The notes under the pieces are model-generated. The model did not search any database. It saw only the letters and a program-made list of their open reading frames with translations, and had not been told where the DNA came from. A stretch of DNA of 64,000 nucleotides from a virus, in IMG/VR virus record IMGVR_UViG_3300025000_000090, positions 3,120 to 67,119 of that record; one strand, given 5' to 3'. Shown here in pieces: positions 1 through 64,000 of the stretch. The number at the start of each line of letters is the position of its first letter. Within the stretch, counting starts at the first letter, position 1. The position numbers were made by a program, and so were the translations under genes.

Positions 1-20
1 TGTTATTTTAAAAAATAAGC

Positions 21-2387
21 ATGAGTGATACTTTTAATGTACCAGTATTCCCAAAACAAGCAATCCCAGATTCAAAGAAGACTGAAGATTGGTATAAGCA
101 AAATATAGAGATAGGAGTTTCTTTGGTAAATTATCAAAGAGATAATGGACTTAGGTCTGATAGAAAAGAAAAGATATCAAATATAAACCTATTTAATGAT
201 ATTGTAGATAGGGAGGAGATTGAAACTGTAATAAACCCCTATAACCTGGCTGGGAAGTTTCCAGATACATACAAAAACTATCCAGTTGCAAATGGTAACT
301 TAAATTTATTGTTTGGGGAAGAAAGAAAGAGATTATTTAATCCAGTATCATATGTAGTTAATGATGACGTAGTCAGTTCTGGTCAACAAATAATTACTGA
401 GAAATTCAATCAATTAATGGTTGAACAAATAACCAATGAATTCTTTGACCAAGAGCAAGCTAAAAAGGCAATACAAGAATTAGACAGATGGAGTAAATAT
501 ACTTATCAGGATATGTATGAAAGGATGTCTAATCAAGTTATACAATACTTTATTAATACAACGGATATTAAGGAGCATTGGAGTAAGAACTTTGAAGACT
601 TACTTATACAGGGGGAAGAACTTGCAAGTATAGATATCCTTGGTGGTAATTTAGTATTTGAAAGACTTAACCCATTAGACGTTGTTACATTTAGGACTGC
701 TGATAGTTATAAGGTTGAAGATTCTGATTGGATTGTAATATCTAAATTTGTACCAATTGGAGTTGTAATAGACAACTATCATACTTATTTATCAACATCA
801 GATAAAGATTATCTTGAAGAAATATATACCACAAAAACTTCTGGTTCAAAACTAATTCCAGACGGACAATTACTTACTGACAGATACAATATTAATGATT
901 CCCTTAGATATATGGGAATGGATAAAGTTGTTAGGGCCGGTTCTGGAGGAGTTAGGGCATTCAATAGAGCATTTGATGAAAGTGGCAATATTAGGGTAAC
1001 TAGAGTGCTGTGGAAGGGTCAGCGAAGAATTGGAATTATTGATTATAAAGATAATGAAGGTAGGGACCAAAAGAAATATGTTGATGGTAAATATACTCCA
1101 GATACACAAAATGGAGAAAAGGTCAAATGGGTATATATCTCAGAATGGAATGAAGGAACTAAAATTGGTGCAACTATATATTTAAAATATGGTCCAAGAC
1201 CAATACAATTTAGGGATCCTGATAATCCATCCATATGCCATCCTGGAATTGTAGGTAACATCCTAAACACAAACTCAGCACAAGCTAAATCTTTAATGAG
1301 TTATATGAAGCCATATCAGCTTCTATATAACTTCTTTATGTATAGGTTGCAACAAGACTTTATTAAATACCAAGGGCATATTGCTAAATTTAATCTCGCT
1401 AAGAAACCAGATAACTGGTCTATGGACAAGATTATGTTCTATATGCAGCAATTTGGTATAATGATAGAGGATCCATTTAATGAAGGATTAGAAGGAGCTT
1501 CTACTGGTAAATTAGCCGGAACAATGAATGAGTCGTCTGGAAGTATGCAGATTGGTGATGCCAATATGATTCAGATGAATATGAACATGTTAGAATTCCT
1601 TGAAAATAGGATTGCTGATATTTCAGGGGTAACGCCCCAGCGTAAGGGAGCTATTTCCAACAGAGAAACTGTTGGTGGTGTAGAAAGGTCTGTAATGCAA
1701 TCAAGCAATAATACTGAAAAATATTTTAGTTTACATGATAATTTCAGGGTTAGATGCTTAAAAATATTAATTGGTACTGCTGCTATTGCATGGAAGGATA
1801 AAAAGGAGAAGAGATCATTTGTCCTGGATGATGGCACAAAGACCGTATTGGATTTTGATGGTTCAGTTTTCATGCAAGGAACTTATGGAGTTGCAACTAA
1901 TGCTTCTTCTGATGTAACCAACATGATGAATGAGATGAAAGCTCTTGCTCAACCATACATGCAAAACGAAGGTTCATTGTCTACAATAATGGATGTATTT
2001 ATGACAAAAGATCCAGCTTCATTAAAAAGAAAAATAGAGAAAGCTGAAGAAGATATGAGACAAAGACAGAAAGAATCTGAAGAAAGACAATTGCAAGGAC
2101 AGCAAGCTGAAATTGATTCAAATGAAAGAATGTTACAGGATCAAAGGGATCATGAACTATTACTTAAAGAGATGGAGTTAAACAACAAGTTAGAGATAGA
2201 ATTATTGAAACAGCAATCTACTGAAGGAATTGATAACTCAGATGCATTAGCTAAAATTAGTCTTGATAAAGAGAAATTAATGCAAAATTTCAAATTAAAG
2301 AGTAGACAGATGACTGAAATTGAACGTCACAATTTGCAAGCAGAATCAATTTCAAGGATGCAAAAGAAGTCAAGTCAATCAAAATAG
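21..2387 (+). CDS. Portal protein (crAss-like)
   Basis: 788-aa ORF with N-terminal P.Q.IP..KK.EDW, 'ISGVTPQRKGAISNRETVG.VERSV.QS' and a C-terminal coiled coil. It lies two genes upstream of the MCP. Confidence 0.93.
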   Translation: MSDTFNVPVFPKQAIPDSKKTEDWYKQNIEIGVSLVNYQRDNGLRSDRKEKISNINLFNDIVDREEIETVINPYNLAGKFPDTYKNYPVANGNLNLLFGEERKRLFNPVSYVVNDDVVSSGQQIITEKFNQLMVEQITNEFFDQEQAKKAIQELDRWSKYTYQDMYERMSNQVIQYFINTTDIKEHWSKNFEDLLIQGEELASIDILGGNLVFERLNPLDVVTFRTADSYKVEDSDWIVISKFVPIGVVIDNYHTYLSTSDKDYLEEIYTTKTSGSKLIPDGQLLTDRYNINDSLRYMGMDKVVRAGSGGVRAFNRAFDESGNIRVTRVLWKGQRRIGIIDYKDNEGRDQKKYVDGKYTPDTQNGEKVKWVYISEWNEGTKIGATIYLKYGPRPIQFRDPDNPSICHPGIVGNILNTNSAQAKSLMSYMKPYQLLYNFFMYRLQQDFIKYQGHIAKFNLAKKPDNWSMDKIMFYMQQFGIMIEDPFNEGLEGASTGKLAGTMNESSGSMQIGDANMIQMNMNMLEFLENRIADISGVTPQRKGAISNRETVGGVERSVMQSSNNTEKYFSLHDNFRVRCLKILIGTAAIAWKDKKEKRSFVLDDGTKTVLDFDGSVFMQGTYGVATNASSDVTNMMNEMKALAQPYMQNEGSLSTIMDVFMTKDPASLKRKIEKAEEDMRQRQKESEERQLQGQQAEIDSNERMLQDQRDHELLLKEMELNNKLEIELLKQQSTEGIDNSDALAKISLDKEKLMQNFKLKSRQMTEIERHNLQAESISRMQKKSSQSK

Positions 2388-2399
2388 TTATACTAGAAG

Positions 2400-2450
2400 G
2401 TAATTAATTATAAATTTCTTAGGTTTATAATTAATTACTTTATAATTTCG
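2400..2450 (+). promoter_or_regulatory. Putative Bacteroidota-type promoter overlapped by a 15-bp perfect inverted repeat
   Basis: GTAATTAATTATAAA-N9-TTTATAATTAATTAC (2400-2438). TTAG(2419)-N20-TAATTTCG(2443) is a degenerate TTTG/TAnnTTTG pair. Confidence 0.5.
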
Positions 2451-2474
2451 TCACACCTAAAAAACAAATATAGA

Positions 2475-3617
2475 ATGGCAGAAGAAAAATTAAATCAAGA
2501 CATGGTGTTTAATCCTTCCTTTTTGGAGGATACATCAATTAAAAAAGATCCTGATAATAAGGAACAAAAAGAAGAGTTAAATTTATTTGAAAATATTGGT
2601 CTGATCCAAGAAGCAAATAAGAAACAAGTTAATGACGAACCAGGACAAAAGGTAGAAAAAATTGATAATAGCCAGTCTCCTGATAATACTAAAGGTTCTT
2701 CTTTGTTTTCTGTTGTTTTAGGTAAAGACTTGACGGAGGCTGGCGCATTATCTACTTTTGATGAAGAAAAAATAAAGGAAATTGCCACTAAAGACGGAGA
2801 TGAAGCTGCAATTAAATATATGTTTCAGAAACAATTAGAGGTAAATAAAAAGGAATTACAAACAAATGACGATTCCCAATATCAAGAGTATTTAACAATG
2901 GTTAGTGGTGGAGTATCCAAACAAGAAGCTACTGGAATAGTACAACTTGAAAACTTTGCAAAGAGTTTTAAAGGCATGGATTTAAAGGGGGAGGATGACA
3001 ATGCTGTTCAAGCAAGAAAAGATATTCTTACTTTAAATTATAGATTGAATACGAAATTCTCAGATGATAAGATTACCAAACTGGTAAACAAATCATACGA
3101 AGATGGATCTGATGTAGATGAAGTTGACGAAGCTTCACAAAACATTCTTGAATATATTGCTGAGACAAAACAAAACAATATAAAACAAGCTCAAGATCAA
3201 AAAATTGCTAGAGAAACGGCAATTGCAAAATATACAACAGATCAAAAAGCCTTAATAGAAACCACTGATGAATATTTTAAGGGTGACAAGGTTACAAAGG
3301 TTGTAAAAGAAAAAATGATTAAACTGTTAACAAGTCCAGCAAAACTAAAGGATGGAAGCATCAACAATCAATTATGGGCTAAAAGAGATGAGAATCCAAT
3401 TGCTTTTGATGCTAAAGTAGCATACTTAGAAGCCATTGGATTTTTTGATGATAAACCATTGGATAAATTTGTAAAAAATGCTGAAACAAAAGTAACAACT
3501 GGATTACAGGCATTCCTACAAGATAATGAGGGAAGATCATATAAAGGTTCAATGGGTAAATCTTTCAGCGAAACAGTTACAAATAAAGAAGATCCATTTT
3601 CAATCTTCTTAAAATGA
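2475..3617 (+). CDS. Conserved acidic protein between portal and MCP (putative scaffold)
   Basis: 380-aa acidic, helical protein in the conserved crAss position. Confidence 0.7.
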   Translation: MAEEKLNQDMVFNPSFLEDTSIKKDPDNKEQKEELNLFENIGLIQEANKKQVNDEPGQKVEKIDNSQSPDNTKGSSLFSVVLGKDLTEAGALSTFDEEKIKEIATKDGDEAAIKYMFQKQLEVNKKELQTNDDSQYQEYLTMVSGGVSKQEATGIVQLENFAKSFKGMDLKGEDDNAVQARKDILTLNYRLNTKFSDDKITKLVNKSYEDGSDVDEVDEASQNILEYIAETKQNNIKQAQDQKIARETAIAKYTTDQKALIETTDEYFKGDKVTKVVKEKMIKLLTSPAKLKDGSINNQLWAKRDENPIAFDAKVAYLEAIGFFDDKPLDKFVKNAETKVTTGLQAFLQDNEGRSYKGSMGKSFSETVTNKEDPFSIFLK

Positions 3618-3640
3618 AAAAGTTTTAAATTTAAATAAAT

Positions 3641-5140
3641 ATGAGTAATAATCAAATTACGCCCTTACAGATCATAGATCCAAAATATTGGTCAGGTCTT
3701 ACTAGAGATCAACATCTTGCATGGGCTTATGGAAAATCACCTCAATACATTGACAAGACTTTGGAAACAGTATATGAAGTGAATTATGGTGATGATAATT
3801 TAGTGTCATTTGTAAATAAGTTTCCAGTAATGGAAATTGAAACAGATGATCCATACCGTTGGAGATTAATGGGTGCAGAGGAAAGAAATATTCCTCTTGT
3901 TAAAGCATCTTTAACATCAAGTGGTTCTCAAGTGGCATCAACTGATCAAGCTGGTATTGCACGTGGATTTTTCTATATGTGGTTCCCAGAACGTTATTTT
4001 GAAGTAACTACACACATTGTTGGTGAAAATCCAGAAACTTATCAAGTACGTATAGTCGAAGATCCTGTTCAGGATGGAGCTTATTGGCGTTATAAAGTTC
4101 AGAATTTTACTTCTGATGATTCCGCTTTCTTACCATACGATGAACTGGCAGTTGACACCCGTTGGAAAGAATTGTACGGACAAACTGAACAAGAATTATC
4201 TGAAAGGGGTAATGGAGTTCACCATGCTTCTCATTTTGAAATGGAAAATACCTTATCAATGATTCGTAAGAATTATGATGTTCCTGGTAATATGATTGGA
4301 GCTAAGAATCCAGCTATGGGCATGCAATTTGTTGGTGCTGATGGTAAAGTCCACACTAAATGGATTGATAAACTTGGATGGGATTTCTATAAACAATTTA
4401 GACGTGATAAAGCACGATTGTTGATGTATGGTAAATCCAATAAAATGGCCGATGGATCATTTGGTCATAAGGGAGAAAGTGGAAACACTATCCGTTCTGG
4501 ATTTGGCTTATATGAACAAATGGAATCTGGTAACTTGATGTATTTCAATACATTTAGTTTAGATATGCTTTCAAGTTTTGCAATGCAACTTTCTGTAGGT
4601 AAGATTAAAGAAGACAAACGTGAGTTTGTTTTGTCTACTGGAGAATGGGGTGCTTTAGAATTCCATAAAGCTGCTAAAGGTACTGCATCCAATATTTCTT
4701 GGTTACGATCTGACCATAACTTTAAACAAGGCGGTAAGGAATTAGATGAAACTCAAATTGGAACTTATACTTTTGTTAATGGAATTAAATTCCATGTGAT
4801 AATTGATCCAATGAAAGATAATCCAGTTCTTCATACTAAACGTTTTAAAGAAGGTCTTGCTGAATCATATACTTATGATATCTGGGATTTTGGCACTACC
4901 AATGGTAACTCAAATATTCAACGTGTATCATTGAAAGGTAATCATGAAGTTCACCGTTATATTCCTGGATTACGTGATCCATTTACTCCCGGTGGAGAAG
5001 GATACACTGGAGATAATGGAGCTGCCATAATGACTGCTTCATCTAAAGATGGTTATTCTGTATATAAAGCCGCATGGCTTGGTATATTAATTAGAAATGT
5101 TAAACGTACTGGTAGGCTTCGTCCTAATGTACTTCGATAG
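3641..5140 (+). CDS. Major capsid protein (HK97 fold, crAss-like)
   Basis: 499 aa with WSGLT...HL, 'ERNIPLV', 'SG..IRSG.GL.EQ', 'FVLSTGEWG' and 'YIPGLRDPF'. Followed by a terminator. Confidence 0.95.
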   Translation: MSNNQITPLQIIDPKYWSGLTRDQHLAWAYGKSPQYIDKTLETVYEVNYGDDNLVSFVNKFPVMEIETDDPYRWRLMGAEERNIPLVKASLTSSGSQVASTDQAGIARGFFYMWFPERYFEVTTHIVGENPETYQVRIVEDPVQDGAYWRYKVQNFTSDDSAFLPYDELAVDTRWKELYGQTEQELSERGNGVHHASHFEMENTLSMIRKNYDVPGNMIGAKNPAMGMQFVGADGKVHTKWIDKLGWDFYKQFRRDKARLLMYGKSNKMADGSFGHKGESGNTIRSGFGLYEQMESGNLMYFNTFSLDMLSSFAMQLSVGKIKEDKREFVLSTGEWGALEFHKAAKGTASNISWLRSDHNFKQGGKELDETQIGTYTFVNGIKFHVIIDPMKDNPVLHTKRFKEGLAESYTYDIWDFGTTNGNSNIQRVSLKGNHEVHRYIPGLRDPFTPGGEGYTGDNGAAIMTASSKDGYSVYKAAWLGILIRNVKRTGRLRPNVLR

Positions 5141-5147
5141 TATAATC

Positions 5148-5181
5148 GGAGAGGGGTTATATCCTCTCTCCTTTATTTTTT
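5148..5181 (+). terminator. Rho-independent terminator after MCP
   Basis: GGAGAGGGG-TTATAT-CCTCTCTCC stem followed by a T-rich tail. Confidence 0.85.
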
Positions 5182-5213
5182 GTCTAAAACCTAAATAATT
5201 TAAAAACAAATTT

Positions 5214-6098
5214 ATGACAACAGAAGAAGCAATTAAAAAAGAATTTTTAGAAAAAAAGAAAATTATTATAATGCCATCTCCAAGAGGAGGAAAAATGATT
5301 ACAGATCCAAGACACATAGCTTACTTTAAAATGGATGGAGCTACAACTTCATTCTGTTTACCAAGGAATGAGCGTGGTGATTTAGTAAACATATTCAAGA
5401 GTGACGAAGAAAAAGAGTTCTTTGAACAACAATTGGGACTAGATCTTAACGTAAGGAAGCCAGGTAATCATTTTGAAAAGATGCAGGTAACAGTTACAAA
5501 AGATGCTGGTTTAATGCATAAAGGGGAGTCATATAACATGAGTGACCCTATGGATAATCTAAGAGCAAGGATTCTTATGGTTCAACCAACAGTAGCTCCT
5601 AGCTGGAAAGAAAGATTGAGCCGTGTTGAATATCAATGGGCTATTATTGATGAATCACAATTAAATAATGAAGCTGAAGTTGAATATAACTCTCAACAGG
5701 AATTTTGGATGTATCTTGGTAAAATTGGTGATGATGTTCCAAAAATGAGACAAACTCTAATGGTGTACTTCAATACAATTAGTTCTACTAAAAAGATACA
5801 GATTGATATTTCAAAAGTAGCATTAAGAAAAGAATACAATGAAATTCATGCAGACAAAGGTCAGCGTGAAAACTTCTTATCTATTGTTTCTGCACCTACA
5901 TTTAAAAATAAGTTAATTGTATTACAGGCTTTAGAATGTGGAGCAATTAAAAAAGAAGGAAATAATGCATATATCTTTACTGGATTTGATGAAACATTCA
6001 CTTTTAACGATATTGCAGAAAGAGTTGGTTCCTTAAAAGAATCTCAAGATAATCTATATTTTAAACTTATAGATCAAATAGAAAAAGGAAATAAATAA
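5214..6098 (+). CDS. Conserved crAss-like protein downstream of MCP
   Basis: 294 aa with a 'YNMSDPMD' motif, in the conserved position. Function not assignable. Confidence 0.6.
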   Translation: MTTEEAIKKEFLEKKKIIIMPSPRGGKMITDPRHIAYFKMDGATTSFCLPRNERGDLVNIFKSDEEKEFFEQQLGLDLNVRKPGNHFEKMQVTVTKDAGLMHKGESYNMSDPMDNLRARILMVQPTVAPSWKERLSRVEYQWAIIDESQLNNEAEVEYNSQQEFWMYLGKIGDDVPKMRQTLMVYFNTISSTKKIQIDISKVALRKEYNEIHADKGQRENFLSIVSAPTFKNKLIVLQALECGAIKKEGNNAYIFTGFDETFTFNDIAERVGSLKESQDNLYFKLIDQIEKGNK

Positions 6099-6787
6099 TG
6101 ACAATAAATGATTTGATAACTGAATTCAAGACTACCTACGAACTAGGTAGTCTTGGATTACCAGGTTTTGAAGATTCAGAAATAAAACAATTACTTGAGA
6201 TCAATCAGTATAAAATGATTAATCAGAAGTTTGGTGGTAATAATATCTACAAATCCGAATTTCCAGATACATTGAAAAGGATTGATGATTTGCAAGGATT
6301 ACTGGTTGCTGAATACTTAGATTTATATCAAACAAATACAAATATAAATGAATATTTGGTAATTTTATCTTCTATAACCAATTATTTACATACATATAAG
6401 GTAAGGATAAAAACAACCGGAGGTGTATTTGATTTAGCAGAACCAGTCAAATTAAATGAATCTATTAGATTTAGTTCTGGTTTCAGAAACACCAATCCAG
6501 TACTAAAAAATCCAAAATACACTATTACATCAAATAATTCTGGACAAAAGATTATAATGGTTTATTATTTTAAAAGCACAGATTCTGCAATATTAACTAC
6601 TGCCGGTTGTGAATTAACATATATAAGAAAACCTGAAAATTTAACAGGAACACCATCATCCCCATTAATTGATTTCAATGATGATGTATATCATGAATTA
6701 GTAGCAATGACTGTAGATCATGCAATAAGTATTGTAAGTCCAAATAAGAGTCAAGTTAGTCAACAACAATTAAATAAAATAGAATAA
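6098..6787 (+). CDS. Tail ring protein (paralog 1)
   Basis: 'PGFEDSEI', 'KRIDDLQGL', 'YIRKP' and 'YHELVAMTV'. TAATG overlap with the upstream gene. Confidence 0.75.
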   Translation: MTINDLITEFKTTYELGSLGLPGFEDSEIKQLLEINQYKMINQKFGGNNIYKSEFPDTLKRIDDLQGLLVAEYLDLYQTNTNINEYLVILSSITNYLHTYKVRIKTTGGVFDLAEPVKLNESIRFSSGFRNTNPVLKNPKYTITSNNSGQKIIMVYYFKSTDSAILTTAGCELTYIRKPENLTGTPSSPLIDFNDDVYHELVAMTVDHAISIVSPNKSQVSQQQLNKIE

Positions 6788-7506
6788 TGACTGGTAGAGA
6801 AATGTTAATTCGCTTTGAGGAATTATTAAGAAATACTAATAAGGATTTAGAGTTTGATGAAAATATAAGCACTGAGGTAATATACTCAATATTGACGAGA
6901 GCACAAGAAGAATATATAATTCAGAATTTTTTGCTTGGAGATAGTATTAAGGATAATATAAATGCTATTAGACGCAGATCTGATGTATTATCAAAAATAA
7001 TTAAAAGAACTGTTGCTGGAGATATTACTGTTGCTGCTTCTGCCACAAGTAAACAAATTGATGGTGGATATTTGGCCACAATAACAAATGCTAATTACTG
7101 GGTATTTCTGTCTGGAGTATTAACTCATGCTGACTTGACTTCTTCTCAAAATGACAAAGGAGCACCAATAAATTCTCTTGAACTTGAATTAATAAATCAT
7201 TATGAATTAAATAAAAAGATTAGGACACTAACAAATGAACCAGTAATAAAAAAAGTTCCTATAGTTTTAGAGGGAGCAAATAAATTTGTATTCTATCTTA
7301 GTAAAGAAAATATAGCAGAGATTGATGCATCCATAGCCAGCACTGTATTTGGAATTATATATTTAGCGAGGCCAACTGGTATTGACGGAACTAATGCATC
7401 TGAATTAGCTGATTCAACACATAATGATATATTGAAGCTTGCAGTAGAAATGTTCTTGAGGGAATATAAATACAAATTAGGTAATTTGTCTAAACAACAA
7501 GTATAA
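6787..7506 (+). CDS. Tail ring protein (paralog 2)
   Basis: 'LTRAQEEYI', 'RRSDVL', 'YLARP' and 'SELADSTHNDILKLAV'. Same pattern as its neighbours. Confidence 0.75.
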   Translation: MTGREMLIRFEELLRNTNKDLEFDENISTEVIYSILTRAQEEYIIQNFLLGDSIKDNINAIRRRSDVLSKIIKRTVAGDITVAASATSKQIDGGYLATITNANYWVFLSGVLTHADLTSSQNDKGAPINSLELELINHYELNKKIRTLTNEPVIKKVPIVLEGANKFVFYLSKENIAEIDASIASTVFGIIYLARPTGIDGTNASELADSTHNDILKLAVEMFLREYKYKLGNLSKQQV

Positions 7507-8165
7507 TGGATGCCAGATACATGCAAGAAGCTGTAGAGATAGAACTTGGATTGCAGGATCCAAATTATGAAGAAAGAGGTAAACTTGAATCAAGGGTTAT
7601 TTTTTATTATCTTTCAAGGTATGAAATGGATTACATCAAGTTGATATATGAAGAAGGTTTTGACAAAAACGAATCCAACAAAAGAAAACTTGGTAAATTA
7701 CTTGAAGAAGTTACGATAACTGGTGGAGACATAGTATCTAGTACATTTTATCCAGATGCTTATGTTGTAACAATACCAACAGATGTTCTTTACACGATAA
7801 ATGAAAGAGTTGATTTAACTGAAAATGCAATTCCTTATTTAAATATATTGACAAAACCTATTTCATATGATGAATATAGTGCAAATAAAAACAATCCATT
7901 TAGACATGCAAATGTTGAAAAATGTTTGAGATTAGAAGGTGTCAATTCGCATACATTATTAGTGACAAGCGATACAGATTCATTAAATAATGTTTACTTA
8001 AATTATATAAAAACACCTTTAGGAATAAATTTAAGTCAAGATTGTGAATTACATGAAGGAGTTCATCATAATATAGTTTCTGGAGCAGTTAAATTAATAC
8101 AAGCAGCAATGCAAAATCAAGTTGGATATAATATTCAATCTAAGGAAGAACAAGTAAATAAATAA
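7506..8165 (+). CDS. Tail ring protein (paralog 3)
   Basis: 'GFDKNESNKRKL', 'NNPFR', 'YIKTP' and 'CELHEGVHHNIVSGAV'. Confidence 0.75.
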   Translation: MDARYMQEAVEIELGLQDPNYEERGKLESRVIFYYLSRYEMDYIKLIYEEGFDKNESNKRKLGKLLEEVTITGGDIVSSTFYPDAYVVTIPTDVLYTINERVDLTENAIPYLNILTKPISYDEYSANKNNPFRHANVEKCLRLEGVNSHTLLVTSDTDSLNNVYLNYIKTPLGINLSQDCELHEGVHHNIVSGAVKLIQAAMQNQVGYNIQSKEEQVNK

Positions 8166-8184
8166 TTAATTAATATAATAAACA

Positions 8185-8841
8185 ATGAGCGCATTAAGTA
8201 AAATAAAGACAATGGAAAGCAATCAAGATGCTACCGAGATTGTTGCTAGGGCAAAACATTTAAATCCAGTAATTGATAAGGTAAACGCTTTATCATCTGA
8301 AACTGGTAAATTAACTCTTTCAGACGGTTCCGTTGACTCTCCAACTATTGTGACAACTGGGGCTGCTGGAGTATATATTGGGCCAACTACTGCTGGATTA
8401 ACAACTGCTGGAAGTCATTATGCTTTGTTGACAGGTAGCGGTATATTTACAGTATATACCAGTTCAACAACTGGTGGATTTGCCGGTAGTGGAACAAATC
8501 AAATTGGACCTATTACAATTTGTGCTGCTCAAGAAACAATTGCTGCTGGGTCTGGTGGAGCAATCAGTGTAGCTGCACATTATACAGATATTGCTGTAGA
8601 TGCCGGTGGTGATGCTTTTACCTTGGGAGCTGGAGCTTGTATTGGACAATTAAAGAAGATTATGCTAAGTGCTACCGCTGGTGGAACTGGAGTTGTTACT
8701 GGAACTTTTACAGGAGCTGGAACTACTTTAACTTTTACAAATGCTGGCGAATATGCATTGTTACAATGGAATGGAACCGATTGGATTGCTTTAGAATTGG
8801 CTAGTGTTGTTACATTAACTCATAAACCAGTAATAACTTAA
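8185..8841 (+). CDS. Putative capsid decoration / head fibre protein
   Basis: Gly/Thr/Ala-rich beta protein with an N-terminal 'ARAKHLNPVID' helix and a C-terminal 'ALLQWNGTDW'. It precedes the auxiliary capsid gene. Confidence 0.5.
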   Translation: MSALSKIKTMESNQDATEIVARAKHLNPVIDKVNALSSETGKLTLSDGSVDSPTIVTTGAAGVYIGPTTAGLTTAGSHYALLTGSGIFTVYTSSTTGGFAGSGTNQIGPITICAAQETIAAGSGGAISVAAHYTDIAVDAGGDAFTLGAGACIGQLKKIMLSATAGGTGVVTGTFTGAGTTLTFTNAGEYALLQWNGTDWIALELASVVTLTHKPVIT

Positions 8842-8881
8842 TAATAAATAATAAATATTTTTTAATTAAAAACAAATAAAC

Positions 8882-10399
8882 ATGTTTGAAGGAAATGCAA
8901 GCTACTTATATGTAGCAAACGTAGCCTCTGGTGTAGCTGACGCTGGAGATGTAAAACTTATAGCCAATGGTTCTGTTGCTTTCTGTAAGGAAGATGGGAC
9001 TATTGAAAAAGGAGCTAATACAACTGAGAAGTTGAGGTTAGCAAAGAAATTAGCTGATGGTACTATGATTTATAGTCCAGAATTGAATATGGCAACCCGA
9101 AAGAATGTTGTAGGTAAATCTTTTGTAGCTCCAGAACGCCAAATATCCTATTTGGGATTTAATGGTACTTCTGGCGCCTTAGATGCAACTGCAAATGAAT
9201 TGTTCGTAATGCATTTGGAATGGATGAATTCTCAGTTCACAATAAACAATACTCCAATCAGGTTCTCTGCACCTTACCAAACGACTGCTGCTTCTCAAAA
9301 AGAATTAGCTTTTGGATTGGTTTCTGCAATTAACCCAGTTATTCAACGTCAACCATTTAAGTTTGTTGCAGTTGAAGTTGTTGGAGATGGTACTGTTGCT
9401 GCTATTACTGGTAATTCTACTATTACAAAAGTAACTAAAGGAGTGAAGGGAGTTGGATCTTATATTAAAACTGGAGATGCTACAGCAACTTTTACAGCCT
9501 CTACGTCATCTGTAACTGATGCAACTGTATTAAATATTCCATCATCTGGTGGAAGAACTTTTAGTTATACACAAACTCTATTGGGTAGTGGAGCTGGATC
9601 TGCTTGTACTTATATTGGAGAAACTGCTTATTTGATTGCAGATGCTGGTACTGCTGTTCAAAACGCAACTGCTATGGTAGCTGCTATTAATGCTGGCACT
9701 CAAGCAACAGCAAGTAATGTCGCCGGAACCAGTGCCGTAGTAACAATTGTTTATAATACAGACTTCTATTCATTACCTCCTTTGGCAATGGAAACTGTTG
9801 ATGATGCAACCTGGACTAATGTTGTTGTTACAACTCTTACTGGAGACGCTATTCCTGTAAAATATTCTATTAGTGGAACCACTTCTGCTGCTGCCACTTT
9901 TGCATTGTCAGAAGCATATGCAGGAGAAACTGGTTATGTATTTGATGGAACAACTGCTGCTGGAATGACTGGTATTGCTACTGTTACTAATTATGGATTG
10001 AAATTTTCTGGTAAAGATAATTCTAAGTTTAATCCAGTAAATGACACTTGGGAACCAGTAAGGTTTAAAATACTTTCTGGGGACTTTGTAACTGCTACTG
10101 TAACTTATACTACAAATGCTACTCCTGGTACTGGTTATGCTAAGCAATTAGCTAATCTTGAATCTTATGCTCAGTTCTTGAATAAGAGTGGTGTTATTGG
10201 AGCTTATCCTGAAATTAAACGTACTCAAGAAGTAGATCTTACTAAAGATTATGATATCATTAGTTTTGAGTTTGCAGATCAAACTTATGTCAGTCCAACT
10301 ACTGGATTAGGCCCTATTCATACTTTTAGGATTCAAGTAGCTGTAGAGGTTTCTTTAGCTGGAGATGATATTGATACTGTATTGGCAGTAACCGTCTAG
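8882..10399 (+). CDS. Auxiliary capsid protein (crAss-like) with a Thr/Ala-rich internal region
   Basis: 'PGTGYAKQLANLE', 'YP..VDLTKDYDII' and a final 'IQVAV', followed by a terminator. Confidence 0.7.
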   Translation: MFEGNASYLYVANVASGVADAGDVKLIANGSVAFCKEDGTIEKGANTTEKLRLAKKLADGTMIYSPELNMATRKNVVGKSFVAPERQISYLGFNGTSGALDATANELFVMHLEWMNSQFTINNTPIRFSAPYQTTAASQKELAFGLVSAINPVIQRQPFKFVAVEVVGDGTVAAITGNSTITKVTKGVKGVGSYIKTGDATATFTASTSSVTDATVLNIPSSGGRTFSYTQTLLGSGAGSACTYIGETAYLIADAGTAVQNATAMVAAINAGTQATASNVAGTSAVVTIVYNTDFYSLPPLAMETVDDATWTNVVVTTLTGDAIPVKYSISGTTSAAATFALSEAYAGETGYVFDGTTAAGMTGIATVTNYGLKFSGKDNSKFNPVNDTWEPVRFKILSGDFVTATVTYTTNATPGTGYAKQLANLESYAQFLNKSGVIGAYPEIKRTQEVDLTKDYDIISFEFADQTYVSPTTGLGPIHTFRIQVAVEVSLAGDDIDTVLAVTV

Positions 10400-10425
10400 C
10401 TTTAATTGGTAAATAAAATAAATAG

Positions 10426-10453
10426 AGGGAGGGCAAACGCCTTCCCTTTTTTT
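10426..10453 (+). terminator. Rho-independent terminator
   Basis: AGGGAGGGC-AAAC-GCCTTCCCT stem followed by a T run. Confidence 0.88.
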
Positions 10454-10470
10454 ATAATAACAAGTGTGAG

Positions 10471-10513
10471 TATAAAATATATTTTGATTGTATATTTTAT
10501 ATTGCTATTTTTG
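10471..10513 (+). promoter_or_regulatory. Bacteroidota-type promoter with an 11-bp inverted repeat around -33
   Basis: TATAAAATATA-N9-TATATTTTATA. TTTG(10483)-N19-TATTTTTG(10506). Confidence 0.65.
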
Positions 10514-10654
10514 AATAATCTAACATTATTACTATGAATGACATTATAATGAAAGCAATAGTTATTTAAAAATAAGAGTCAAACAATAATTTAATAAACA
10601 AAAATTAATGAACAATCTTTGGTATAAAAATATTCAATAAAAGCATTAATATAT

Positions 10655-11050
10655 ATGGAACAACACATCTCAAGCGAAAGTTTGCAACTCATAGCTAACC
10701 TTATCAAGGACAAGAATGCTGATTTAAAAGAACACTTTGATGTTCAGTTAAGGATGATAAAAACAACTGTACAAGAAAATCATAATCTGGCAATAGAGAC
10801 AAGGGATTTACAAAAGATAACAAATGGTAGAGTGAATATGCTTGAGAATGAAATGTATGGTTTTGTAGATAAAAATAATAGTAGGATTAAGGGGAGGGAA
10901 GGGTTGTTGTTTAAAATTAATGAAGTTGAAAAATGGAAATGGGTATATAAAAATTGGAAAGTTCCATTGGCTATATTTCTATTTACTACAGCAATATATG
11001 TAAAAGAATCAAGAGATTTTATGATTAAATTAATGGATAAAATATTTTAA
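10655..11050 (+). CDS. Small coiled-coil membrane protein (possibly holin-like)
   Basis: 'ITNGRV..LE' coiled coil and one C-terminal hydrophobic helix (VPLAIFLFTTAIYV). Confidence 0.45.
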   Translation: MEQHISSESLQLIANLIKDKNADLKEHFDVQLRMIKTTVQENHNLAIETRDLQKITNGRVNMLENEMYGFVDKNNSRIKGREGLLFKINEVEKWKWVYKNWKVPLAIFLFTTAIYVKESRDFMIKLMDKIF

Positions 11051-11051
11051 T

Positions 11052-11621
11052 ATGAGTTTAATTTTATTGAATGAACAAACTAATGACGGAAAAATTCTAT
11101 ATTTAACAGATGCATCAACTTGGAATGATGGAACAATACCAGCATTTGCTACATTTCAAGCAACTATGGTAAGCGCAAATATCACAATTAAATATAAAAC
11201 TCCAACAAATACAAGTTGGTCTTCCATATATACATATGACATATCCAGTATAATAACAGCAGCAACTACTGTTGCAGATTTGATATATCCAATTACATCT
11301 GTTCAGATTGGATTAGGTTCAAATTTAGCATTGCCAGATGGAATATATTCAATAGGATATAATCTTACCGACAATGTAACTACTTACAGTTTTGCTTCAG
11401 AATTGGAATTATTGCTCTCTAATATAATAAAAGCAATTGTTTATAAACAAGTTGGTGCAATAGCTTACAAATATTATTGTGCAAACAATTACTACACAAA
11501 ACCAATAGATGATGTATTATTAATAAAGAGTTTATATGATTCAATGATTGCAAGTGCATATGTTGCAAAGCAGCCCGAGATATTAAATATATTAGAAGTT
11601 TTACAAAGACAAACAGCTTAA
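11052..11621 (+). CDS. Tail hub-like structural protein
   Basis: Ig-like region with 'LPDGIYSIGY' then a helical C-terminus, located just before the fibre genes. Confidence 0.55.
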   Translation: MSLILLNEQTNDGKILYLTDASTWNDGTIPAFATFQATMVSANITIKYKTPTNTSWSSIYTYDISSIITAATTVADLIYPITSVQIGLGSNLALPDGIYSIGYNLTDNVTTYSFASELELLLSNIIKAIVYKQVGAIAYKYYCANNYYTKPIDDVLLIKSLYDSMIASAYVAKQPEILNILEVLQRQTA

Positions 11622-11622
11622 T

Positions 11623-13497
11623 ATGTCAATGGAATTAGGAAATAGTGGAAGCATACAGATAGGGCTAAGTCCATCTATTGTAATTCCATCATCAGAAGTC
11701 CCAGAACAAGTTTTAAGAACTGATGAAAAAATTCAGTTACTACAGACAAATCCAAGTACAGGAACTACTTTTACTGTTATGGCGAATAGTGGAGATACTG
11801 TTCCTGGATATTTGGATACAAAAATTGACACCTCTCAATTTAGTATTGTTGCAAACAGAATAACACTTATTGGATTTGATGGGTTAACTACTGATGATTT
11901 AACAGTAGGTAGTGCTAACTTATATTACACTCAAGCATTATTCAATGCTTCCTTTTCTAGTAAAACTACAACAAATCTACCAGAAGGAACTAATTTGTAT
12001 TATACTGATGTTAGGGTTGCTGCTAATTCGGCGGTTGCATTAAATACTGCAAAAGTAACCAATGCTACACACACTGGAGACGTGACTGGAGCAACAACAT
12101 TAACTATTGGTGCTGATAAAGTTTTAAATACACACATAAATTGGGGGGTTGGAGATACACAGGTAAGTACAGCGGATATCCCAGAACTTACTAATCTTTA
12201 TTATACTGATGCTAGGGTCAATTCAAATATAAATGTAGCTGCAAATACAGCGGCAAGGCATACGCATGCAAATATTACTTATTTAAATGAATTAGCTAAT
12301 AGTGGTGCGCAAATATCAAATGCTGTTACATTAGCACATACACATACAGCTCCTGGAACATTATCCATATTAGATGCCATAGAGGTGGCTTTTACAACTG
12401 AAATGTACAATAAATATGAAGCTTATACTTCTGGTATGGTTACATCAGCAGTTTCTCCAATTGATCTTACTTTGGGTGTACTGTCTCATATAAGCACAGA
12501 TGGCAATAAGCATGTTCCTGCTACCTCAACAACAAATAATAATAAAATACTTACAGCCGGAGCTAGTGCTGGAGTATTTTCATGGACAACTTTTGATACT
12601 GTAGCTGCTACCTCTGGTATATTTGAAACATCACCTAGCACATCTATAGTAAAAACGCTTACTTCAAATTATATCAAGGATCATGTTGAAAATACTTTAA
12701 CCGCAAAACATGTTACTTCTGCTGATTTAACTTATATTGGGACAACAATTCCTACACATATTGCAGATGCATTAATTCATTTACCAGCAATAGTTTCAAC
12801 AACTGATCAGGGTAAATTTTTATGGGTTAATTCATCAGATTCACCAGAATGGACTGATACGTCTACAGTTGTAATTCTTGCTGGAGAAACTTATATAACT
12901 GGTTCTGGGACTAATACATTAACATTGACTAAACTTGATTTAGCACAAACAAATATAACTGCTGGAACTAATATAACATTTTCAACTAACGCCATTAATG
13001 CCATACAAAGACCAATAGAAGATACTCCTACGTCTGGTAATAATCTAATAAGTATAAGTTCAGATTGGGCCTATAATCATGAAATAACATATGGTACTGG
13101 ATCGCACATTCCAACTGGAGGAACTTCTGCTCAATACATAGCTGGAGACGGTACAATTGCAGATTTTAGTACAGCCCCAGGTGGTATTTATAAAGTAAGT
13201 CTAATTACCGGAGGTCCAACTGGATCTATAACAGCAAGGTTAGTTGGAGCTACATTTCCATCAGGATGGTCGGGGGCACAAGCCACAATAACTACGGACT
13301 TAGAAATAACACATACTACCACAAAACCAGTAATTGAAGTAATTATATATGCTGAAGATAGTGCTGGAATATTAACAAAATTAATTGGAACAGCCGCATA
13401 TACAACAATTGTTGGTAATGCTGCAAATACAGTAATAACAATACAATCTTTAGCTACTATAGCTCAAACTATACACATATATTTTCAATTTGAGTAA
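11623..13497 (+). CDS. Tail fibre protein
   Basis: 624 aa, Thr/Ala-rich, with three 'TTxxLxxGTNLYYT' repeats and HTH/HVP motifs typical of trimeric fibres. Confidence 0.75.
   Translation: MSMELGNSGSIQIGLSPSIVIPSSEVPEQVLRTDEKIQLLQTNPSTGTTFTVMANSGDTVPGYLDTKIDTSQFSIVANRITLIGFDGLTTDDLTVGSANLYYTQALFNASFSSKTTTNLPEGTNLYYTDVRVAANSAVALNTAKVTNATHTGDVTGATTLTIGADKVLNTHINWGVGDTQVSTADIPELTNLYYTDARVNSNINVAANTAARHTHANITYLNELANSGAQISNAVTLAHTHTAPGTLSILDAIEVAFTTEMYNKYEAYTSGMVTSAVSPIDLTLGVLSHISTDGNKHVPATSTTNNNKILTAGASAGVFSWTTFDTVAATSGIFETSPSTSIVKTLTSNYIKDHVENTLTAKHVTSADLTYIGTTIPTHIADALIHLPAIVSTTDQGKFLWVNSSDSPEWTDTSTVVILAGETYITGSGTNTLTLTKLDLAQTNITAGTNITFSTNAINAIQRPIEDTPTSGNNLISISSDWAYNHEITYGTGSHIPTGGTSAQYIAGDGTIADFSTAPGGIYKVSLITGGPTGSITARLVGATFPSGWSGAQATITTDLEITHTTTKPVIEVIIYAEDSAGILTKLIGTAAYTTIVGNAANTVITIQSLATIAQTIHIYFQFE
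11887..12255 (+). repeat. Three imperfect NLYYT protein repeats
   Basis: TTDDLTVGSANLYYT, TTTNLPEGTNLYYTDVRV and STADIPELTNLYYTDARV. Confidence 0.7.
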
Positions 13498-16400
13498 TGA
13501 GTAATTATTTTCCAACAATAGCATGGGGTACAATATGTAGAAATGTTTTACCTGAATATATAACTGGAACATTTCAACTTAATTCATTTACAGTTGATGT
13601 GTATCCAATAGATTCAAATGAACCTGGGGCAGGATCATTAGATTGTGCTGTAAATGACTATGTGTTGGATTATCTTGGATTTCCTTATATAATTACCGCA
13701 ATAAGTACAATTTCTGAAGGAAAGAGACTTGTTGTTTATGATATAAATGAAAGAAGTATTTCTGAAATGGTTATATATGGTCCATATTCAAATAGAATTG
13801 GATATGTATATAGACCAATTAATGGTGCAGTTATACTTTCACAATCACAATTATTAAAACTTGATACTCAGGCTAGAGATAGGATTAATAACTTTGAAAA
13901 AGGTGTTATATGGGAAAATAGGGGAATTGCTTTATATGATGGAACTAAATATAACAATATAACATTAGTAGAACTTGGCAATAATTTAGCAACAACATCA
14001 TCATTAGAAGTGCCTTGGAATGGTGGATTGGCTTATATATTAGGAGTTAATGTGGCTGGCACTGATAATGGATTCTTAATTAAAGGATCTAATGGAGAGA
14101 TAGTTAATTCAGGATATCAATTCTCAACATTAAACACATTAGCAGATGCTTCCGATACTTTAATATCATCAACATTAGCCATAAAGACCTATATAGATGC
14201 AATGGCCTCTGGTGGCAACTTTTTGGATGCCGCTATAAGGATGGTTATTGATAATACATTTGATCCTGGAGCATCACCAACAACTGGTGATAGATATATA
14301 CTGGAAACATTAACTATACATGCTAATTTTGGGACTATAGCTGGAGTTGGATTACACGATATAGTCGAATACTCTGGGTCTGCATTTGTTGTTATATTTG
14401 ACGCATCAGCAGCAACTACTCCAGCTACCGTAACAGTTGGCACTGATAAAAACTTAGCAACCAATCATCAATGGACTTATAATACAACTGATGACGTTTG
14501 GGTTGATAGGGGCGCTATTGGTAATCACAATGACTTATCATTAATAGATGGTGGAACTACTGGCCAATATTTCCATTTAACATCAGCACAACATACTGAT
14601 TTAACAGATGCTGGAGATTCTATCTTGCATTATCATGCATCAGATAGAGATAGAGCGAATCACACTGGCAGTCAATTATATACAACTATAACTGATTTTA
14701 TCGAAACCGTTCAAGATACAGTTGCATCTCAAATTCAGAATGATTCACTTAGTAATATGACTTGGAGTTATAATGATACAACCGGATTGCTGACTCCAAC
14801 TATATCCGTTTCTGGAATAAATTATTGGTCAAAATCTGGTAGTAATCTGACTTATTCCACTGGTAAGATATTAATTGGGGCATCTGTTGACAATGGATAT
14901 ACATTAGACGTAACCGGAACTGGTAAATTTACATCATCCGTAACTGGCGTTACAGAATCATTGTCTAATAATTCGACAAAATTAGCATCAACAGCTTATG
15001 TTAAAGGTCAAAATTATATAACATTAGCGTCATTAAGCTCAATAGCTACTGGCTTATCTTATTCTAATACTACAGGTATATTTTCCATAACGAGCGGGTA
15101 TGTTATTCCGACAACAACGGAACAGACTCAATGGGATACCGCTTACACCCACAGCCTAAATAACAATCAGGCACATAGTGATTATCTGAAAAATAATGCT
15201 GATGATACAACTAGCGGTATTTTAACTGCTTCTCAATTTATAACACCTAATAGTACTACAATTGGTGGTATATTATTAAAAGATAGTTTAGATAGAACTG
15301 GTTTGTTAGAAATAAACCGTAAAGGAACTACTACTTGGAGTGGGATTCAAGTAAAATATAGTGTTACTGCTTTATGGTCATTCATGGGTACTGAAACCCA
15401 ATATGGATTGTATGATGATGTTAATGCTAAATGGTCAATTCTATCTACAAAAAATGCACAAACATCATTATATTATAATGGGGGAGTTAAACTTAATACA
15501 ACCAATACTGGAATTGCTATTACAGGTCAATTAACATCTGATGGCACCGGCAACAATTCTTTTATGGGCAATGTTGGTATAGGAATTACTACACCATTAA
15601 ATCCCGTTCATATAGAAAAATCTGATGGAACTCCACAACTAAGGCTTTCTATGGATGGATCCCATTATTCAACTTTTTACACTAACTCTGCTGGTGGTAC
15701 TATTATCAATACAGTTGGTGGTGGTAGTGGTTACATAATATTCGACATTGATTCATCTGAAAAAATGCGAATATTAAGTAATGGAAATATTGGTATTGGG
15801 ATAAATGCTCCTATATCAAAAATACACATATATGAAAGTACCACATCTACAGGAATTGCAACTGGATTAACTATTGAACAATCCTCAACTGGTGATGCTC
15901 AATTACAATATTTATTAACAGAAGGACAAAGGTGGGTGACTGGGATTGATAACAGCGATTCTGATTCATTTAAAATAGGAAGGGGTGTAGATTGGGCAAC
16001 AGGTGTTGATATTAAAATATCTACTGCTGGTGCAATAACATTAGGTTCTCTTGCTGGATATATAAAAGGAACTGCTGGGGCGTTAAGTGCATCTACAACA
16101 ATACCAGAAACTGATTTATCATTTACAGATGTAACTACAAACAATTCTAGTACAACTAAGCACGGGTTTTTGCCAAAATTAACCGGAGTTACAACAGTAT
16201 ATTTAAATGGTAATGGATCGTGGACTACTCCACCAGATACTACCGTGGCTTATGGAGCCGACAATCAAATACCATTTATAAATACAACAAATAATGGATT
16301 TGAATATTCATCGGTACTTACATGGGATTCATATAGATTATCTGCTGCTTATGGAGACAATTTATATGTAGGAAGTTCAACTACAGGATCCACGTCTGCA

Positions 16401-17270
16401 ACTTCAATTAGGAATGTAGCATTGGGAGTTGGAGCTGGAGTATCCTTATCTGGTGGAGACAATAACTCATTAATTGGATGGAGCGCTGGTGCTACAATAA
16501 ACACTGGCTCAAGTAATATAGCGATAGGTGGCTCATCTGCCGCAAACTTATCAAGCGGAACATATAATACGATTATTGGAGCAAATAGCACAGGACAGGG
16601 CGTGAATGGGAATTACAATATCGCAATAGGAAGTTCCGCCCTTGTGTATTCCAGTACAAATACATATTCAAATAATATAGCAATAGGGCAGCTCTCTGGT
16701 GGGCTGAACACTGGAGATTCAAATATATTTCTTGGTAATTACTCCGGAAGGTATGAAACTGGCGCAACGACATCATTATATATTGATAATTTAGATAGGA
16801 CAACTGAGGCATTAGGCAAAACTAATAGTTTAATATATGGAACGTTTAATTCAACGCCGTCATCCCAACTACTTAGATTTAACTCCAAAGTCGAGACTCC
16901 ACAGTTGTCTTCTGGATATAAATCTCAGCAAATAAGAAGAGATTCTTCATCTAAAGAACTATATTATATAGATGATGCTTATTCGGCATTAACAACCAAT
17001 TCAAGCGTCTCTTGGGATGCGAGTACTGGATTAAATAAAACGTGGTCAATAAATGGGAATTATTCACTTACATTAACTAACTTTGCAAGTGGAATGTTTG
17101 GAGTAGTTGTAGTTACTGTTACAAGTACAGCGACAATAACTATTGTTGGAAGTGGTGTTACTTTTAAAGGTAATGGAAGTTTGGTCTCACTAGCTGCTGG
17201 TGAATACAACTTGGCGTGGAATTGTATAAGTGCTACTAGAATTGATTGGAATATTGCTTTATATGTTTAA
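13497..17270 (+). CDS. Long mosaic tail fibre protein
   Basis: 1257 aa with a DUF2793-like 'PTTGDRYI' segment, 'DRANHTG', two 'GN.GIG..P' units and N-x-A-x-G repeats near the C-terminus. Confidence 0.8.
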   Translation: MSNYFPTIAWGTICRNVLPEYITGTFQLNSFTVDVYPIDSNEPGAGSLDCAVNDYVLDYLGFPYIITAISTISEGKRLVVYDINERSISEMVIYGPYSNRIGYVYRPINGAVILSQSQLLKLDTQARDRINNFEKGVIWENRGIALYDGTKYNNITLVELGNNLATTSSLEVPWNGGLAYILGVNVAGTDNGFLIKGSNGEIVNSGYQFSTLNTLADASDTLISSTLAIKTYIDAMASGGNFLDAAIRMVIDNTFDPGASPTTGDRYILETLTIHANFGTIAGVGLHDIVEYSGSAFVVIFDASAATTPATVTVGTDKNLATNHQWTYNTTDDVWVDRGAIGNHNDLSLIDGGTTGQYFHLTSAQHTDLTDAGDSILHYHASDRDRANHTGSQLYTTITDFIETVQDTVASQIQNDSLSNMTWSYNDTTGLLTPTISVSGINYWSKSGSNLTYSTGKILIGASVDNGYTLDVTGTGKFTSSVTGVTESLSNNSTKLASTAYVKGQNYITLASLSSIATGLSYSNTTGIFSITSGYVIPTTTEQTQWDTAYTHSLNNNQAHSDYLKNNADDTTSGILTASQFITPNSTTIGGILLKDSLDRTGLLEINRKGTTTWSGIQVKYSVTALWSFMGTETQYGLYDDVNAKWSILSTKNAQTSLYYNGGVKLNTTNTGIAITGQLTSDGTGNNSFMGNVGIGITTPLNPVHIEKSDGTPQLRLSMDGSHYSTFYTNSAGGTIINTVGGGSGYIIFDIDSSEKMRILSNGNIGIGINAPISKIHIYESTTSTGIATGLTIEQSSTGDAQLQYLLTEGQRWVTGIDNSDSDSFKIGRGVDWATGVDIKISTAGAITLGSLAGYIKGTAGALSASTTIPETDLSFTDVTTNNSSTTKHGFLPKLTGVTTVYLNGNGSWTTPPDTTVAYGADNQIPFINTTNNGFEYSSVLTWDSYRLSAAYGDNLYVGSSTTGSTSATSIRNVALGVGAGVSLSGGDNNSLIGWSAGATINTGSSNIAIGGSSAANLSSGTYNTIIGANSTGQGVNGNYNIAIGSSALVYSSTNTYSNNIAIGQLSGGLNTGDSNIFLGNYSGRYETGATTSLYIDNLDRTTEALGKTNSLIYGTFNSTPSSQLLRFNSKVETPQLSSGYKSQQIRRDSSSKELYYIDDAYSALTTNSSVSWDASTGLNKTWSINGNYSLTLTNFASGMFGVVVVTVTSTATITIVGSGVTFKGNGSLVSLAAGEYNLAWNCISATRIDWNIALYV

Positions 17271-17272
17271 TT

Positions 17273-17938
17273 ATGGATAATAGAAAGATATTTTTTGCAC
17301 AAAATATAATGAATCCATCTATAACTGGTGGATATGGAAGACTATATAATTGGTATGCTATTTCAAATCCTTTATTTGCACCTATAAATTGGAAAGTTCC
17401 ATCAATTGCAGATTTCCAAACTTTATCAACGTATTTGGGTGGAAATTCTATCTCTGGAGGACATTTAAAAGAATCAGGATTGATTCATTGGAATACGCCT
17501 AATTTTGGTGCAGATAATTCAAGTGGATTTACAAGTATAGGAGCTGGAAGTAGGGATTCTTCTGGAGCATTTGTTAACTTGAAAATACAAAATGCATTGG
17601 GTGTAAAGGAAGAATATACTTCTACAACCTATCAGGCCATGACTACATCTTATCTAAATGGTTCTGTTGGTGGTTTTATTGGAGGGTTTTCCAAAAGAGT
17701 TGGTACTTCCATTAGATTAATTTACGATGTGCCAGGAATTCCAGCACCAATAATTGATGAAGATGGATATATTTATGATGTAGTCTTAATTGGTACTCAA
17801 TATTGGACTGTTCAAAATTGGAAATGTACTAAATTAAATGACGGAACTCCATTGACAAACGTAACAGATGTTGGCATATGGGGGGGGTTAACAAGTGAAG
17901 GTTATTGTGCTTATGATAACTTAGAATCAAACGTATAA
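17273..17938 (+). CDS. FISUMP (Fib_succ_major) domain protein, circularly permuted
   Basis: YGRLYNWYA, P..WKVPS, LGG..GGHLKE, HW..PN.GADNSSGF and SIRL come first. D.DG..Y..V.IGTQYW..QNW and YCAY come last. The start is set at 17273, just after the upstream stop. Confidence 0.85.
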   Translation: MDNRKIFFAQNIMNPSITGGYGRLYNWYAISNPLFAPINWKVPSIADFQTLSTYLGGNSISGGHLKESGLIHWNTPNFGADNSSGFTSIGAGSRDSSGAFVNLKIQNALGVKEEYTSTTYQAMTTSYLNGSVGGFIGGFSKRVGTSIRLIYDVPGIPAPIIDEDGYIYDVVLIGTQYWTVQNWKCTKLNDGTPLTNVTDVGIWGGLTSEGYCAYDNLESNV

Positions 17939-17944
17939 CAACTT

Positions 17945-17991
17945 TATATATAAAAAATAATTGTATGGTATTTCTTTTATAAATACATTTG
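17945..17991 (+). promoter_or_regulatory. Bacteroidota-type promoter with an imperfect inverted repeat
   Basis: TTG(17961)-N20-TACATTTG(17984), inside a 12/15 inverted repeat with a 9-nt loop. Confidence 0.55.
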
Positions 17992-18019
17992 TCTTTTATT
18001 AATTTTAAAACATAAAACA

Positions 18020-18196
18020 ATGGCAAAAGAAGAAAAAGTAGAAGTTAAAGAATTGACATTCCAAGAAAAACTGGAAAAGCAAATTCAAGGTTTAGAAAAG
18101 GAACTAAAACAAACTGAACTTCATTATAATCAGATTGTTGGAGCTTTAAACACGACCAAAGGTATGCTAGAAGAGTATAAAAAACATAAAGAATGA
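18020..18196 (+). CDS. 58-aa coiled-coil protein (not in ORF track)
   Basis: MAKEEKVEVKELTFQEKLEKQIQGLEKELKQTELHYNQIVGALNTTKGMLEEYKKHKE, with an A-rich leader and an ATGA overlap with the next gene. Confidence 0.75.
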   Translation: MAKEEKVEVKELTFQEKLEKQIQGLEKELKQTELHYNQIVGALNTTKGMLEEYKKHKE

Positions 18197-18501
18197 GTAC
18201 ACAACTTGTAACAAGACAACAATTTGAATATAGTGTAGTTGCTACTTTTAGTGATTATGCTAATGTTATTGCAAATAGACTTATGCTTACGGAAGTTTCT
18301 GAACAGGAACTCCGTAAGTTTAAAACTATTAATATATGTCAATTAGCCATTACTGATTATTTTAGTAGATATGTTGGAGAAGTACCACCTACAGATGATG
18401 ATAATGGATTAACAAAAGATGAAATAGAAAATATGGTACAGCTTTATAATACATTGGCTGATACTAATTTCTGGTATGAATTCCCAGAAGATGAAATTTG
18501 A
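18193..18501 (+). CDS. Small helical structural protein (tail hub B-like)
   Basis: 102 aa with an 'NGLTKDEI' motif. The call rests on size and position. Confidence 0.4.
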   Translation: MSTQLVTRQQFEYSVVATFSDYANVIANRLMLTEVSEQELRKFKTINICQLAITDYFSRYVGEVPPTDDDNGLTKDEIENMVQLYNTLADTNFWYEFPEDEI

Positions 18502-18506
18502 ATGTT

Positions 18507-18731
18507 ATGAAAAAGTTCTTTAAAAAAACTAATTAGTGGTAGCGATGAAGTTTAATCAAAAAGATTCTTTGGTGCACTGATATTTTTGTCTGCAATAGAA
18601 ATAAGTCATATTACAATTCTTGGTAAATATGAAAATTTGTATTAAACAAACTTGAATTAATTAATTCAATGCATTTAGCTGGTTCATTTTTACTTAGAAT
18701 TTCTTTAGTCGAACTATTTAAACCAAAATAA
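18507..18731 (+). pseudogene. Degraded holin-like gene
   Basis: Reconstructs as MKKFFKKLISGSDEV*SKRFFGALIFLSAI...LAGSFLLRISLVELFKPK. It has a frameshift in an A7 run, an in-frame TAA at 18553 and further lesions. It ends one base before the endolysin ATG. Confidence 0.7.
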
Positions 18732-18732
18732 A

Positions 18733-19254
18733 ATGGCTGATATTAATTTGTTAATACCAAAAATACTTTTAGCAGAAGGTGACTATAATGAAGTCAAGAA
18801 TGATCTTGGTGGTACTACCAATAAAGGTATCACAATAGCTACGTGGAAGGCTAATGGTTGGGATAAAGATTATGATGATGATGTTGATAAAGAGGATCTT
18901 AAACTCATTACAATAGATGATTTTAAAATTATATTTAGAAAGTTCTATTGGGATAAGTTTAAAGCAGATGAAATAATTGATCAATCAGTAGCAGAGATAT
19001 TAGTTGATTGGATATACAATTCGGGCCCTGTAGCAATTCATAAATTGCAAATTATAGTTGGCGTTACCGAAGATGGAGTTGTTGGCCCAAACACACTTAA
19101 AATGATTAATAATACAAATCCAAAGATATTATTTGATAGGATATGGGCAACTAGATATAAATTCTATCATACAATAGTTGAAAAAAATCCAACTCAAGAG
19201 AAGTTCTTAAAGGGCTGGTTAAAAAGACTTGGTGAAATACGATTTAAAAAATGA
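18733..19254 (+). CDS. Endolysin, GH108 lysozyme with C-terminal peptidoglycan-binding domain
   Basis: 'EG.Y....D.GG.TNKGIT', 'YWD', 'DGVVGPNT' and 'KFLKGWLKR'. Confidence 0.92.
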   Translation: MADINLLIPKILLAEGDYNEVKNDLGGTTNKGITIATWKANGWDKDYDDDVDKEDLKLITIDDFKIIFRKFYWDKFKADEIIDQSVAEILVDWIYNSGPVAIHKLQIIVGVTEDGVVGPNTLKMINNTNPKILFDRIWATRYKFYHTIVEKNPTQEKFLKGWLKRLGEIRFKK

Positions 19255-19781
19255 AAATTACAAAAAGAATTATTTACATTCTATCAATTATTTTATTAGG
19301 ATTTCTATTATGGATGAAGCCTAATGGTGGAATTATAATAGAGAAGATTCCTGGAGACACTGTTTATACAACAGTAACAATTGATTCTTTGATACCATAT
19401 GATACAACAATATACGATACTGATACACTATGGCTTCCGGGTGACACTGTAGGTATCCATGATACTGTATTTATATATAATGATTACTTTAAAATGTATA
19501 ATTACAAAGTAGATACAACCATTTCCGAAGTAAACATAATGGCAAATTCACAAATAACACAAAATAGATTATATAAACAAACTTTTGATATAAAGAATAA
19601 CAGGCAAACTACTATTGTAAATGTACCAAGGAATCAATTTGGCGTAGGTGGAGTAATTGGACTTAATCTCGCTGCTCCAGTATTAACTTATCAATTCAAG
19701 AATAATGAAGTTGGTTTAGGTTATAACTTTGTAAATAAAGGACTTGTATTACAATATCAATATAAATTTAGTATAAAATGA
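19251..19781 (+). CDS. Membrane-anchored lysis-associated protein (spanin-like)
   Basis: N-terminal TM helix, DT repeats, and C-terminal beta strands ending YQYKF. Overlaps the endolysin stop. Confidence 0.55.
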   Translation: MKITKRIIYILSIILLGFLLWMKPNGGIIIEKIPGDTVYTTVTIDSLIPYDTTIYDTDTLWLPGDTVGIHDTVFIYNDYFKMYNYKVDTTISEVNIMANSQITQNRLYKQTFDIKNNRQTTIVNVPRNQFGVGGVIGLNLAAPVLTYQFKNNEVGLGYNFVNKGLVLQYQYKFSIK

Positions 19782-20482
19782 TTACATTTAATGAGTTGTC
19801 TTACAGAATATTCAACACTATTAAACCAAAAATTTCGGATGACGAGTCTATAGACATCTTAGATATCCAATATGATATTGAGAATACTAGAGCTATGCTA
19901 ATTAAACAAAGATATAGCAATAAATTTAAGACTTCAATATCTGAGTCATTAATTCAACATATCCCAAAGCTAGAAATAGAAAATGTCAATGCATCTAATT
20001 TGTATCCAGACATCCCATCTGATAAGGTTTTAATGAAGACTAAGCTGAAGGTTCCAAATATGATTGAGAAAACATCAGGAGTGCCTTTAATTCAAAGGAT
20101 AAGTTCTTCTACCATACTTAGTAAGAATTTTACATTTGTAACTCCACAACAGGCTATATATAGTGGTAATGGTAAATTTAATCAGAATAATATCTTCTGT
20201 TTTATTGAAGATGGATATATTTACTTAATTACAAAAAGGTTGATTAATAAGGGAATTAAGTATATGGATTTATATGCAGTATTTGCAAGACCAACTCAAG
20301 TATTTACTTTCTTAAATACAAATAATGGTACAGCTCTTGATAACAATAGTCCATATCCACTTAATCAGGATATAGAGATGGAACTTTCGAGTATTATAAT
20401 TAAAGAGAGAATTGGCATTGAGTCAAAGCAACCCATTGATGATGTTAATGATTCTAGTGATACTCCTAAACAATTAAAATAA
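19778..20482 (+). CDS. Tail ring protein (R2-like)
   Basis: 'ISDDE', 'RAMLIKQ', 'DGYIY', 'VFARP', 'YPL' and 'P.D..ND..D'. Confidence 0.7.
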   Translation: MITFNELSYRIFNTIKPKISDDESIDILDIQYDIENTRAMLIKQRYSNKFKTSISESLIQHIPKLEIENVNASNLYPDIPSDKVLMKTKLKVPNMIEKTSGVPLIQRISSSTILSKNFTFVTPQQAIYSGNGKFNQNNIFCFIEDGYIYLITKRLINKGIKYMDLYAVFARPTQVFTFLNTNNGTALDNNSPYPLNQDIEMELSSIIIKERIGIESKQPIDDVNDSSDTPKQLK

Positions 20483-21009
20483 TGGCATACAAAAGAGGAG
20501 TTGGTAAGAATAATTCAGATTTTGGTATTAAGGATTTATATAAAGAATATAAGTCCACGTCAAAGAATCCAATTGATTTTAAAACCTATTCAATATTTTT
20601 AAAAGAATATAATGATAGGATAATAAATGGGATTATATATGAGAATATTGAATATAAGGCTCCTTACAGACTTGGTTATTTTAGGATTCAAAGGAGGAGA
20701 TTGACTCCTTTTGTTATTAATGGTGAAATAAAAAAGAGCCATATATTACCTGATTGGAAAAAAACTCTTGATTATTGGCATAAACAATATCCAGGGAAAA
20801 CTGATGAAGAATTAAAACTTATTAAGGATAAAAAGATACTTGTATATTTAAATGAACATACAAATGGTTATAGTGTAAGATTTCTTTGGGATAAAAGCAC
20901 ATCTAACATTAAAAATCAAAATGTTTATATATTTAAGATAACAAGGACTGCTAAAGAAAATATAGCCAAATTCATTAAGAAGAATGGAATAATTGAATAC
21001 TTTGATTAA
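20482..21009 (+). CDS. IHF/HU-like DNA-binding protein of crAss-like phages
   Basis: Basic protein with 'PYRLGYFRI', 'DWKKT', 'NEHTNGY...F.W' and 'Y.FK..R..K'. Confidence 0.75.
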   Translation: MAYKRGVGKNNSDFGIKDLYKEYKSTSKNPIDFKTYSIFLKEYNDRIINGIIYENIEYKAPYRLGYFRIQRRRLTPFVINGEIKKSHILPDWKKTLDYWHKQYPGKTDEELKLIKDKKILVYLNEHTNGYSVRFLWDKSTSNIKNQNVYIFKITRTAKENIAKFIKKNGIIEYFD

Positions 21010-21024
21010 ATAAAAAAATATAAT

Positions 21025-21399
21025 ATGATAATAAAGACACCAAACAATGGAATAGCAAAATATAATTTTCCAAATATAGTTAAAAATGATGATTATGGTG
21101 GTGCATCTTTTACAATTACAGACTCTAAAACTGGATTAGCTATTGATATAACTAATGTTATTATAAAGATTGAGTTTAAACTTACATCTAGTTCTCCAGT
21201 AGCACTTACGTATTCAACTACTAATGGATTAATTCTAATAACTGATGCGATCAATGGAGTATTTCAAATAATAAGTAATCAGGTATCTATAGATGCCGGA
21301 AGATACTTATATGATTGTGAGTTTACATATCCTAATGGTAGAGTAAAAACTTATTTTAGCGGAACTTGGGTAATAATTCAAGATATAACAAATGGATGA
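21025..21399 (+). CDS. BppU-N-like Ig-fold structural protein
   Basis: 'AIDIT', 'ITDAING', 'AGRYLYD' and 'TYFSG.W.I..DIT'. Confidence 0.6.
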   Translation: MIIKTPNNGIAKYNFPNIVKNDDYGGASFTITDSKTGLAIDITNVIIKIEFKLTSSSPVALTYSTTNGLILITDAINGVFQIISNQVSIDAGRYLYDCEFTYPNGRVKTYFSGTWVIIQDITNG

Positions 21400-22666
21400 T
21401 ATAAGGTTAGTTGTTGATGAGGAGCTTGACGATGTCATAATAGAAGTCGAACCTTTATATAAAGTGACTGTATCAAAGACTGGTAATGGAACTATATTCC
21501 CAGATGGAGAAGGTGATTTTTATTATAGTGAAAATGAAATAAGTAATATTTTTGCACTACCAGATGCTGGATATATCTTTGAAGACATTTCAGTTAATGG
21601 AACTGGAACTATAACAAATCCGTTAGCTTTTAATGTTTTAAAGCCTTATGACCTAACTGTAAACTTTATTTCATTAGGCGGAATCTTAATTCCACAAATA
21701 AAAGTATTCGATTCATCCCCAGTTTTAAAAGGAAATAAATATTATTTTGGTGACCACTCCACAAAAGATAACGATGTTTTGGTTAAAAACATAATGGTTG
21801 GCACTTTTTCGCAGACGGCATATGTTAACACTAACATGTATATTTTAGGACAAACCCCAATCAATTTTAAAATTAGCTATGAGCCAGCAAATGTGGCACT
21901 AACCAAATATTTATTGGTTTCAAAAACAGGATTAGCTGGATCAAAAGGCATTTTTGTTAACATAACAAATCTTTGGGCTTTAAATATTACTATATCAAAT
22001 GGGACATCTCAACAAACCATTATTGTATGTGATTTACAAAGTGTTGTTAACCATGATATTGAAATAGATTGGAACGGGTTGGCTGGAAGTACAATTACTG
22101 TAACAGTAAATGGGGTTATTTATACATTTACGGCATTATACGAGTGGGTAGGAAATTCGGCAACCTTAGCTACTATAGGATTCACATCAGGAAGTTGTGA
22201 AGGTAAAGTTTCTCATTCTAAATTGTTAAATGGAGCTAACTATTTTGAATATGTATTTAATCATGGTCAAGGTTCTGTTATATATAATATTTTAGGTGGA
22301 GCAAATGGCACACTGACCGGAGCTGTATTATCAACATTTTGGGGATCAACTTCTGATTATGCAGTTCCTTTTGATTTGACATTAGGTGCGACTCTATATC
22401 AAAATAATTCAGACCAAACAATAATGTCGATATGTTTTGACACATCTCAAGCAATTGCAGGATTCTTGCGATTAGAATGGTTGTTGGCAGGAAGCGGTAT
22501 TTTAAGAGGGTTGTCAAATAAATATAATATCCCTATTTCAATATCAGGAATGTCGGCAGGTGATTACAATGAAGCCGGATTAAGGGCTTTGGTTGAAAGT
22601 GATTACATAAATAAAACAGAAGGTGAAAACACGATTAGTCTGTTGGAAGGGATGGTGTTGGAATGA
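21392..22666 (+). CDS. Putative adhesin/structural protein (InlB B-repeat-like and LamG-like regions)
   Basis: 'GNGTIFP...A.PDAGYIF...VNG...NPL' beta-grasp repeat, followed by a beta-rich lectin-like region ('FNHGQGS'). Confidence 0.45.
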   Translation: MDDIRLVVDEELDDVIIEVEPLYKVTVSKTGNGTIFPDGEGDFYYSENEISNIFALPDAGYIFEDISVNGTGTITNPLAFNVLKPYDLTVNFISLGGILIPQIKVFDSSPVLKGNKYYFGDHSTKDNDVLVKNIMVGTFSQTAYVNTNMYILGQTPINFKISYEPANVALTKYLLVSKTGLAGSKGIFVNITNLWALNITISNGTSQQTIIVCDLQSVVNHDIEIDWNGLAGSTITVTVNGVIYTFTALYEWVGNSATLATIGFTSGSCEGKVSHSKLLNGANYFEYVFNHGQGSVIYNILGGANGTLTGAVLSTFWGSTSDYAVPFDLTLGATLYQNNSDQTIMSICFDTSQAIAGFLRLEWLLAGSGILRGLSNKYNIPISISGMSAGDYNEAGLRALVESDYINKTEGENTISLLEGMVLE

Positions 22667-22974
22667 TGTATTATGTAATATTACCTTCTGAAATGTTGGA
22701 TGTTGTTTTGCCGGAAGCCGTGAAAAAGTATGCAAACTACGACAAAGATTATACACTACGTGAAGTTGCTTTTATTTGCAGTGAGTTAAAGGATGGAAAT
22801 TGGTTGGTAAGCTGCAAATTATCTAATTATCAATACATAAAAAATCATTGTGTACTAGAAGAAATGAGCGAAATGGAGATAACGATGGCTAAACAGTTTT
22901 ACGGTGAAGAAAACCTATTAATAGAGGAACAAATACTAGGATTACAATATAAGAATTTAGAAGAAATAATATAA
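22663..22974 (+). CDS. Hypothetical protein
   Basis: 103-aa ORF with an ATGA overlap with the upstream gene. Confidence 0.55.
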   Translation: MMYYVILPSEMLDVVLPEAVKKYANYDKDYTLREVAFICSELKDGNWLVSCKLSNYQYIKNHCVLEEMSEMEITMAKQFYGEENLLIEEQILGLQYKNLEEII

Positions 22975-22984
22975 GATATAGGAT

Positions 22985-23791
22985 ATGTCAGTAAAAGGTA
23001 AATATACATCATTACATGATGTCATTGAAAGAATACATAGATCTGGTATAAGTGATTTTACCGAAGAAGAAGCTAAGGAATGGACTTGGGAAGTATTATC
23101 ATTAATAGGAGTTCCTTCTTTCTTGGTAAACAAAGTTGCGATTCTGCTTGTTGAGAATGCTAGGACTACAATGCCTTATGATTTAGCAGATTTTTCTGAA
23201 GGCGGAATAAGAGAATTTTATACAAAAACTACATTAATAAAAGAAAGTGATACTTTTTTCAATCCAGACAATGTTGGTAATTTAGATGCAACGGTTCAGT
23301 TTAACTTTGAAGCACCATCAGTTGTATTTATTGACGGTATTCAAGTAGATGAAGGTGATGGGTTCATTACCGCCGTACCAAAACAATTTTATGAAAGACA
23401 AGAATATACTTATAGAATAAACAATAACTTTATTGAAACTGGATTTAAAACTGGAGTTATTGAGATGGCTTATAAAACATTTCCAGTTGATAATGAGAAT
23501 AATCCGATGATAGATGATGATGCTAAAGTGATTAGGGCAGTTGTTGCTTATATCTCAAAAAAAGTAATCACTAGGATGTGGCTAAGGGATGAAGTTGAAA
23601 AACAAAAGAAAGAATATTTTGACCAAGAATATTCATTTGCAATTGCTTCAGCAAGAAGTAATTCTAGTTTAGGTTCCATTGATGATTGGGAAGTTATTAG
23701 AGCTAGGATGAATAGAATTTATAGAGATCCAAATATGCATAAAACTGGATTCAAGGGATATGGTTACAGTGAATCAATTAATTTGCAATAA
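22985..23791 (+). CDS. Tail tubular/ring protein (R1, P22 gp4-like)
   Basis: 'KYTS...VIERI', 'EW..E.L..IG', 'YRINNNFIETGFKTG', 'FPVD....PMI.DD'. Immediately upstream of the muzzle gene. Confidence 0.82.
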   Translation: MSVKGKYTSLHDVIERIHRSGISDFTEEEAKEWTWEVLSLIGVPSFLVNKVAILLVENARTTMPYDLADFSEGGIREFYTKTTLIKESDTFFNPDNVGNLDATVQFNFEAPSVVFIDGIQVDEGDGFITAVPKQFYERQEYTYRINNNFIETGFKTGVIEMAYKTFPVDNENNPMIDDDAKVIRAVVAYISKKVITRMWLRDEVEKQKKEYFDQEYSFAIASARSNSSLGSIDDWEVIRARMNRIYRDPNMHKTGFKGYGYSESINLQ

Positions 23792-26700
23792 TGACTAAAA
23801 AAATAATAAGACCACTTAAGGGTATTGATGTTGATTCTTCTGTAAGTAGAAGGGATGATAATACTATTTATATTGCAAAGAATCTAAGGGTTAATAATCA
23901 TGATGATTCTAGACTTGGTGAATATACGAATATAAAAGGAACTAATATTATAATAGGATATAGCGCAGCCTGTACAATATTGAAAATCCATAAATTAAAT
24001 AAGAAATTCATTATATTCTTGATGACAATGATTGGTGATACTATCTGCTTGGTTGATGAGGATGATATACCAATAAATGGTGAAGCTGCTATTTCCTTGG
24101 ATTTTACTAATTACTATTGGTCCACATCTCCTGGACATAAGGTTTTTAGTGGTAGCATGGGATTTGCTGCTGGACTTGAGATTGAAGTCAGATCATATTA
24201 TGAGAGTGATTTAGTCCAAAAGATATATTGGACTGTAAATAATCCAAATGGATTAGCTTTGCCAACTCAACCATTAAGGTCATTAAACGTTATTTATTCT
24301 GCAATCAACGATCCATCATCATATAGCGTTCAAGATCTTGATATTGTACCATCAGTTGTAATGACTGAGCCACACGTTAACCAGACGGTGTCTGGAAATT
24401 TATTATCTGGTAAGATATTTTATGCTTATAAACTTATTAACAATAATGGATCTGAAACTGCAATATCACCAATATCTAAAGGCTATAACTTAACAACTGC
24501 ATCCAATACAGATGCTAATGATTATAAGTATAAAGGAGTTGGATTTGATGTAAATACAAATAAAGGAATAAATCTTACAATATCAAATATAGATACTTCT
24601 TTTAATAAAATAAAGATATATTCTATACATTATTTAAATGATGTATCATTACCAAAAGTAAGTTTAATTTATGATGGTTCATCTTCCACAACGTTAACTA
24701 CAAATGATGTTGGAATTCCTATATTAGACATATCTCCAGAAGAATTCTTATCTGCAAATGGTTTACTTTTGAATGAAGGACAGCTTGAAATTAAAAACAA
24801 TAGATTGTTTATTGGCAACTATAGTGAAGAATTGTTTGACATAGATAATTTTGCTACTGATGATTATTGGGATGCAAGATCTTATAGGTTTATAGGTAGT
24901 GGTAATGCTGTAATATGGAATAGCGCATTATCTTCATTTATTACTATAGATAGAACAGTACCAGATTATTCAACTACTACTATACCAAAAACATATGATT
25001 GTGTAAATAAAAGCAATGATATAGCTGAGTGGGGAACTCCACTTTCATCAAATTATATATACCAAATTGACGGAACAACAATTGGTTCTTCTGGACCAAA
25101 TATACAAATAGAACAAGTCGAGCATTATTTCTTGTCTCCAGATGATTCAGGTGAAAATACTAAATGGTATAGCAAAAAAATAAGTGGCGGATATGATAGT
25201 TTTGCGAGACCAGAAAATGATACTTATAACAAGATATTTAAATTAGAAGAAGTATATAGGTTATCTATCCAATTTAGGAATAGTAAAAACCAATATTCTT
25301 ATCCGAAGTGGATTTGTGATTATAAATATGTTTATGATACAACTAATTATGATCCAATACAATTCTTAGCTACTCCAGTAAGAGTAGAAATGCCATTATA
25401 TCATTTGAATGTAACTGTTAGTAATATACCTCTAGATGAAAATGGAGATGCGTATCAATATAGAATAATGTATGTTCCGTTAACTGAATCAGATAGAAGT
25501 GTTTATTGGGGATTATTTATACCGCTACCGTATATTACTGCTGAAACAGCTAAATATAGAGCTGTTGGTATCAACAAAGAGTATGATTTATCTAATACAA
25601 ACATAGATCAGGATTCGGAAACTCCAGTAACATTTTCAAACAAATATTTAGAATTCATTTCTCCAGAATATTGTTTAGGTGATAAAAAGATGTATTCAAG
25701 GTTTAGTTTATTTAAAAATGCACTTAATGTAAGTATAATAAGGAATAATGTTCAAACTCATCAATCTAATATATATAAAATTTTTGGTTTCGTTGCTTCA
25801 TCTTATTTAAATGTTAATAAATCATTATCATTACAACAAGACGTTGAATATGATGTTGATATAGAAGGAACTATTCCATTGAGTGGAACTGATGTGTTTA
25901 TCAGAAAGGGGGAAACTGTTGTTTTTACTGAAATTCCATATTATACTTTTAATGGGAAACATAAATTATTTGGCAATTCAAACAAAGGAAGGTGTCAGAT
26001 ATTACAACCAACGTCATCAATATCATCGCCATATACATATACTCAATATTGGGGATGTGCTTATGTTGATAATTTTGAATCAAGATATGGTGGAACTTCA
26101 TATAATTCAAGAAAAATGAATGGATATGTTGCTTTAACTGATTTTTCTAATACCGCATATCAAGAAGTTAAGGGAGATGTTTATTCTGGGGTATTTGAAT
26201 ATTTAAGGCAAATTTCAGACAATAGTCATCCATTCATTAGAAATAATCAAATAATTGGAGGTAGTAACATTGATATAATTCAAACAAATCCGTCATATAC
26301 TGCTGGAAATAATGAAATAGTAATATTCCCAACATATTCTGTTCAAAATTTGAAACTTAGGAATGATAGTTATTTTACAAGTATATACACAGAAACAAGT
26401 TCATATATGATTCATGAATTTTCTGGTGTTTACACTGATTTAGATCCTACCACGTTAAGAGAGAATACTTATGTAAATAAAACTGGAACTCCATTTACAC
26501 AATTAGAGAATTTATACCTATACAATAATACATACTCAAGAGATCAGAATCTATTTGAATACTTTGAAAAACAAGATACAAATTCTATATTAAAATCATT
26601 TAATAATAGGATTGTTGCTTCTGATTTGAAAATATTGGGGGAATCATCTGATTCATTTTTAAATATTAATCCTTCTACATATATTGATGTAGATGGTCAA

Positions 26701-27654
26701 TATGGTGAAATTTTAGAACTTAGAATCTTTAATAATAGATTATACTTCTTTCAGGAACATGCTATCGGTATAGTGTCTGTAAATGAGCAGGCAACTACAA
26801 ATATCAATGGTGATGCTACTCTTGTATTGGGATCTGTTGGATTACTTGGTAGGTATGATTATATCACAATTAACAATGGAATAAACAACTCTAACCACGT
26901 AATTACAAGCGATAATTCATTGTACTTTATTGATGAAATTAGAAAAGAATTTCTAAGGATTAGTGAAAATGGTCTTGAAAAAATTTCAATTACGAAAAAT
27001 ATCAATAACATAGTTAAAACATATGATTTAACTGGAGCAAGGATTGTTCATAATAGAAAATATAATGAAATTCAGTTTCATTGTAAAATAAATGATGATG
27101 GTATTAAGTACAGAGCATTTATATTTAATGAAATACAAGATGCTTTTATAGGATACTTTGAATATCCATTTGGTATATTTGATTCTGAACCATTAGAAAG
27201 AATTGATATTGTAGATGCATTAGTATTAACTGACACAAATAAAATAGAATCTCTTAATGATGGGGATTATAATAAATTTGAAAACACATATACTCCAAGC
27301 GAAATTACCTTTCTAATAACTGCAAATCAAGATGATGTTGTATTGTTTAATGTTGTGGAGTTTTTAATGACTCAGGTTGATTCTAACGGAGCTTATGTAG
27401 ATTTTATTGATACAATAAGGATTTATAGTAATAATCATGATACTGGAGTTTTAGATTTTGCTACAAATGTAGAACGGAGATTTGAGAAATACAGAACAAA
27501 TAGATTAAGAAATTATACTGGTAGTAACGAAAGAATTTTATCTAACCATATCTATGTAACCATAACTACAAAGGATAACTCTGTTGGTGGGAATAATAGG
27601 GTATTCTTTAGAGATTTGATTACATCATTTACTGAGTATAACTACTATGGATAG
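23791..27654 (+). CDS. Muzzle / tail stabilization protein (P22 gp10-like)
   Basis: 1287 aa with 'NLR', 'YESDLVQKIYW', 'YAYKL..NGSET', 'KNNRLFIGN', 'NRI.AS..KILGE..DS' and 'VDGQYGEI'. Confidence 0.88.
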   Translation: MTKKIIRPLKGIDVDSSVSRRDDNTIYIAKNLRVNNHDDSRLGEYTNIKGTNIIIGYSAACTILKIHKLNKKFIIFLMTMIGDTICLVDEDDIPINGEAAISLDFTNYYWSTSPGHKVFSGSMGFAAGLEIEVRSYYESDLVQKIYWTVNNPNGLALPTQPLRSLNVIYSAINDPSSYSVQDLDIVPSVVMTEPHVNQTVSGNLLSGKIFYAYKLINNNGSETAISPISKGYNLTTASNTDANDYKYKGVGFDVNTNKGINLTISNIDTSFNKIKIYSIHYLNDVSLPKVSLIYDGSSSTTLTTNDVGIPILDISPEEFLSANGLLLNEGQLEIKNNRLFIGNYSEELFDIDNFATDDYWDARSYRFIGSGNAVIWNSALSSFITIDRTVPDYSTTTIPKTYDCVNKSNDIAEWGTPLSSNYIYQIDGTTIGSSGPNIQIEQVEHYFLSPDDSGENTKWYSKKISGGYDSFARPENDTYNKIFKLEEVYRLSIQFRNSKNQYSYPKWICDYKYVYDTTNYDPIQFLATPVRVEMPLYHLNVTVSNIPLDENGDAYQYRIMYVPLTESDRSVYWGLFIPLPYITAETAKYRAVGINKEYDLSNTNIDQDSETPVTFSNKYLEFISPEYCLGDKKMYSRFSLFKNALNVSIIRNNVQTHQSNIYKIFGFVASSYLNVNKSLSLQQDVEYDVDIEGTIPLSGTDVFIRKGETVVFTEIPYYTFNGKHKLFGNSNKGRCQILQPTSSISSPYTYTQYWGCAYVDNFESRYGGTSYNSRKMNGYVALTDFSNTAYQEVKGDVYSGVFEYLRQISDNSHPFIRNNQIIGGSNIDIIQTNPSYTAGNNEIVIFPTYSVQNLKLRNDSYFTSIYTETSSYMIHEFSGVYTDLDPTTLRENTYVNKTGTPFTQLENLYLYNNTYSRDQNLFEYFEKQDTNSILKSFNNRIVASDLKILGESSDSFLNINPSTYIDVDGQYGEILELRIFNNRLYFFQEHAIGIVSVNEQATTNINGDATLVLGSVGLLGRYDYITINNGINNSNHVITSDNSLYFIDEIRKEFLRISENGLEKISITKNINNIVKTYDLTGARIVHNRKYNEIQFHCKINDDGIKYRAFIFNEIQDAFIGYFEYPFGIFDSEPLERIDIVDALVLTDTNKIESLNDGDYNKFENTYTPSEITFLITANQDDVVLFNVVEFLMTQVDSNGAYVDFIDTIRIYSNNHDTGVLDFATNVERRFEKYRTNRLRNYTGSNERILSNHIYVTITTKDNSVGGNNRVFFRDLITSFTEYNYYG

Positions 27655-27694
27655 ATAATATATTTGTTCCTGATTTTATTTATATTTATTTTTG
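27651..27694 (+). promoter_or_regulatory. Bacteroidota-type promoter for cargo genes
   Basis: TTTG(27663)-N20-TATTTTTG(27687), with a weak inverted repeat centred on -33. Confidence 0.6.
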
Positions 27695-27709
27695 AATTTT
27701 TAAAATATT

Positions 27710-28672
27710 ATGATATACAATCCAAACATACAACAATATTCTTACGCTAATGGTGGAAGATTATATAATCAAAGATTACCTCAATATAGTTTTGGAAGTT
27801 TTTTACGTTCCAATGCAGGAACCATAGGTTCAGTTGTAGGTGCTGGTATTGGAACAATAATCGCCCCAGGGATTGGTACTTCAATTGGAGCATCCTTAGG
27901 CGGACAAGTTGGTGGAGCGGTACAATCTGATTATGAAGGAGACTTGGCCTATGATGCTCAAATGCAGCAAATGAATCAACAAAAGATGATGCAGGCCCAA
28001 GCTAACCAAATAAACATGGCTAATCAAAGACTTCAAAACAATAGCCTACAATCATCTAATAATGCTGGTACTAACAGATTTGCTTATGGCGGAAGATTGT
28101 CTGGAATTGATCCAGAGGCTTTATTTGCATTACATTTAAATGATTCATCTACCGGAAGAAGAGGTATTTATCGTGGATTAACTCCAGAAAGTCAAAGTTT
28201 AATAAGGAAGAATGAAGGATTTGATAATAATCAAAAATCTACAGTTCAAACAATATATAGAGGGAATCAACATAATTTTTACGGAACCGGTAGTAATGGT
28301 GAAATAAATTATTTAAGTGCAACTCAACCATTTACTGGTACTGAGATGAATGAATATCAACAACATCTTGATGCTTTGAAACAAAGAGATAACCGTATGA
28401 ATAATTTTCAATTACCATTTAATCCACAAACTCCAGAATTGAAACAAAAGGCACTTGGTGGACAATTACAAGAATATACTGGACAAACACATCAAGGAAA
28501 AGATGGAGGGATAAAGGTTGATGCAATGGGAAATCCTACGTCAGTATCTGGTAATCAAGCAGTTGGATTAGTTGAGGATAAAGAAAATTCTTGGTTAGAT
28601 CCATCAACAAAACAAACTTATATCTTCTCTGATAAATTATTTTACAATAAGGATATAAAATCTAGAAAATAA
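27710..28672 (+). CDS. Cargo (ejection) protein 1, N-terminal part
   Basis: YANGG/FAYGG/KALGG motifs, a glycine-zipper hydrophobic hairpin, and 'G.TH....GGI...VE..E...YIFSDKL'. Confidence 0.7.
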   Translation: MIYNPNIQQYSYANGGRLYNQRLPQYSFGSFLRSNAGTIGSVVGAGIGTIIAPGIGTSIGASLGGQVGGAVQSDYEGDLAYDAQMQQMNQQKMMQAQANQINMANQRLQNNSLQSSNNAGTNRFAYGGRLSGIDPEALFALHLNDSSTGRRGIYRGLTPESQSLIRKNEGFDNNQKSTVQTIYRGNQHNFYGTGSNGEINYLSATQPFTGTEMNEYQQHLDALKQRDNRMNNFQLPFNPQTPELKQKALGGQLQEYTGQTHQGKDGGIKVDAMGNPTSVSGNQAVGLVEDKENSWLDPSTKQTYIFSDKLFYNKDIKSRK

Positions 28673-29817
28673 TGAAAAAGAATAAAACTACAATAGCTGA
28701 AGAGCATAAGAAAATATATAATAGGTTTTATACAAATACCAAAAGAAAACCTGGTGAAGATCAATTCACTGATGAAGCCTATAATATGGCTGCTAAGAGA
28801 TTAATGGAATATCAGGAATCTATTAAACCAAAAGAATCAAAACAACCTGAATCTCAGGATAATTCGCAATTCGCAAATCAAGAATTTAGAATAGGCGGGG
28901 AACTGCCAATGCATTGGGATGGAAGTTTTTTAAATAAATTTCAAAATAATGGTGGTATTTATGGATCTCCTATGAAATATAAAGATTCTATAATTGGATA
29001 TAACCCATCAATAAATACAGATTATAGTAATTTTGGAACTGATGTTTTTAAACAAGAAGGATTTCAGGCTAATATAACTCCAGAAGTTAATCTTGTTAAT
29101 CCAAGTGCTAATTCAACCATGCAAAACCAATCAGATGGTGAGCAATACTCACCAATTGCCAACATCTTAGGCCCAGCATTATCAATAGGTGCTAATGCAA
29201 TGTCTTCTTCTATATTAAAAAATAACGCAGAACGTAGAAAAAAAGATTTATTAAAGAATGTAGGTGTAAATTTAGGTAGAGTCCAGGCTAATCAAATTGA
29301 TTTAGGTAGAGAGAGAAGCAATATAAGGTCAAATGAGGCACTAACTGAGTCAACTGGTAGGTATATGGCTAAAGGGGCTAGAAGTGCATCAGAAGCTGCC
29401 AGAATAGCTCTAATGGCAAAATTGGGCGGTAGCAGAACTGCTGGAGATCAATTAGGGCAATCTTATCAAAAAGAAGAAATGGTTAATGCTGATTATAGGA
29501 CTAGGGCTGATGAAACAAATAGACAATTATCTGCTCAAGAAGCTATGATGAAACAGCAACAAACTATGGATATTGAACAGAGATATGGTGATGCTCATGC
29601 TCAAATAAGGGCTGGATTTGCTCAATCAACTGGTCAAACCATACAAAACTATATGTCTGAAAATCAAAGAATGAAAAGAGATAATAATTACCTTAATATG
29701 CTTAATCCAAATTATGAATTAGATTATCAACAAGAATATAATAAATCAAATGATATGGATCAATTATTATACAGATTGGGTATTAAGACTCTAAATCCAA
29801 CTAAAAGGGTAAGATAA
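28672..29817 (+). CDS. Cargo (ejection) protein 1, C-terminal part
   Basis: 'RLMEYQE', FRIGG motif and Q/A/R-rich helices. TAATG overlap with the upstream gene. Confidence 0.65.
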   Translation: MKKNKTTIAEEHKKIYNRFYTNTKRKPGEDQFTDEAYNMAAKRLMEYQESIKPKESKQPESQDNSQFANQEFRIGGELPMHWDGSFLNKFQNNGGIYGSPMKYKDSIIGYNPSINTDYSNFGTDVFKQEGFQANITPEVNLVNPSANSTMQNQSDGEQYSPIANILGPALSIGANAMSSSILKNNAERRKKDLLKNVGVNLGRVQANQIDLGRERSNIRSNEALTESTGRYMAKGARSASEAARIALMAKLGGSRTAGDQLGQSYQKEEMVNADYRTRADETNRQLSAQEAMMKQQQTMDIEQRYGDAHAQIRAGFAQSTGQTIQNYMSENQRMKRDNNYLNMLNPNYELDYQQEYNKSNDMDQLLYRLGIKTLNPTKRVR

Positions 29818-31847
29818 TGTATAGAGATAGAAGAGATAACTACAATCCATATATGCAGCCATATTTATCTGTAGATTATGCAGGTAATTCTGTATATCAA
29901 CCAGTATATGATCCTAATGAAACTGCCAGAATGGCTGATTTGCTTAATAAGAGTCAACAGAGATATGATGTTGGTATTGGTGAATTCAATGAATTTCAAG
30001 GACAAATTGGTGGAATGCAGACTTATGATACCAATGGATTACAGAATAGAACTAATGAATTTACTGCTAAAGTACAAGATGTAGTTAAGAATCAATACAA
30101 TGGGGATTATGGTAATGCTGCTAATGAGATAGCTAAGATGATTGCCCAAGAGAAGTCTAATCCATTCTATAAATTTAATGCAGAACAATTAAAGCAAGCT
30201 CAGGCATTTGAACAAGCTAAAATACAAAGACGTAATTCTGGAGAAAGATTTGTTGGGTTGAATGATCCAAGAAAAATCAATCTTCAAGAGGCAATGCAAA
30301 ACAACGATTTTACTAAATTACAAGCTGATTATTTAATTGCACCAGATTATGATCAGGTTGCAACTGAATTAATTAAAGATGTTCCATATAATGCTAGTGA
30401 ATTCTATAGAGGATTATCTAAAGCGGAACAGGCTACATTTGGTGAGGCTATGCAAACTGGAGATTTAAGTGGATTTTTAGTTAAATCTGGATATGCCAGT
30501 AATACTGAAAAATTAAAACAATTAGAAAGTGGTTTGTCTAAATCATTGTATAATAAACATAAAGATGCATTTAATGCTGAAGCTGAGGCTGCTGGATTTA
30601 AGTCTGGTGAAGAATATGCAAAGTCAGTAGTTAAAAATAAGATTCCACAATTATCATTTACCAAATCAACAGTAGATGTTGATAATATGAATTCAAAAGA
30701 CGGAGGAAAATCTGGCAATTCAAATGGTGTATTTAGGGCCATAACAGATACTTCAGTGATAGATGAATCTACTCAAGATAATATCAATGGAATTACTTCT
30801 GCAATTTCTGAAAAAAGACTTAGTTTAAATGATCCAAAATATAAACAAACTGGATTATCTTCATATTTAGGGGTAGCTGGGACGGTTGCTGGATATGATG
30901 CAGAAAAAAATAAGGAATATGCTAAAAATTTATTAGTAACAAGTGGAGTTTTGCCAATTGGCGGAATGAAAGAAGCTACATTAACTGCTGCTGGATTAAC
31001 TGGATTATATGCTGGTGCTAAAAATCTTGAATCAAAATTAATGGTTGGACTTGCTAAAAATATTACTGGGCAGGGAATTGTTGAGGATGCTAAAAATATG
31101 GTGAATGATTTTGTTCAGTTAAATGGTACAATTGATGGAATCCCAACTACTAAAGATGGAAATATAGATTATGATGCATATTATCCAATAGTATCAAGAG
31201 CTTTGTTAAATGGAACAGCTATGCAAAACAAGTTATTTGTTCTTGGTGGAGAGGATAAGGATGGTGTATATAATGAAAAAGAATTAAATAGAACTTCAGG
31301 TTCAGCAATGCCGTCAAATGTATATATAAAAGATGAAGATGGTAATGAAAAATCAGTAAATAAAGATGAAGTAACAAAAGAACTTGGAATTTCAGAAGAT
31401 GTTATGTATGATGACTTTAAGAGTTCTATATACATAACTAAAACTGGTAAAATACAGGCAAGATATGTGTCTAAAAAAGATGATAAAACCTATTCATTTG
31501 AATATGTGGATGAAGGTATATCAAAAGCATTAAAGCCAATTCATAAGATATATAAAGATGTTTCCAGTAAGGGGTATTCAGTTGTTCCATTTAGTGATCC
31601 AAAAGATGGACAGTTGTATTTAGTTTCTGCAAATTCAATTACTGTAGATGAAAATGGAAATCCATTAGTAAATACTTATGTATATCATACTAAAGATAAA
31701 AATGTGTTAGACAACATAAAAAGCCCACAAGATGCTAGAAATTATATAGAATCAAAAGTTGTAACAAATAGTGATGGTTCCAAAAGTCCATTATATGATT
31801 CTCTTGAAAATTATTCAGGAATGATTTTTTCAAATATAAATAAATAG
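29817..31847 (+). CDS. Cargo (ejection) protein
   Basis: 'YQPVY', 'KSQQRYD', 'YNGDY' N-terminus and a central hydrophobic segment. Upstream of the vRNAP. Confidence 0.65.
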   Translation: MYRDRRDNYNPYMQPYLSVDYAGNSVYQPVYDPNETARMADLLNKSQQRYDVGIGEFNEFQGQIGGMQTYDTNGLQNRTNEFTAKVQDVVKNQYNGDYGNAANEIAKMIAQEKSNPFYKFNAEQLKQAQAFEQAKIQRRNSGERFVGLNDPRKINLQEAMQNNDFTKLQADYLIAPDYDQVATELIKDVPYNASEFYRGLSKAEQATFGEAMQTGDLSGFLVKSGYASNTEKLKQLESGLSKSLYNKHKDAFNAEAEAAGFKSGEEYAKSVVKNKIPQLSFTKSTVDVDNMNSKDGGKSGNSNGVFRAITDTSVIDESTQDNINGITSAISEKRLSLNDPKYKQTGLSSYLGVAGTVAGYDAEKNKEYAKNLLVTSGVLPIGGMKEATLTAAGLTGLYAGAKNLESKLMVGLAKNITGQGIVEDAKNMVNDFVQLNGTIDGIPTTKDGNIDYDAYYPIVSRALLNGTAMQNKLFVLGGEDKDGVYNEKELNRTSGSAMPSNVYIKDEDGNEKSVNKDEVTKELGISEDVMYDDFKSSIYITKTGKIQARYVSKKDDKTYSFEYVDEGISKALKPIHKIYKDVSSKGYSVVPFSDPKDGQLYLVSANSITVDENGNPLVNTYVYHTKDKNVLDNIKSPQDARNYIESKVVTNSDGSKSPLYDSLENYSGMIFSNINK

Positions 31848-31848
31848 T

Positions 31849-34800
31849 ATGAGTATTTTTGATAAACAAGATATAGATCCACAAACTGGATTAAATATAG
31901 AGCAAAAGGATAATTCAATATTTTCAAGAAGCAGACGTACACAACCAGACTTAACCCCAACGCAGGCTGGGGCTTATGGTGTTGGTCAATACTTTAGAGA
32001 TGAAAATTTGAATCTACAAGATGTAGTTGATGCTCCAGAAGAGTTAAACTACAATAGGGCCAATATGCAAACTGGTTGGGAATTACTTGGTAAATCATTA
32101 GCCCAAGGTGGTATTGAAGCTACTTTAGGTGCTGCTGAGGGCATTGCTTATGCTTTAGACTTTGAAGAAATATTTAACCATGATAAGCAAGCTAGTGAAG
32201 GTTTTGATAATTGGGCAGCTAAAGGTATCCGTGGATTTAAAGAAAATCTACAAGATGATTACTTTAAGATATATCAGACTAGAGATGCTGAATCTGGTAG
32301 TTTATTAGATAAAATGGGTGATGGAACTTGGTGGGCTTCTCAAGGTAAGACTATGGGGACTACATTAAGTTTAATGTTTCCAGCTATGGGAGTTGCTGGT
32401 ATTGCTGGTAAAATAGGTAAAGGTATAAATTTAGCAAGTAAAATAGGCAAGGCTACTGCTATTGGAGAAGCCGCTGCACAAGCTGGATTGCAAGGTACTG
32501 CTGCTGCTTTATTCAGTAGAAAGGCTGAATCTGCAATGGAAGCTAATCAGAAGTTTCAAGAAGACTATCAGATGCATCTGCAAGATCCTAAAACTCAAAT
32601 GGAGGCATTGCAACCATTTAAGCAAGAATTTGACCAAATTACATCTGAATATGATCAATTAAGTAAAACACTATACAATCCAAGTCAAGAAAACTATCAG
32701 TTACTTGAGGGACAAAGACAACAGAAATTATCAGAACTCCAAGGTAGGATGTCTCAGATTAAACAGACTGCTATTGGTAATGTTGATGAATTAGCTAAGA
32801 AGAAAGCTGGTGAAGCCGCATCTAAAGTATTTAAGGCCAATGCTGCTATGCTTCCTATTGACATACTTCAATATTCTTTGTTACTAAAACCATTATCTGG
32901 ACTTAAAAAGACTGCTGATACATTTGGTAAAAGTGTATTAGGCAAGACTGCATCTATATTAGCCATACAACCTGCATCTGAGGCTGTTGAAGAAGGATAT
33001 CAATTTGTTGCTAGTGAAGAGGCAACTGAATCAGTTAGGACTGGTGAGAAGATGTTTGGCGAAGGATTTGGCAATAGGATGTCTGAATATGTTAAAGATC
33101 CTGCGTTCCATGAATCTGTATTCTTAGGTGGTGCAATGGGATTGTTGTTTGAAGGAGCTGGGCCTGTTGCAAGAACTGCTGCTGAAAGAACAGCTAAATA
33201 TGCTAATGCATTAAACAGTACAAGAGTTGCTAAAGACCCTAATAAAACAGCAAAAGTAGCAAGTGAAAATAGAAAGGATTTTATTACAAAATCATTAATC
33301 AATGATAATGTTGATAGGAACAGAGAAGACTTCAAAAAAGTAGTTGAAACTGCTAAAAACAATAAGGATTTAACCAATGAACAAAGGGATGAAATTGTAA
33401 AAAATGCAGAAACTATTATTGGAGATCTTGATGATGTACAAAAATGGGAATCTGAATTAATATCTAATGAGAAATTCTCTGAGAATAATCAGTTAAGAAA
33501 TCAGTATGTTTTAGCTAAACTTGCTGATAAACATGTTAAAGAGAATATATCTAAATATAAACAAGCATATAACCAAGAATTAGGTAAGGTAGAACTTCCT
33601 GATTTAACTCCAGTTGGAGAAAATACTAAAGAGCACTTAAATGCTCTTAGAAATGAACTTATTGATGCTCAGATATATAAAAATAGTTTAGAGCATACTA
33701 TTAATGTAACTAATAATAGTGATAATAAAGAATTAAATGAAAAACAAAGAGCTAGTTTAACTTCTTATTTAAACAAACAATTAGAGGCTGCTAAAGTTGT
33801 AGTTGAAAATAAGACTAAGGAATTAGAGTCTAAATCTGGAGACTTTAGTCAATCAAAACTTGCTCCAGCTAATTTAGAGCAATTACAAGAAGCTAAAAAT
33901 TATTTAACTGAAAATCAAGTTAAGAATCAATTTATAGTTGCTCCAACATTATCTCAATTTCAGAAGCTAACTAAAGAAGAAGCAACTGCTAAAGAGAAAT
34001 CATTAATAAATACAATAGCTCAAGAAGGTAATAAAACCATTGAATCTGAGATTAAAACCAAACTCAATAGGGATTTGCCATTAGAATACTATGAGCAATT
34101 AGAATCTGAATTAAAAGATACTAAAATTAGCGAATCAACAAAGAAAACTCTTCAAAATAAGATTAAGCAATTAAGGATTAAGAAAGAAGCCGAGATTATT
34201 AAATCCTCTAAAAATAATGAGATTCCATTACCAGAAGAGCCTGTCAATAAAATGGATTTATCAAATGTACCAGAAGAGCAAAATACTGAATTTGATTTTG
34301 AGGGTAATGATGTTGAAGAAGCTGGTAATAATTCTGCAATATCTAAAAATCCAGAAGTTGTAGCTTTTGCTGAAGATATTTCTAATGGGGTTGTAAGAAA
34401 TACTCCAGGAGATCAACAATTTTATAAAAATAACTCTAATGATGTTGAAGGTGAATTACAAAGATTACAATTTGTTAAAAATTCAATCCCAAAAGAACTA
34501 ACTCCAGAAACAAATGCCGAAGATATTGTTGTAGAAACAGAAGAAAATAAAGAAGAATCTACTGATATAATTACACAAGAACTTCCAGAGGAACAAACTA
34601 TTGAGGAAGAAGAATTAGAATCTGAAGAAAGTAACTCTGATTATTCATTTGGTATTGCAAGGGTTAAGCAATACGATGTTAATAGTGATGGCAAGAAGAC
34701 TGATTCATATGATAAAGATGGTAATCTTATAATTACTGATAGAAATTTATTAGAATCATCTATTCCTGGCAAATTTGCTAAAGGAAATAAGGTTATTCTA

Positions 34801-37800
34801 GCTGTTGATATGGCTTTTATTGAAGGTAATAATAATAAGGATTACCTACCAATAGCAATACAAACTATTGAAGATCATGCTGCTGGTAAGAAACCTATTC
34901 TATGGTTAAGGGCCAAGAATCCTTCTAAATCAGATATTGCCATAAGGAAATATATGTTTAGTCAAGTGAATAAAACTAAAAAACCTAACTTTAGTTTTAC
35001 TGCTGAAACTACAATAGATCAGCATTTACCGGCTTGGATCAACAAAACTCGGCAAGAAAGACCCATTGCAGAACAACTAATAGATGGGAAGACTAATAAT
35101 GCACATATAGCTATTGGTAATCATGCTATGACTGTTAAAACAGTTGATAACAATGGTAATCATATTATAGCTGAAGATGTAAGGAAATTCCAACCAGGAA
35201 CTTCTTATATAATGATTAAGAATTCTGATAGCAAATGGTATGCACATAAAATATATCAGAAGCCAATATCTAATGAAAGATTTGACAGAATTAGGGCAGA
35301 ATGGATTCTTAATGCTCATCAAATGATTATTGAATTTGCTAAAGGAAATAAGATATTTGAAGATATTGAAGATTTAAGACATGAGGTTAGCAAATACTTA
35401 AACTTAAATCCTGCTGTGTTTAAGGATAAAAAAGCATCCATAAAATTAGCAACTAAAGAAGGTAAGTTTAATAACTTCTTTGGAATTGGACAAGAAGCTA
35501 ATGGTGATATAGAATTACAGTTACCAGGACACATGGATGGGGGTAAATCCTATCCATACTTAAAATTTACTATTAAGAATGTTAATGGTAAACTTTCTAT
35601 TGAGAAATATATTGGTAAAGATGACGATGTTGCTAGTTATGCTAAAATATCACAAACTGAGCTTTTAAAAGAATTTGAGCTTAGACTTACTAATATGTAT
35701 CCTAATATTAAAGAGATTACAGATCCTGAATTAAGAAATAACTTTACAAGATTACAAGTAACCAAAGAAGGATTAAAGAGGACTGAACCTCAGCATTACT
35801 ATCAATTTTTATCTGATAATAAGATTGCAGAAACAAGGATTAATGGACTTAAAACTCCAAGTGGAGAAGTTGTATTTACCACAACGCCAAGAATTGCTAT
35901 TAATAGCAACATTAATTCATTTACAGAAGTAAAGAAAGATTTGGTTGAGGAAGTTAAAAAACCTGAAGTTTCAAATAAAGACCTTCCAATTGAACCACAA
36001 AATTCATTCTTTAATAATATGGATAATGATTTTGAGGAACCAGTAGTGCCAGTGTCTGATGATTTAGTATCTCAAATAGACTTCAATAAAGCCTCTTTAA
36101 AGTCATTTAAAGCTAACAATGATATTGTTAATACGCTACATACAAATGTATTGAAAATACTTGATGCACAAAAGGCTAGAACTGGATATAATAACTTATA
36201 TAAAGCGGTTGCTCAAGTAAAGGCAGATCTTGAATTTGCTAGAGATAATTATAACAAATTTATTGATGCTAATTTGACTCCAGAGGAAGCTGCTAAGAAT
36301 GGTGTAACTACTCTTGGTTCTAGGAATCAGGCAATAGCTGAAACTATGACTAATATCTTAGACAACTTTGAAGAAAAAAGAAATTCTGATGGTAACATTG
36401 ACTTTATTGGTTATTCTGAATTCATTAATCTTAAAATTGATGAATCTTCGTATGAAATACTATCAGCAACTGATGATGAATATGAGGAAAATTCTGATGA
36501 GGGTGAGAAGAATTCAGATACAGAAGCTTATGCTGTAAATAGAGCATTTAAGGAAGATCCTGAGAAATCAATGGATGCTAAAGTTAGAAGGTTATTTTAT
36601 GATATTCCATTAAGAAATAATAAAAGACAGAAGGTTCCTAATCAAATATGGCAACCTATTTATATTGATTCAGGAGTTGTATTCAATTATCTGATTGATC
36701 AGCTTGTAGGTACTAATCCTGATGAAATAATGGATGAAATGCGTCAATTAGCCGAATACAATGATATAGCTAAGGATGTACTTGACAAACTTGACAAATT
36801 AGCTCAAACAAATCCAGATGTGGTTAAGAGTTTTATAGTTACCATGACTAAGCAACAAGCTAATTTCATGACCTTAAAATACATCTTCAGTAAAGATGCT
36901 GAATACTTGCCTACTGTTAAAATTATACATACTAATAGAAGTGGTATATCTGATGTGTTGGCTTCAACTTGGGAAGAAGTACTTAATTATGATCTGAACT
37001 CATCTAATGATTTTGAGACAATAAATGGCAATGTTAAAATAAGTGTCAAAAAGAGGGAAGAATTAGTTAAGAAATATAATGCTATTGGCAAGGATGATTT
37101 GAAGGGTGATTTCATAGCATCAATGGCTTCTATTGGAGTTAAGTTTTCAGAGAGGGCTTATGATCAATTACAGAAGGACTTTGAGAAAAAGAGGAAACCA
37201 TTCATTAGGAGATTTGGGGGAACAGCTCAGGGATCATCTTTTAAGAAATTCCTTGATAATGCATTTGGGCCTATATTCAATGATGCTATTGCAAAAGGTG
37301 ATAGTCCATATAGGGATCAATCTGCTGCTATTAAAAACTTAGCATTTTATCAATCTAAGTTTGAAACTGATGCTACATCTAGGATGCATAGAAACTCTAA
37401 TGGAGATTCTGTTTATAGCTACGTTACTCCTAGCCACATGAGTAGAATATTAAATGATTTGAAGAATAATCCAGCTAAAGTTGAAGAACTTATGATGGAT
37501 AAGTTTTCTGGTAAATCTACAATATTGAAGGATATTCAAAAGTATAATCAATTGAAAGCATTGCCTATATTAGATGGCAATCAGCAAGTAGAACTTGAAA
37601 GATTGAGTGAAGAAATAAAGAGTTTAGGTGTTGTTTACTTTGATGCATCTAAAAATGATGTAAGTGGAGCGTTTCCGAGAAATTATGAAAAACAGAGTAT
37701 TGTAGAGAGGGAATTAACTAAGATATCTCTATATATAAATAATGGTAGTAATATATCTCAGATATTTACACCAACTCCTTCTGATAAAACAATGTTTACT

Positions 37801-40800
37801 TTGTTTCAGAGCTTGAGGATTAATACAAGATCAATAGTATTAGCTGATGGTCAATTGAAGATAACTGGTAAGGAAAAATATAAGAGTGAGGCTAATCCAA
37901 TTATAAACAAATTGAAAGACTTATTAGTTCAATCTGAGATAGATAGGATTAACCATGTTTCGATGTTGTTTAGTCAAGCTGTTAAAAATAAAGATTTTAG
38001 TAACCTAATTGAAGGATATCATTACATCAAAGTTGGTAAGGATTATAAACCAGGTGCTGGTACTTATTTCTTCTTTATACCAGAGCTAAACAAAGTTGTT
38101 AATGAACAAAACATAAGGAATCAGGAAACTGGTGAATTATCTGTTGATTTTGCTGATTCTAAGGTAGTTAAACAAGTAATGTTATCTGGTATTCAAAGTT
38201 TAGTTAAAGAAAAATTAGCTATATGGGAAAGAATTGGTATTACTAAAGATGGAATATTTAAAAGTGTTGATAAATCAGTACTTGAGAAATATGGTAAGGA
38301 TCCTTCTAATTTAGCCATATCTTATGTTATTAATAGCATGTCTGTATTAGCTAATGAATATATGCTTATTACCAATGATCCTGCTAGATTTGGTAAAACT
38401 GATGATTATAGTGGTAACTATGAAGACTATGAGCAACTATTAGAATCTACATCTGCTAATATGTTTAAGCGTATTGCTAAAGATATAGCTCCAGGAACAC
38501 AAGCTGAATGGGAAGTTAATCATTATAGGGTTATGATGATTGCTGAACCTAAATTTGCCAGTGAATTGGCTTCATACAATGAAACTTTTAAAAAGGCTTA
38601 TGGAGACATTAAACTTGCAGATGCACAAGAGTGGACTACATTAGAGGAACATATAAATGTACTTAAAGCTTATGGTGAAATTACTAATGAAGAATATGAT
38701 GATATATTAAAGAATAAGGAGAATCTTTCTGATACTCAAATTGAGATTATATTGCAACCAATGAAGCCAGTACAGGTTTTTAATGTATTTGAGGCTGATT
38801 TGAAAGAAAACATACCTTATTATATTAAATCATCTTCATTCCCATTAATTCCTCAAATAGCTAAACAGTTTCCACAATTGAATAGAATGATGCAAATAAT
38901 GTATAAGAATGATATTCAAAGGGTAGCTCCAAAATCAGCTACTAAAACTGGTTATAGGAATGCCGTAGATTTAACTTCAACTAAGGACTTTGAGAAGGAT
39001 GGTATTACTTTAAAGAAGAATAAGAGAACTGGATTGGATAAAGCTATTACTTTAAGTAGAGATGGATTTAGGATTCAACAGAAATTCCCTTATGATTTAG
39101 AGAAGGAAACTGATTTAGAAGGTAGCCAATTAAGGAGATTACTTACTGCTAATATGATTGATACTGATGGTAATGCATTAGTGTTTGATTTGAATGGTAA
39201 ACAAAAATCTGGATTAGAGTTAAAGGAACTTAATGATGAAATTCATACTGAATTATATAATAGAAGGTTTAATGATTTATTAGAAAAACTTAGTGCCAAT
39301 GAAACTGTTAATGGTATTACCCTTAATGATGTAAATGAATTAAGGAAATTAATGGTTGAGGAAGCTGTTAATAAGGAATATGGCTACAATGAAATATTAG
39401 CATTAAGGACTGTAGAGTTTAATGGTAAAAATACATTTGAAACGCCATTATTTTTTCACCCAATGATTCATAAGATTGAGTCTATATTGACCTCTATAAT
39501 GAAAAATAGGGTGTTAAAGTTAAAACTCCCAGGGAAATCATCTGTACAAGGATCTCCTTATGGTTTTGTAACCACATTAGAAGAGTTTAACAAGACTATT
39601 GGAAAAAACAATGTTATCATATATTCTAAGGATTATGATGCTACTAAAGGTCTTAGTTACAAGAAAAATGCAGATGGAAGTATAGAAGCTGAGATATTCT
39701 TACCAATACCATTTAAAAAAAATGGTAAGCCTGTAAATACTTCTGAATATACCAAAGATGGATATATTGACTTAACCAAACTCAGCCCACAAATGCTTGA
39801 GATGATTGGATATAGAATTCCAACTCAAAAGGCTAGTAGCATGATGAGGTTGAAAGTTGCTGGATTCTTACCACAAACTGTAGGTGACTTAATCATAACT
39901 CCTCCAGAATTATATGCTCAAATGGGTACTGATAATGACGGTGATAAACTGAAACTACATTGGTACAACTATAATATTGCATCTACTGGTAAGATTCAAA
40001 AAATAGCTATTGGAAGTGTTGTTAAAGACATGAGTAATGAGCAATTACAGAATCTTTCAATAGACATTATGCATTCTGTGATGAGACATCCAGAGATTGT
40101 TAATAGAACAATAAATCCTCTTGAAAATAAAGATATTCAGAATGTTGTAGATGCTCTTGATAAAGCTAAAGGTAAAAAAACATCAACTAATAAAATGGGA
40201 TTATCGGTAATAAATGATAATATGCAGAGTGATATGGTAGCTATTCAAGCTGCTGGTAAAGCTGGTATTGCAATAGAATCTGTAGCTGTAACAATGCATG
40301 CATTAGGACAATATGCAGGACTTTATATTACTGCAAATCCTAATAGATCCACATCTGTTAAATTTAGCAATACTGATGAAACTGCTGGTGAATTTACTGA
40401 TAAAGCCGAAGGCAATACTGTTGATGATTCACTTAATTATGAACATCCACAATCAGAAGGAGCCTGGAGATTAGATAAGATATTTGGATTTGATGGTAAG
40501 ATGATTTCAGATGTATTGGTAAACATACAGAATGAATCAGTGGATAATGCTAACAATAGGTTATTGTTTCCAATGAATTTAAATGAGGTTACGTTTGATG
40601 TAGCTAACCTTATCGCTAGGGCTGGATTCAATGAAAGGTTCATTGGATTCTTCTTAAATCAACCTATTATATTGGAATATGTTGAAGAATTAAATAAACT
40701 TAATAGATTTGATGAGAAGAATTTTACTCCAAATAAAGTTAAACAACTTCAACTTAGGATGCTTAATTCTGTTGGTGCAAAAATTGAGTTTGATGATTTA

Positions 40801-42828
40801 AATGATCTTTCAACAAGTAATCTTTCAATGGCTGCAATGGAAGCTGGTTTAACTGATAAGAATAAAGAAACCCAGCTAAAAGCATTAACAAACTTTATTA
40901 TTTACAATGATATATCAAAAGACTTAAATAAGATTCAGAGGACAGCCAATGTTGATAATAAGTTCTTAGGTTCTAACTTAAATGGAGTTGTTTCTAAATT
41001 GAAAAACTTTGAATCTGACATTAAGGGTACTTATATTGGTAATGGTGAAAATTTACATGTTGGAAGATATGGAGATACCACCCAGGGTAGCGCTTACAAG
41101 GTGGGTATTGAGAAATCAGTTAAATTATATTCTAATATACTACCAATAAACACCAATTTGATTAACAATTTATATGAGCAATTAGTTGAGCAAGCTGGTA
41201 GGGAATTATCCGAAGATGAATTACTTGATTTCAATATTGGGATTAGGAATGCTATCTACAATGAAGCAATTAAGGCTGTATTTGATATAAAAGATATACA
41301 AGCATACAGGACTTCATTATTACATGGAGATAATGCATTGGGGAATAGGGTTGTTAAGTTTAAAAAAGGTGATAATGTTCCATCATTCATAAAATCATTG
41401 AATGTAAACATTCCTACTGTAAAAGGAGATCCTATTACAATTACACATTCATCATCGAAGATTAACAAGAAAACCGTTGATTTGCAGAAACAACAAGATT
41501 GGTTGGATATGCTTAATTCTAAAGATGAAGTTACTAGGAAGTTGGCATTTGACTTAATGATTTATTCTATAACATTTGGTACTCAGAGAACTGCTAATGA
41601 TTTTGGTAGATTCTTGCCTAATGATTTTGTAGTATCTTCTGGATTATCTAAGTATTTAACTGGAGTTAATTTTAATGATGTTGATATGTCTGAATTAAGC
41701 AAGAATATGGTTGCTAATTTTAAAGTTCAATATATACAACATCTACCAAAGTATGCTAAGCTAGTTGCTGAAGAATCTATTGAAAGCAGAACTGATGATT
41801 CAATAACATTGAAAGTTAATGTTTGGAAGAAAGCTCCACACTTAATTGAAGAGTTCAATGACAAAACTTTTGAAACTACTTTATATAAGAAAGAAAAAGG
41901 TTTGTTATATAAGAAGATTGATTTACTTGGTAAAGGTGAATTAACTGCTTATAATATCTCTGATGCTTATGGTAAGAGTAAATCTGCAATAGTTAATACA
42001 GAGGAAAATAATGTTGAACCAACTTTTTTAGAGGCAAAACAGTCTAAGAAGATATTGGATGGTTTAGGATTTAACAAGGGTGTTTCTGGACTATTGACAG
42101 GACTCTCAAAAAGTGCGACAACTGAAGCTCATAAGGCATTAGCTGATTATTACCTAAGTAAGTCAGAACTATTAGACGCATTTAAATTAGAGAAATTTGA
42201 TCCAGAAAATCCAAAACATCATTCTTCTGGTAACAATTTAATGGTTAAGGGTAGAGTTGTTTCTGAAAATGGATTGATTCTTATTAATGAGAATGCTATT
42301 GAGAATAAGGCTGATTTAGAGCATACAATATTACATGAAGTAACTCATGCTTATACGGTTGAATTAGAGAAAAATAGGGCATTATTAACTCCAGAACAAT
42401 CTAAATTGTTTAAGGATTTAGATACTATGGTAGAATATGTTAAAAAGCAGAAAGGACATGAAAAATACTCTTATTATTTATCAAATACTAGGGAGTTTAT
42501 TTCAGGAACAATGTCTAATGCTGATTTTCAAGAATATCTAAATAGTGTTAATTACAAAACATCAAATATATTAGAGAAGATATTAGAGTTCTTTAAAAAG
42601 CTTGTTGAGCTTGATGTAAGAGTTAATAGTATGTTAGCTAATTCAATGCAGAATATAATCAAGATAATTGATTCTTCAGGTAAGGAACAACTACAATCAA
42701 TTAGGAAGGAAGCAAGTTTTGGATTAACAGTAGATGATATAGCAGAAGCTGAAGAAATAAGAAAAGAGTGTCAAGGATTAGGAAGTTCAATAAAAAGTAG
42801 TAAATTTGCAAAATTATTTAAAGAATAG
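31849..42828 (+). CDS. Giant virion-associated DNA-dependent RNA polymerase with C-terminal zincin
   Basis: 3659 aa. DPBB-RNAP motifs 'SDKT', 'KRI...PG', 'ADAQ', 'QPMKP', 'YIKSS', 'GYRIPTQ..SSM', 'MGTDNDGDKL' and 'VDNA'. HEVTH...'EFIS' near the C-terminus and TM-like segments at the N-terminus. Confidence 0.92.
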   Translation: MSIFDKQDIDPQTGLNIEQKDNSIFSRSRRTQPDLTPTQAGAYGVGQYFRDENLNLQDVVDAPEELNYNRANMQTGWELLGKSLAQGGIEATLGAAEGIAYALDFEEIFNHDKQASEGFDNWAAKGIRGFKENLQDDYFKIYQTRDAESGSLLDKMGDGTWWASQGKTMGTTLSLMFPAMGVAGIAGKIGKGINLASKIGKATAIGEAAAQAGLQGTAAALFSRKAESAMEANQKFQEDYQMHLQDPKTQMEALQPFKQEFDQITSEYDQLSKTLYNPSQENYQLLEGQRQQKLSELQGRMSQIKQTAIGNVDELAKKKAGEAASKVFKANAAMLPIDILQYSLLLKPLSGLKKTADTFGKSVLGKTASILAIQPASEAVEEGYQFVASEEATESVRTGEKMFGEGFGNRMSEYVKDPAFHESVFLGGAMGLLFEGAGPVARTAAERTAKYANALNSTRVAKDPNKTAKVASENRKDFITKSLINDNVDRNREDFKKVVETAKNNKDLTNEQRDEIVKNAETIIGDLDDVQKWESELISNEKFSENNQLRNQYVLAKLADKHVKENISKYKQAYNQELGKVELPDLTPVGENTKEHLNALRNELIDAQIYKNSLEHTINVTNNSDNKELNEKQRASLTSYLNKQLEAAKVVVENKTKELESKSGDFSQSKLAPANLEQLQEAKNYLTENQVKNQFIVAPTLSQFQKLTKEEATAKEKSLINTIAQEGNKTIESEIKTKLNRDLPLEYYEQLESELKDTKISESTKKTLQNKIKQLRIKKEAEIIKSSKNNEIPLPEEPVNKMDLSNVPEEQNTEFDFEGNDVEEAGNNSAISKNPEVVAFAEDISNGVVRNTPGDQQFYKNNSNDVEGELQRLQFVKNSIPKELTPETNAEDIVVETEENKEESTDIITQELPEEQTIEEEELESEESNSDYSFGIARVKQYDVNSDGKKTDSYDKDGNLIITDRNLLESSIPGKFAKGNKVILAVDMAFIEGNNNKDYLPIAIQTIEDHAAGKKPILWLRAKNPSKSDIAIRKYMFSQVNKTKKPNFSFTAETTIDQHLPAWINKTRQERPIAEQLIDGKTNNAHIAIGNHAMTVKTVDNNGNHIIAEDVRKFQPGTSYIMIKNSDSKWYAHKIYQKPISNERFDRIRAEWILNAHQMIIEFAKGNKIFEDIEDLRHEVSKYLNLNPAVFKDKKASIKLATKEGKFNNFFGIGQEANGDIELQLPGHMDGGKSYPYLKFTIKNVNGKLSIEKYIGKDDDVASYAKISQTELLKEFELRLTNMYPNIKEITDPELRNNFTRLQVTKEGLKRTEPQHYYQFLSDNKIAETRINGLKTPSGEVVFTTTPRIAINSNINSFTEVKKDLVEEVKKPEVSNKDLPIEPQNSFFNNMDNDFEEPVVPVSDDLVSQIDFNKASLKSFKANNDIVNTLHTNVLKILDAQKARTGYNNLYKAVAQVKADLEFARDNYNKFIDANLTPEEAAKNGVTTLGSRNQAIAETMTNILDNFEEKRNSDGNIDFIGYSEFINLKIDESSYEILSATDDEYEENSDEGEKNSDTEAYAVNRAFKEDPEKSMDAKVRRLFYDIPLRNNKRQKVPNQIWQPIYIDSGVVFNYLIDQLVGTNPDEIMDEMRQLAEYNDIAKDVLDKLDKLAQTNPDVVKSFIVTMTKQQANFMTLKYIFSKDAEYLPTVKIIHTNRSGISDVLASTWEEVLNYDLNSSNDFETINGNVKISVKKREELVKKYNAIGKDDLKGDFIASMASIGVKFSERAYDQLQKDFEKKRKPFIRRFGGTAQGSSFKKFLDNAFGPIFNDAIAKGDSPYRDQSAAIKNLAFYQSKFETDATSRMHRNSNGDSVYSYVTPSHMSRILNDLKNNPAKVEELMMDKFSGKSTILKDIQKYNQLKALPILDGNQQVELERLSEEIKSLGVVYFDASKNDVSGAFPRNYEKQSIVERELTKISLYINNGSNISQIFTPTPSDKTMFTLFQSLRINTRSIVLADGQLKITGKEKYKSEANPIINKLKDLLVQSEIDRINHVSMLFSQAVKNKDFSNLIEGYHYIKVGKDYKPGAGTYFFFIPELNKVVNEQNIRNQETGELSVDFADSKVVKQVMLSGIQSLVKEKLAIWERIGITKDGIFKSVDKSVLEKYGKDPSNLAISYVINSMSVLANEYMLITNDPARFGKTDDYSGNYEDYEQLLESTSANMFKRIAKDIAPGTQAEWEVNHYRVMMIAEPKFASELASYNETFKKAYGDIKLADAQEWTTLEEHINVLKAYGEITNEEYDDILKNKENLSDTQIEIILQPMKPVQVFNVFEADLKENIPYYIKSSSFPLIPQIAKQFPQLNRMMQIMYKNDIQRVAPKSATKTGYRNAVDLTSTKDFEKDGITLKKNKRTGLDKAITLSRDGFRIQQKFPYDLEKETDLEGSQLRRLLTANMIDTDGNALVFDLNGKQKSGLELKELNDEIHTELYNRRFNDLLEKLSANETVNGITLNDVNELRKLMVEEAVNKEYGYNEILALRTVEFNGKNTFETPLFFHPMIHKIESILTSIMKNRVLKLKLPGKSSVQGSPYGFVTTLEEFNKTIGKNNVIIYSKDYDATKGLSYKKNADGSIEAEIFLPIPFKKNGKPVNTSEYTKDGYIDLTKLSPQMLEMIGYRIPTQKASSMMRLKVAGFLPQTVGDLIITPPELYAQMGTDNDGDKLKLHWYNYNIASTGKIQKIAIGSVVKDMSNEQLQNLSIDIMHSVMRHPEIVNRTINPLENKDIQNVVDALDKAKGKKTSTNKMGLSVINDNMQSDMVAIQAAGKAGIAIESVAVTMHALGQYAGLYITANPNRSTSVKFSNTDETAGEFTDKAEGNTVDDSLNYEHPQSEGAWRLDKIFGFDGKMISDVLVNIQNESVDNANNRLLFPMNLNEVTFDVANLIARAGFNERFIGFFLNQPIILEYVEELNKLNRFDEKNFTPNKVKQLQLRMLNSVGAKIEFDDLNDLSTSNLSMAAMEAGLTDKNKETQLKALTNFIIYNDISKDLNKIQRTANVDNKFLGSNLNGVVSKLKNFESDIKGTYIGNGENLHVGRYGDTTQGSAYKVGIEKSVKLYSNILPINTNLINNLYEQLVEQAGRELSEDELLDFNIGIRNAIYNEAIKAVFDIKDIQAYRTSLLHGDNALGNRVVKFKKGDNVPSFIKSLNVNIPTVKGDPITITHSSSKINKKTVDLQKQQDWLDMLNSKDEVTRKLAFDLMIYSITFGTQRTANDFGRFLPNDFVVSSGLSKYLTGVNFNDVDMSELSKNMVANFKVQYIQHLPKYAKLVAEESIESRTDDSITLKVNVWKKAPHLIEEFNDKTFETTLYKKEKGLLYKKIDLLGKGELTAYNISDAYGKSKSAIVNTEENNVEPTFLEAKQSKKILDGLGFNKGVSGLLTGLSKSATTEAHKALADYYLSKSELLDAFKLEKFDPENPKHHSSGNNLMVKGRVVSENGLILINENAIENKADLEHTILHEVTHAYTVELEKNRALLTPEQSKLFKDLDTMVEYVKKQKGHEKYSYYLSNTREFISGTMSNADFQEYLNSVNYKTSNILEKILEFFKKLVELDVRVNSMLANSMQNIIKIIDSSGKEQLQSIRKEASFGLTVDDIAEAEEIRKECQGLGSSIKSSKFAKLFKE
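42778..42808 (+). promoter_or_regulatory. Putative promoter for ferritin inside the vRNAP 3' end
   Basis: TTAG(42778)-N19-TAAATTTG(42801), ending 25 nt before the ferritin ATG. Confidence 0.45.
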
Positions 42829-42833
42829 GAATT

Positions 42834-43322
42834 ATGTATATAAGTAAAAAAATAGAAGAATTAATCAATCAAAGAATTTTAGAAGAGGAAAAATCTAGTA
42901 GGCTCTATTTAGCAATGAGTAAGTATTTAAACTTTTCTGGGTATTTTGGGGCATCTAAATTATGGAAAAAATATGCAGATGAAGAAATGGAACATGCTAG
43001 TTGGGCTTATGATTACTTAGAGAAATTAAACATATTACCAACAGTACCAACTCTACCAGCTCCAATAATGGAGTTTGATGGTTTGTGTGATATATGTAGT
43101 AAATCTTTAGACCATGAAATTTCCATAACCGAATCCTGTAATGATTTAGCAAAAGTTGCTACAATAGAATTTGATTTCATGACATTAGAATTAGCCCAAA
43201 GATATTTAAAGGAACAAAGTGAGGAAGTTGAGAAGCAAACCTATTGGAAAGATAGGATTTTACTGTTTGGTGAAGACAAGATGATGTTGAGAATGCTTGA
43301 TGAGGAAATGGGTAGTATTTAA
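42834..43322 (+). CDS. ftnA: Non-heme ferritin (FtnA-like)
   Basis: 162 aa with the ferroxidase pattern E..SS.LYLAM, EE.EHA, HE..IT and EQ.EE intact. Confidence 0.92.
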   Translation: MYISKKIEELINQRILEEEKSSRLYLAMSKYLNFSGYFGASKLWKKYADEEMEHASWAYDYLEKLNILPTVPTLPAPIMEFDGLCDICSKSLDHEISITESCNDLAKVATIEFDFMTLELAQRYLKEQSEEVEKQTYWKDRILLFGEDKMMLRMLDEEMGSI

Positions 43323-43337
43323 TTTAAACTATAAACA

Positions 43338-46300
43338 ATGGTATTTTGTCCACCTGTAGGAAGTTCTGAATTTAAAGAACTAGAGGGAATATTTGGAGAG
43401 AGATTAGCATATCTATTATGGCATAAGAATGGTGGACATCCACTTGAATTAGATTCGGATGGTAGTCCCAGTAAGTTATTTGAGGATATCAAAGCTAATC
43501 CAATGGTTAAGACTAGGGAGCAGGCTTTGAGAGTTAAGGCAAGGAGTTTCTTTATTAAGAAGGAGGGTAGTAAATCTCATGATATATATTCAAAATTAGG
43601 AAATAAAACCGCATCTGAAAATGTAGTTATTAGCAAAACTCCTTGGAAATCTGGTATTCCAAATTCTATTGTGGCGATGAGAAGTGATACCAATTTGTAT
43701 GGTAATCCATTTTCTCCACTAGAAGATACTACACAGAAAACAAATAAAGTAGATAAACCTAAAGATGCAGTAAATGCATTTATTGATTGGTTAACTACAG
43801 ATAAATATATTACAGTAGAACCTAAAAGAAGAGAGGCTTTATTAAATAAGTTAAAATCTGGAGAATTAAAGGGAAAAACTATTGTATATTATAAAGAAGC
43901 TGAAGAACCAATGCATTCGACTGCTTTAGATTATTTGATTAATAAATATGATTGGAGCAACCAAACTCCAGACAATTTACTTGTAAATATAAATGATATT
44001 AGAATAAGTAAAGCTGATTTAACAAATAATAGATCAAACTTATATACTGATGATTTAATAACTCAAGAAGAATATGATAAGCTACCATTTAAAGATTATG
44101 GTGGGGCTAAAATAGAGACATTCAGGGATAAAAGTATGGCATTGATATATGCTGATAAATATGGTGCAAGTATATGGGATGTTGTTAAGAATGGTCACAT
44201 TATGTATAAAGTGGTTATTTCGGCTCCAGCATCATATGTAGCCAATTTAGAAGTAAATAAAGAAAAAATCCCATTACACGTACAGGAAATAATAGCAGCA
44301 AAGAGAAATAGAATATTAGCCTTTAAAAACAAATTGTCACAAAAGACACCTAGAGCAGCAGAAATAAAGGCTAATATCTCTTTGTTACAAGCACAGATTA
44401 AGAAGATTGAGGATGAGTATGATAATGATTCTTTAAGGAAGACTTTGTTCAATGATATTAAGACTATTGAAAACAATCTTAATGCAGTTAGGGAAGAACT
44501 TAAAGATCCAAATCTTGATGATAAAAGTCTGAGAAATTTAATGGAAGTATTGATAGAAAATTCTTATAATACCAAAGGTTGGTTGTATATGTTTAATTCT
44601 ATCAATGAAGAATTTACTGAGTTTAAGGATTCTATTAGGGATTTACAAGGGCCATTAAGTAAACAAAATGATTTATATCATCATTTAATGGCTGATGTTT
44701 ATTTAAGGTATATTAACCAAAAGACATATAGAAGTAATTTCTCAAGAGAGGATATTCTTGGAGCAGTTAAAGATATGTCTTCTGCTGATGCTAATTTCTA
44801 CAGCATAGGAGAGTCGCACATTCATTTATTAGCTACAGTTGATGATTTACTAAAGGATGTTGCTAATAAGATAAATCAGGCCTATTTAAAGAGGTTTTCT
44901 GAAATTGATAAACGTAAGAATGATTTAAAGGTTTATACTGGTAAAAATGAAGAAGAGGTTTCCAAGATGTTTTTGCAATATGATAAGGATGGTAATTGGA
45001 CTGGTAACTATATAGGAAGATATAGTCAAGAATTCTTTAATGAAAGACAATCTAGAGCTGATAAGGCTAAAAAAGATGATAATTGGAAACCATACTTTGA
45101 TTGGGTTAAAAAAAATACAACTGAAATATCATATGCTGATCTAAAAAGGATTGAAAAATCTAATATGGAAGATCTTGAAAAACTTCCAGAGGATTATAAA
45201 TTGGGTGTATTTTCAAAGGAAGAAATTATTAAGCAGAAAAAGATGCTTGATAAATATAATGAGGCTAAACAAGCCCAAATAGATGCCATGTCTATTACTG
45301 GTAGATATTCTGATGGAGAGTTTATTGAGAAGAATGGTAAATCTATATATGTTAATGAACAGAAATCTGGTAATTTAAGGTTGGATGATGAATTCTATTT
45401 AGAATTAGACAATTGGGAACAACTTAATTCTCCATTTCTATATACAAAATCTAAAAATAGGAAAGAGAAAAAAGGTTATAATTACATGGTAAACAATAAA
45501 CCTAATGGAAATTGGATTGATCCTGCATATGCTAAAATTGAAAGTGATAAAACTCTTTATGAATTTTACAGATACATGAAGACCACCTTCCATGAAAATA
45601 ATGAGTATATGCCTTATTTTAATAACCTTCATGAGAATTATTTACCAGAAATAGAATTATCACTACTTGATAAGATTAAGAAGGCCGAGATGGCTGATAA
45701 ATGGGGATTGCTAACTAATGACTTAAAGATAGCATTAACTGATGATGCCATTAAACAGGAAAATGGTAGATCTGTTATTGCCGGTAAGGAGATTAAAGGC
45801 ATTCCAGTCCATACAATGGAAAATAAGCTACTTATAACAAATAAATCAAGCAATATATTTGAAGCACTACTTGAACATTCTAAGAATGCCTTTAATTATA
45901 AGTATAAGGCAGAAATTGAACCTATGGTTAATGCTGCTAGTGATTTATTAGAGGAAATTGAGGAAGTTCAAGAGATTGATATTGATGGTAAACCGGTAAA
46001 TAAAACTAAATTAGGACTCCCATATAAATCTAAAGGTAAATTAGTTGAAGCTAAAGCTGCTTTAAAACATGCTATTGATGGAACTGTTTATGGAGATTAT
46101 AAGGAATCAGAAGGTAGGAGTTCTAAAGGATTTACTGTCATAGATGCATCTGGCAAGAAAATTGATAGGAAATTCTCAGCTAGTAATGCTGTAGATAATC
46201 TAAATTCATTTACTTTCAAATTACAGATGAGTTTTCCAAACGTAATTACCCCTACGGTGAATGCCGCCATGGGTATTGTAACAGGCATGACTTATGCTGC

Positions 46301-47462
46301 TGGTGGTAAGGATATTTCTGAAAGAGAGATGGCAAAAGGTTTTGTTACAATGATGAGCATATCTTCACTTACATTTGGGGCTAAGACTAATGAAAAATTG
46401 GCTAAGAAAGTATATGCCTTCATGAGCAGACTTAATGTTATTGGAGATATCAAAGAAGGAACTACTGGTAAAAAGACTTTTGGTGAGGTGATTACCATAT
46501 TACAGTCAAAAGCTGAATTCTTTAACCAAGGAGCTATAATGGTTGCATTATTAAAGACTCAGAAGCTTAAAGACAAAAACGGTAAACAAGTAACTGTTTT
46601 TGATGCATATAATGAAGTTGATGGTGAATTAGTATGGAATACTGAGTTAATGGGAGAACATAAGGAAGTTACTTCAGACAGAATATTTAGTGAAGACTTA
46701 AATCAAGTAAATATAACCTCATTAAGTCAATATGTTGATACTGTAAATAAATCAATCACTGGAGATTACAAAAATAGAATGATGATTAAAAAGAAGGCTA
46801 TGTGGAGGGCTGTTATGTTATATAAAACATGGATTCCACAAGCAATTAAACATAGGTTTGGTGCAGAAAAGTTTAATAAAGACTTATTGGCTGAAGGAGG
46901 TGGTAGAGGTAGAACTACTAAAGGTAGATACTTATCATATGGTTCAGCTAAAGATATTGCGGGATTAGATGTTCCATTTAAGAAAGTTGTTGAAATTATG
47001 CTTAAAGGAATACTTTCTAAAAAAGCCTTTAGTGAGTTATCAGAGGTTGATAGAGTTAATTTAATGAGAAATCTTAGAGAACTTGAATATATTGGTATGA
47101 TTTGGGGAGCAATAGCTATATTACAAGCAATGTTTGGAGATGATGATGACGATAGTTGGGCATTGAAGATGGCAATTAATACATTATCTAAGACACAAGC
47201 AGATATGATGTTCTTCTTAAATCCAAATAGTACGGGCCAAGTGTTTAAGAATGTAATACCATTAATGTCAACTGTAGGAGATTTTGTTAGTGCCGTTGGA
47301 TCTGTAGCTAAAACGGTTCAAGGTGAGGGTATATATGAGAATGGACCTTGGAAAGGATATTCAAAAACTGGAGTTGGAGTTATGAGAATAGTTCCAGGAG
47401 CTTCAGGAAGTGTTAAAATGTGGAATTATGGAAGTAGGGTTTTTACCTATAATAACAACTAG
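43338..47462 (+). CDS. Large cargo/ejection protein with an inserted DUF4326-like domain
   Basis: 1374 aa with N-terminal 'CP...EFKEL...G...AY..W', 'GNPF...LKGK...H..AL' near residues 120-200, 'I.GDY', 'YKTWIP...RFG...GRY' and C-terminal hydrophobic helices. Confidence 0.75.
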   Translation: MVFCPPVGSSEFKELEGIFGERLAYLLWHKNGGHPLELDSDGSPSKLFEDIKANPMVKTREQALRVKARSFFIKKEGSKSHDIYSKLGNKTASENVVISKTPWKSGIPNSIVAMRSDTNLYGNPFSPLEDTTQKTNKVDKPKDAVNAFIDWLTTDKYITVEPKRREALLNKLKSGELKGKTIVYYKEAEEPMHSTALDYLINKYDWSNQTPDNLLVNINDIRISKADLTNNRSNLYTDDLITQEEYDKLPFKDYGGAKIETFRDKSMALIYADKYGASIWDVVKNGHIMYKVVISAPASYVANLEVNKEKIPLHVQEIIAAKRNRILAFKNKLSQKTPRAAEIKANISLLQAQIKKIEDEYDNDSLRKTLFNDIKTIENNLNAVREELKDPNLDDKSLRNLMEVLIENSYNTKGWLYMFNSINEEFTEFKDSIRDLQGPLSKQNDLYHHLMADVYLRYINQKTYRSNFSREDILGAVKDMSSADANFYSIGESHIHLLATVDDLLKDVANKINQAYLKRFSEIDKRKNDLKVYTGKNEEEVSKMFLQYDKDGNWTGNYIGRYSQEFFNERQSRADKAKKDDNWKPYFDWVKKNTTEISYADLKRIEKSNMEDLEKLPEDYKLGVFSKEEIIKQKKMLDKYNEAKQAQIDAMSITGRYSDGEFIEKNGKSIYVNEQKSGNLRLDDEFYLELDNWEQLNSPFLYTKSKNRKEKKGYNYMVNNKPNGNWIDPAYAKIESDKTLYEFYRYMKTTFHENNEYMPYFNNLHENYLPEIELSLLDKIKKAEMADKWGLLTNDLKIALTDDAIKQENGRSVIAGKEIKGIPVHTMENKLLITNKSSNIFEALLEHSKNAFNYKYKAEIEPMVNAASDLLEEIEEVQEIDIDGKPVNKTKLGLPYKSKGKLVEAKAALKHAIDGTVYGDYKESEGRSSKGFTVIDASGKKIDRKFSASNAVDNLNSFTFKLQMSFPNVITPTVNAAMGIVTGMTYAAGGKDISEREMAKGFVTMMSISSLTFGAKTNEKLAKKVYAFMSRLNVIGDIKEGTTGKKTFGEVITILQSKAEFFNQGAIMVALLKTQKLKDKNGKQVTVFDAYNEVDGELVWNTELMGEHKEVTSDRIFSEDLNQVNITSLSQYVDTVNKSITGDYKNRMMIKKKAMWRAVMLYKTWIPQAIKHRFGAEKFNKDLLAEGGGRGRTTKGRYLSYGSAKDIAGLDVPFKKVVEIMLKGILSKKAFSELSEVDRVNLMRNLRELEYIGMIWGAIAILQAMFGDDDDDSWALKMAINTLSKTQADMMFFLNPNSTGQVFKNVIPLMSTVGDFVSAVGSVAKTVQGEGIYENGPWKGYSKTGVGVMRIVPGASGSVKMWNYGSRVFTYNNN

Positions 47463-47483
47463 CCCAGTGCTGAAAAGGGGGTT

Positions 47484-47516
47484 AAAGGGGCTATCTTGAC
47501 GATAGCTCCTTTTTTT
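47484..47516. terminator. Bidirectional terminator at the convergence of the two modules
   Basis: AAAGGGGCTATC-TTGAC-GATAGCTCC followed by T7, between convergent genes. Confidence 0.88.
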
Positions 47517-47517
47517 A

Positions 47518-47967
47518 TTATCTACTTACTTTAATTACCGAATCTGGATAATCAATGCAAGCTTTTAAATATTCTTTAACGAAATTGACCAATCCATCAT
47601 AATCACCCCATTTGTTTTCTGGATTATATTTTTTGTATTTCTTAGGATCGCTCTTTAACCTTGCTAAACCCTTAACTAAACAAAGAATCAAATCTTTAGC
47701 ATAAATCAATCCTATTTCTTCTGGTCTCCATAAAGCATAATATATTCCAGCCTTAGAAGCCATGATATTTAGATTATGAGTTATATTGTATTCAAAATCA
47801 TACTCATCTTCTTTATATGAAATTCTTCCATCAGGTTTCCAGTTGGGATACATCTCCTTGGCTTCTTTAACGGTTAATTCTACAGATTGACCATTTCTTC
47901 TTACATAAATTCCAGTTACAAACGGTTTTAATCTTGTAGTGCTTTTTAAATATACATTTAAACCCAT
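47518..47967 (-). CDS. Conserved phage hypothetical protein
   Basis: 'MGL.VYL', 'NITHNL..MA..AG.Y..LW.P' and 'NPENKWG.Y'. Confidence 0.7.
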   Translation of the reverse strand: MGLNVYLKSTTRLKPFVTGIYVRRNGQSVELTVKEAKEMYPNWKPDGRISYKEDEYDFEYNITHNLNIMASKAGIYYALWRPEEIGLIYAKDLILCLVKGLARLKSDPKKYKKYNPENKWGDYDGLVNFVKEYLKACIDYPDSVIKVSR

Positions 47968-48255
47968 CTAATCCTCCTTAACTCTAAATCCATACATTAA
48001 ATTATACCACATAAACCATTTATCCAAAGATTTCTTGGTTTTGCTATTAAAACTCATCAATTGTTGTCTAGCTTTTAAATTATTTTTTAAATAATCTTTA
48101 ACCCAAATTTCAAAAGAATTTTGCTGCTTAGTAGTCCAAGCGACATCTTGAAACCAACTTTGACTATCAAAATCAATGTTTTCAAATCTTACATTAGCAA
48201 ATTTACATTGTTTTCTGATAACCTCTTCCATGTATTGTATGTTTGTCCAATCCAT
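47968..48255 (-). CDS. Hypothetical protein
   Basis: 95-aa ORF, tightly packed with its neighbours. Confidence 0.65.
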   Translation of the reverse strand: MDWTNIQYMEEVIRKQCKFANVRFENIDFDSQSWFQDVAWTTKQQNSFEIWVKDYLKNNLKARQQLMSFNSKTKKSLDKWFMWYNLMYGFRVKED

Positions 48256-48257
48256 AA

Positions 48258-48521
48258 TTAATCAAATTCAGAAACCTTCAAATTACGATTTTCTAATCCG
48301 CATACTAAAGCATAATAAATATCTATTGGATATATAATAAATCCATCTTCATCGTCCTTCATACAAGTAATTCCCATCAAAGCGTCTTCATATTTTTCCA
48401 TATTAATATCAGGAAATTTACTTAGTAAATCTTTTTGTTCTGATGCTATAAATCCCCAAGGATGTTTTGTCTTGTAATTAAATACAAGTCTATGAATTTC
48501 ATTTTTATTTATATTTTCCAT
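48258..48521 (-). CDS. Hypothetical protein
   Basis: 87-aa ORF, tightly packed with its neighbours. Confidence 0.65.
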   Translation of the reverse strand: MENINKNEIHRLVFNYKTKHPWGFIASEQKDLLSKFPDINMEKYEDALMGITCMKDDEDGFIIYPIDIYYALVCGLENRNLKVSEFD

Positions 48522-48724
48522 TCTACCACATTATTAATTTCTTCTTTGGTTCTTGCTATATATTCATAACAATTACTTGTTTTAGTTTGCCAATGAATAC
48601 AGCCGCATATAGAGCATTTAAAGACATCAAATACTTCAATTGGATCATCTTCCTCATGTTGATATTTAAAGTCTTTAATTAGTTCTAAAGTACCTATATT
48701 TAAACAACATTTGCACTTATCCAT
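48509..48724 (-). CDS. Small zinc-ribbon protein
   Basis: CKCC...CSICG motifs. Confidence 0.6.
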   Translation of the reverse strand: MDKCKCCLNIGTLELIKDFKYQHEEDDPIEVFDVFKCSICGCIHWQTKTSNCYEYIARTKEEINNVVEWKI

Positions 48725-48741
48725 TTGCAGTCTTAACTATT

Positions 48742-49023
48742 TCATAATTTTGTATCATTATCTATTTCTTTGAATAATTGTTCTTTTAAATCCAAAATTG
48801 AAGATGCAACTACATAAACTTCATAATCTTCACCTTCAATAACTGGAAGAATTTGTGCAGATTCAACCATCCATCCCATAGGTTCAAGATTAGCTTTTGC
48901 ATTTTCTACAGCTAAAGTTAATGTATTTTCAATAGCATCCTTTTGAGCTATTTTTATTAAAGAGACAACTTCGTCCCTACTAAGAAAAATTAAATCTTCT
49001 ACTAATTGTTCAGCTTTTTTCAT
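48742..49023 (-). CDS. Hypothetical helical protein, paralog of 51299..51544
   Basis: MKKAE...LIK.AQ..AI...VE.A...SIL pattern shared with the paralog. Confidence 0.65.
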   Translation of the reverse strand: MKKAEQLVEDLIFLSRDEVVSLIKIAQKDAIENTLTLAVENAKANLEPMGWMVESAQILPVIEGEDYEVYVVASSILDLKEQLFKEIDNDTKL

Positions 49024-49190
49024 GTTGTATAATTATCATCATCTATAAATTCTGTGTGATTATTACAATCCCTACACCAATTGTCTGTAATATCATCATC
49101 AGAACAAACATTCATTATTGTTTCATCATTTGGATCAATCCATGCTTTTTGTTCTATATTAATTCCATTACAGATTTTACATCGTATCAT
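49020..49190 (-). CDS. 56-aa zinc-ribbon protein (not in ORF track)
   Basis: MIRCKICNGINIEQKAWIDPN...WCRDC. Overlaps both neighbours. Confidence 0.7.
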   Translation of the reverse strand: MIRCKICNGINIEQKAWIDPNDETIMNVCSDDDITDNWCRDCNNHTEFIDDDNYTT

Positions 49191-49401
49191 CTTCTAATTG
49201 TTTTAAGTGTTCATCAAATGACATAAACTGTGGTTCATCTTCTATTTGATCTGATATTACAGTATCACATCCAGCTAAGAAGCTTTGCCTACCAAAATCT
49301 TTCATAGCCTTAACTATATTTACGTATAGATAACTGTGATTTTGATGCAATGTGCCTTCTTTAATGTTATGCGATTCTAGGATTTGTTTTATTGTTTTCA
49401 T
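49177..49401 (-). CDS. Hypothetical protein
   Basis: 74-aa ORF within the operon. Confidence 0.6.
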   Translation of the reverse strand: MKTIKQILESHNIKEGTLHQNHSYLYVNIVKAMKDFGRQSFLAGCDTVISDQIEDEPQFMSFDEHLKQLEDDTM

Positions 49402-49402
49402 A

Positions 49403-49690
49403 TTATACTATATTAAAGTGTAACCATTTGTTTATTCTTAGTAGTTTATTGTTCTTGTTGGCATTTATTGAAATTGCATCAACATCGTTTCTTTCCAATA
49501 TTTCAATAGTAGCTAATAAATCACCAATTTCTTTTTCCAAATTAACTCTGTTTGTTGTTTTAGTTTCATCAAATGGACTATAATCATTAAACCCATGTCT
49601 AATTATTTTAGATATTATTTGTTGAACTTCGGCACATTCTTCAGAAACTATAATTAACCTTTCTAATTGGCTATCTGTTATTTTATTCAT
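49403..49690 (-). CDS. MazG-like NTP pyrophosphohydrolase
   Basis: 'EECAEV.Q.ISK..RHG' and 'LEKEIGDL'. Confidence 0.85.
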   Translation of the reverse strand: MNKITDSQLERLIIVSEECAEVQQIISKIIRHGFNDYSPFDETKTTNRVNLEKEIGDLLATIEILERNDVDAISINANKNNKLLRINKWLHFNIV

Positions 49691-50307
49691 AATTTATCTT
49701 TTAAAAACTGTTCCAATGTTACAATTTTGTATTTGATTTTAGATTGGCCCTTTTTACCCCATTTACAGTCTCTTTTATAGATTTCCAAGTCAACTACCTT
49801 TCTAGGTGTAAATGTAGCTTCAAATAAACTATTAGACCCATTGATTGGTGAAAAAGGTTTTATCTTTTGAATAAATATTTGTTTATCTTTAACCAATTGT
49901 TTTTGTTTTAATGGGAAACTAACCGAGCTACTTGTAGAGCTTTCACTCATCCCTTTAGTTTCAACAAATGTAGCTAATTTATAACCATCTTCCTTTGCTA
50001 ATCTAAATGGAATGGTTTTAGCTAATACTATTATTGGTATAGTTACATCAAGATAAAAAATATTTCTAGCTTTTTCTGTCCAAAATATGGTAAAATCAGC
50101 AGTTATAGAGCTTTTATGTAATAAGAATTCTTCTTTTTCAATTACTTTATTCTTTCCTTGAACTAAGTATTTCCTTGAATATGGCTCACATAAATCAAAA
50201 GTGTTGGCTTCATAAAAATATTCTTTTATAAAGCCAGCAACTTCTAATTCTTTACAATATAAATGGAAATAAAACTCTATATCACTTTTGAAATCTTCTC
50301 TAAGCAT
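49687..50307 (-). CDS. PD-(D/E)xK nuclease (DUF1064-like)
   Basis: 'FKS..E', 'TADF', 'VETKG' and 'FPLK.K'. Confidence 0.7.
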   Translation of the reverse strand: MLREDFKSDIEFYFHLYCKELEVAGFIKEYFYEANTFDLCEPYSRKYLVQGKNKVIEKEEFLLHKSSITADFTIFWTEKARNIFYLDVTIPIIVLAKTIPFRLAKEDGYKLATFVETKGMSESSTSSSVSFPLKQKQLVKDKQIFIQKIKPFSPINGSNSLFEATFTPRKVVDLEIYKRDCKWGKKGQSKIKYKIVTLEQFLKDKL

Positions 50308-51121
50308 GAGACAATTCTAATTCCTTTATTAGATCAAAAGCTCTGGAATTAAAAACGGCTCCAGATCCTACCACATTCCCCAACGTAGGATATTTATTAG
50401 TTAATTCATGTGTAGAATATCTTGTAAATCCATTCAGAACTCCAAATAAATTTGAACCCATTTCATCAACCTCCCTATTCATACATTGTTGAATAACTGC
50501 AACTTGATTAAGTTTCCTTGTTGAATTTTCCTCAGTAGAACTTAGTTTAGTTATTTTAGCAATTAATTCCTCAATCTCATCTCTATGAATACTAATTCCA
50601 CTCCATTCATTAAAGGTAACATATAAATCATTAGTTTCTTTGAAGTAAACATCAATCCTTTTAAGTAATTCTTCAATTTTTACATCCGCAGATGCGGTGT
50701 GTTTGATTCTATTAGTTTGACTTATCTGACTAAAGCTATTTAAACAACGAATCATTATTGTGGAAGTGCCTATAAATGAGCTAGTTGTGCCATCATAAGA
50801 TGTACCAATTACCATATAATTCTTCATTGGAAATCCAGCTACCATGTTGCTAGAAGCATTATTCTTCAAATATCCTAATATTACTCTACCATCTTTATAT
50901 TCCTGATAAGTCTCAAAATCAAATCCAGATGATACTTGTAATCTATTTGTTATGTCTTTAAAATCTCTCACTGATAGTGGATTGTAACCACTTTTCATAA
51001 TTGATAATAATGTATTATCGTCTGATCTTGATAGCCCAAGATATTTGTCTGATTCTTTTATTCCAGCATCATTTTTGTACCATATATTGCTCTTAACAAT
51101 TTCAAAATTAATGTCTTTCAT
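50300..51121 (-). CDS. DUF932/DUF945 family protein
   Basis: 'RSDD...LSI...Y.P', 'SYDGT', 'IRCLN', 'IKHT' and 'NGFTRY.TH'. Confidence 0.85.
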   Translation of the reverse strand: MKDINFEIVKSNIWYKNDAGIKESDKYLGLSRSDDNTLLSIMKSGYNPLSVRDFKDITNRLQVSSGFDFETYQEYKDGRVILGYLKNNASSNMVAGFPMKNYMVIGTSYDGTTSSFIGTSTIMIRCLNSFSQISQTNRIKHTASADVKIEELLKRIDVYFKETNDLYVTFNEWSGISIHRDEIEELIAKITKLSSTEENSTRKLNQVAVIQQCMNREVDEMGSNLFGVLNGFTRYSTHELTNKYPTLGNVVGSGAVFNSRAFDLIKELELSHA

Positions 51122-51132
51122 TTTTAATTTTA

Positions 51133-51291
51133 TTATTTTTTAATACCAGTTTTTATTTTAATCCAATATTCATTATTACAACTATTATAAGTATATAACC
51201 CCAACCATTTACTTGTACCAGCTTCATGTATTGTTCATAATTTTGGTGAGTTTGGGTAGGTTTTAATCAGTTTGTATCTTAGTTTTTCCAT
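51133..51291 (-). pseudogene. Small gene with an in-frame TGA
   Basis: MEKLRYKLIKTYPNSPKL*TIHEAG...EYWIKIKTGIKK, with TGA at 51235-51237. It fills the gap between neighbours. Confidence 0.6.
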
Positions 51292-51298
51292 ATTTTGT

Positions 51299-51544
51299 TT
51301 ATAATTCTTTAATTAGTTTATCTGCTACTGAAAGAATTGAATTTGCATCAATTATTGTATCGCAGTATTCTCTACCAGTATTTCCTTCCCAAACCTCTTT
51401 CATTCTAGCTTGTTCTACACATTCTTTAACGGTTTCCCTAATAGCATATTCTTGTGCCTGTTTTATCAATCTCAATACTTCGTTAATAGGTATGAAAGAT
51501 CCATCGTGTTCACAACCTATTATTATTATTTCAGCTTTTTTCAT
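51299..51544 (-). CDS. Hypothetical helical protein, paralog of 48742..49023
   Basis: The start is moved to MKKAE at 51544 by similarity to the paralog. Confidence 0.65.
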   Translation of the reverse strand: MKKAEIIIIGCEHDGSFIPINEVLRLIKQAQEYAIRETVKECVEQARMKEVWEGNTGREYCDTIIDANSILSVADKLIKEL

Positions 51545-51761
51545 CCAAATAAGTTTTAAGTTCTTCAATTTTGCTTTGTAAATCACAAGTATCTACAAGA
51601 CTATAATCTAAATCTTCCAAAACACTAATTGCAAATTCTATCTTTTCTTTATCAGATTGTTTCATAATCCATTTCAACTTAGTAATGGGTTTTTTTGTTT
51701 TATTATAACTATCACATTGACCTATACCAAAGAATAATTCTTTTAATTCTTCTATATTCAT
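51531..51761 (-). CDS. Hypothetical protein
   Basis: 76-aa ORF containing 'IEFAISVLE'. Confidence 0.55.
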   Translation of the reverse strand: MNIEELKELFFGIGQCDSYNKTKKPITKLKWIMKQSDKEKIEFAISVLEDLDYSLVDTCDLQSKIEELKTYLDEKS

Positions 51762-51952
51762 AATATACTTTTCTCTAAAAGTTCAAATAATTCTTGATTA
51801 TTCCAGTCATTAGGTAAGTTTAAAATATCTGTATAAATCTCCCGCCTAGCTAATCTAATAGCTTCAATAACACTTTCTTGCGTTAAAGGTTCTCCCGAAA
51901 GTTCTTCTTCAAAAATTTCTTTTGCAGTTCTCATTATAATATATTTCATCAT
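51758..51952 (-). CDS. Hypothetical protein
   Basis: Short ORF whose probable start is MRTAKEIF. Confidence 0.55.
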   Translation of the reverse strand: MMKYIIMRTAKEIFEEELSGEPLTQESVIEAIRLARREIYTDILNLPNDWNNQELFELLEKSIL

Positions 51953-52334
51953 AAAGTTTTAATATTCTACTTCTACTAATAAATAAAGGGAATTTAAGAA
52001 TTTCAGTTTTAAACTTTAAATTTTTATTAATAACATTTTGCATTTGAAGATTATGTAATTTTTCTAATCCATCAAATTGTTTTGATAGTTTTGAAATAAC
52101 ATTTCTGAACATTCCTAAAATCTGACCTTTTATTCCATGTGATAAATCTACGTTTGTTTTCTCTAGTTGAACATTATCATAAATCCAAAACCCATTTGAA
52201 CTACATTTTCTTGCAAATATATTTACTTCAATTGCATCTTGTTTGATTGATTCTTTTAATTCATTAATCTCTATGTTTAGTTTAGAATTTAAAGATATCG
52301 CATCAGAATTCACGAATTCTATTATACTCATCAT
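51909..52334 (-). CDS. Hypothetical coiled-coil protein, possibly frameshifted at the 5' end
   Basis: 141-aa ORF. A better-placed ATG at 52380 is in another frame. Confidence 0.5.
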   Translation of the reverse strand: MMSIIEFVNSDAISLNSKLNIEINELKESIKQDAIEVNIFARKCSSNGFWIYDNVQLEKTNVDLSHGIKGQILGMFRNVISKLSKQFDGLEKLHNLQMQNVINKNLKFKTEILKFPLFISRSRILKLYDEIYYNENCKRNF

Positions 52335-52376
52335 CTTTAATCTTTTTTAATTCATCAAATTCTGACTTCTTTATTA

Positions 52377-52543
52377 TCATAATTTATATATTTGTTTATT
52401 CATATCCAAATTAAATGGATTTTTATAAAACCAATAGTATTCTTCAACCATTTGGTTTGGTCTAGTAGAAAACCAAGAAAACCCATATCTATGTTTATAT
52501 TTCTTTTTTAGCTCTTTTTGAGTTTTCTTGGTATTCTGTTCAT
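52377..52543 (-). pseudogene. Small basic gene with a frameshift
   Basis: Reads MNRIPRKLKKS*. Adding one A to the A5 run gives ...KKELKKKYKHRYGFSWF...QIYKL, ending in an ATGA overlap. Confidence 0.55.
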
Positions 52544-52545
52544 GA

Positions 52546-52941
52546 TTATCTTTTAATTAATTCAATAGCTTTTAAAATTGCAAACTCTCTGGCTAATTCA
52601 TAAGTTTCAAATTCATATCCATTGTTAGAATAAGCTACAAAAAATGGAGCCATACAATCTTCCATATATATAGTTGTTTACCAACTATCCCATGAATCAA
52701 CTGTAGTTATTTCAATTAATACTTTCTTATTTCTAAACCAATCAAATATTTGTTGGTATAATGGCGCTAATAATCTATCATCATATTTATTAATTGAGAT
52801 ATAATCATCAATATCAGAATTAGTTCCAGCAATTACATGTTTTAATGCCTTGAAGCTATTATAAACAAAAATACATTCTTCATTAAATCCTAATTCTTTT
52901 AATTCTTTAGCTATTTCATAACTACAAAATTGTTGATTCAT
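52546..52941 (-). pseudogene. Conserved Bacteroidota-phage gene with an in-frame TAA
   Basis: F..YEIAKELKELGF.E.C...APLYQQ.F.WFR...SW*TTIY...FETYELAREFAILKAIELIKR. The frame continues for 43 codons after TAA 52678-52680. Confidence 0.72.
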
Positions 52942-53290
52942 CTTTATCCTTAATTAATGATTTTTTCTTCTCAACAAGCAAATACATAGCTCTAGCTTCA
53001 GATAGCTCTTCTTTAAATTGTTGCAATGCATCTATTAACACACAAGTCTTATGGATTGAATTACGGAATCCTTCAGACGTGTTGATGTCAAATATTAAAC
53101 TTACATGATCATTGTTACATCCACCAATATTGAAATAAGCATCATTTTCAAGAAAACTACTCTTAGTTAATTCACTATTAATACCACATTCTATATTATA
53201 GGAAAACGAAGCAGTTGAATGAAACCCAGGCTTATTAAGCATGCCATTGTTACCACATAATAGGTAATTTTCTTCAGATTTTATTTTCAT
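52922..53290 (-). CDS. Hypothetical protein
   Basis: 122-aa ORF overlapping its neighbours. Confidence 0.6.
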   Translation of the reverse strand: MKIKSEENYLLCGNNGMLNKPGFHSTASFSYNIECGINSELTKSSFLENDAYFNIGGCNNDHVSLIFDINTSEGFRNSIHKTCVLIDALQQFKEELSEARAMYLLVEKKKSLIKDKDESTIL

Positions 53291-53642
53291 GATTCTTTTT
53301 TAATAAGTTTAACAATTCTGATTTAAGTTTCTTTATTTCTATATTCTGAGTAGCAATCATGTCATTTAATTGTTTTAACTCAATCTCTCTATTCTGATTA
53401 AATCTTTCAATATCAAATGCTTCATATTTCTTCTTTAAATTAACAATCTGATTCTCCATATCCCTAATGTAGATACTGTTAGTTGATTGTTTATGTTCAG
53501 CATTATCATGTCTTAACAATTTATAGTTCAATTCATCATTTTCTGAAGTAAGTTTACCAATTTCAATCTTCAATAATTTAATCATTTCAGAATCTGGAAT
53601 TTTCTCTAAATCAAATATTGGATTGCCTTTTCCCATATCCAA
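53274..53642 (-). CDS. Coiled-coil hypothetical protein
   Basis: 'LKIEIGKLTSENDEL' followed by heptad repeats. Confidence 0.65.
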   Translation of the reverse strand: MDMGKGNPIFDLEKIPDSEMIKLLKIEIGKLTSENDELNYKLLRHDNAEHKQSTNSIYIRDMENQIVNLKKKYEAFDIERFNQNREIELKQLNDMIATQNIEIKKLKSELLNLLKKNHENKI

Positions 53643-53793
53643 ATAATTTTAGAAATTCGTCAAATCCAACTATTGCTCCAGTTTCTCTAACTCCATTACT
53701 ATACCAATCACAATCTTTACATTCTTTAAGCATAGTTACACCAGAAGTATCAACTTGCTTACATTCTTGTTTGTGTTTATAAGGACATTTCAT
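53611..53793 (-). CDS. Small Cys-rich protein
   Basis: CPY...C...CKDC motifs. Confidence 0.55.
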   Translation of the reverse strand: MKCPYKHKQECKQVDTSGVTMLKECKDCDWYSNGVRETGAIVGFDEFLKLFGYGKRQSNI

Positions 53794-53803
53794 AATCTAA
53801 GTT

Positions 53804-54016
53804 TTAATTCCATCCATCTTTAATTGTATTATCTTCTAATATATCTTGAGCTTTGTTACATAAATATAATCCATGCATCTGATGTCCAGAGAACCAGTGG
53901 CTTTCTAGAAATTCTTCATTTGGGTATCTATTACAATATTATTCAGAAACCCATCTCCATGAACCATCACATCTAACTCTTAGGTATTTTACGAAATTTG
54001 CTTGAAATCTAGTCAT
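53804..54016 (-). pseudogene. Small gene with an in-frame TAA
   Basis: MTRFQANFVKYLRVRCDGSWRWVSE*YCNRYP...GHQMHGLYLCNKAQDILE...GWN, with TAA at 53939-53941 and an A-rich leader. Confidence 0.65.
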
Positions 54017-54052
54017 GTTTTAAGTTTTAATTTTGTTTTAAAAGTAATTTTA

Positions 54053-55102
54053 TTAGAAAGCCAAACTATAACTATAGCTTCTTTTTAGCATTTTTTTATA
54101 ATACATATATTTCCATAATCTAGGTTCATTTTCTTTAAATTCTTCCCAACTGTTGTATTCACTAAATTTTCTTTTTAATAGTTCTTTGTTAAAATTTTTG
54201 CTTACATGAGTTCTCTTCCACAAATGTCTACATGAATATTTTCTTTTTAATAAAATTCTGTATGCCCATCTATCTTCATTTGTAATTTCTGCACTATGAT
54301 TATATTTTGATAAAATTTCTACAAGTTGTTCGTTTGATAATTTTGATCGCTTATATGAAATTTTCAAAATACCACCAATTCCACCAGTTTTTGCTCTATT
54401 TATTATGTTCCATCCGTTGTTTTTATATTTTTCAAGAAATAATCCCTCTTGGCTTACAGCCTCTTTTAGACCAATATATTCCGTTAGTTTGATAAATTTA
54501 TAATCAACTTTATTATTTTTTTCAATATATTCTTTTACTGAAGATTTTTTACTACGCAAATGTTGTGATTTTCTTTTTTCAAAATCATATGTTAACCCAA
54601 TATATGCAGAATTGTCTGAAAATTCAATTACATAAATACATCTATTAAAAATATCTCCAACATTTTCAAAACCCAGTTCTTCAATTATTCCTAAATTTCT
54701 AGCTATAACATCAGCTGAAGGGTATTTTTTTTTAAAATCAGTTCTTCTCTTAAATCCTCTTGCATGAAATTTTATTGTTTCCTCATTCCAATATCCCCTT
54801 TTCTTCCTATCATTGGGAAAAACTATTCCAAGAAGATCTCTATTTAAAGCTATTTTATATGCTCCTGGAGATTTAATAGAAAATTGTATTCTACTTTCGT
54901 GTTTATTTGCAATTTCTATTATTTCTTCATCGCTCCAGTCTGACTCATTTCTATTTATTCTTATTAAATTTAATTTATTAATCAATTTTAGTTTAACTGC
55001 TCTTTGGTAAGCTGCTGGTTGTTCTATTCTAAAATCATACAATTTTTTGTAATTTTTAGCTGCAATAATTATTTTTTCTTCATTCCACACAGATGTTCTC
55101 AT
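54053..55102 (-). mobile_element. Free-standing GIY-YIG homing endonuclease
   Basis: 'CIYVIEF...AYIGLT...R..QH...E...N...GG', preceded by three W.EE.I...A...F....P.AY..A repeats. Confidence 0.85.
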
Positions 55103-55117
55103 ATCTTTAATTTTTTG

Positions 55118-55148
55118 TAAAGATAATATAAAAATAATTATAATACAA
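55118..55148 (-). promoter_or_regulatory. Putative promoter of the GIY-YIG gene
   Basis: Minus strand TTG-N20-TATCTTTA, a one-mismatch TAnnTTTG. Confidence 0.4.
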
Positions 55149-55165
55149 CTAAATCCAATATATTT

Positions 55166-55855
55166 TTATATCCATTCTGGGTGGTTTTTTTCAATCCATT
55201 CTCTATTAATAGGTCCTTCTGTTGGCAAATTGACTAAACGGTTATATTCAGAATTAATGTCTACATCTTTAATGTTCTTTAAATAAGAAATATTAACACT
55301 TGATTTACTATAGTTTGCTGTAGGAATTCTATAATTAAGTTCAAATAAATAGATTTCATTGACATATGCCTTAGAAATCAAGTCTGAGTAAGCCCTACCA
55401 AATAAAAACCAATATTCATCAACCCCCAACATGCTTGTATAAATTTTTGCATAAGAAGATCCACTTTTTTTTGACTTATGACTAGTTATTTTAACTATTC
55501 TATCTAAAACTATTATTTTGGATTTATCTTTGTCAAAATCTAGCAAATCATATACTTCGTGCGTGGCAAACAAATGTTTGTACATGTCACAGTCATCCAA
55601 TGGATTATAAAAAATTGGGACTCCAATTAACTCTGCTTCTTCATTCACTGATTGCATAATATCAATATAACCTTCGTGTTCTTCTAATTTAGGTGTTACT
55701 TTGCAATCTTCCATTCCTATACTAAATAGACTAAATTGACCTTTATTTGACTCATTTATTTTAGCAGAACTTTTGTAAGCCCCAATTATCTTATCGTAAT
55801 TCTTTATTAAAGTCTTTCTCCATCTGAAAGTTTCTTCAATTTGTTGTTTGTTCAT
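55166..55855 (-). CDS. Stand-alone C-terminal fragment of DNA polymerase III alpha (clamp-binding motif and OB fold)
   Basis: 'R.TLI...GQFSLF', 'EEAELIGVPIFYNPLD' (compare DnaE E.E.LG.Y.S.HPL), then OB-like 'I..ITSH.SKKSG..YA.I...FLF..Y'. Confidence 0.75.
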   Translation of the reverse strand: MNKQQIEETFRWRKTLIKNYDKIIGAYKSSAKINESNKGQFSLFSIGMEDCKVTPKLEEHEGYIDIMQSVNEEAELIGVPIFYNPLDDCDMYKHLFATHEVYDLLDFDKDKSKIIVLDRIVKITSHKSKKSGSSYAKIYTSMLGVDEYWFLFGRAYSDLISKAYVNEIYLFELNYRIPTANYSKSSVNISYLKNIKDVDINSEYNRLVNLPTEGPINREWIEKNHPEWI

Positions 55856-56022
55856 TTTAATAGTTCTGGATTTTCATAGATATTTCCAATAATTCCAAAT
55901 CTAGATGTATTATTAGATATATTCCATCCATTATCTTTAAAATCCCATTGCACTAAGTAGGTTAAATATATTCCACCGCTCAAAACATCACCATCATAAA
56001 TTTCTTTTTCCTCTTGTGTCAT
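55852..56022 (-). CDS. YopX-family C-terminal fragment (not in ORF track)
   Basis: 56 aa with 'KEIYDGDVL' and 'IIGNIYENPELL'. ATGA overlaps on both sides. Confidence 0.75.
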   Translation of the reverse strand: MTQEEKEIYDGDVLSGGIYLTYLVQWDFKDNGWNISNNTSRFGIIGNIYENPELLK

Positions 56023-56678
56023 AATTTATTTCTATTAGAATTAGTCCATGTGTCTATAGATCCATCTTTATGCTCTTCCACCCATTTTGTCATATATTCA
56101 CAAAGTTGATTGTGCCACTTTTTTTGACCTTCTACTGGTTGCCAATGATTAGTTTCAGATTTTTTTGCATTTTCTAAATATTCATTAATTTCTCCAGTTA
56201 CATTTGCTAATAATAAATATAACCATCTTGGAGTAACAATAAAAGATAGTTTATCAGCGAAGCAAAGTTTTGAAGGTTGTGCATCATACTTTTTTGCATA
56301 GTACCTTGAATGGTACATTGAAAAGTTTCTCCATCTATTGCATTCATTACATAATATTGGGTGACAATTTTCAATGGTAGTACGAGGATTATAATCTCTG
56401 ATATTATCCAAATTCGACCTTTTATAACAATCAGTATGATTACAGTTTTTATCAAATAAAAACCCCATTATTTTAGCCCCAAGTTCAACATGCATTTCTC
56501 CTTCTAGTCCGTCCATATTAGGCTTTCCCCAATATCCTAAATCATGTACAAAAAATGCAATCCATATTCTTGGATCAAATGGAAATCCGTATAACTTAAT
56601 CCAGGCTATTGCAACAAACCAAGGATGTAGCAAAAAACAATGCACGCCAAATAATACACTCTTAGTTCCTATTCTCAT
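56019..56678 (-). CDS. HD-superfamily phosphohydrolase-like protein
   Basis: H...H, 'VHDLG', 'H...GA', 'YHSR' and 'LCFADKL'. Confidence 0.65.
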   Translation of the reverse strand: MRIGTKSVLFGVHCFLLHPWFVAIAWIKLYGFPFDPRIWIAFFVHDLGYWGKPNMDGLEGEMHVELGAKIMGFLFDKNCNHTDCYKRSNLDNIRDYNPRTTIENCHPILCNECNRWRNFSMYHSRYYAKKYDAQPSKLCFADKLSFIVTPRWLYLLLANVTGEINEYLENAKKSETNHWQPVEGQKKWHNQLCEYMTKWVEEHKDGSIDTWTNSNRNKL

Positions 56679-56701
56679 AACTTATAAATTCTTTATTCTA
56701 T

Positions 56702-57043
56702 TCAGTTGCTTTTTTTAATTACTTCTTTAACAAATTGATATCCTTCATACATTTTAACATCCCATTTTACAGGAGGTATTCGATTATGTTTGTCCATTAA
56801 TATTAGAGCTTCAAGCATCAAAGGAGCAGCCGCAATTAGTTTTTCATTTGCCTCAGATTCTTTACATTTAAATAATGTGTTTTTATCTTTGAATTTGCTC
56901 TTACCGACTTCTTTAAAATTGTGGCGGATAACAGTTGCTACTTCAATCCTGCCATATTCTCCTAATATCGTATATTGATAATGATTGTCTTTTATGTGGT
57001 TTTCTGCTACAATCCATTCTCCTTTAGTGTGTTCTGTTTTCAT
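56702..57043 (-). CDS. Conserved phage hypothetical protein
   Basis: 'HTKGEW...EAN..LIAAAP.MLEAL'. Confidence 0.75.
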   Translation of the reverse strand: MKTEHTKGEWIVAENHIKDNHYQYTILGEYGRIEVATVIRHNFKEVGKSKFKDKNTLFKCKESEANEKLIAAAPLMLEALILMDKHNRIPPVKWDVKMYEGYQFVKEVIKKSN

Positions 57044-57276
57044 AATTTTGCTTTTAATACATTTACTGGTTTTTCCCCAGATTCAATCTTCTTCATATCA
57101 TAAGCTAGAGCAGCCATATGTTCACCTTCGTTTGTGTATGGATACAGTTTATGTGCTCTCAATCCTTCAATAGTAAAATTCATTTGCCAATAGTGTTTCC
57201 TATTAATATGATTATATGTATAACACACACCTTTATATTTACTTGTTATATTGTGTAGTCTGAATAGATTTTTCAT
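57040..57276 (-). CDS. Stand-alone AP2 DNA-binding domain protein
   Basis: 'TSKYKGV.Y...YW...E..AALAYD...G..PVN', with no HNH part. Confidence 0.7.
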   Translation of the reverse strand: MKNLFRLHNITSKYKGVCYTYNHINRKHYWQMNFTIEGLRAHKLYPYTNEGEHMAALAYDMKKIESGEKPVNVLKAKL

Positions 57277-57871
57277 AGTTACTAATTAATTCATTAAACA
57301 TAATTCTGTCATTTATATTTGTTAGTAATTTACGTATTTTTTTAATAGTATCAATTTTATTTTGAATATTTTTATTATTCTTTTTTCTGTTTGTTTTATT
57401 ATTAGTAAAGCTTTTTGCTAATTTAATATATAAATCATTAAAATCAGAATCAAACTCTCTTAGATACGAAATTTTTCTATTGCTATTTATAACAGTGGAA
57501 TGATCCTTACTTCCCAAATTACTACCTATAAACATTAATGAGCATTTTGTATATTCTAATGCTATTGATTGGCATATCTGCCTTGGTATCAATATTTCAG
57601 GTTTTCTGCTTTTAAGAAAGATATCAGTTTCATTCATTTTATAATATGAAGCGACTATTCTTTTTATAGTCAATAACTGCTTTCTATTGTTCTGAATTCT
57701 ATCATAACTTAATGATTTGTGTTTACCAGTAACGTTGTTAATCATCAGCTCTTTAGATACGGAATAATATCCTCTTTTTAATGTTTTTGAAATATCCCTC
57801 AATGAACTACCTTTTTTATACATAGCATTAGCTATAAGTAGTTCATGAGGTTTCCATACAATATTGTTCAT
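57239..57871 (-). CDS. HTH plus DnaA C-terminal (domain IV) DNA-binding protein
   Basis: 'IVASYY...DI..KSR...ILIPRQI...T..SL..IG..LG.KDHSTVINS..KI'. There is an N-terminal HTH ('GSSLRDISKTLKRGY.SV') and no AAA+ domain. Confidence 0.88.
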   Translation of the reverse strand: MNNIVWKPHELLIANAMYKKGSSLRDISKTLKRGYYSVSKELMINNVTGKHKSLSYDRIQNNRKQLLTIKRIVASYYKMNETDIFLKSRKPEILIPRQICQSIALEYTKCSLMFIGSNLGSKDHSTVINSNRKISYLREFDSDFNDLYIKLAKSFTNNKTNRKKNNKNIQNKIDTIKKIRKLLTNINDRIMFNELISNYEKSIQTTQYNK

Positions 57872-58095
57872 TATTTATCAATTACTGATGAAATTACCTT
57901 ACCACATACTTCACGTTTTGTAACTATCAGATCAGGTCCATAAGGCCAAATTCCGGTTTCATTTATAACAATATGATTATTTAAATCATCACAACAAGTT
58001 AAATTTGCTTTTATTAAAGAATTAACTTGATTACCAAATTCTTGATCGTCTGGATATTTTAATTTCAGTTCTTTCAATTTATTCAATAAACTCAT
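57871..58095 (-). CDS. Hypothetical protein
   Basis: 'YPDDQEFG' motif in a 74-aa ORF. Confidence 0.6.
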   Translation of the reverse strand: MSLLNKLKELKLKYPDDQEFGNQVNSLIKANLTCCDDLNNHIVINETGIWPYGPDLIVTKREVCGKVISSVIDK

Positions 58096-58910
58096 TACAA
58101 CATATTTTTAGTTAATACTTCTAATTCCCCAAATTTAGATGCTAATTCAATACCTTTCATGCTAACATCTAATTCCTTTTCATAATATTCAATTAATTGT
58201 TGATTTCTTGTTAATATATTGTGAGCAATTGTACCCTCAATAGCATCTCCATGAAAATCAGTAATTCTTTTTTTACTAGAATCTCTTATTTCTGAATATT
58301 TACCGTTTAATAATAAATCAAAATCTCTTTTATATTTATCTGGAATAATAAATTCATAAATTACATATTTAAAATCAATATCTATATTTCTAACAAAACA
58401 TTCATTTTCTTTAAATAGCGCTTCTTGCTTCTTATATCTCTCTGATTTTGTATATTTCATCAATAGGAATACTGAATACGGATCTTTCTTTTCTAAAAAT
58501 GTAGATTCTACATATGCATTCATTAAATACCCAATATATTGTTCATTTCTAAATTCAATAATTGATGAACTTTGTCTATTTTTAAATATAAAAGGTAAAA
58601 TAAAAATAGTTGTATTATTTAAAATAGATTCTAATAGTGAAAAACTGGTGTTGTCTTTGGGATTAATTCCTATACGGTTTACTTTATAATCAATAACCAA
58701 TTGTGAATCTCCAGTTGGAATTACACAATTATAATTATCTCCCACTCTAATAATTTCGTCTCCATACTTTATTTCTTCTACAAATCTGTTTGATTGTTTT
58801 TGTTTTTTAATTTCATAATTTAATGTTGGGAATGTAACTTTCAATTCCCCAAAATTCACTGGAGTAAACTTAACCCCATTACTTTCTAATATATTTTTTG
58901 TATTATTCAT
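58095..58910 (-). CDS. Conserved replication-region hypothetical protein
   Basis: 'TTIFILPF', 'F.IP..Y..DF.L.LNGKYSEI'. Confidence 0.6.
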   Translation of the reverse strand: MNNTKNILESNGVKFTPVNFGELKVTFPTLNYEIKKQKQSNRFVEEIKYGDEIIRVGDNYNCVIPTGDSQLVIDYKVNRIGINPKDNTSFSLLESILNNTTIFILPFIFKNRQSSSIIEFRNEQYIGYLMNAYVESTFLEKKDPYSVFLLMKYTKSERYKKQEALFKENECFVRNIDIDFKYVIYEFIIPDKYKRDFDLLLNGKYSEIRDSSKKRITDFHGDAIEGTIAHNILTRNQQLIEYYEKELDVSMKGIELASKFGELEVLTKNML

Positions 58911-58937
58911 GTTATGTGTTTTAATTTATATATATTT

Positions 58938-59801
58938 CTAGAACACATTTTCAATATCTATTTTTATTTCTTCATTTTTTTGTTCAACTGTATTAATATG
59001 TGGAAATGGCGGGAGTTGTTTACATTCTCTAAAAAAATCTTCATCACAATCCAGCATATGAAGTAATCTATAGTTCTTTTGAAACTCAAAAATACCTTGA
59101 GATAACCCATAATGTGAAATGTATCTATTCAAGATAACCATATGATATTCATCTTTATTACTAAAATCCTTTAATATATTACCGGCTTTAGATTCTCCTA
59201 TTTTTGGGATTCCAACAACTGAATCTGAACTATCTCCCATTAATAATTGCTTTGCTTTAAAATAATCAGATTCTTCCTGAATCGTCTCAATCCACCAACC
59301 TTTATTAAAATCATTATCAGTCAAGAGTTCTTTAGGCTTTGATTTAGATTCTTCTTTAATTCTGTATGAATAATTAAAGTGAGTTCCTGGAATTGATTGT
59401 AACAAATCTTTGTCAATTGCACACATGATTTTATCGAAAATTCCACATAATTCTGGAAGTTCTGAAATATCCCACTCTTTTTTATTCATCCAATAAGCAA
59501 CTGCATCATCTGCTTCATATCCAATAGATACATTTAAGCTATATTCCGCAATAGCCCATGCTTTTAAGGCTTGTAAATACTTAGGTGGTTCTTGTGTACG
59601 GTTAGCTTTATATCCTTCAAATATATGGTGTCTAAATGTTTTACCATTACTTGTAAATCCAGCCCAATGTGAACACTTAGTTTCCACTAAGCAATTGTTT
59701 AGTTTCTCTTTGAATTTAACAATACATTCTTCAAGCGAGGGCAAGTTTCCCGCTTGATAGAACATAGAGTCAATGTCTATTAATGATATTGTTTTATTCA
59801 T
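58938..59801 (-). CDS. 5'-3' (flap) exonuclease, T7 gp6 / PolI N-terminal-like
   Basis: 'LIDIDS', 'FR...YKANR', 'EADD', 'IDKDL' and the H3TH motif 'GDSSD.V.GIPKIG..KA'. Confidence 0.93.
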   Translation of the reverse strand: MNKTISLIDIDSMFYQAGNLPSLEECIVKFKEKLNNCLVETKCSHWAGFTSNGKTFRHHIFEGYKANRTQEPPKYLQALKAWAIAEYSLNVSIGYEADDAVAYWMNKKEWDISELPELCGIFDKIMCAIDKDLLQSIPGTHFNYSYRIKEESKSKPKELLTDNDFNKGWWIETIQEESDYFKAKQLLMGDSSDSVVGIPKIGESKAGNILKDFSNKDEYHMVILNRYISHYGLSQGIFEFQKNYRLLHMLDCDEDFFRECKQLPPFPHINTVEQKNEEIKIDIENVF

Positions 59802-60022
59802 TTTAAATCTTCTTTTTTGAAAAAATTAATTTTATCTCCCATTAATCCATGATGCCATTCTATTGGTTCTATTTTATCAAGTAAATCTCCATATTTTTTT
59901 CTTGAAGTTTTATTATCTGGAATTAGTCCTTTATTTGAAGCCTCTGAATATCCAACAGAATAAGAATTTCTTCTCCTCATGTTTCCATCCCTAGAAGTAT
60001 AAAATTTTCTATTCGTCATCAT
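59798..60022 (-). CDS. Hypothetical protein
   Basis: 74-aa basic ORF. Confidence 0.5.
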   Translation of the reverse strand: MMTNRKFYTSRDGNMRRRNSYSVGYSEASNKGLIPDNKTSRKKYGDLLDKIEPIEWHHGLMGDKINFFKKEDLK

Positions 60023-60161
60023 TTACTGCTATTATTGTATAATCATTTTCATCTGGAGTTGGATCTAAATTTAAATCGGTAGCAGAAACAGCATCTAACC
60101 AAGCTTCATCTGGATTATTTCCATCCCCAATTAATCTAACTGTAAATAAGTATCTATTCAT
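60009..60161 (-). CDS. 50-aa acidic protein (not in ORF track)
   Basis: MNRYLFTVRLIGDGNNPDEAWLDAV...NDDE. Overlaps both neighbours. Confidence 0.6.
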   Translation of the reverse strand: MNRYLFTVRLIGDGNNPDEAWLDAVSATDLNLDPTPDENDYTIIAVNDDE

Positions 60162-60342
60162 TTAATAATCTTTTTAATGTTCTTATTTGTATCGTAATTT
60201 TAATAACTTCATTTCTATCTTTTGTGGAAAAACTATTAGATAATCTTTCACAAAATATATATAATGAATTATTTAACCTGGATATTTCTTTGTTTATTTT
60301 TTCTTCCATTTTGTTTATTTGAGTAACAAAAAACCTCTTCAA
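60154..60342 (-). CDS. Hypothetical helical-hairpin protein
   Basis: Short ORF whose probable start is MEEKINKEI. Confidence 0.5.
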   Translation of the reverse strand: MKRFFVTQINKMEEKINKEISRLNNSLYIFCERLSNSFSTKDRNEVIKITIQIRTLKRLLNE

Positions 60343-60751
60343 TCCATTTGTTAAGATTTTCAGAGGTTTTATTTATTTTATCAATGTAATTATCTATTGG
60401 TTCTTTTGGATACCATACTACATACCCAATTCCCCTAACCCTTAAATCTATTCCAGTTCCACTTGTTTTATTAGGCAGTTTTTTATCTCCAGAGTAACGG
60501 AGCCAGAAATGTTGTCCATTGTTTTTGGTAGGATAGTTGAATGTTTTATCCAATTCTATTTTAATATCAACGGGAATCTTTTTAAATCCATCTTTATCTC
60601 CATGTCTATCAACATCAACAACTATATAGTCATCTTCTGGGGCAATACCAAGATCATATCCATATGGAATAGCTCCTCTGAATTTAGTTCCTTTTTGCAA
60701 ACTGCCCCATTTGCAGATAGGTTTTTTGTTGCGGACTAAGAACTCCTTCAT
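60269..60751 (-). CDS. Stand-alone bifunctional primase-polymerase (Prim-Pol) domain
   Basis: AEP motifs 'KKP...W', 'IVVDVD', 'T.NNG.HFW' and 'GIDLR...GYVV'. Confidence 0.85.
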   Translation of the reverse strand: MKEFLVRNKKPICKWGSLQKGTKFRGAIPYGYDLGIAPEDDYIVVDVDRHGDKDGFKKIPVDIKIELDKTFNYPTKNNGQHFWLRYSGDKKLPNKTSGTGIDLRVRGIGYVVWYPKEPIDNYIDKINKTSENLNKWIEEVFCYSNKQNGRKNKQRNIQVK

Positions 60752-60753
60752 AA

Positions 60754-61026
60754 TTAGAACCTATATTGTTCTTTAGCTTCTAAAGTTGACCACCAATTAC
60801 CGTAGTTATTATTTTCAGTGTACTCAAAAACTCTTATTAATTCATCAGTATCTGATATATCTACATCTTTCATTTGTTCCTCCAATTCACTAAAACTCAA
60901 TCCCAAATAACAAGCATATCCAGATATAATGCAACAAACTGAATTTAGTTCACTACCAAATCCAGTAAAATCCAATTCATTATCTTCTATGAATTTCTTT
61001 ATTTTATTTACTTTTCTAGCTACCAT
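60754..61026 (-). CDS. Hypothetical protein
   Basis: 90-aa ORF containing 'NNYGNWW...AK..Y.F'. Confidence 0.6.
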   Translation of the reverse strand: MVARKVNKIKKFIEDNELDFTGFGSELNSVCCIISGYACYLGLSFSELEEQMKDVDISDTDELIRVFEYTENNNYGNWWSTLEAKEQYRF

Positions 61027-61038
61027 AATACTTTAATA

Positions 61039-61242
61039 TTAAATGTTTTCATAAGAGTTTTCTGCAACAAAATCTGCTATAAACTGTTCTAATTCCCCTT
61101 TTTCAAGGCCAAGCTCATCAAAATCGTCTTTATTACCAATCCTTCTCCATGTTTCCTTGTTATTCTCTAATTTGTTGGGTCCATTTGGACTCTCTAGGGC
61201 CGCAAGTAAATCATCAATTGTATAAACCTTCTCTTTCGTCAT
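61039..61242 (-). CDS. Hypothetical acidic protein
   Basis: 67-aa ORF within the operon. Confidence 0.6.
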   Translation of the reverse strand: MTKEKVYTIDDLLAALESPNGPNKLENNKETWRRIGNKDDFDELGLEKGELEQFIADFVAENSYENI

Positions 61243-61244
61243 AT

Positions 61245-62006
61245 TTATATTTCTTTAATTTTTTCATTAATAAGTTCCATTTGCTTATCTGTGATTTCAT
61301 GTGTTTCAAGCCAAATTTCACAAATTTTCTTTACTATCTTAGTGTTCTTTTTTCTAATTTTTAATTTCTCGCTATAAGTTTCTGAACTGAAAATATCTTG
61401 ATGTTTCTGAATTTCGTCAATTAATTCAATATATTTATGAACAACAGCATCTGTATTATAGCCTCTTTTATGATATTTAAATACACGATTTAGTTGCCTC
61501 AAAATTCTACTAATTTGCCATAATTCACTTTCGTAATAGTTTGAATTCCAACGATTCCATGATGCTATTTTTGTGGTTGTACTATCTCCAGTAAGATCTA
61601 ATTCTTTTTGTAAGTATGTATCATATCCCTTACAAATAATATCTAAATCAAATGAAGATAAAACTGAATAAATATTTGTACAATTTTGTTTGTAAATAAT
61701 ATTTACTTCTATGCAAGTATTAAAACAAAATTTAATTGTTTGTATTCCCATCTTGGGAAATTTTTGTTTATCTTTGCGAAATTTGTCACTCTTCCACCTT
61801 TCAAGTGGATCCAATATTTGAAACATGTCGCTATGATACATAGCATAATACATTTGTGTGAATGATTGTTCTGAATATGCAAAAAAATCAATATCTTGTA
61901 CATGTTTTTCATCAGGAAAATAATTCAACAATATTGAACCTGTTAAACATCCTGGTAATTTTTGCTCTTTTATCCAAGCAATTGCATTATCTATATTTTC
62001 CTTCAT
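61245..62006 (-). CDS. Pol beta-superfamily nucleotidyltransferase
   Basis: 'CLTGS...DIDFF', 'VLSSFDL.I...GYD' and 'R..KY..RGY'. Confidence 0.72.
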   Translation of the reverse strand: MKENIDNAIAWIKEQKLPGCLTGSILLNYFPDEKHVQDIDFFAYSEQSFTQMYYAMYHSDMFQILDPLERWKSDKFRKDKQKFPKMGIQTIKFCFNTCIEVNIIYKQNCTNIYSVLSSFDLDIICKGYDTYLQKELDLTGDSTTTKIASWNRWNSNYYESELWQISRILRQLNRVFKYHKRGYNTDAVVHKYIELIDEIQKHQDIFSSETYSEKLKIRKKNTKIVKKICEIWLETHEITDKQMELINEKIKEI

Positions 62007-62009
62007 TTA

Positions 62010-62041
62010 TTTGTTTTTTAATTATATTTATTGTACATTTG
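62010..62041 (+). promoter_or_regulatory. Consensus Bacteroidota promoter for the inverted endonuclease
   Basis: TTTG(62010)-N20-TACATTTG(62034), followed by ACCC-ATG. Confidence 0.7.
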
Positions 62042-62045
62042 ACCC

Positions 62046-62780
62046 ATGAGTAAGAAACTAACAACTAAAGAATTTATAGATCGTACTAAAAAATTACACA
62101 ACAATAAATTTGATTATACTTTAGTCAAATATATTAGTAATCAAATCAAAGTTAAAATCATATGTCCTATTCATGGTGAGTTTGAACAACGTCCAGCAAC
62201 TCATTTACTTGGTATAGGTTGTGAAAAATGTGGTGTAGAAAAGAGAGCCTCAAAAAAAAGATTTTCATTGAGTGAGTTTATTTTAAAATCAAATACAGTT
62301 CATAACAATAATTATGATTATTCATTAGTGAAATATAAAACTATTTTTATTAAAGTTGACATAATATGTAAAAAATGTAACACAATATTTAATCAGGCTT
62401 CATATAGTCATTTAAAAAAACATGGTTGTCCAAAATGCAATTTAGGCTCTTTAACAGGCTGGTCAAAAACACAATGGATTGATTTTTGTGAATTAAAAAC
62501 AAGGGAACCTCTTTTATATATTATAAGATGTTATAATGAAAATGAAGAGTTTATTAAAATTGGAAGAACATCAACATCTACCATAAAAAGATTTAAGAAA
62601 AAACAAACTATGCCCTATGAATATGAGGTAATTAAGGAAATTAAAGGCTCTCCGGGGTTCATATTTGATAAAGAGGTTAAATTACATAGATTATATAAAG
62701 AGTATAAATATAAACCTTTAATTCATTTTGGTGGTGAAACAGAATGTTTTAATATTTCAATACTCAAAGATTTTGTTTAA
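62046..62780 (+). mobile_element. Homing endonuclease with two DUF723-like zinc repeats and a GIY-YIG/T5orf172-like domain
   Basis: Two 'H...YDY..V.Y...KV.IIC..H/C..F.Q...HL...GC.KC' units, then 'LYII...FIKIGRT...RF...E..LH...GGETECF'. It is inverted relative to its neighbours. Confidence 0.85.
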
Positions 62781-62820
62781 TTAATGACTTGTTCAATGTT
62801 TTCTTTCATAAAAGGTTTTT

Positions 62821-62852
62821 AAAAACCCCAAACTATCTCTAATCTGGGGTTT
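62821..62852. terminator. Hairpin terminator between convergent genes
   Basis: AAACCCCA-N14-TGGGGTTT with flanking A/T runs. Confidence 0.6.
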
Positions 62853-62864
62853 AAATTTAATTAA

Positions 62865-63362
62865 CTAAACTAAATCAATAACTTCTTTTGATGCAGCAAT
62901 AATCTCTCCCATTGTATAAATTTTATTCAATTTAACGATGTCTTTAGAGAAGAATAAACCAAACTCTTCAAATTCTGCAATTACATTGAAAGCTTGTAAG
63001 AATGAGTTCATTTTCTCATTAGTACTGCTTTTATCTTTAAACTTAATAAACTCCAAAGCTTCAGCTTCTAATTTCTTAGTAATTTCCATCTTAGGTTTAC
63101 TATCAGTTGCAAGATATTCTTTTTGTTGATCTTCTGATAATTTACGTTTAACCTTAAACATAATTTCTTCTAAGTTATCAACTTTTTTGCCAACAAAATC
63201 CTTACCTTTTGCTTCTTTAGCAAACTCAACTATATACTCAGCGTGCTTTTGAGCTTTAATAAAGTCTTCATTTGTTACTGGAGTTTCACTTACTGAGTTG
63301 AGAACCATGTAACCACCATTAACTAATTTTAATTCACCATTTTTTACAAAGATTTTTTCCAT
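62865..63362 (-). CDS. Hypothetical protein
   Basis: 165-aa ORF with an A-rich leader and a downstream hairpin. Confidence 0.7.
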   Translation of the reverse strand: MEKIFVKNGELKLVNGGYMVLNSVSETPVTNEDFIKAQKHAEYIVEFAKEAKGKDFVGKKVDNLEEIMFKVKRKLSEDQQKEYLATDSKPKMEITKKLEAEALEFIKFKDKSSTNEKMNSFLQAFNVIAEFEEFGLFFSKDIVKLNKIYTMGEIIAASKEVIDLV

Positions 63363-63382
63363 TTTTACTATTTTATTAATTA

Positions 63383-63571
63383 TTAATCTGTTTGTTGTTT
63401 AATATATTCCAATGCCTCATCTTTTGATTTAGCATTAAATTAGTAAACTACTTGTTCTACAAAATCACTTTCTTCAGCTTCATCAGTATCTCTTTTATCA
63501 AAATACCTTTTAGCTTGGTAAGTTCCTGATACGTGTTTATAGCCCCATCATAAATTTAGATTTTCTTCCAT
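63383..63571 (-). pseudogene. Small gene with two in-frame stops
   Basis: MEENLNL*WGYKHVSGTYQAKRYF...ESDFVEQVVY*FNAKSKDEALEYI, with TGA at 63548 and TAA at 63440. Confidence 0.7.
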
Positions 63572-63574
63572 ATT

Positions 63575-63976
63575 CTAAGCTAAATATTTTACCCACCTAT
63601 CTATTTTTTCTATATCATCAATCTCAAACCAATCGGCATATCCTGCGACATTAACTGTTCCTTCAACATGAAATGAAATCAATTTATCAATCTCCCATTT
63701 GCATAACTTCTTACCATCTTTTCTACTTATTTCTGTTGTATTATTGTTAAAAGCATTATTCCACGCCATACTTGGCGAATGATTATCTCCAAATACAATA
63801 GCTGTTTTATAATGCCTCTTTTCTTCAGTTACTAATTTCTTAAACCAAACTTGATCATTATCCATACCATTTTCTTTGTAGATTGTTTCTACATTCAAAT
63901 CATTTAATGATTCATATGGATATAGAGTTGATTTACTGCCAGTTATTAGAATATCGGCATAAAATGATTCAGCCAT
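63575..63976 (-). CDS. Hypothetical protein, possibly extending beyond the window
   Basis: 133-aa ORF at the window edge, containing 'AIVFGDN'. Confidence 0.55.
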   Translation of the reverse strand: MAESFYADILITGSKSTLYPYESLNDLNVETIYKENGMDNDQVWFKKLVTEEKRHYKTAIVFGDNHSPSMAWNNAFNNNTTEISRKDGKKLCKWEIDKLISFHVEGTVNVAGYADWFEIDDIEKIDRWVKYLA

Positions 63977-64000
63977 GTTCTTTGATAAAGTTAAACAAGT

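Follow-up and report, generated by a model that had tools for sequence, protein, structure and literature searches.

Two small, intact genes of an environmental crAss-like phage are copies of the binding-only ends of the bacterial replicase DnaE and initiator DnaA, and their purpose is probably to take over the sliding clamp and replication machinery of the host. Judged from sequence comparison and a structural model, the product of one gene (229 aa) is a stand-alone copy of the C-terminal region of DnaE, Pol III's alpha subunit, without its catalytic domains. The product of the other (210 aa) is the helix-turn-helix of DnaA domain IV, with the ATPase missing. The idea, raised in an earlier note on this DNA, that the phage keeps only the binding parts of host replication proteins stands.

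Both genes lie in a stretch of 2.7 kb (55,166 to 57,871) of the window, by which is meant the whole 64,000 nt analysed (positions 3,120 to 67,119 of record IMGVR_UViG_3300025000_000090, itself about 70% complete, the missing 30% or so lying beyond window position 64,000). The major capsid protein is 32-33% identical to those of cr85_1, PhiCrAssBcn and Cellulophaga phi14:2 with 95-99% of its length aligned, and portal and head PHROGs were also matched; by relatedness of the capsid protein the phage is assigned to the crAss-like phages. The single minus-strand gene run described earlier was confirmed, being densely packed: neighbouring ORFs overlap by 1-38 nt or lie at most 63 nt apart (Table 1). 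The two genes of interest belong to the early/replication operon, in which they adjoin genes for a 5'-3' exonuclease and a Prim-Pol, and four unrelated ORFs stand between them. No iterons or tandem repeats were found near the module.

Table 1. Features of the module and its immediate surroundings, in window positions.
Feature	Position	Strand	Description
GIY-YIG homing-endonuclease-like gene	54053..55102	-	349 aa; PF01541 E 1.7e-7, phrog_20046 E 5e-38
DnaE-tail protein	55166..55855	-	229 aa; stand-alone homologue of DnaE (Pol III alpha) C-terminal region
OB-fold domain	55274..55525	-	residues 111-194; basic, pI ~9.7; OB and DnaE structural matches
Beta-clamp-binding motif QFSLF (predicted)	55724..55738	-	residues 40-44, from translation
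YopX-like ORF	55852..56022	-	56 aa; PF09643 E 5.2e-9, profile positions 60-128 of 128
'HD' ORF	56019..56678	-	219 aa; no Pfam (E<=0.1), PHROG or PDB match
phrog_1273 ORF	56702..57043	-	113 aa; PHROG E 4.9e-10; absent from G001
'AP2' ORF	57040..57276	-	78 aa; no Pfam, PHROG or NCBIfam match
DnaA-tail protein	57239..57871	-	210 aa; DnaA domain IV only
DnaA domain IV helix-turn-helix core	57470..57670	-	residues 68-134; Pfam match

Searched on its own, the sequence of the DnaE-tail protein gave no useful match in Pfam, PHROGs, NCBIfam or PDB. A profile built from 48 family sequences matched E. coli Pol III alpha in the PDB (5fku_A, residues 894-1090, E 4.4e-7) and also 2hpi_A (945-1096, E 2e-3), and the profile of the long subfamily alone gave E 1.4e-7 and E 1.1e-4 for the same two chains. 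These profile alignments stop at E. coli residue 1090, the envelope extends to 1131-1136, and the tail comprises residues 196-229. A first AF2 model, built from four sequences, was poor (pLDDT 47.2) and retrieved nothing from Foldseek at E<=0.001, and a later run reached pLDDT 89.6. With this confident model the best Foldseek match was DnaE1 of M. tuberculosis (7pu7_A), and VIA structural alignment gave Z 12.1 over 157 residues (model 6-193 versus chain 912-1099); generic OB folds gave Z<=10 over about 90 residues. The AlphaFold check suggested in the earlier note thus aligned the protein best to DnaE. From its N-terminus, the protein consists of a helical hairpin, a disordered linker with the clamp motif, a helical connector, an OB fold and a short tail, and the OB domain has the topology strand-strand-strand-helix-strand-strand at pLDDT >90 in the AF2 model. 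Pfam models for PHP, palm and fingers (PF02811, PF07733, PF17657) did not match the protein. The bacterial SSB model (PF00436) gave no match either, SSB structures appearing only among the generic OB matches. The earlier reading of this ORF as a DnaE fragment lacking PHP and palm is upheld by the family profile, the AF2 model and the lack of any catalytic match.

At E<=1e-3 the family profile retrieved 60 proteins, among which true DnaE fragments, aligned from just past HHH_6 into the OB fold, were the sole multidomain matches. Stand-alone proteins of 220-290 aa make up about 60 clusters at 50% identity. Family lengths range from 183 to 307 aa and every member starts at profile position 1-8; most of the tau-binding end is missing from a short subfamily, and a long one carries an extra C-terminal domain. 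Within the ExxLG connector, E73 and G78 are invariant (48/48 members), and in the tree the family is separated from the DnaE/OB rows with support of 100/99. One member is named 'DNA polymerase III alpha subunit' in IMG. Selection was followed by comparing the window with its complete relative G001, and pN was below pS in both genes: 0.37 versus 0.71 for the DnaE-tail gene, with the neighbouring exonuclease behaving alike, and 0.45 versus 0.62 for the DnaA-tail gene. The dN/dS ratio itself, which had been proposed as a check, is saturated at such distances (pS 0.6-0.7), so that only the inequality is quoted. Four family members searched with tblastn matched no GenBank phage. Scans for the genomic context of other members, run on viral contigs with A1, P0005, P0028 and the protein of G001, retrieved G001 alone or no contig at all, and neither metagenome contigs (with A1 and P0028) nor genome contigs (with P0023) gave a match. 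The family appears to be undescribed: the literature covered on crAss-like phages, DnaA, Pol III and phage DnaE OB-fold or clamp proteins contains no account of such proteins.

The clamp motif of the DnaE-tail protein is real. QFSLF sits in a low-pLDDT linker (residues 36-60 of the AF2 model) and is aligned with the clamp motif of 5fku_A in the profile alignment. A consensus beta-clamp motif is present in all 48 aligned family members, the columns holding Q (48/48), L/M/F (48/48), S/D (46/48), L (45/48) and F (47/48); the second residue of the window's motif is F, which just two of the 48 have there. According to PMC11139829, the clamp consensus of highest affinity is QLxLF and the motif of E. 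coli alpha itself is QADMF. Given these column counts, the family motif fits the consensus as stated there better than QADMF does, and in this respect the phage family differs from E. coli DnaE.

For the DnaA-tail protein, Bac_DnaA_C (PF08299) matched at E 3.2e-18 over profile positions 3-69 of 69, with 65.9 bits against a cut-off of 31.5, and E. coli DnaA domain IV (1j1v_A) matched at E 5.8e-13. The full-length model TIGR00362 was covered only at positions 330-435 of 437, its score (71.7 bits) being far under the cut-off of 343.9, which indicates that the AAA+ part is absent; no AAA Pfam domain matched the protein. The claim of a DnaA domain IV protein without AAA+ was therefore correct. A weak N-terminal stretch resembles HTH_38 (E 0.0033, under the Pfam cut-off), and the C-terminal tail is basic and of low complexity. 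In an alignment of 87 residues to E. coli DnaA 378-464, 'PRQ', 'DH(S/T)TV' and the basic-loop Arg are retained. We take the DnaA-box contacts in E. coli to be R399, P423, D433, H434, T435 and H439. Against 1j1v_A, the equivalents of R399, D433 and H434 are retained, T435 is replaced by S, P423 by M and H439 by N, and in the G001 copy those of D433 and H434 are changed as well. Canonical DnaA-box specificity is doubtful owing to these alterations. Canonical DnaA boxes (TTATNCACA) were found once in the window versus 5.4 expected. The protein evolves fast, being 30% identical to the G001 copy with the pN and pS given above.

For the neighbouring ORFs, the earlier interpretation was not confirmed. 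A lone AP2 domain had been assigned to the 78-aa ORF, and no Pfam family (PF00847 included) matched it at E<=0.1; its best PDB match was an unrelated monooxygenase at E 0.084, and a homologue is absent from G001. Similarly, the call of an HD hydrolase for the 219-aa ORF was not confirmed. It is backed solely by a lead from the ESM-Atlas, in which an HD cluster came up at rank 21 (score 0.92, 125 shared features); an 'HD' dipeptide is present in the sequence, and a homologue in G004 is 51% identical. It had also been stated that several neighbours are broken. This found no support. The 160-aa Prim-Pol ORF has homologues of the same size in relatives (159 and 153 aa), and the last ORF runs off the end of the contig. 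The YopX-like ORF is alone in matching no more than the C-terminal half of its Pfam model. The GIY-YIG gene directly downstream, for which a counterpart in G001 was not found, is a mobile insertion outside the pair.

The earlier note had proposed co-occurrence in related genomes as a check, and the pair was found only in the window's record and in G001, whereas DnaA_C stands alone in G007. In G001, the DnaE-tail and DnaA-tail genes are separated by one 74-aa ORF. This genome carries a DnaB-like helicase, a Toprim primase, AAA_24 and a DEAD helicase, and no PolA, PolB or DnaE core was recognisable in six-frame searches. Conversely, PolA is present and the DnaE-tail gene absent in all five of G004, G005, G006, G007 and G009; in G004, the genes on either side of PolA are the ones that flank the pair in G001. 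In G007, the ORF with DnaA_C only and the end of a 470-aa ORF overlap. The longer ORF, a putative replication gene, has a Walker-A-like motif, and the arrangement fits a replication role for DnaA_C-only proteins. The complete genome G010 is devoid of PolA, PolB, DnaE core, DnaE-tail gene and DnaA_C, so polymerase loss does not require the DnaE-tail gene, and the link between the two is drawn from one complete genome, G001. The replication region of the related genomes is a mosaic. The window's upstream block resembles that of G005 and G006, two PolA-bearing relatives in which PolA is located some 20 kb upstream; together with the incomplete record, this means that the window's phage may still encode PolA. 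Large ORFs without a family in G001 (672, 403 and 358 aa) leave room for an unrecognised polymerase there. The 672-aa ORF was considered as a hidden polymerase and rejected: neither Pfam nor PHROG, PDB or Atlas supported the idea, and the PolA-bearing G005 contains a weak homologue of it.

The reading that we favour, tentatively and with somewhat less than even confidence, is the take-over of the host clamp and replisome by host-derived proteins that only bind. Via QFSLF the DnaE-tail protein would dock with the host beta clamp at its hydrophobic pocket, and its OB fold would hold the single-stranded template. In this way clamps of the host, and with them its Pol III, would be brought to or kept at phage forks that the phage builds with a DnaB-type helicase and a primase of its own. 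The part of the DnaA-tail protein would be sequence-specific binding of double-stranded DNA, either at origin or regulatory sites or in competition for DnaA boxes. As a side effect, the host alpha subunit would face competition for the clamp, and the module would take over the host replisome beyond blocking it alone. It may also mark a lineage that gave up its own DNA polymerase gene. Against this reading count the dependence of the polymerase link on G001, the example of G010, the PolA that the window's phage may still encode, the chance of an unrecognised polymerase in G001, the uncommon F in the window's clamp motif, the lack of DnaA-box enrichment and of iterons, the fast evolution of the DnaA tail and the four ORFs between the two genes in the window. 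A more far-reaching and rather doubtful extension is that polymerase-discarding lineages carrying the DnaE-tail mimic represent a third state of crAss-like polymerase switching, in which the mimic and the DnaA domain IV origin binder would plug the host clamp and Pol III into the phage helicase-primase fork, displacing host alpha.

The earlier note had proposed a candidate interference module that could block host initiation and capture the clamp. As pure interference, the DnaA tail would block DnaA boxes at the host oriC, the DnaE tail would sequester the clamp and perhaps ssDNA, and host replication would be shut down. The note's reading of the key proteins was right, and both do retain binding parts without catalytic ones. 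A clamp motif nearer to the high-affinity consensus given in PMC11139829 than that of E. coli alpha would suit such a role, as would the retained equivalents of R399, D433 and H434, and clamp-targeting phage proteins such as Twort gp168 are known from the same source. Nevertheless, dedicated interference was not borne out: G001, without a recognisable polymerase, should need the host clamp and Pol III, the pair occurs in only two records including the window's own, DnaA_C-only genes of this group adjoin replication genes, and the P423 and H439 equivalents are changed, as are those of D433 and H434 in G001. Redirecting the clamp is preferred over disabling it because a polymerase-less G001 would itself need the clamp; pure interference is accordingly considered unlikely and ranks below the take-over of the clamp and replisome.

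The two genes might instead be independent accessories, the DnaA tail acting as a regulator of transcription or of an origin and the DnaE tail as a clamp-tethered ssDNA factor (SSB-like, for processivity or repair) in aid of a phage polymerase whose gene lies in the missing 30% or is not yet recognisable. We give this about the same low weight as pure interference. DnaA_C without a DnaE-tail gene in G007, the four ORFs between the genes in the window, the mosaic region and the genome G010, which separates polymerase loss from the DnaE-tail gene, all speak for it, and PF00436 was found in none of seven related records, so that an OB protein could fill the SSB role. However, the absence of the DnaE-tail gene from all five PolA relatives is contrary to a helper of phage PolA, the genes are nearly adjacent in G001, and the best structural match spans the whole alpha C-terminal region, beyond an SSB-type OB fold. 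It is highly improbable that the genes are decaying remnants or that the DnaE tail is a piece of a split DnaE gene with its catalytic part elsewhere, even though homology is limited to the last fifth of DnaE and one member bears the name of the alpha subunit. PF07733 was absent from the window's whole record in a six-frame search; it gave no match at E<=1 in that record, G001 and G002, and none at E<=0.1 in seven related records, G009 and G010. Moreover, the family forms its own clade of about 60 clusters of similar length, with their own starts, an invariant motif and pN below pS.

Compared with known proteins, the DnaE-tail protein shares profile and fold homology over its whole 229 aa with the DnaE C-terminal region, which comprises the end of the beta-binding domain, the internal clamp motif and the OB fold (E. 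coli ~894-1090), including the position of the clamp motif, the ExxLG connector and the basic OB fold. It differs in being a separate small protein with its own start and without PHP, palm, thumb, fingers and (HhH)2. Likewise, the DnaA-tail protein resembles DnaA domain IV (E. coli 374-467, 1j1v) by a Pfam match above cut-off and the 87-residue alignment, but domains I-III with the AAA+ ATPase are absent, and the weak N-terminal HTH and the basic tail are extra. In replication of the SPP1 and lambda types, phages without a polymerase bring the host's Pol III to a helicase and primase of their own. G001 is similar in having phage helicase and primase genes and no polymerase gene; to our knowledge, no system of these types uses a copy of the polymerase's own clamp-binding tail.

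Among phage proteins that act on the beta clamp, Twort gp168 inhibits the host clamp by binding its DNA channel, as described in PMC11139829, and MuC of Mu enlists the clamp for late transcription, as described in PMC12867686. By analogy with these two, the DnaE-tail protein is a small phage protein expected to engage host DnaN, although it would not be expected to be related to them in sequence. Unlike gp168 as portrayed in that source, its polymerase-derived motif would use the canonical hydrophobic pocket, and it has in addition a predicted ssDNA-binding OB fold. In-situ switching of DNA polymerases and polymerase-less lineages have been described for crAss-like phages (Yutin et al. 2021, PMC7886860), and the relatives considered here similarly have PolA, PolB or no polymerase of either kind. 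The main text of that paper mentions neither DnaA nor polymerase III, and a DnaE-tail gene in a genome lacking a polymerase appears not to be described there.

Since no Pfam or PHROG model covers the family, it is overlooked by annotation pipelines or given the name 'DNA polymerase III alpha subunit', a label that could wrongly suggest a phage-encoded polymerase. The DnaE-tail protein is predicted to be a naturally occurring ligand that binds the clamp of Bacteroidota hosts with high affinity. A conserved stand-alone clamp-binding tail in a polymerase-less lineage would offer a concrete, testable handle on phage replication.

The window takes in 64,000 bases of a linear virus record that is 67,119 bases long and estimated to be ~70% complete. 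Structural genes fill the first 47.5 kb on the + strand; they encode the portal and the major head protein, among others, and include a 3,659-aa ORF which, by its position, would be a candidate for the giant virion or RNA-polymerase-like protein that crAss-like phages typically have. An early/replication run lies on the - strand from 47.5 to 64 kb and continues past the contig end. The phage is, to judge by its major capsid protein, a distant, environmental crAss-like phage, since this protein is 32-33% identical to those of cr85_1, PhiCrAssBcn and Cellulophaga phi14:2 across 95-99% of its length. Around the genes for the DnaE-tail protein, which resembles the C-terminal region of DnaE (Pol III alpha), and the DnaA-tail protein, the run is closely packed (overlaps of 1-38 nt, gaps of at most 63 nt). 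It also holds two homing-endonuclease-like genes, neither with a counterpart in G001, the complete relative that carries the pair.

As a single query, the DnaE-tail protein had no match in Pfam, PHROG, NCBIfam or PDB. Searched against 1.84 billion representatives, a profile of four homologues recovered 60 proteins at E<=1e-3, mostly stand-alone and 220-290 aa long, and the lowest-scoring matches (E 3e-5 to 9e-4) were genuine DnaE pieces. The matched protein P0061 bears DNA_pol3_alpha, finger, HHH_6 and OB domains, and P0057 and P0059 bear HHH_6 and OB; in all three the alignment begins directly after HHH_6 and runs into the OB fold. The 48-sequence profile matched residues 894-1090 of E. coli Pol III alpha (5fku_A, E 4.4e-7) and 945-1096 of Thermus alpha (E 2e-3), and both matches recur with the long-subfamily profile alone. 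Engineering had brought the 5fku_A clamp motif closer to the consensus (PMC11139829), which may raise the score of that match. An AlphaFold2 model from the 48-sequence alignment (pLDDT 89.6, pTM 0.77), uncertain only in the linker at residues 36-60, had M. tuberculosis DnaE1 as its top Foldseek match; VIA-align paired model residues 6-193 with DnaE1 912-1099 at Z 12.1 over 157 residues, against Z<=10 over about 90 residues for generic OB folds. The profile and structural matches thus bear out the DnaE fragment proposed in the earlier note.

Position 1 of the clamp motif is Q in 48/48 aligned family members and position 5 is F in 47/48, the pattern being Q-[LMF]-[SDTN]-[LMI]-[FY] (QFSLF in the window). 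The canonical beta-clamp motif is given as Q-aliphatic-x-[L/M]-[F/L], with QLxLF the strongest binder and QADMF of E. coli alpha weaker (PMC11139829). E73 and G78, invariant in the family, correspond to the ExxLG connector of DnaE in PDB profile alignments, and the OB region is basic (pI 9.7). The DnaE-tail protein probably binds the host clamp and ssDNA. In a tree, the 48 stand-alone proteins separate from six DnaE/OB rows at 100/99 support and fall into two subfamilies: a short one of 17 rows, to which the protein of the window belongs, and a long one with 31 rows and an additional C-terminal domain. No family member was found in GenBank phages by tblastn with four queries and no Pfam or PHROG model matched the family; IMG labels one member 'DNA polymerase III alpha subunit'.

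The DnaA-tail protein was likewise confirmed as DnaA domain IV (PF08299, E 3.2e-18; E. coli 1j1v_A, E 5.8e-13), and since its match to TIGR00362 is confined to the last 106 positions, it has no AAA+ part. Aligned to 1j1v, it retains the basic-loop Arg (R399 equivalent), 'PRQ' and 'DH(S/T)TV', and the P423- and H439-equivalent positions are changed; R399, P423 and H439 are among the DnaA-box contact residues of the E. coli domain. The G001 copy is just 30% identical, with the D-H pair changed too. In the window, DnaA boxes of canonical sequence show no enrichment (1 observed, 5.4 expected), and no iterons were seen. In the relative G007, the end of a 470-aa ORF, which bears a Walker-A-like motif and matches no Pfam family, is overlapped by a 140-aa DnaA_C-only ORF; this arrangement suggests that DnaA_C-only proteins work alongside phage replication proteins. 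Next come a DUF3850 gene and a probable cytosine methyltransferase.

Coordinates of features in the window and in related records
Feature	Location	Strand	Remark
DnaE-tail gene	window 55166-55855	-	229 aa
DnaA-tail gene	window 57239-57871	-	210 aa
3,659-aa ORF	window 31849-42828	+	PHROG match: none
GIY-YIG homing-endonuclease-like gene	window 54053-55102	-	phrog_20046
Homing-endonuclease-like gene	window 62046-62780	+	phrog_681/phrog_559; opposite strand to run
470-aa ORF and overlapping 140-aa DnaA_C-only ORF (G007)	L027:29-1860	+	
Split PolA	G004:C1:59582-61763		2-3 pieces or ORFs
Split PolA	G005:C1:36337-39241		2-3 pieces or ORFs
Split PolA	G007:C1:84902-86342		2-3 pieces or ORFs
TnpB/IS605 OrfB-type gene (G001)	L015:5564-6736	+	replication module; OrfB_IS605 + Cas12f1-like TNB
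672-aa ORF (G001)	L015:16612-18630	-	
ThiF-family protein (G001)	L014:18326-18985	-	early module
RNA-ligase-like protein (G001)	L014:8828-9949	-	early module; PHA02142 OB + RNA_ligase

Related records, collected via the capsid protein and 5'-3' exonuclease, are mostly fragments; five (G001, G004, G005, G007, G010) are at least 99% complete. In three record sets the DnaE-tail profile matched 1/3, 0/5 and 0/12, and PF08299 1/3, 1/5 and 0/12. Among the complete genomes, G001 has both tail genes and no PolA, G004 and G005 have PolA and neither tail gene, G007 has PolA, no DnaE-tail gene, and DnaA_C at another place, and G010 (the record of L085, 92,303 b, with terminal repeats), a complete crAss-like relative, has none of these; PolB and a DnaE core were recognised in none of the five. 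In G001 one 74-aa ORF separates the two tail genes. G002 is a fragment of G001's phage stopping 1.5 kb beyond the exonuclease.

The replication genes of G001 encode DnaB_C, a Toprim primase, AAA_24, a DEAD helicase and the exonuclease, with no recognised polymerase among them. Its TnpB/IS605 OrfB-type gene lies within the module on the opposite strand and overlaps a 301-aa ORF. For the 672-aa ORF of G001, Pfam, PHROG, PDB and Atlas yielded no relative; G002 carries a 100% identical copy, and PolA-bearing G005 a weak 712-aa homologue. In G004, PolA (three pieces) is flanked by the exonuclease and a 176-aa gene, and in G001 the block DnaA-tail, DnaE-tail, 212-aa ORF and DUF932 is followed by that gene's homologue (37% identity); because of the shared flanking genes, PolA and the block occupy the same slot. 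PolA lies elsewhere in G005 and G007. Polymerases of crAss-like phages are often replaced in situ (Yutin et al., PMC7886860). That PolA is detected in separate pieces or ORFs suggests that introns, inteins or endonuclease genes have been inserted, as has been reported from crAss-like phages. Neither PolA nor PolB was found in the window's record, but this is incomplete and its upstream genes resemble those of PolA-bearing G005 and G006, so the phage may still encode a polymerase.

Comparison of the window with G001 gives the DnaE-tail gene a pN of 0.37, below its pS of 0.71, and the exonuclease is similar (0.39 and 0.70); pN also lies below pS in the DnaA-tail gene (0.45 and 0.62), by a narrower margin. 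Synonymous sites are saturated, hence no ratio is given. The DnaE and DnaA derivatives are intact, conserved, binding-only proteins encoded in the phage's replication operon. A gene remnant is highly improbable. The broken neighbours of the earlier note are not supported, the small Prim-Pol ORF having same-sized homologues in relatives, and Pfam and PDB searches failed to confirm the AP2 call on a 78-aa ORF or the HD call on a 219-aa ORF, the latter keeping an Atlas lead only. Positions 56476-56593 within this 219-aa ORF share 78% DNA identity over 118 bases with five 'Caudoviricetes sp.' records of 41.8 kb from Manatee Spring, in which the region bears the annotation 'bH1327 protein'.

The reading favoured, tentatively, is that the phage takes over the host clamp and Pol III in order to replicate, because G001, alone among the complete genomes in carrying the pair, lacks a recognised polymerase and would depend on the clamp. 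This take-over reading rests on n=1 complete genome with the DnaE-tail gene, the window's record being incomplete, and is weakened by the complete G010, which has neither a recognisable polymerase nor the DnaE-tail gene. Pure interference with host replication, as the earlier note supposed, is less likely, and so, to a similar degree, are two unrelated accessory genes. Searches of the literature turned up no account of DnaE C-terminal or DnaA domain IV proteins that stand alone in crAss-like phages. Phage proteins of host origin that act on the replisome or the clamp are a known kind, of which the DnaE-tail and DnaA-tail proteins would be a variant.
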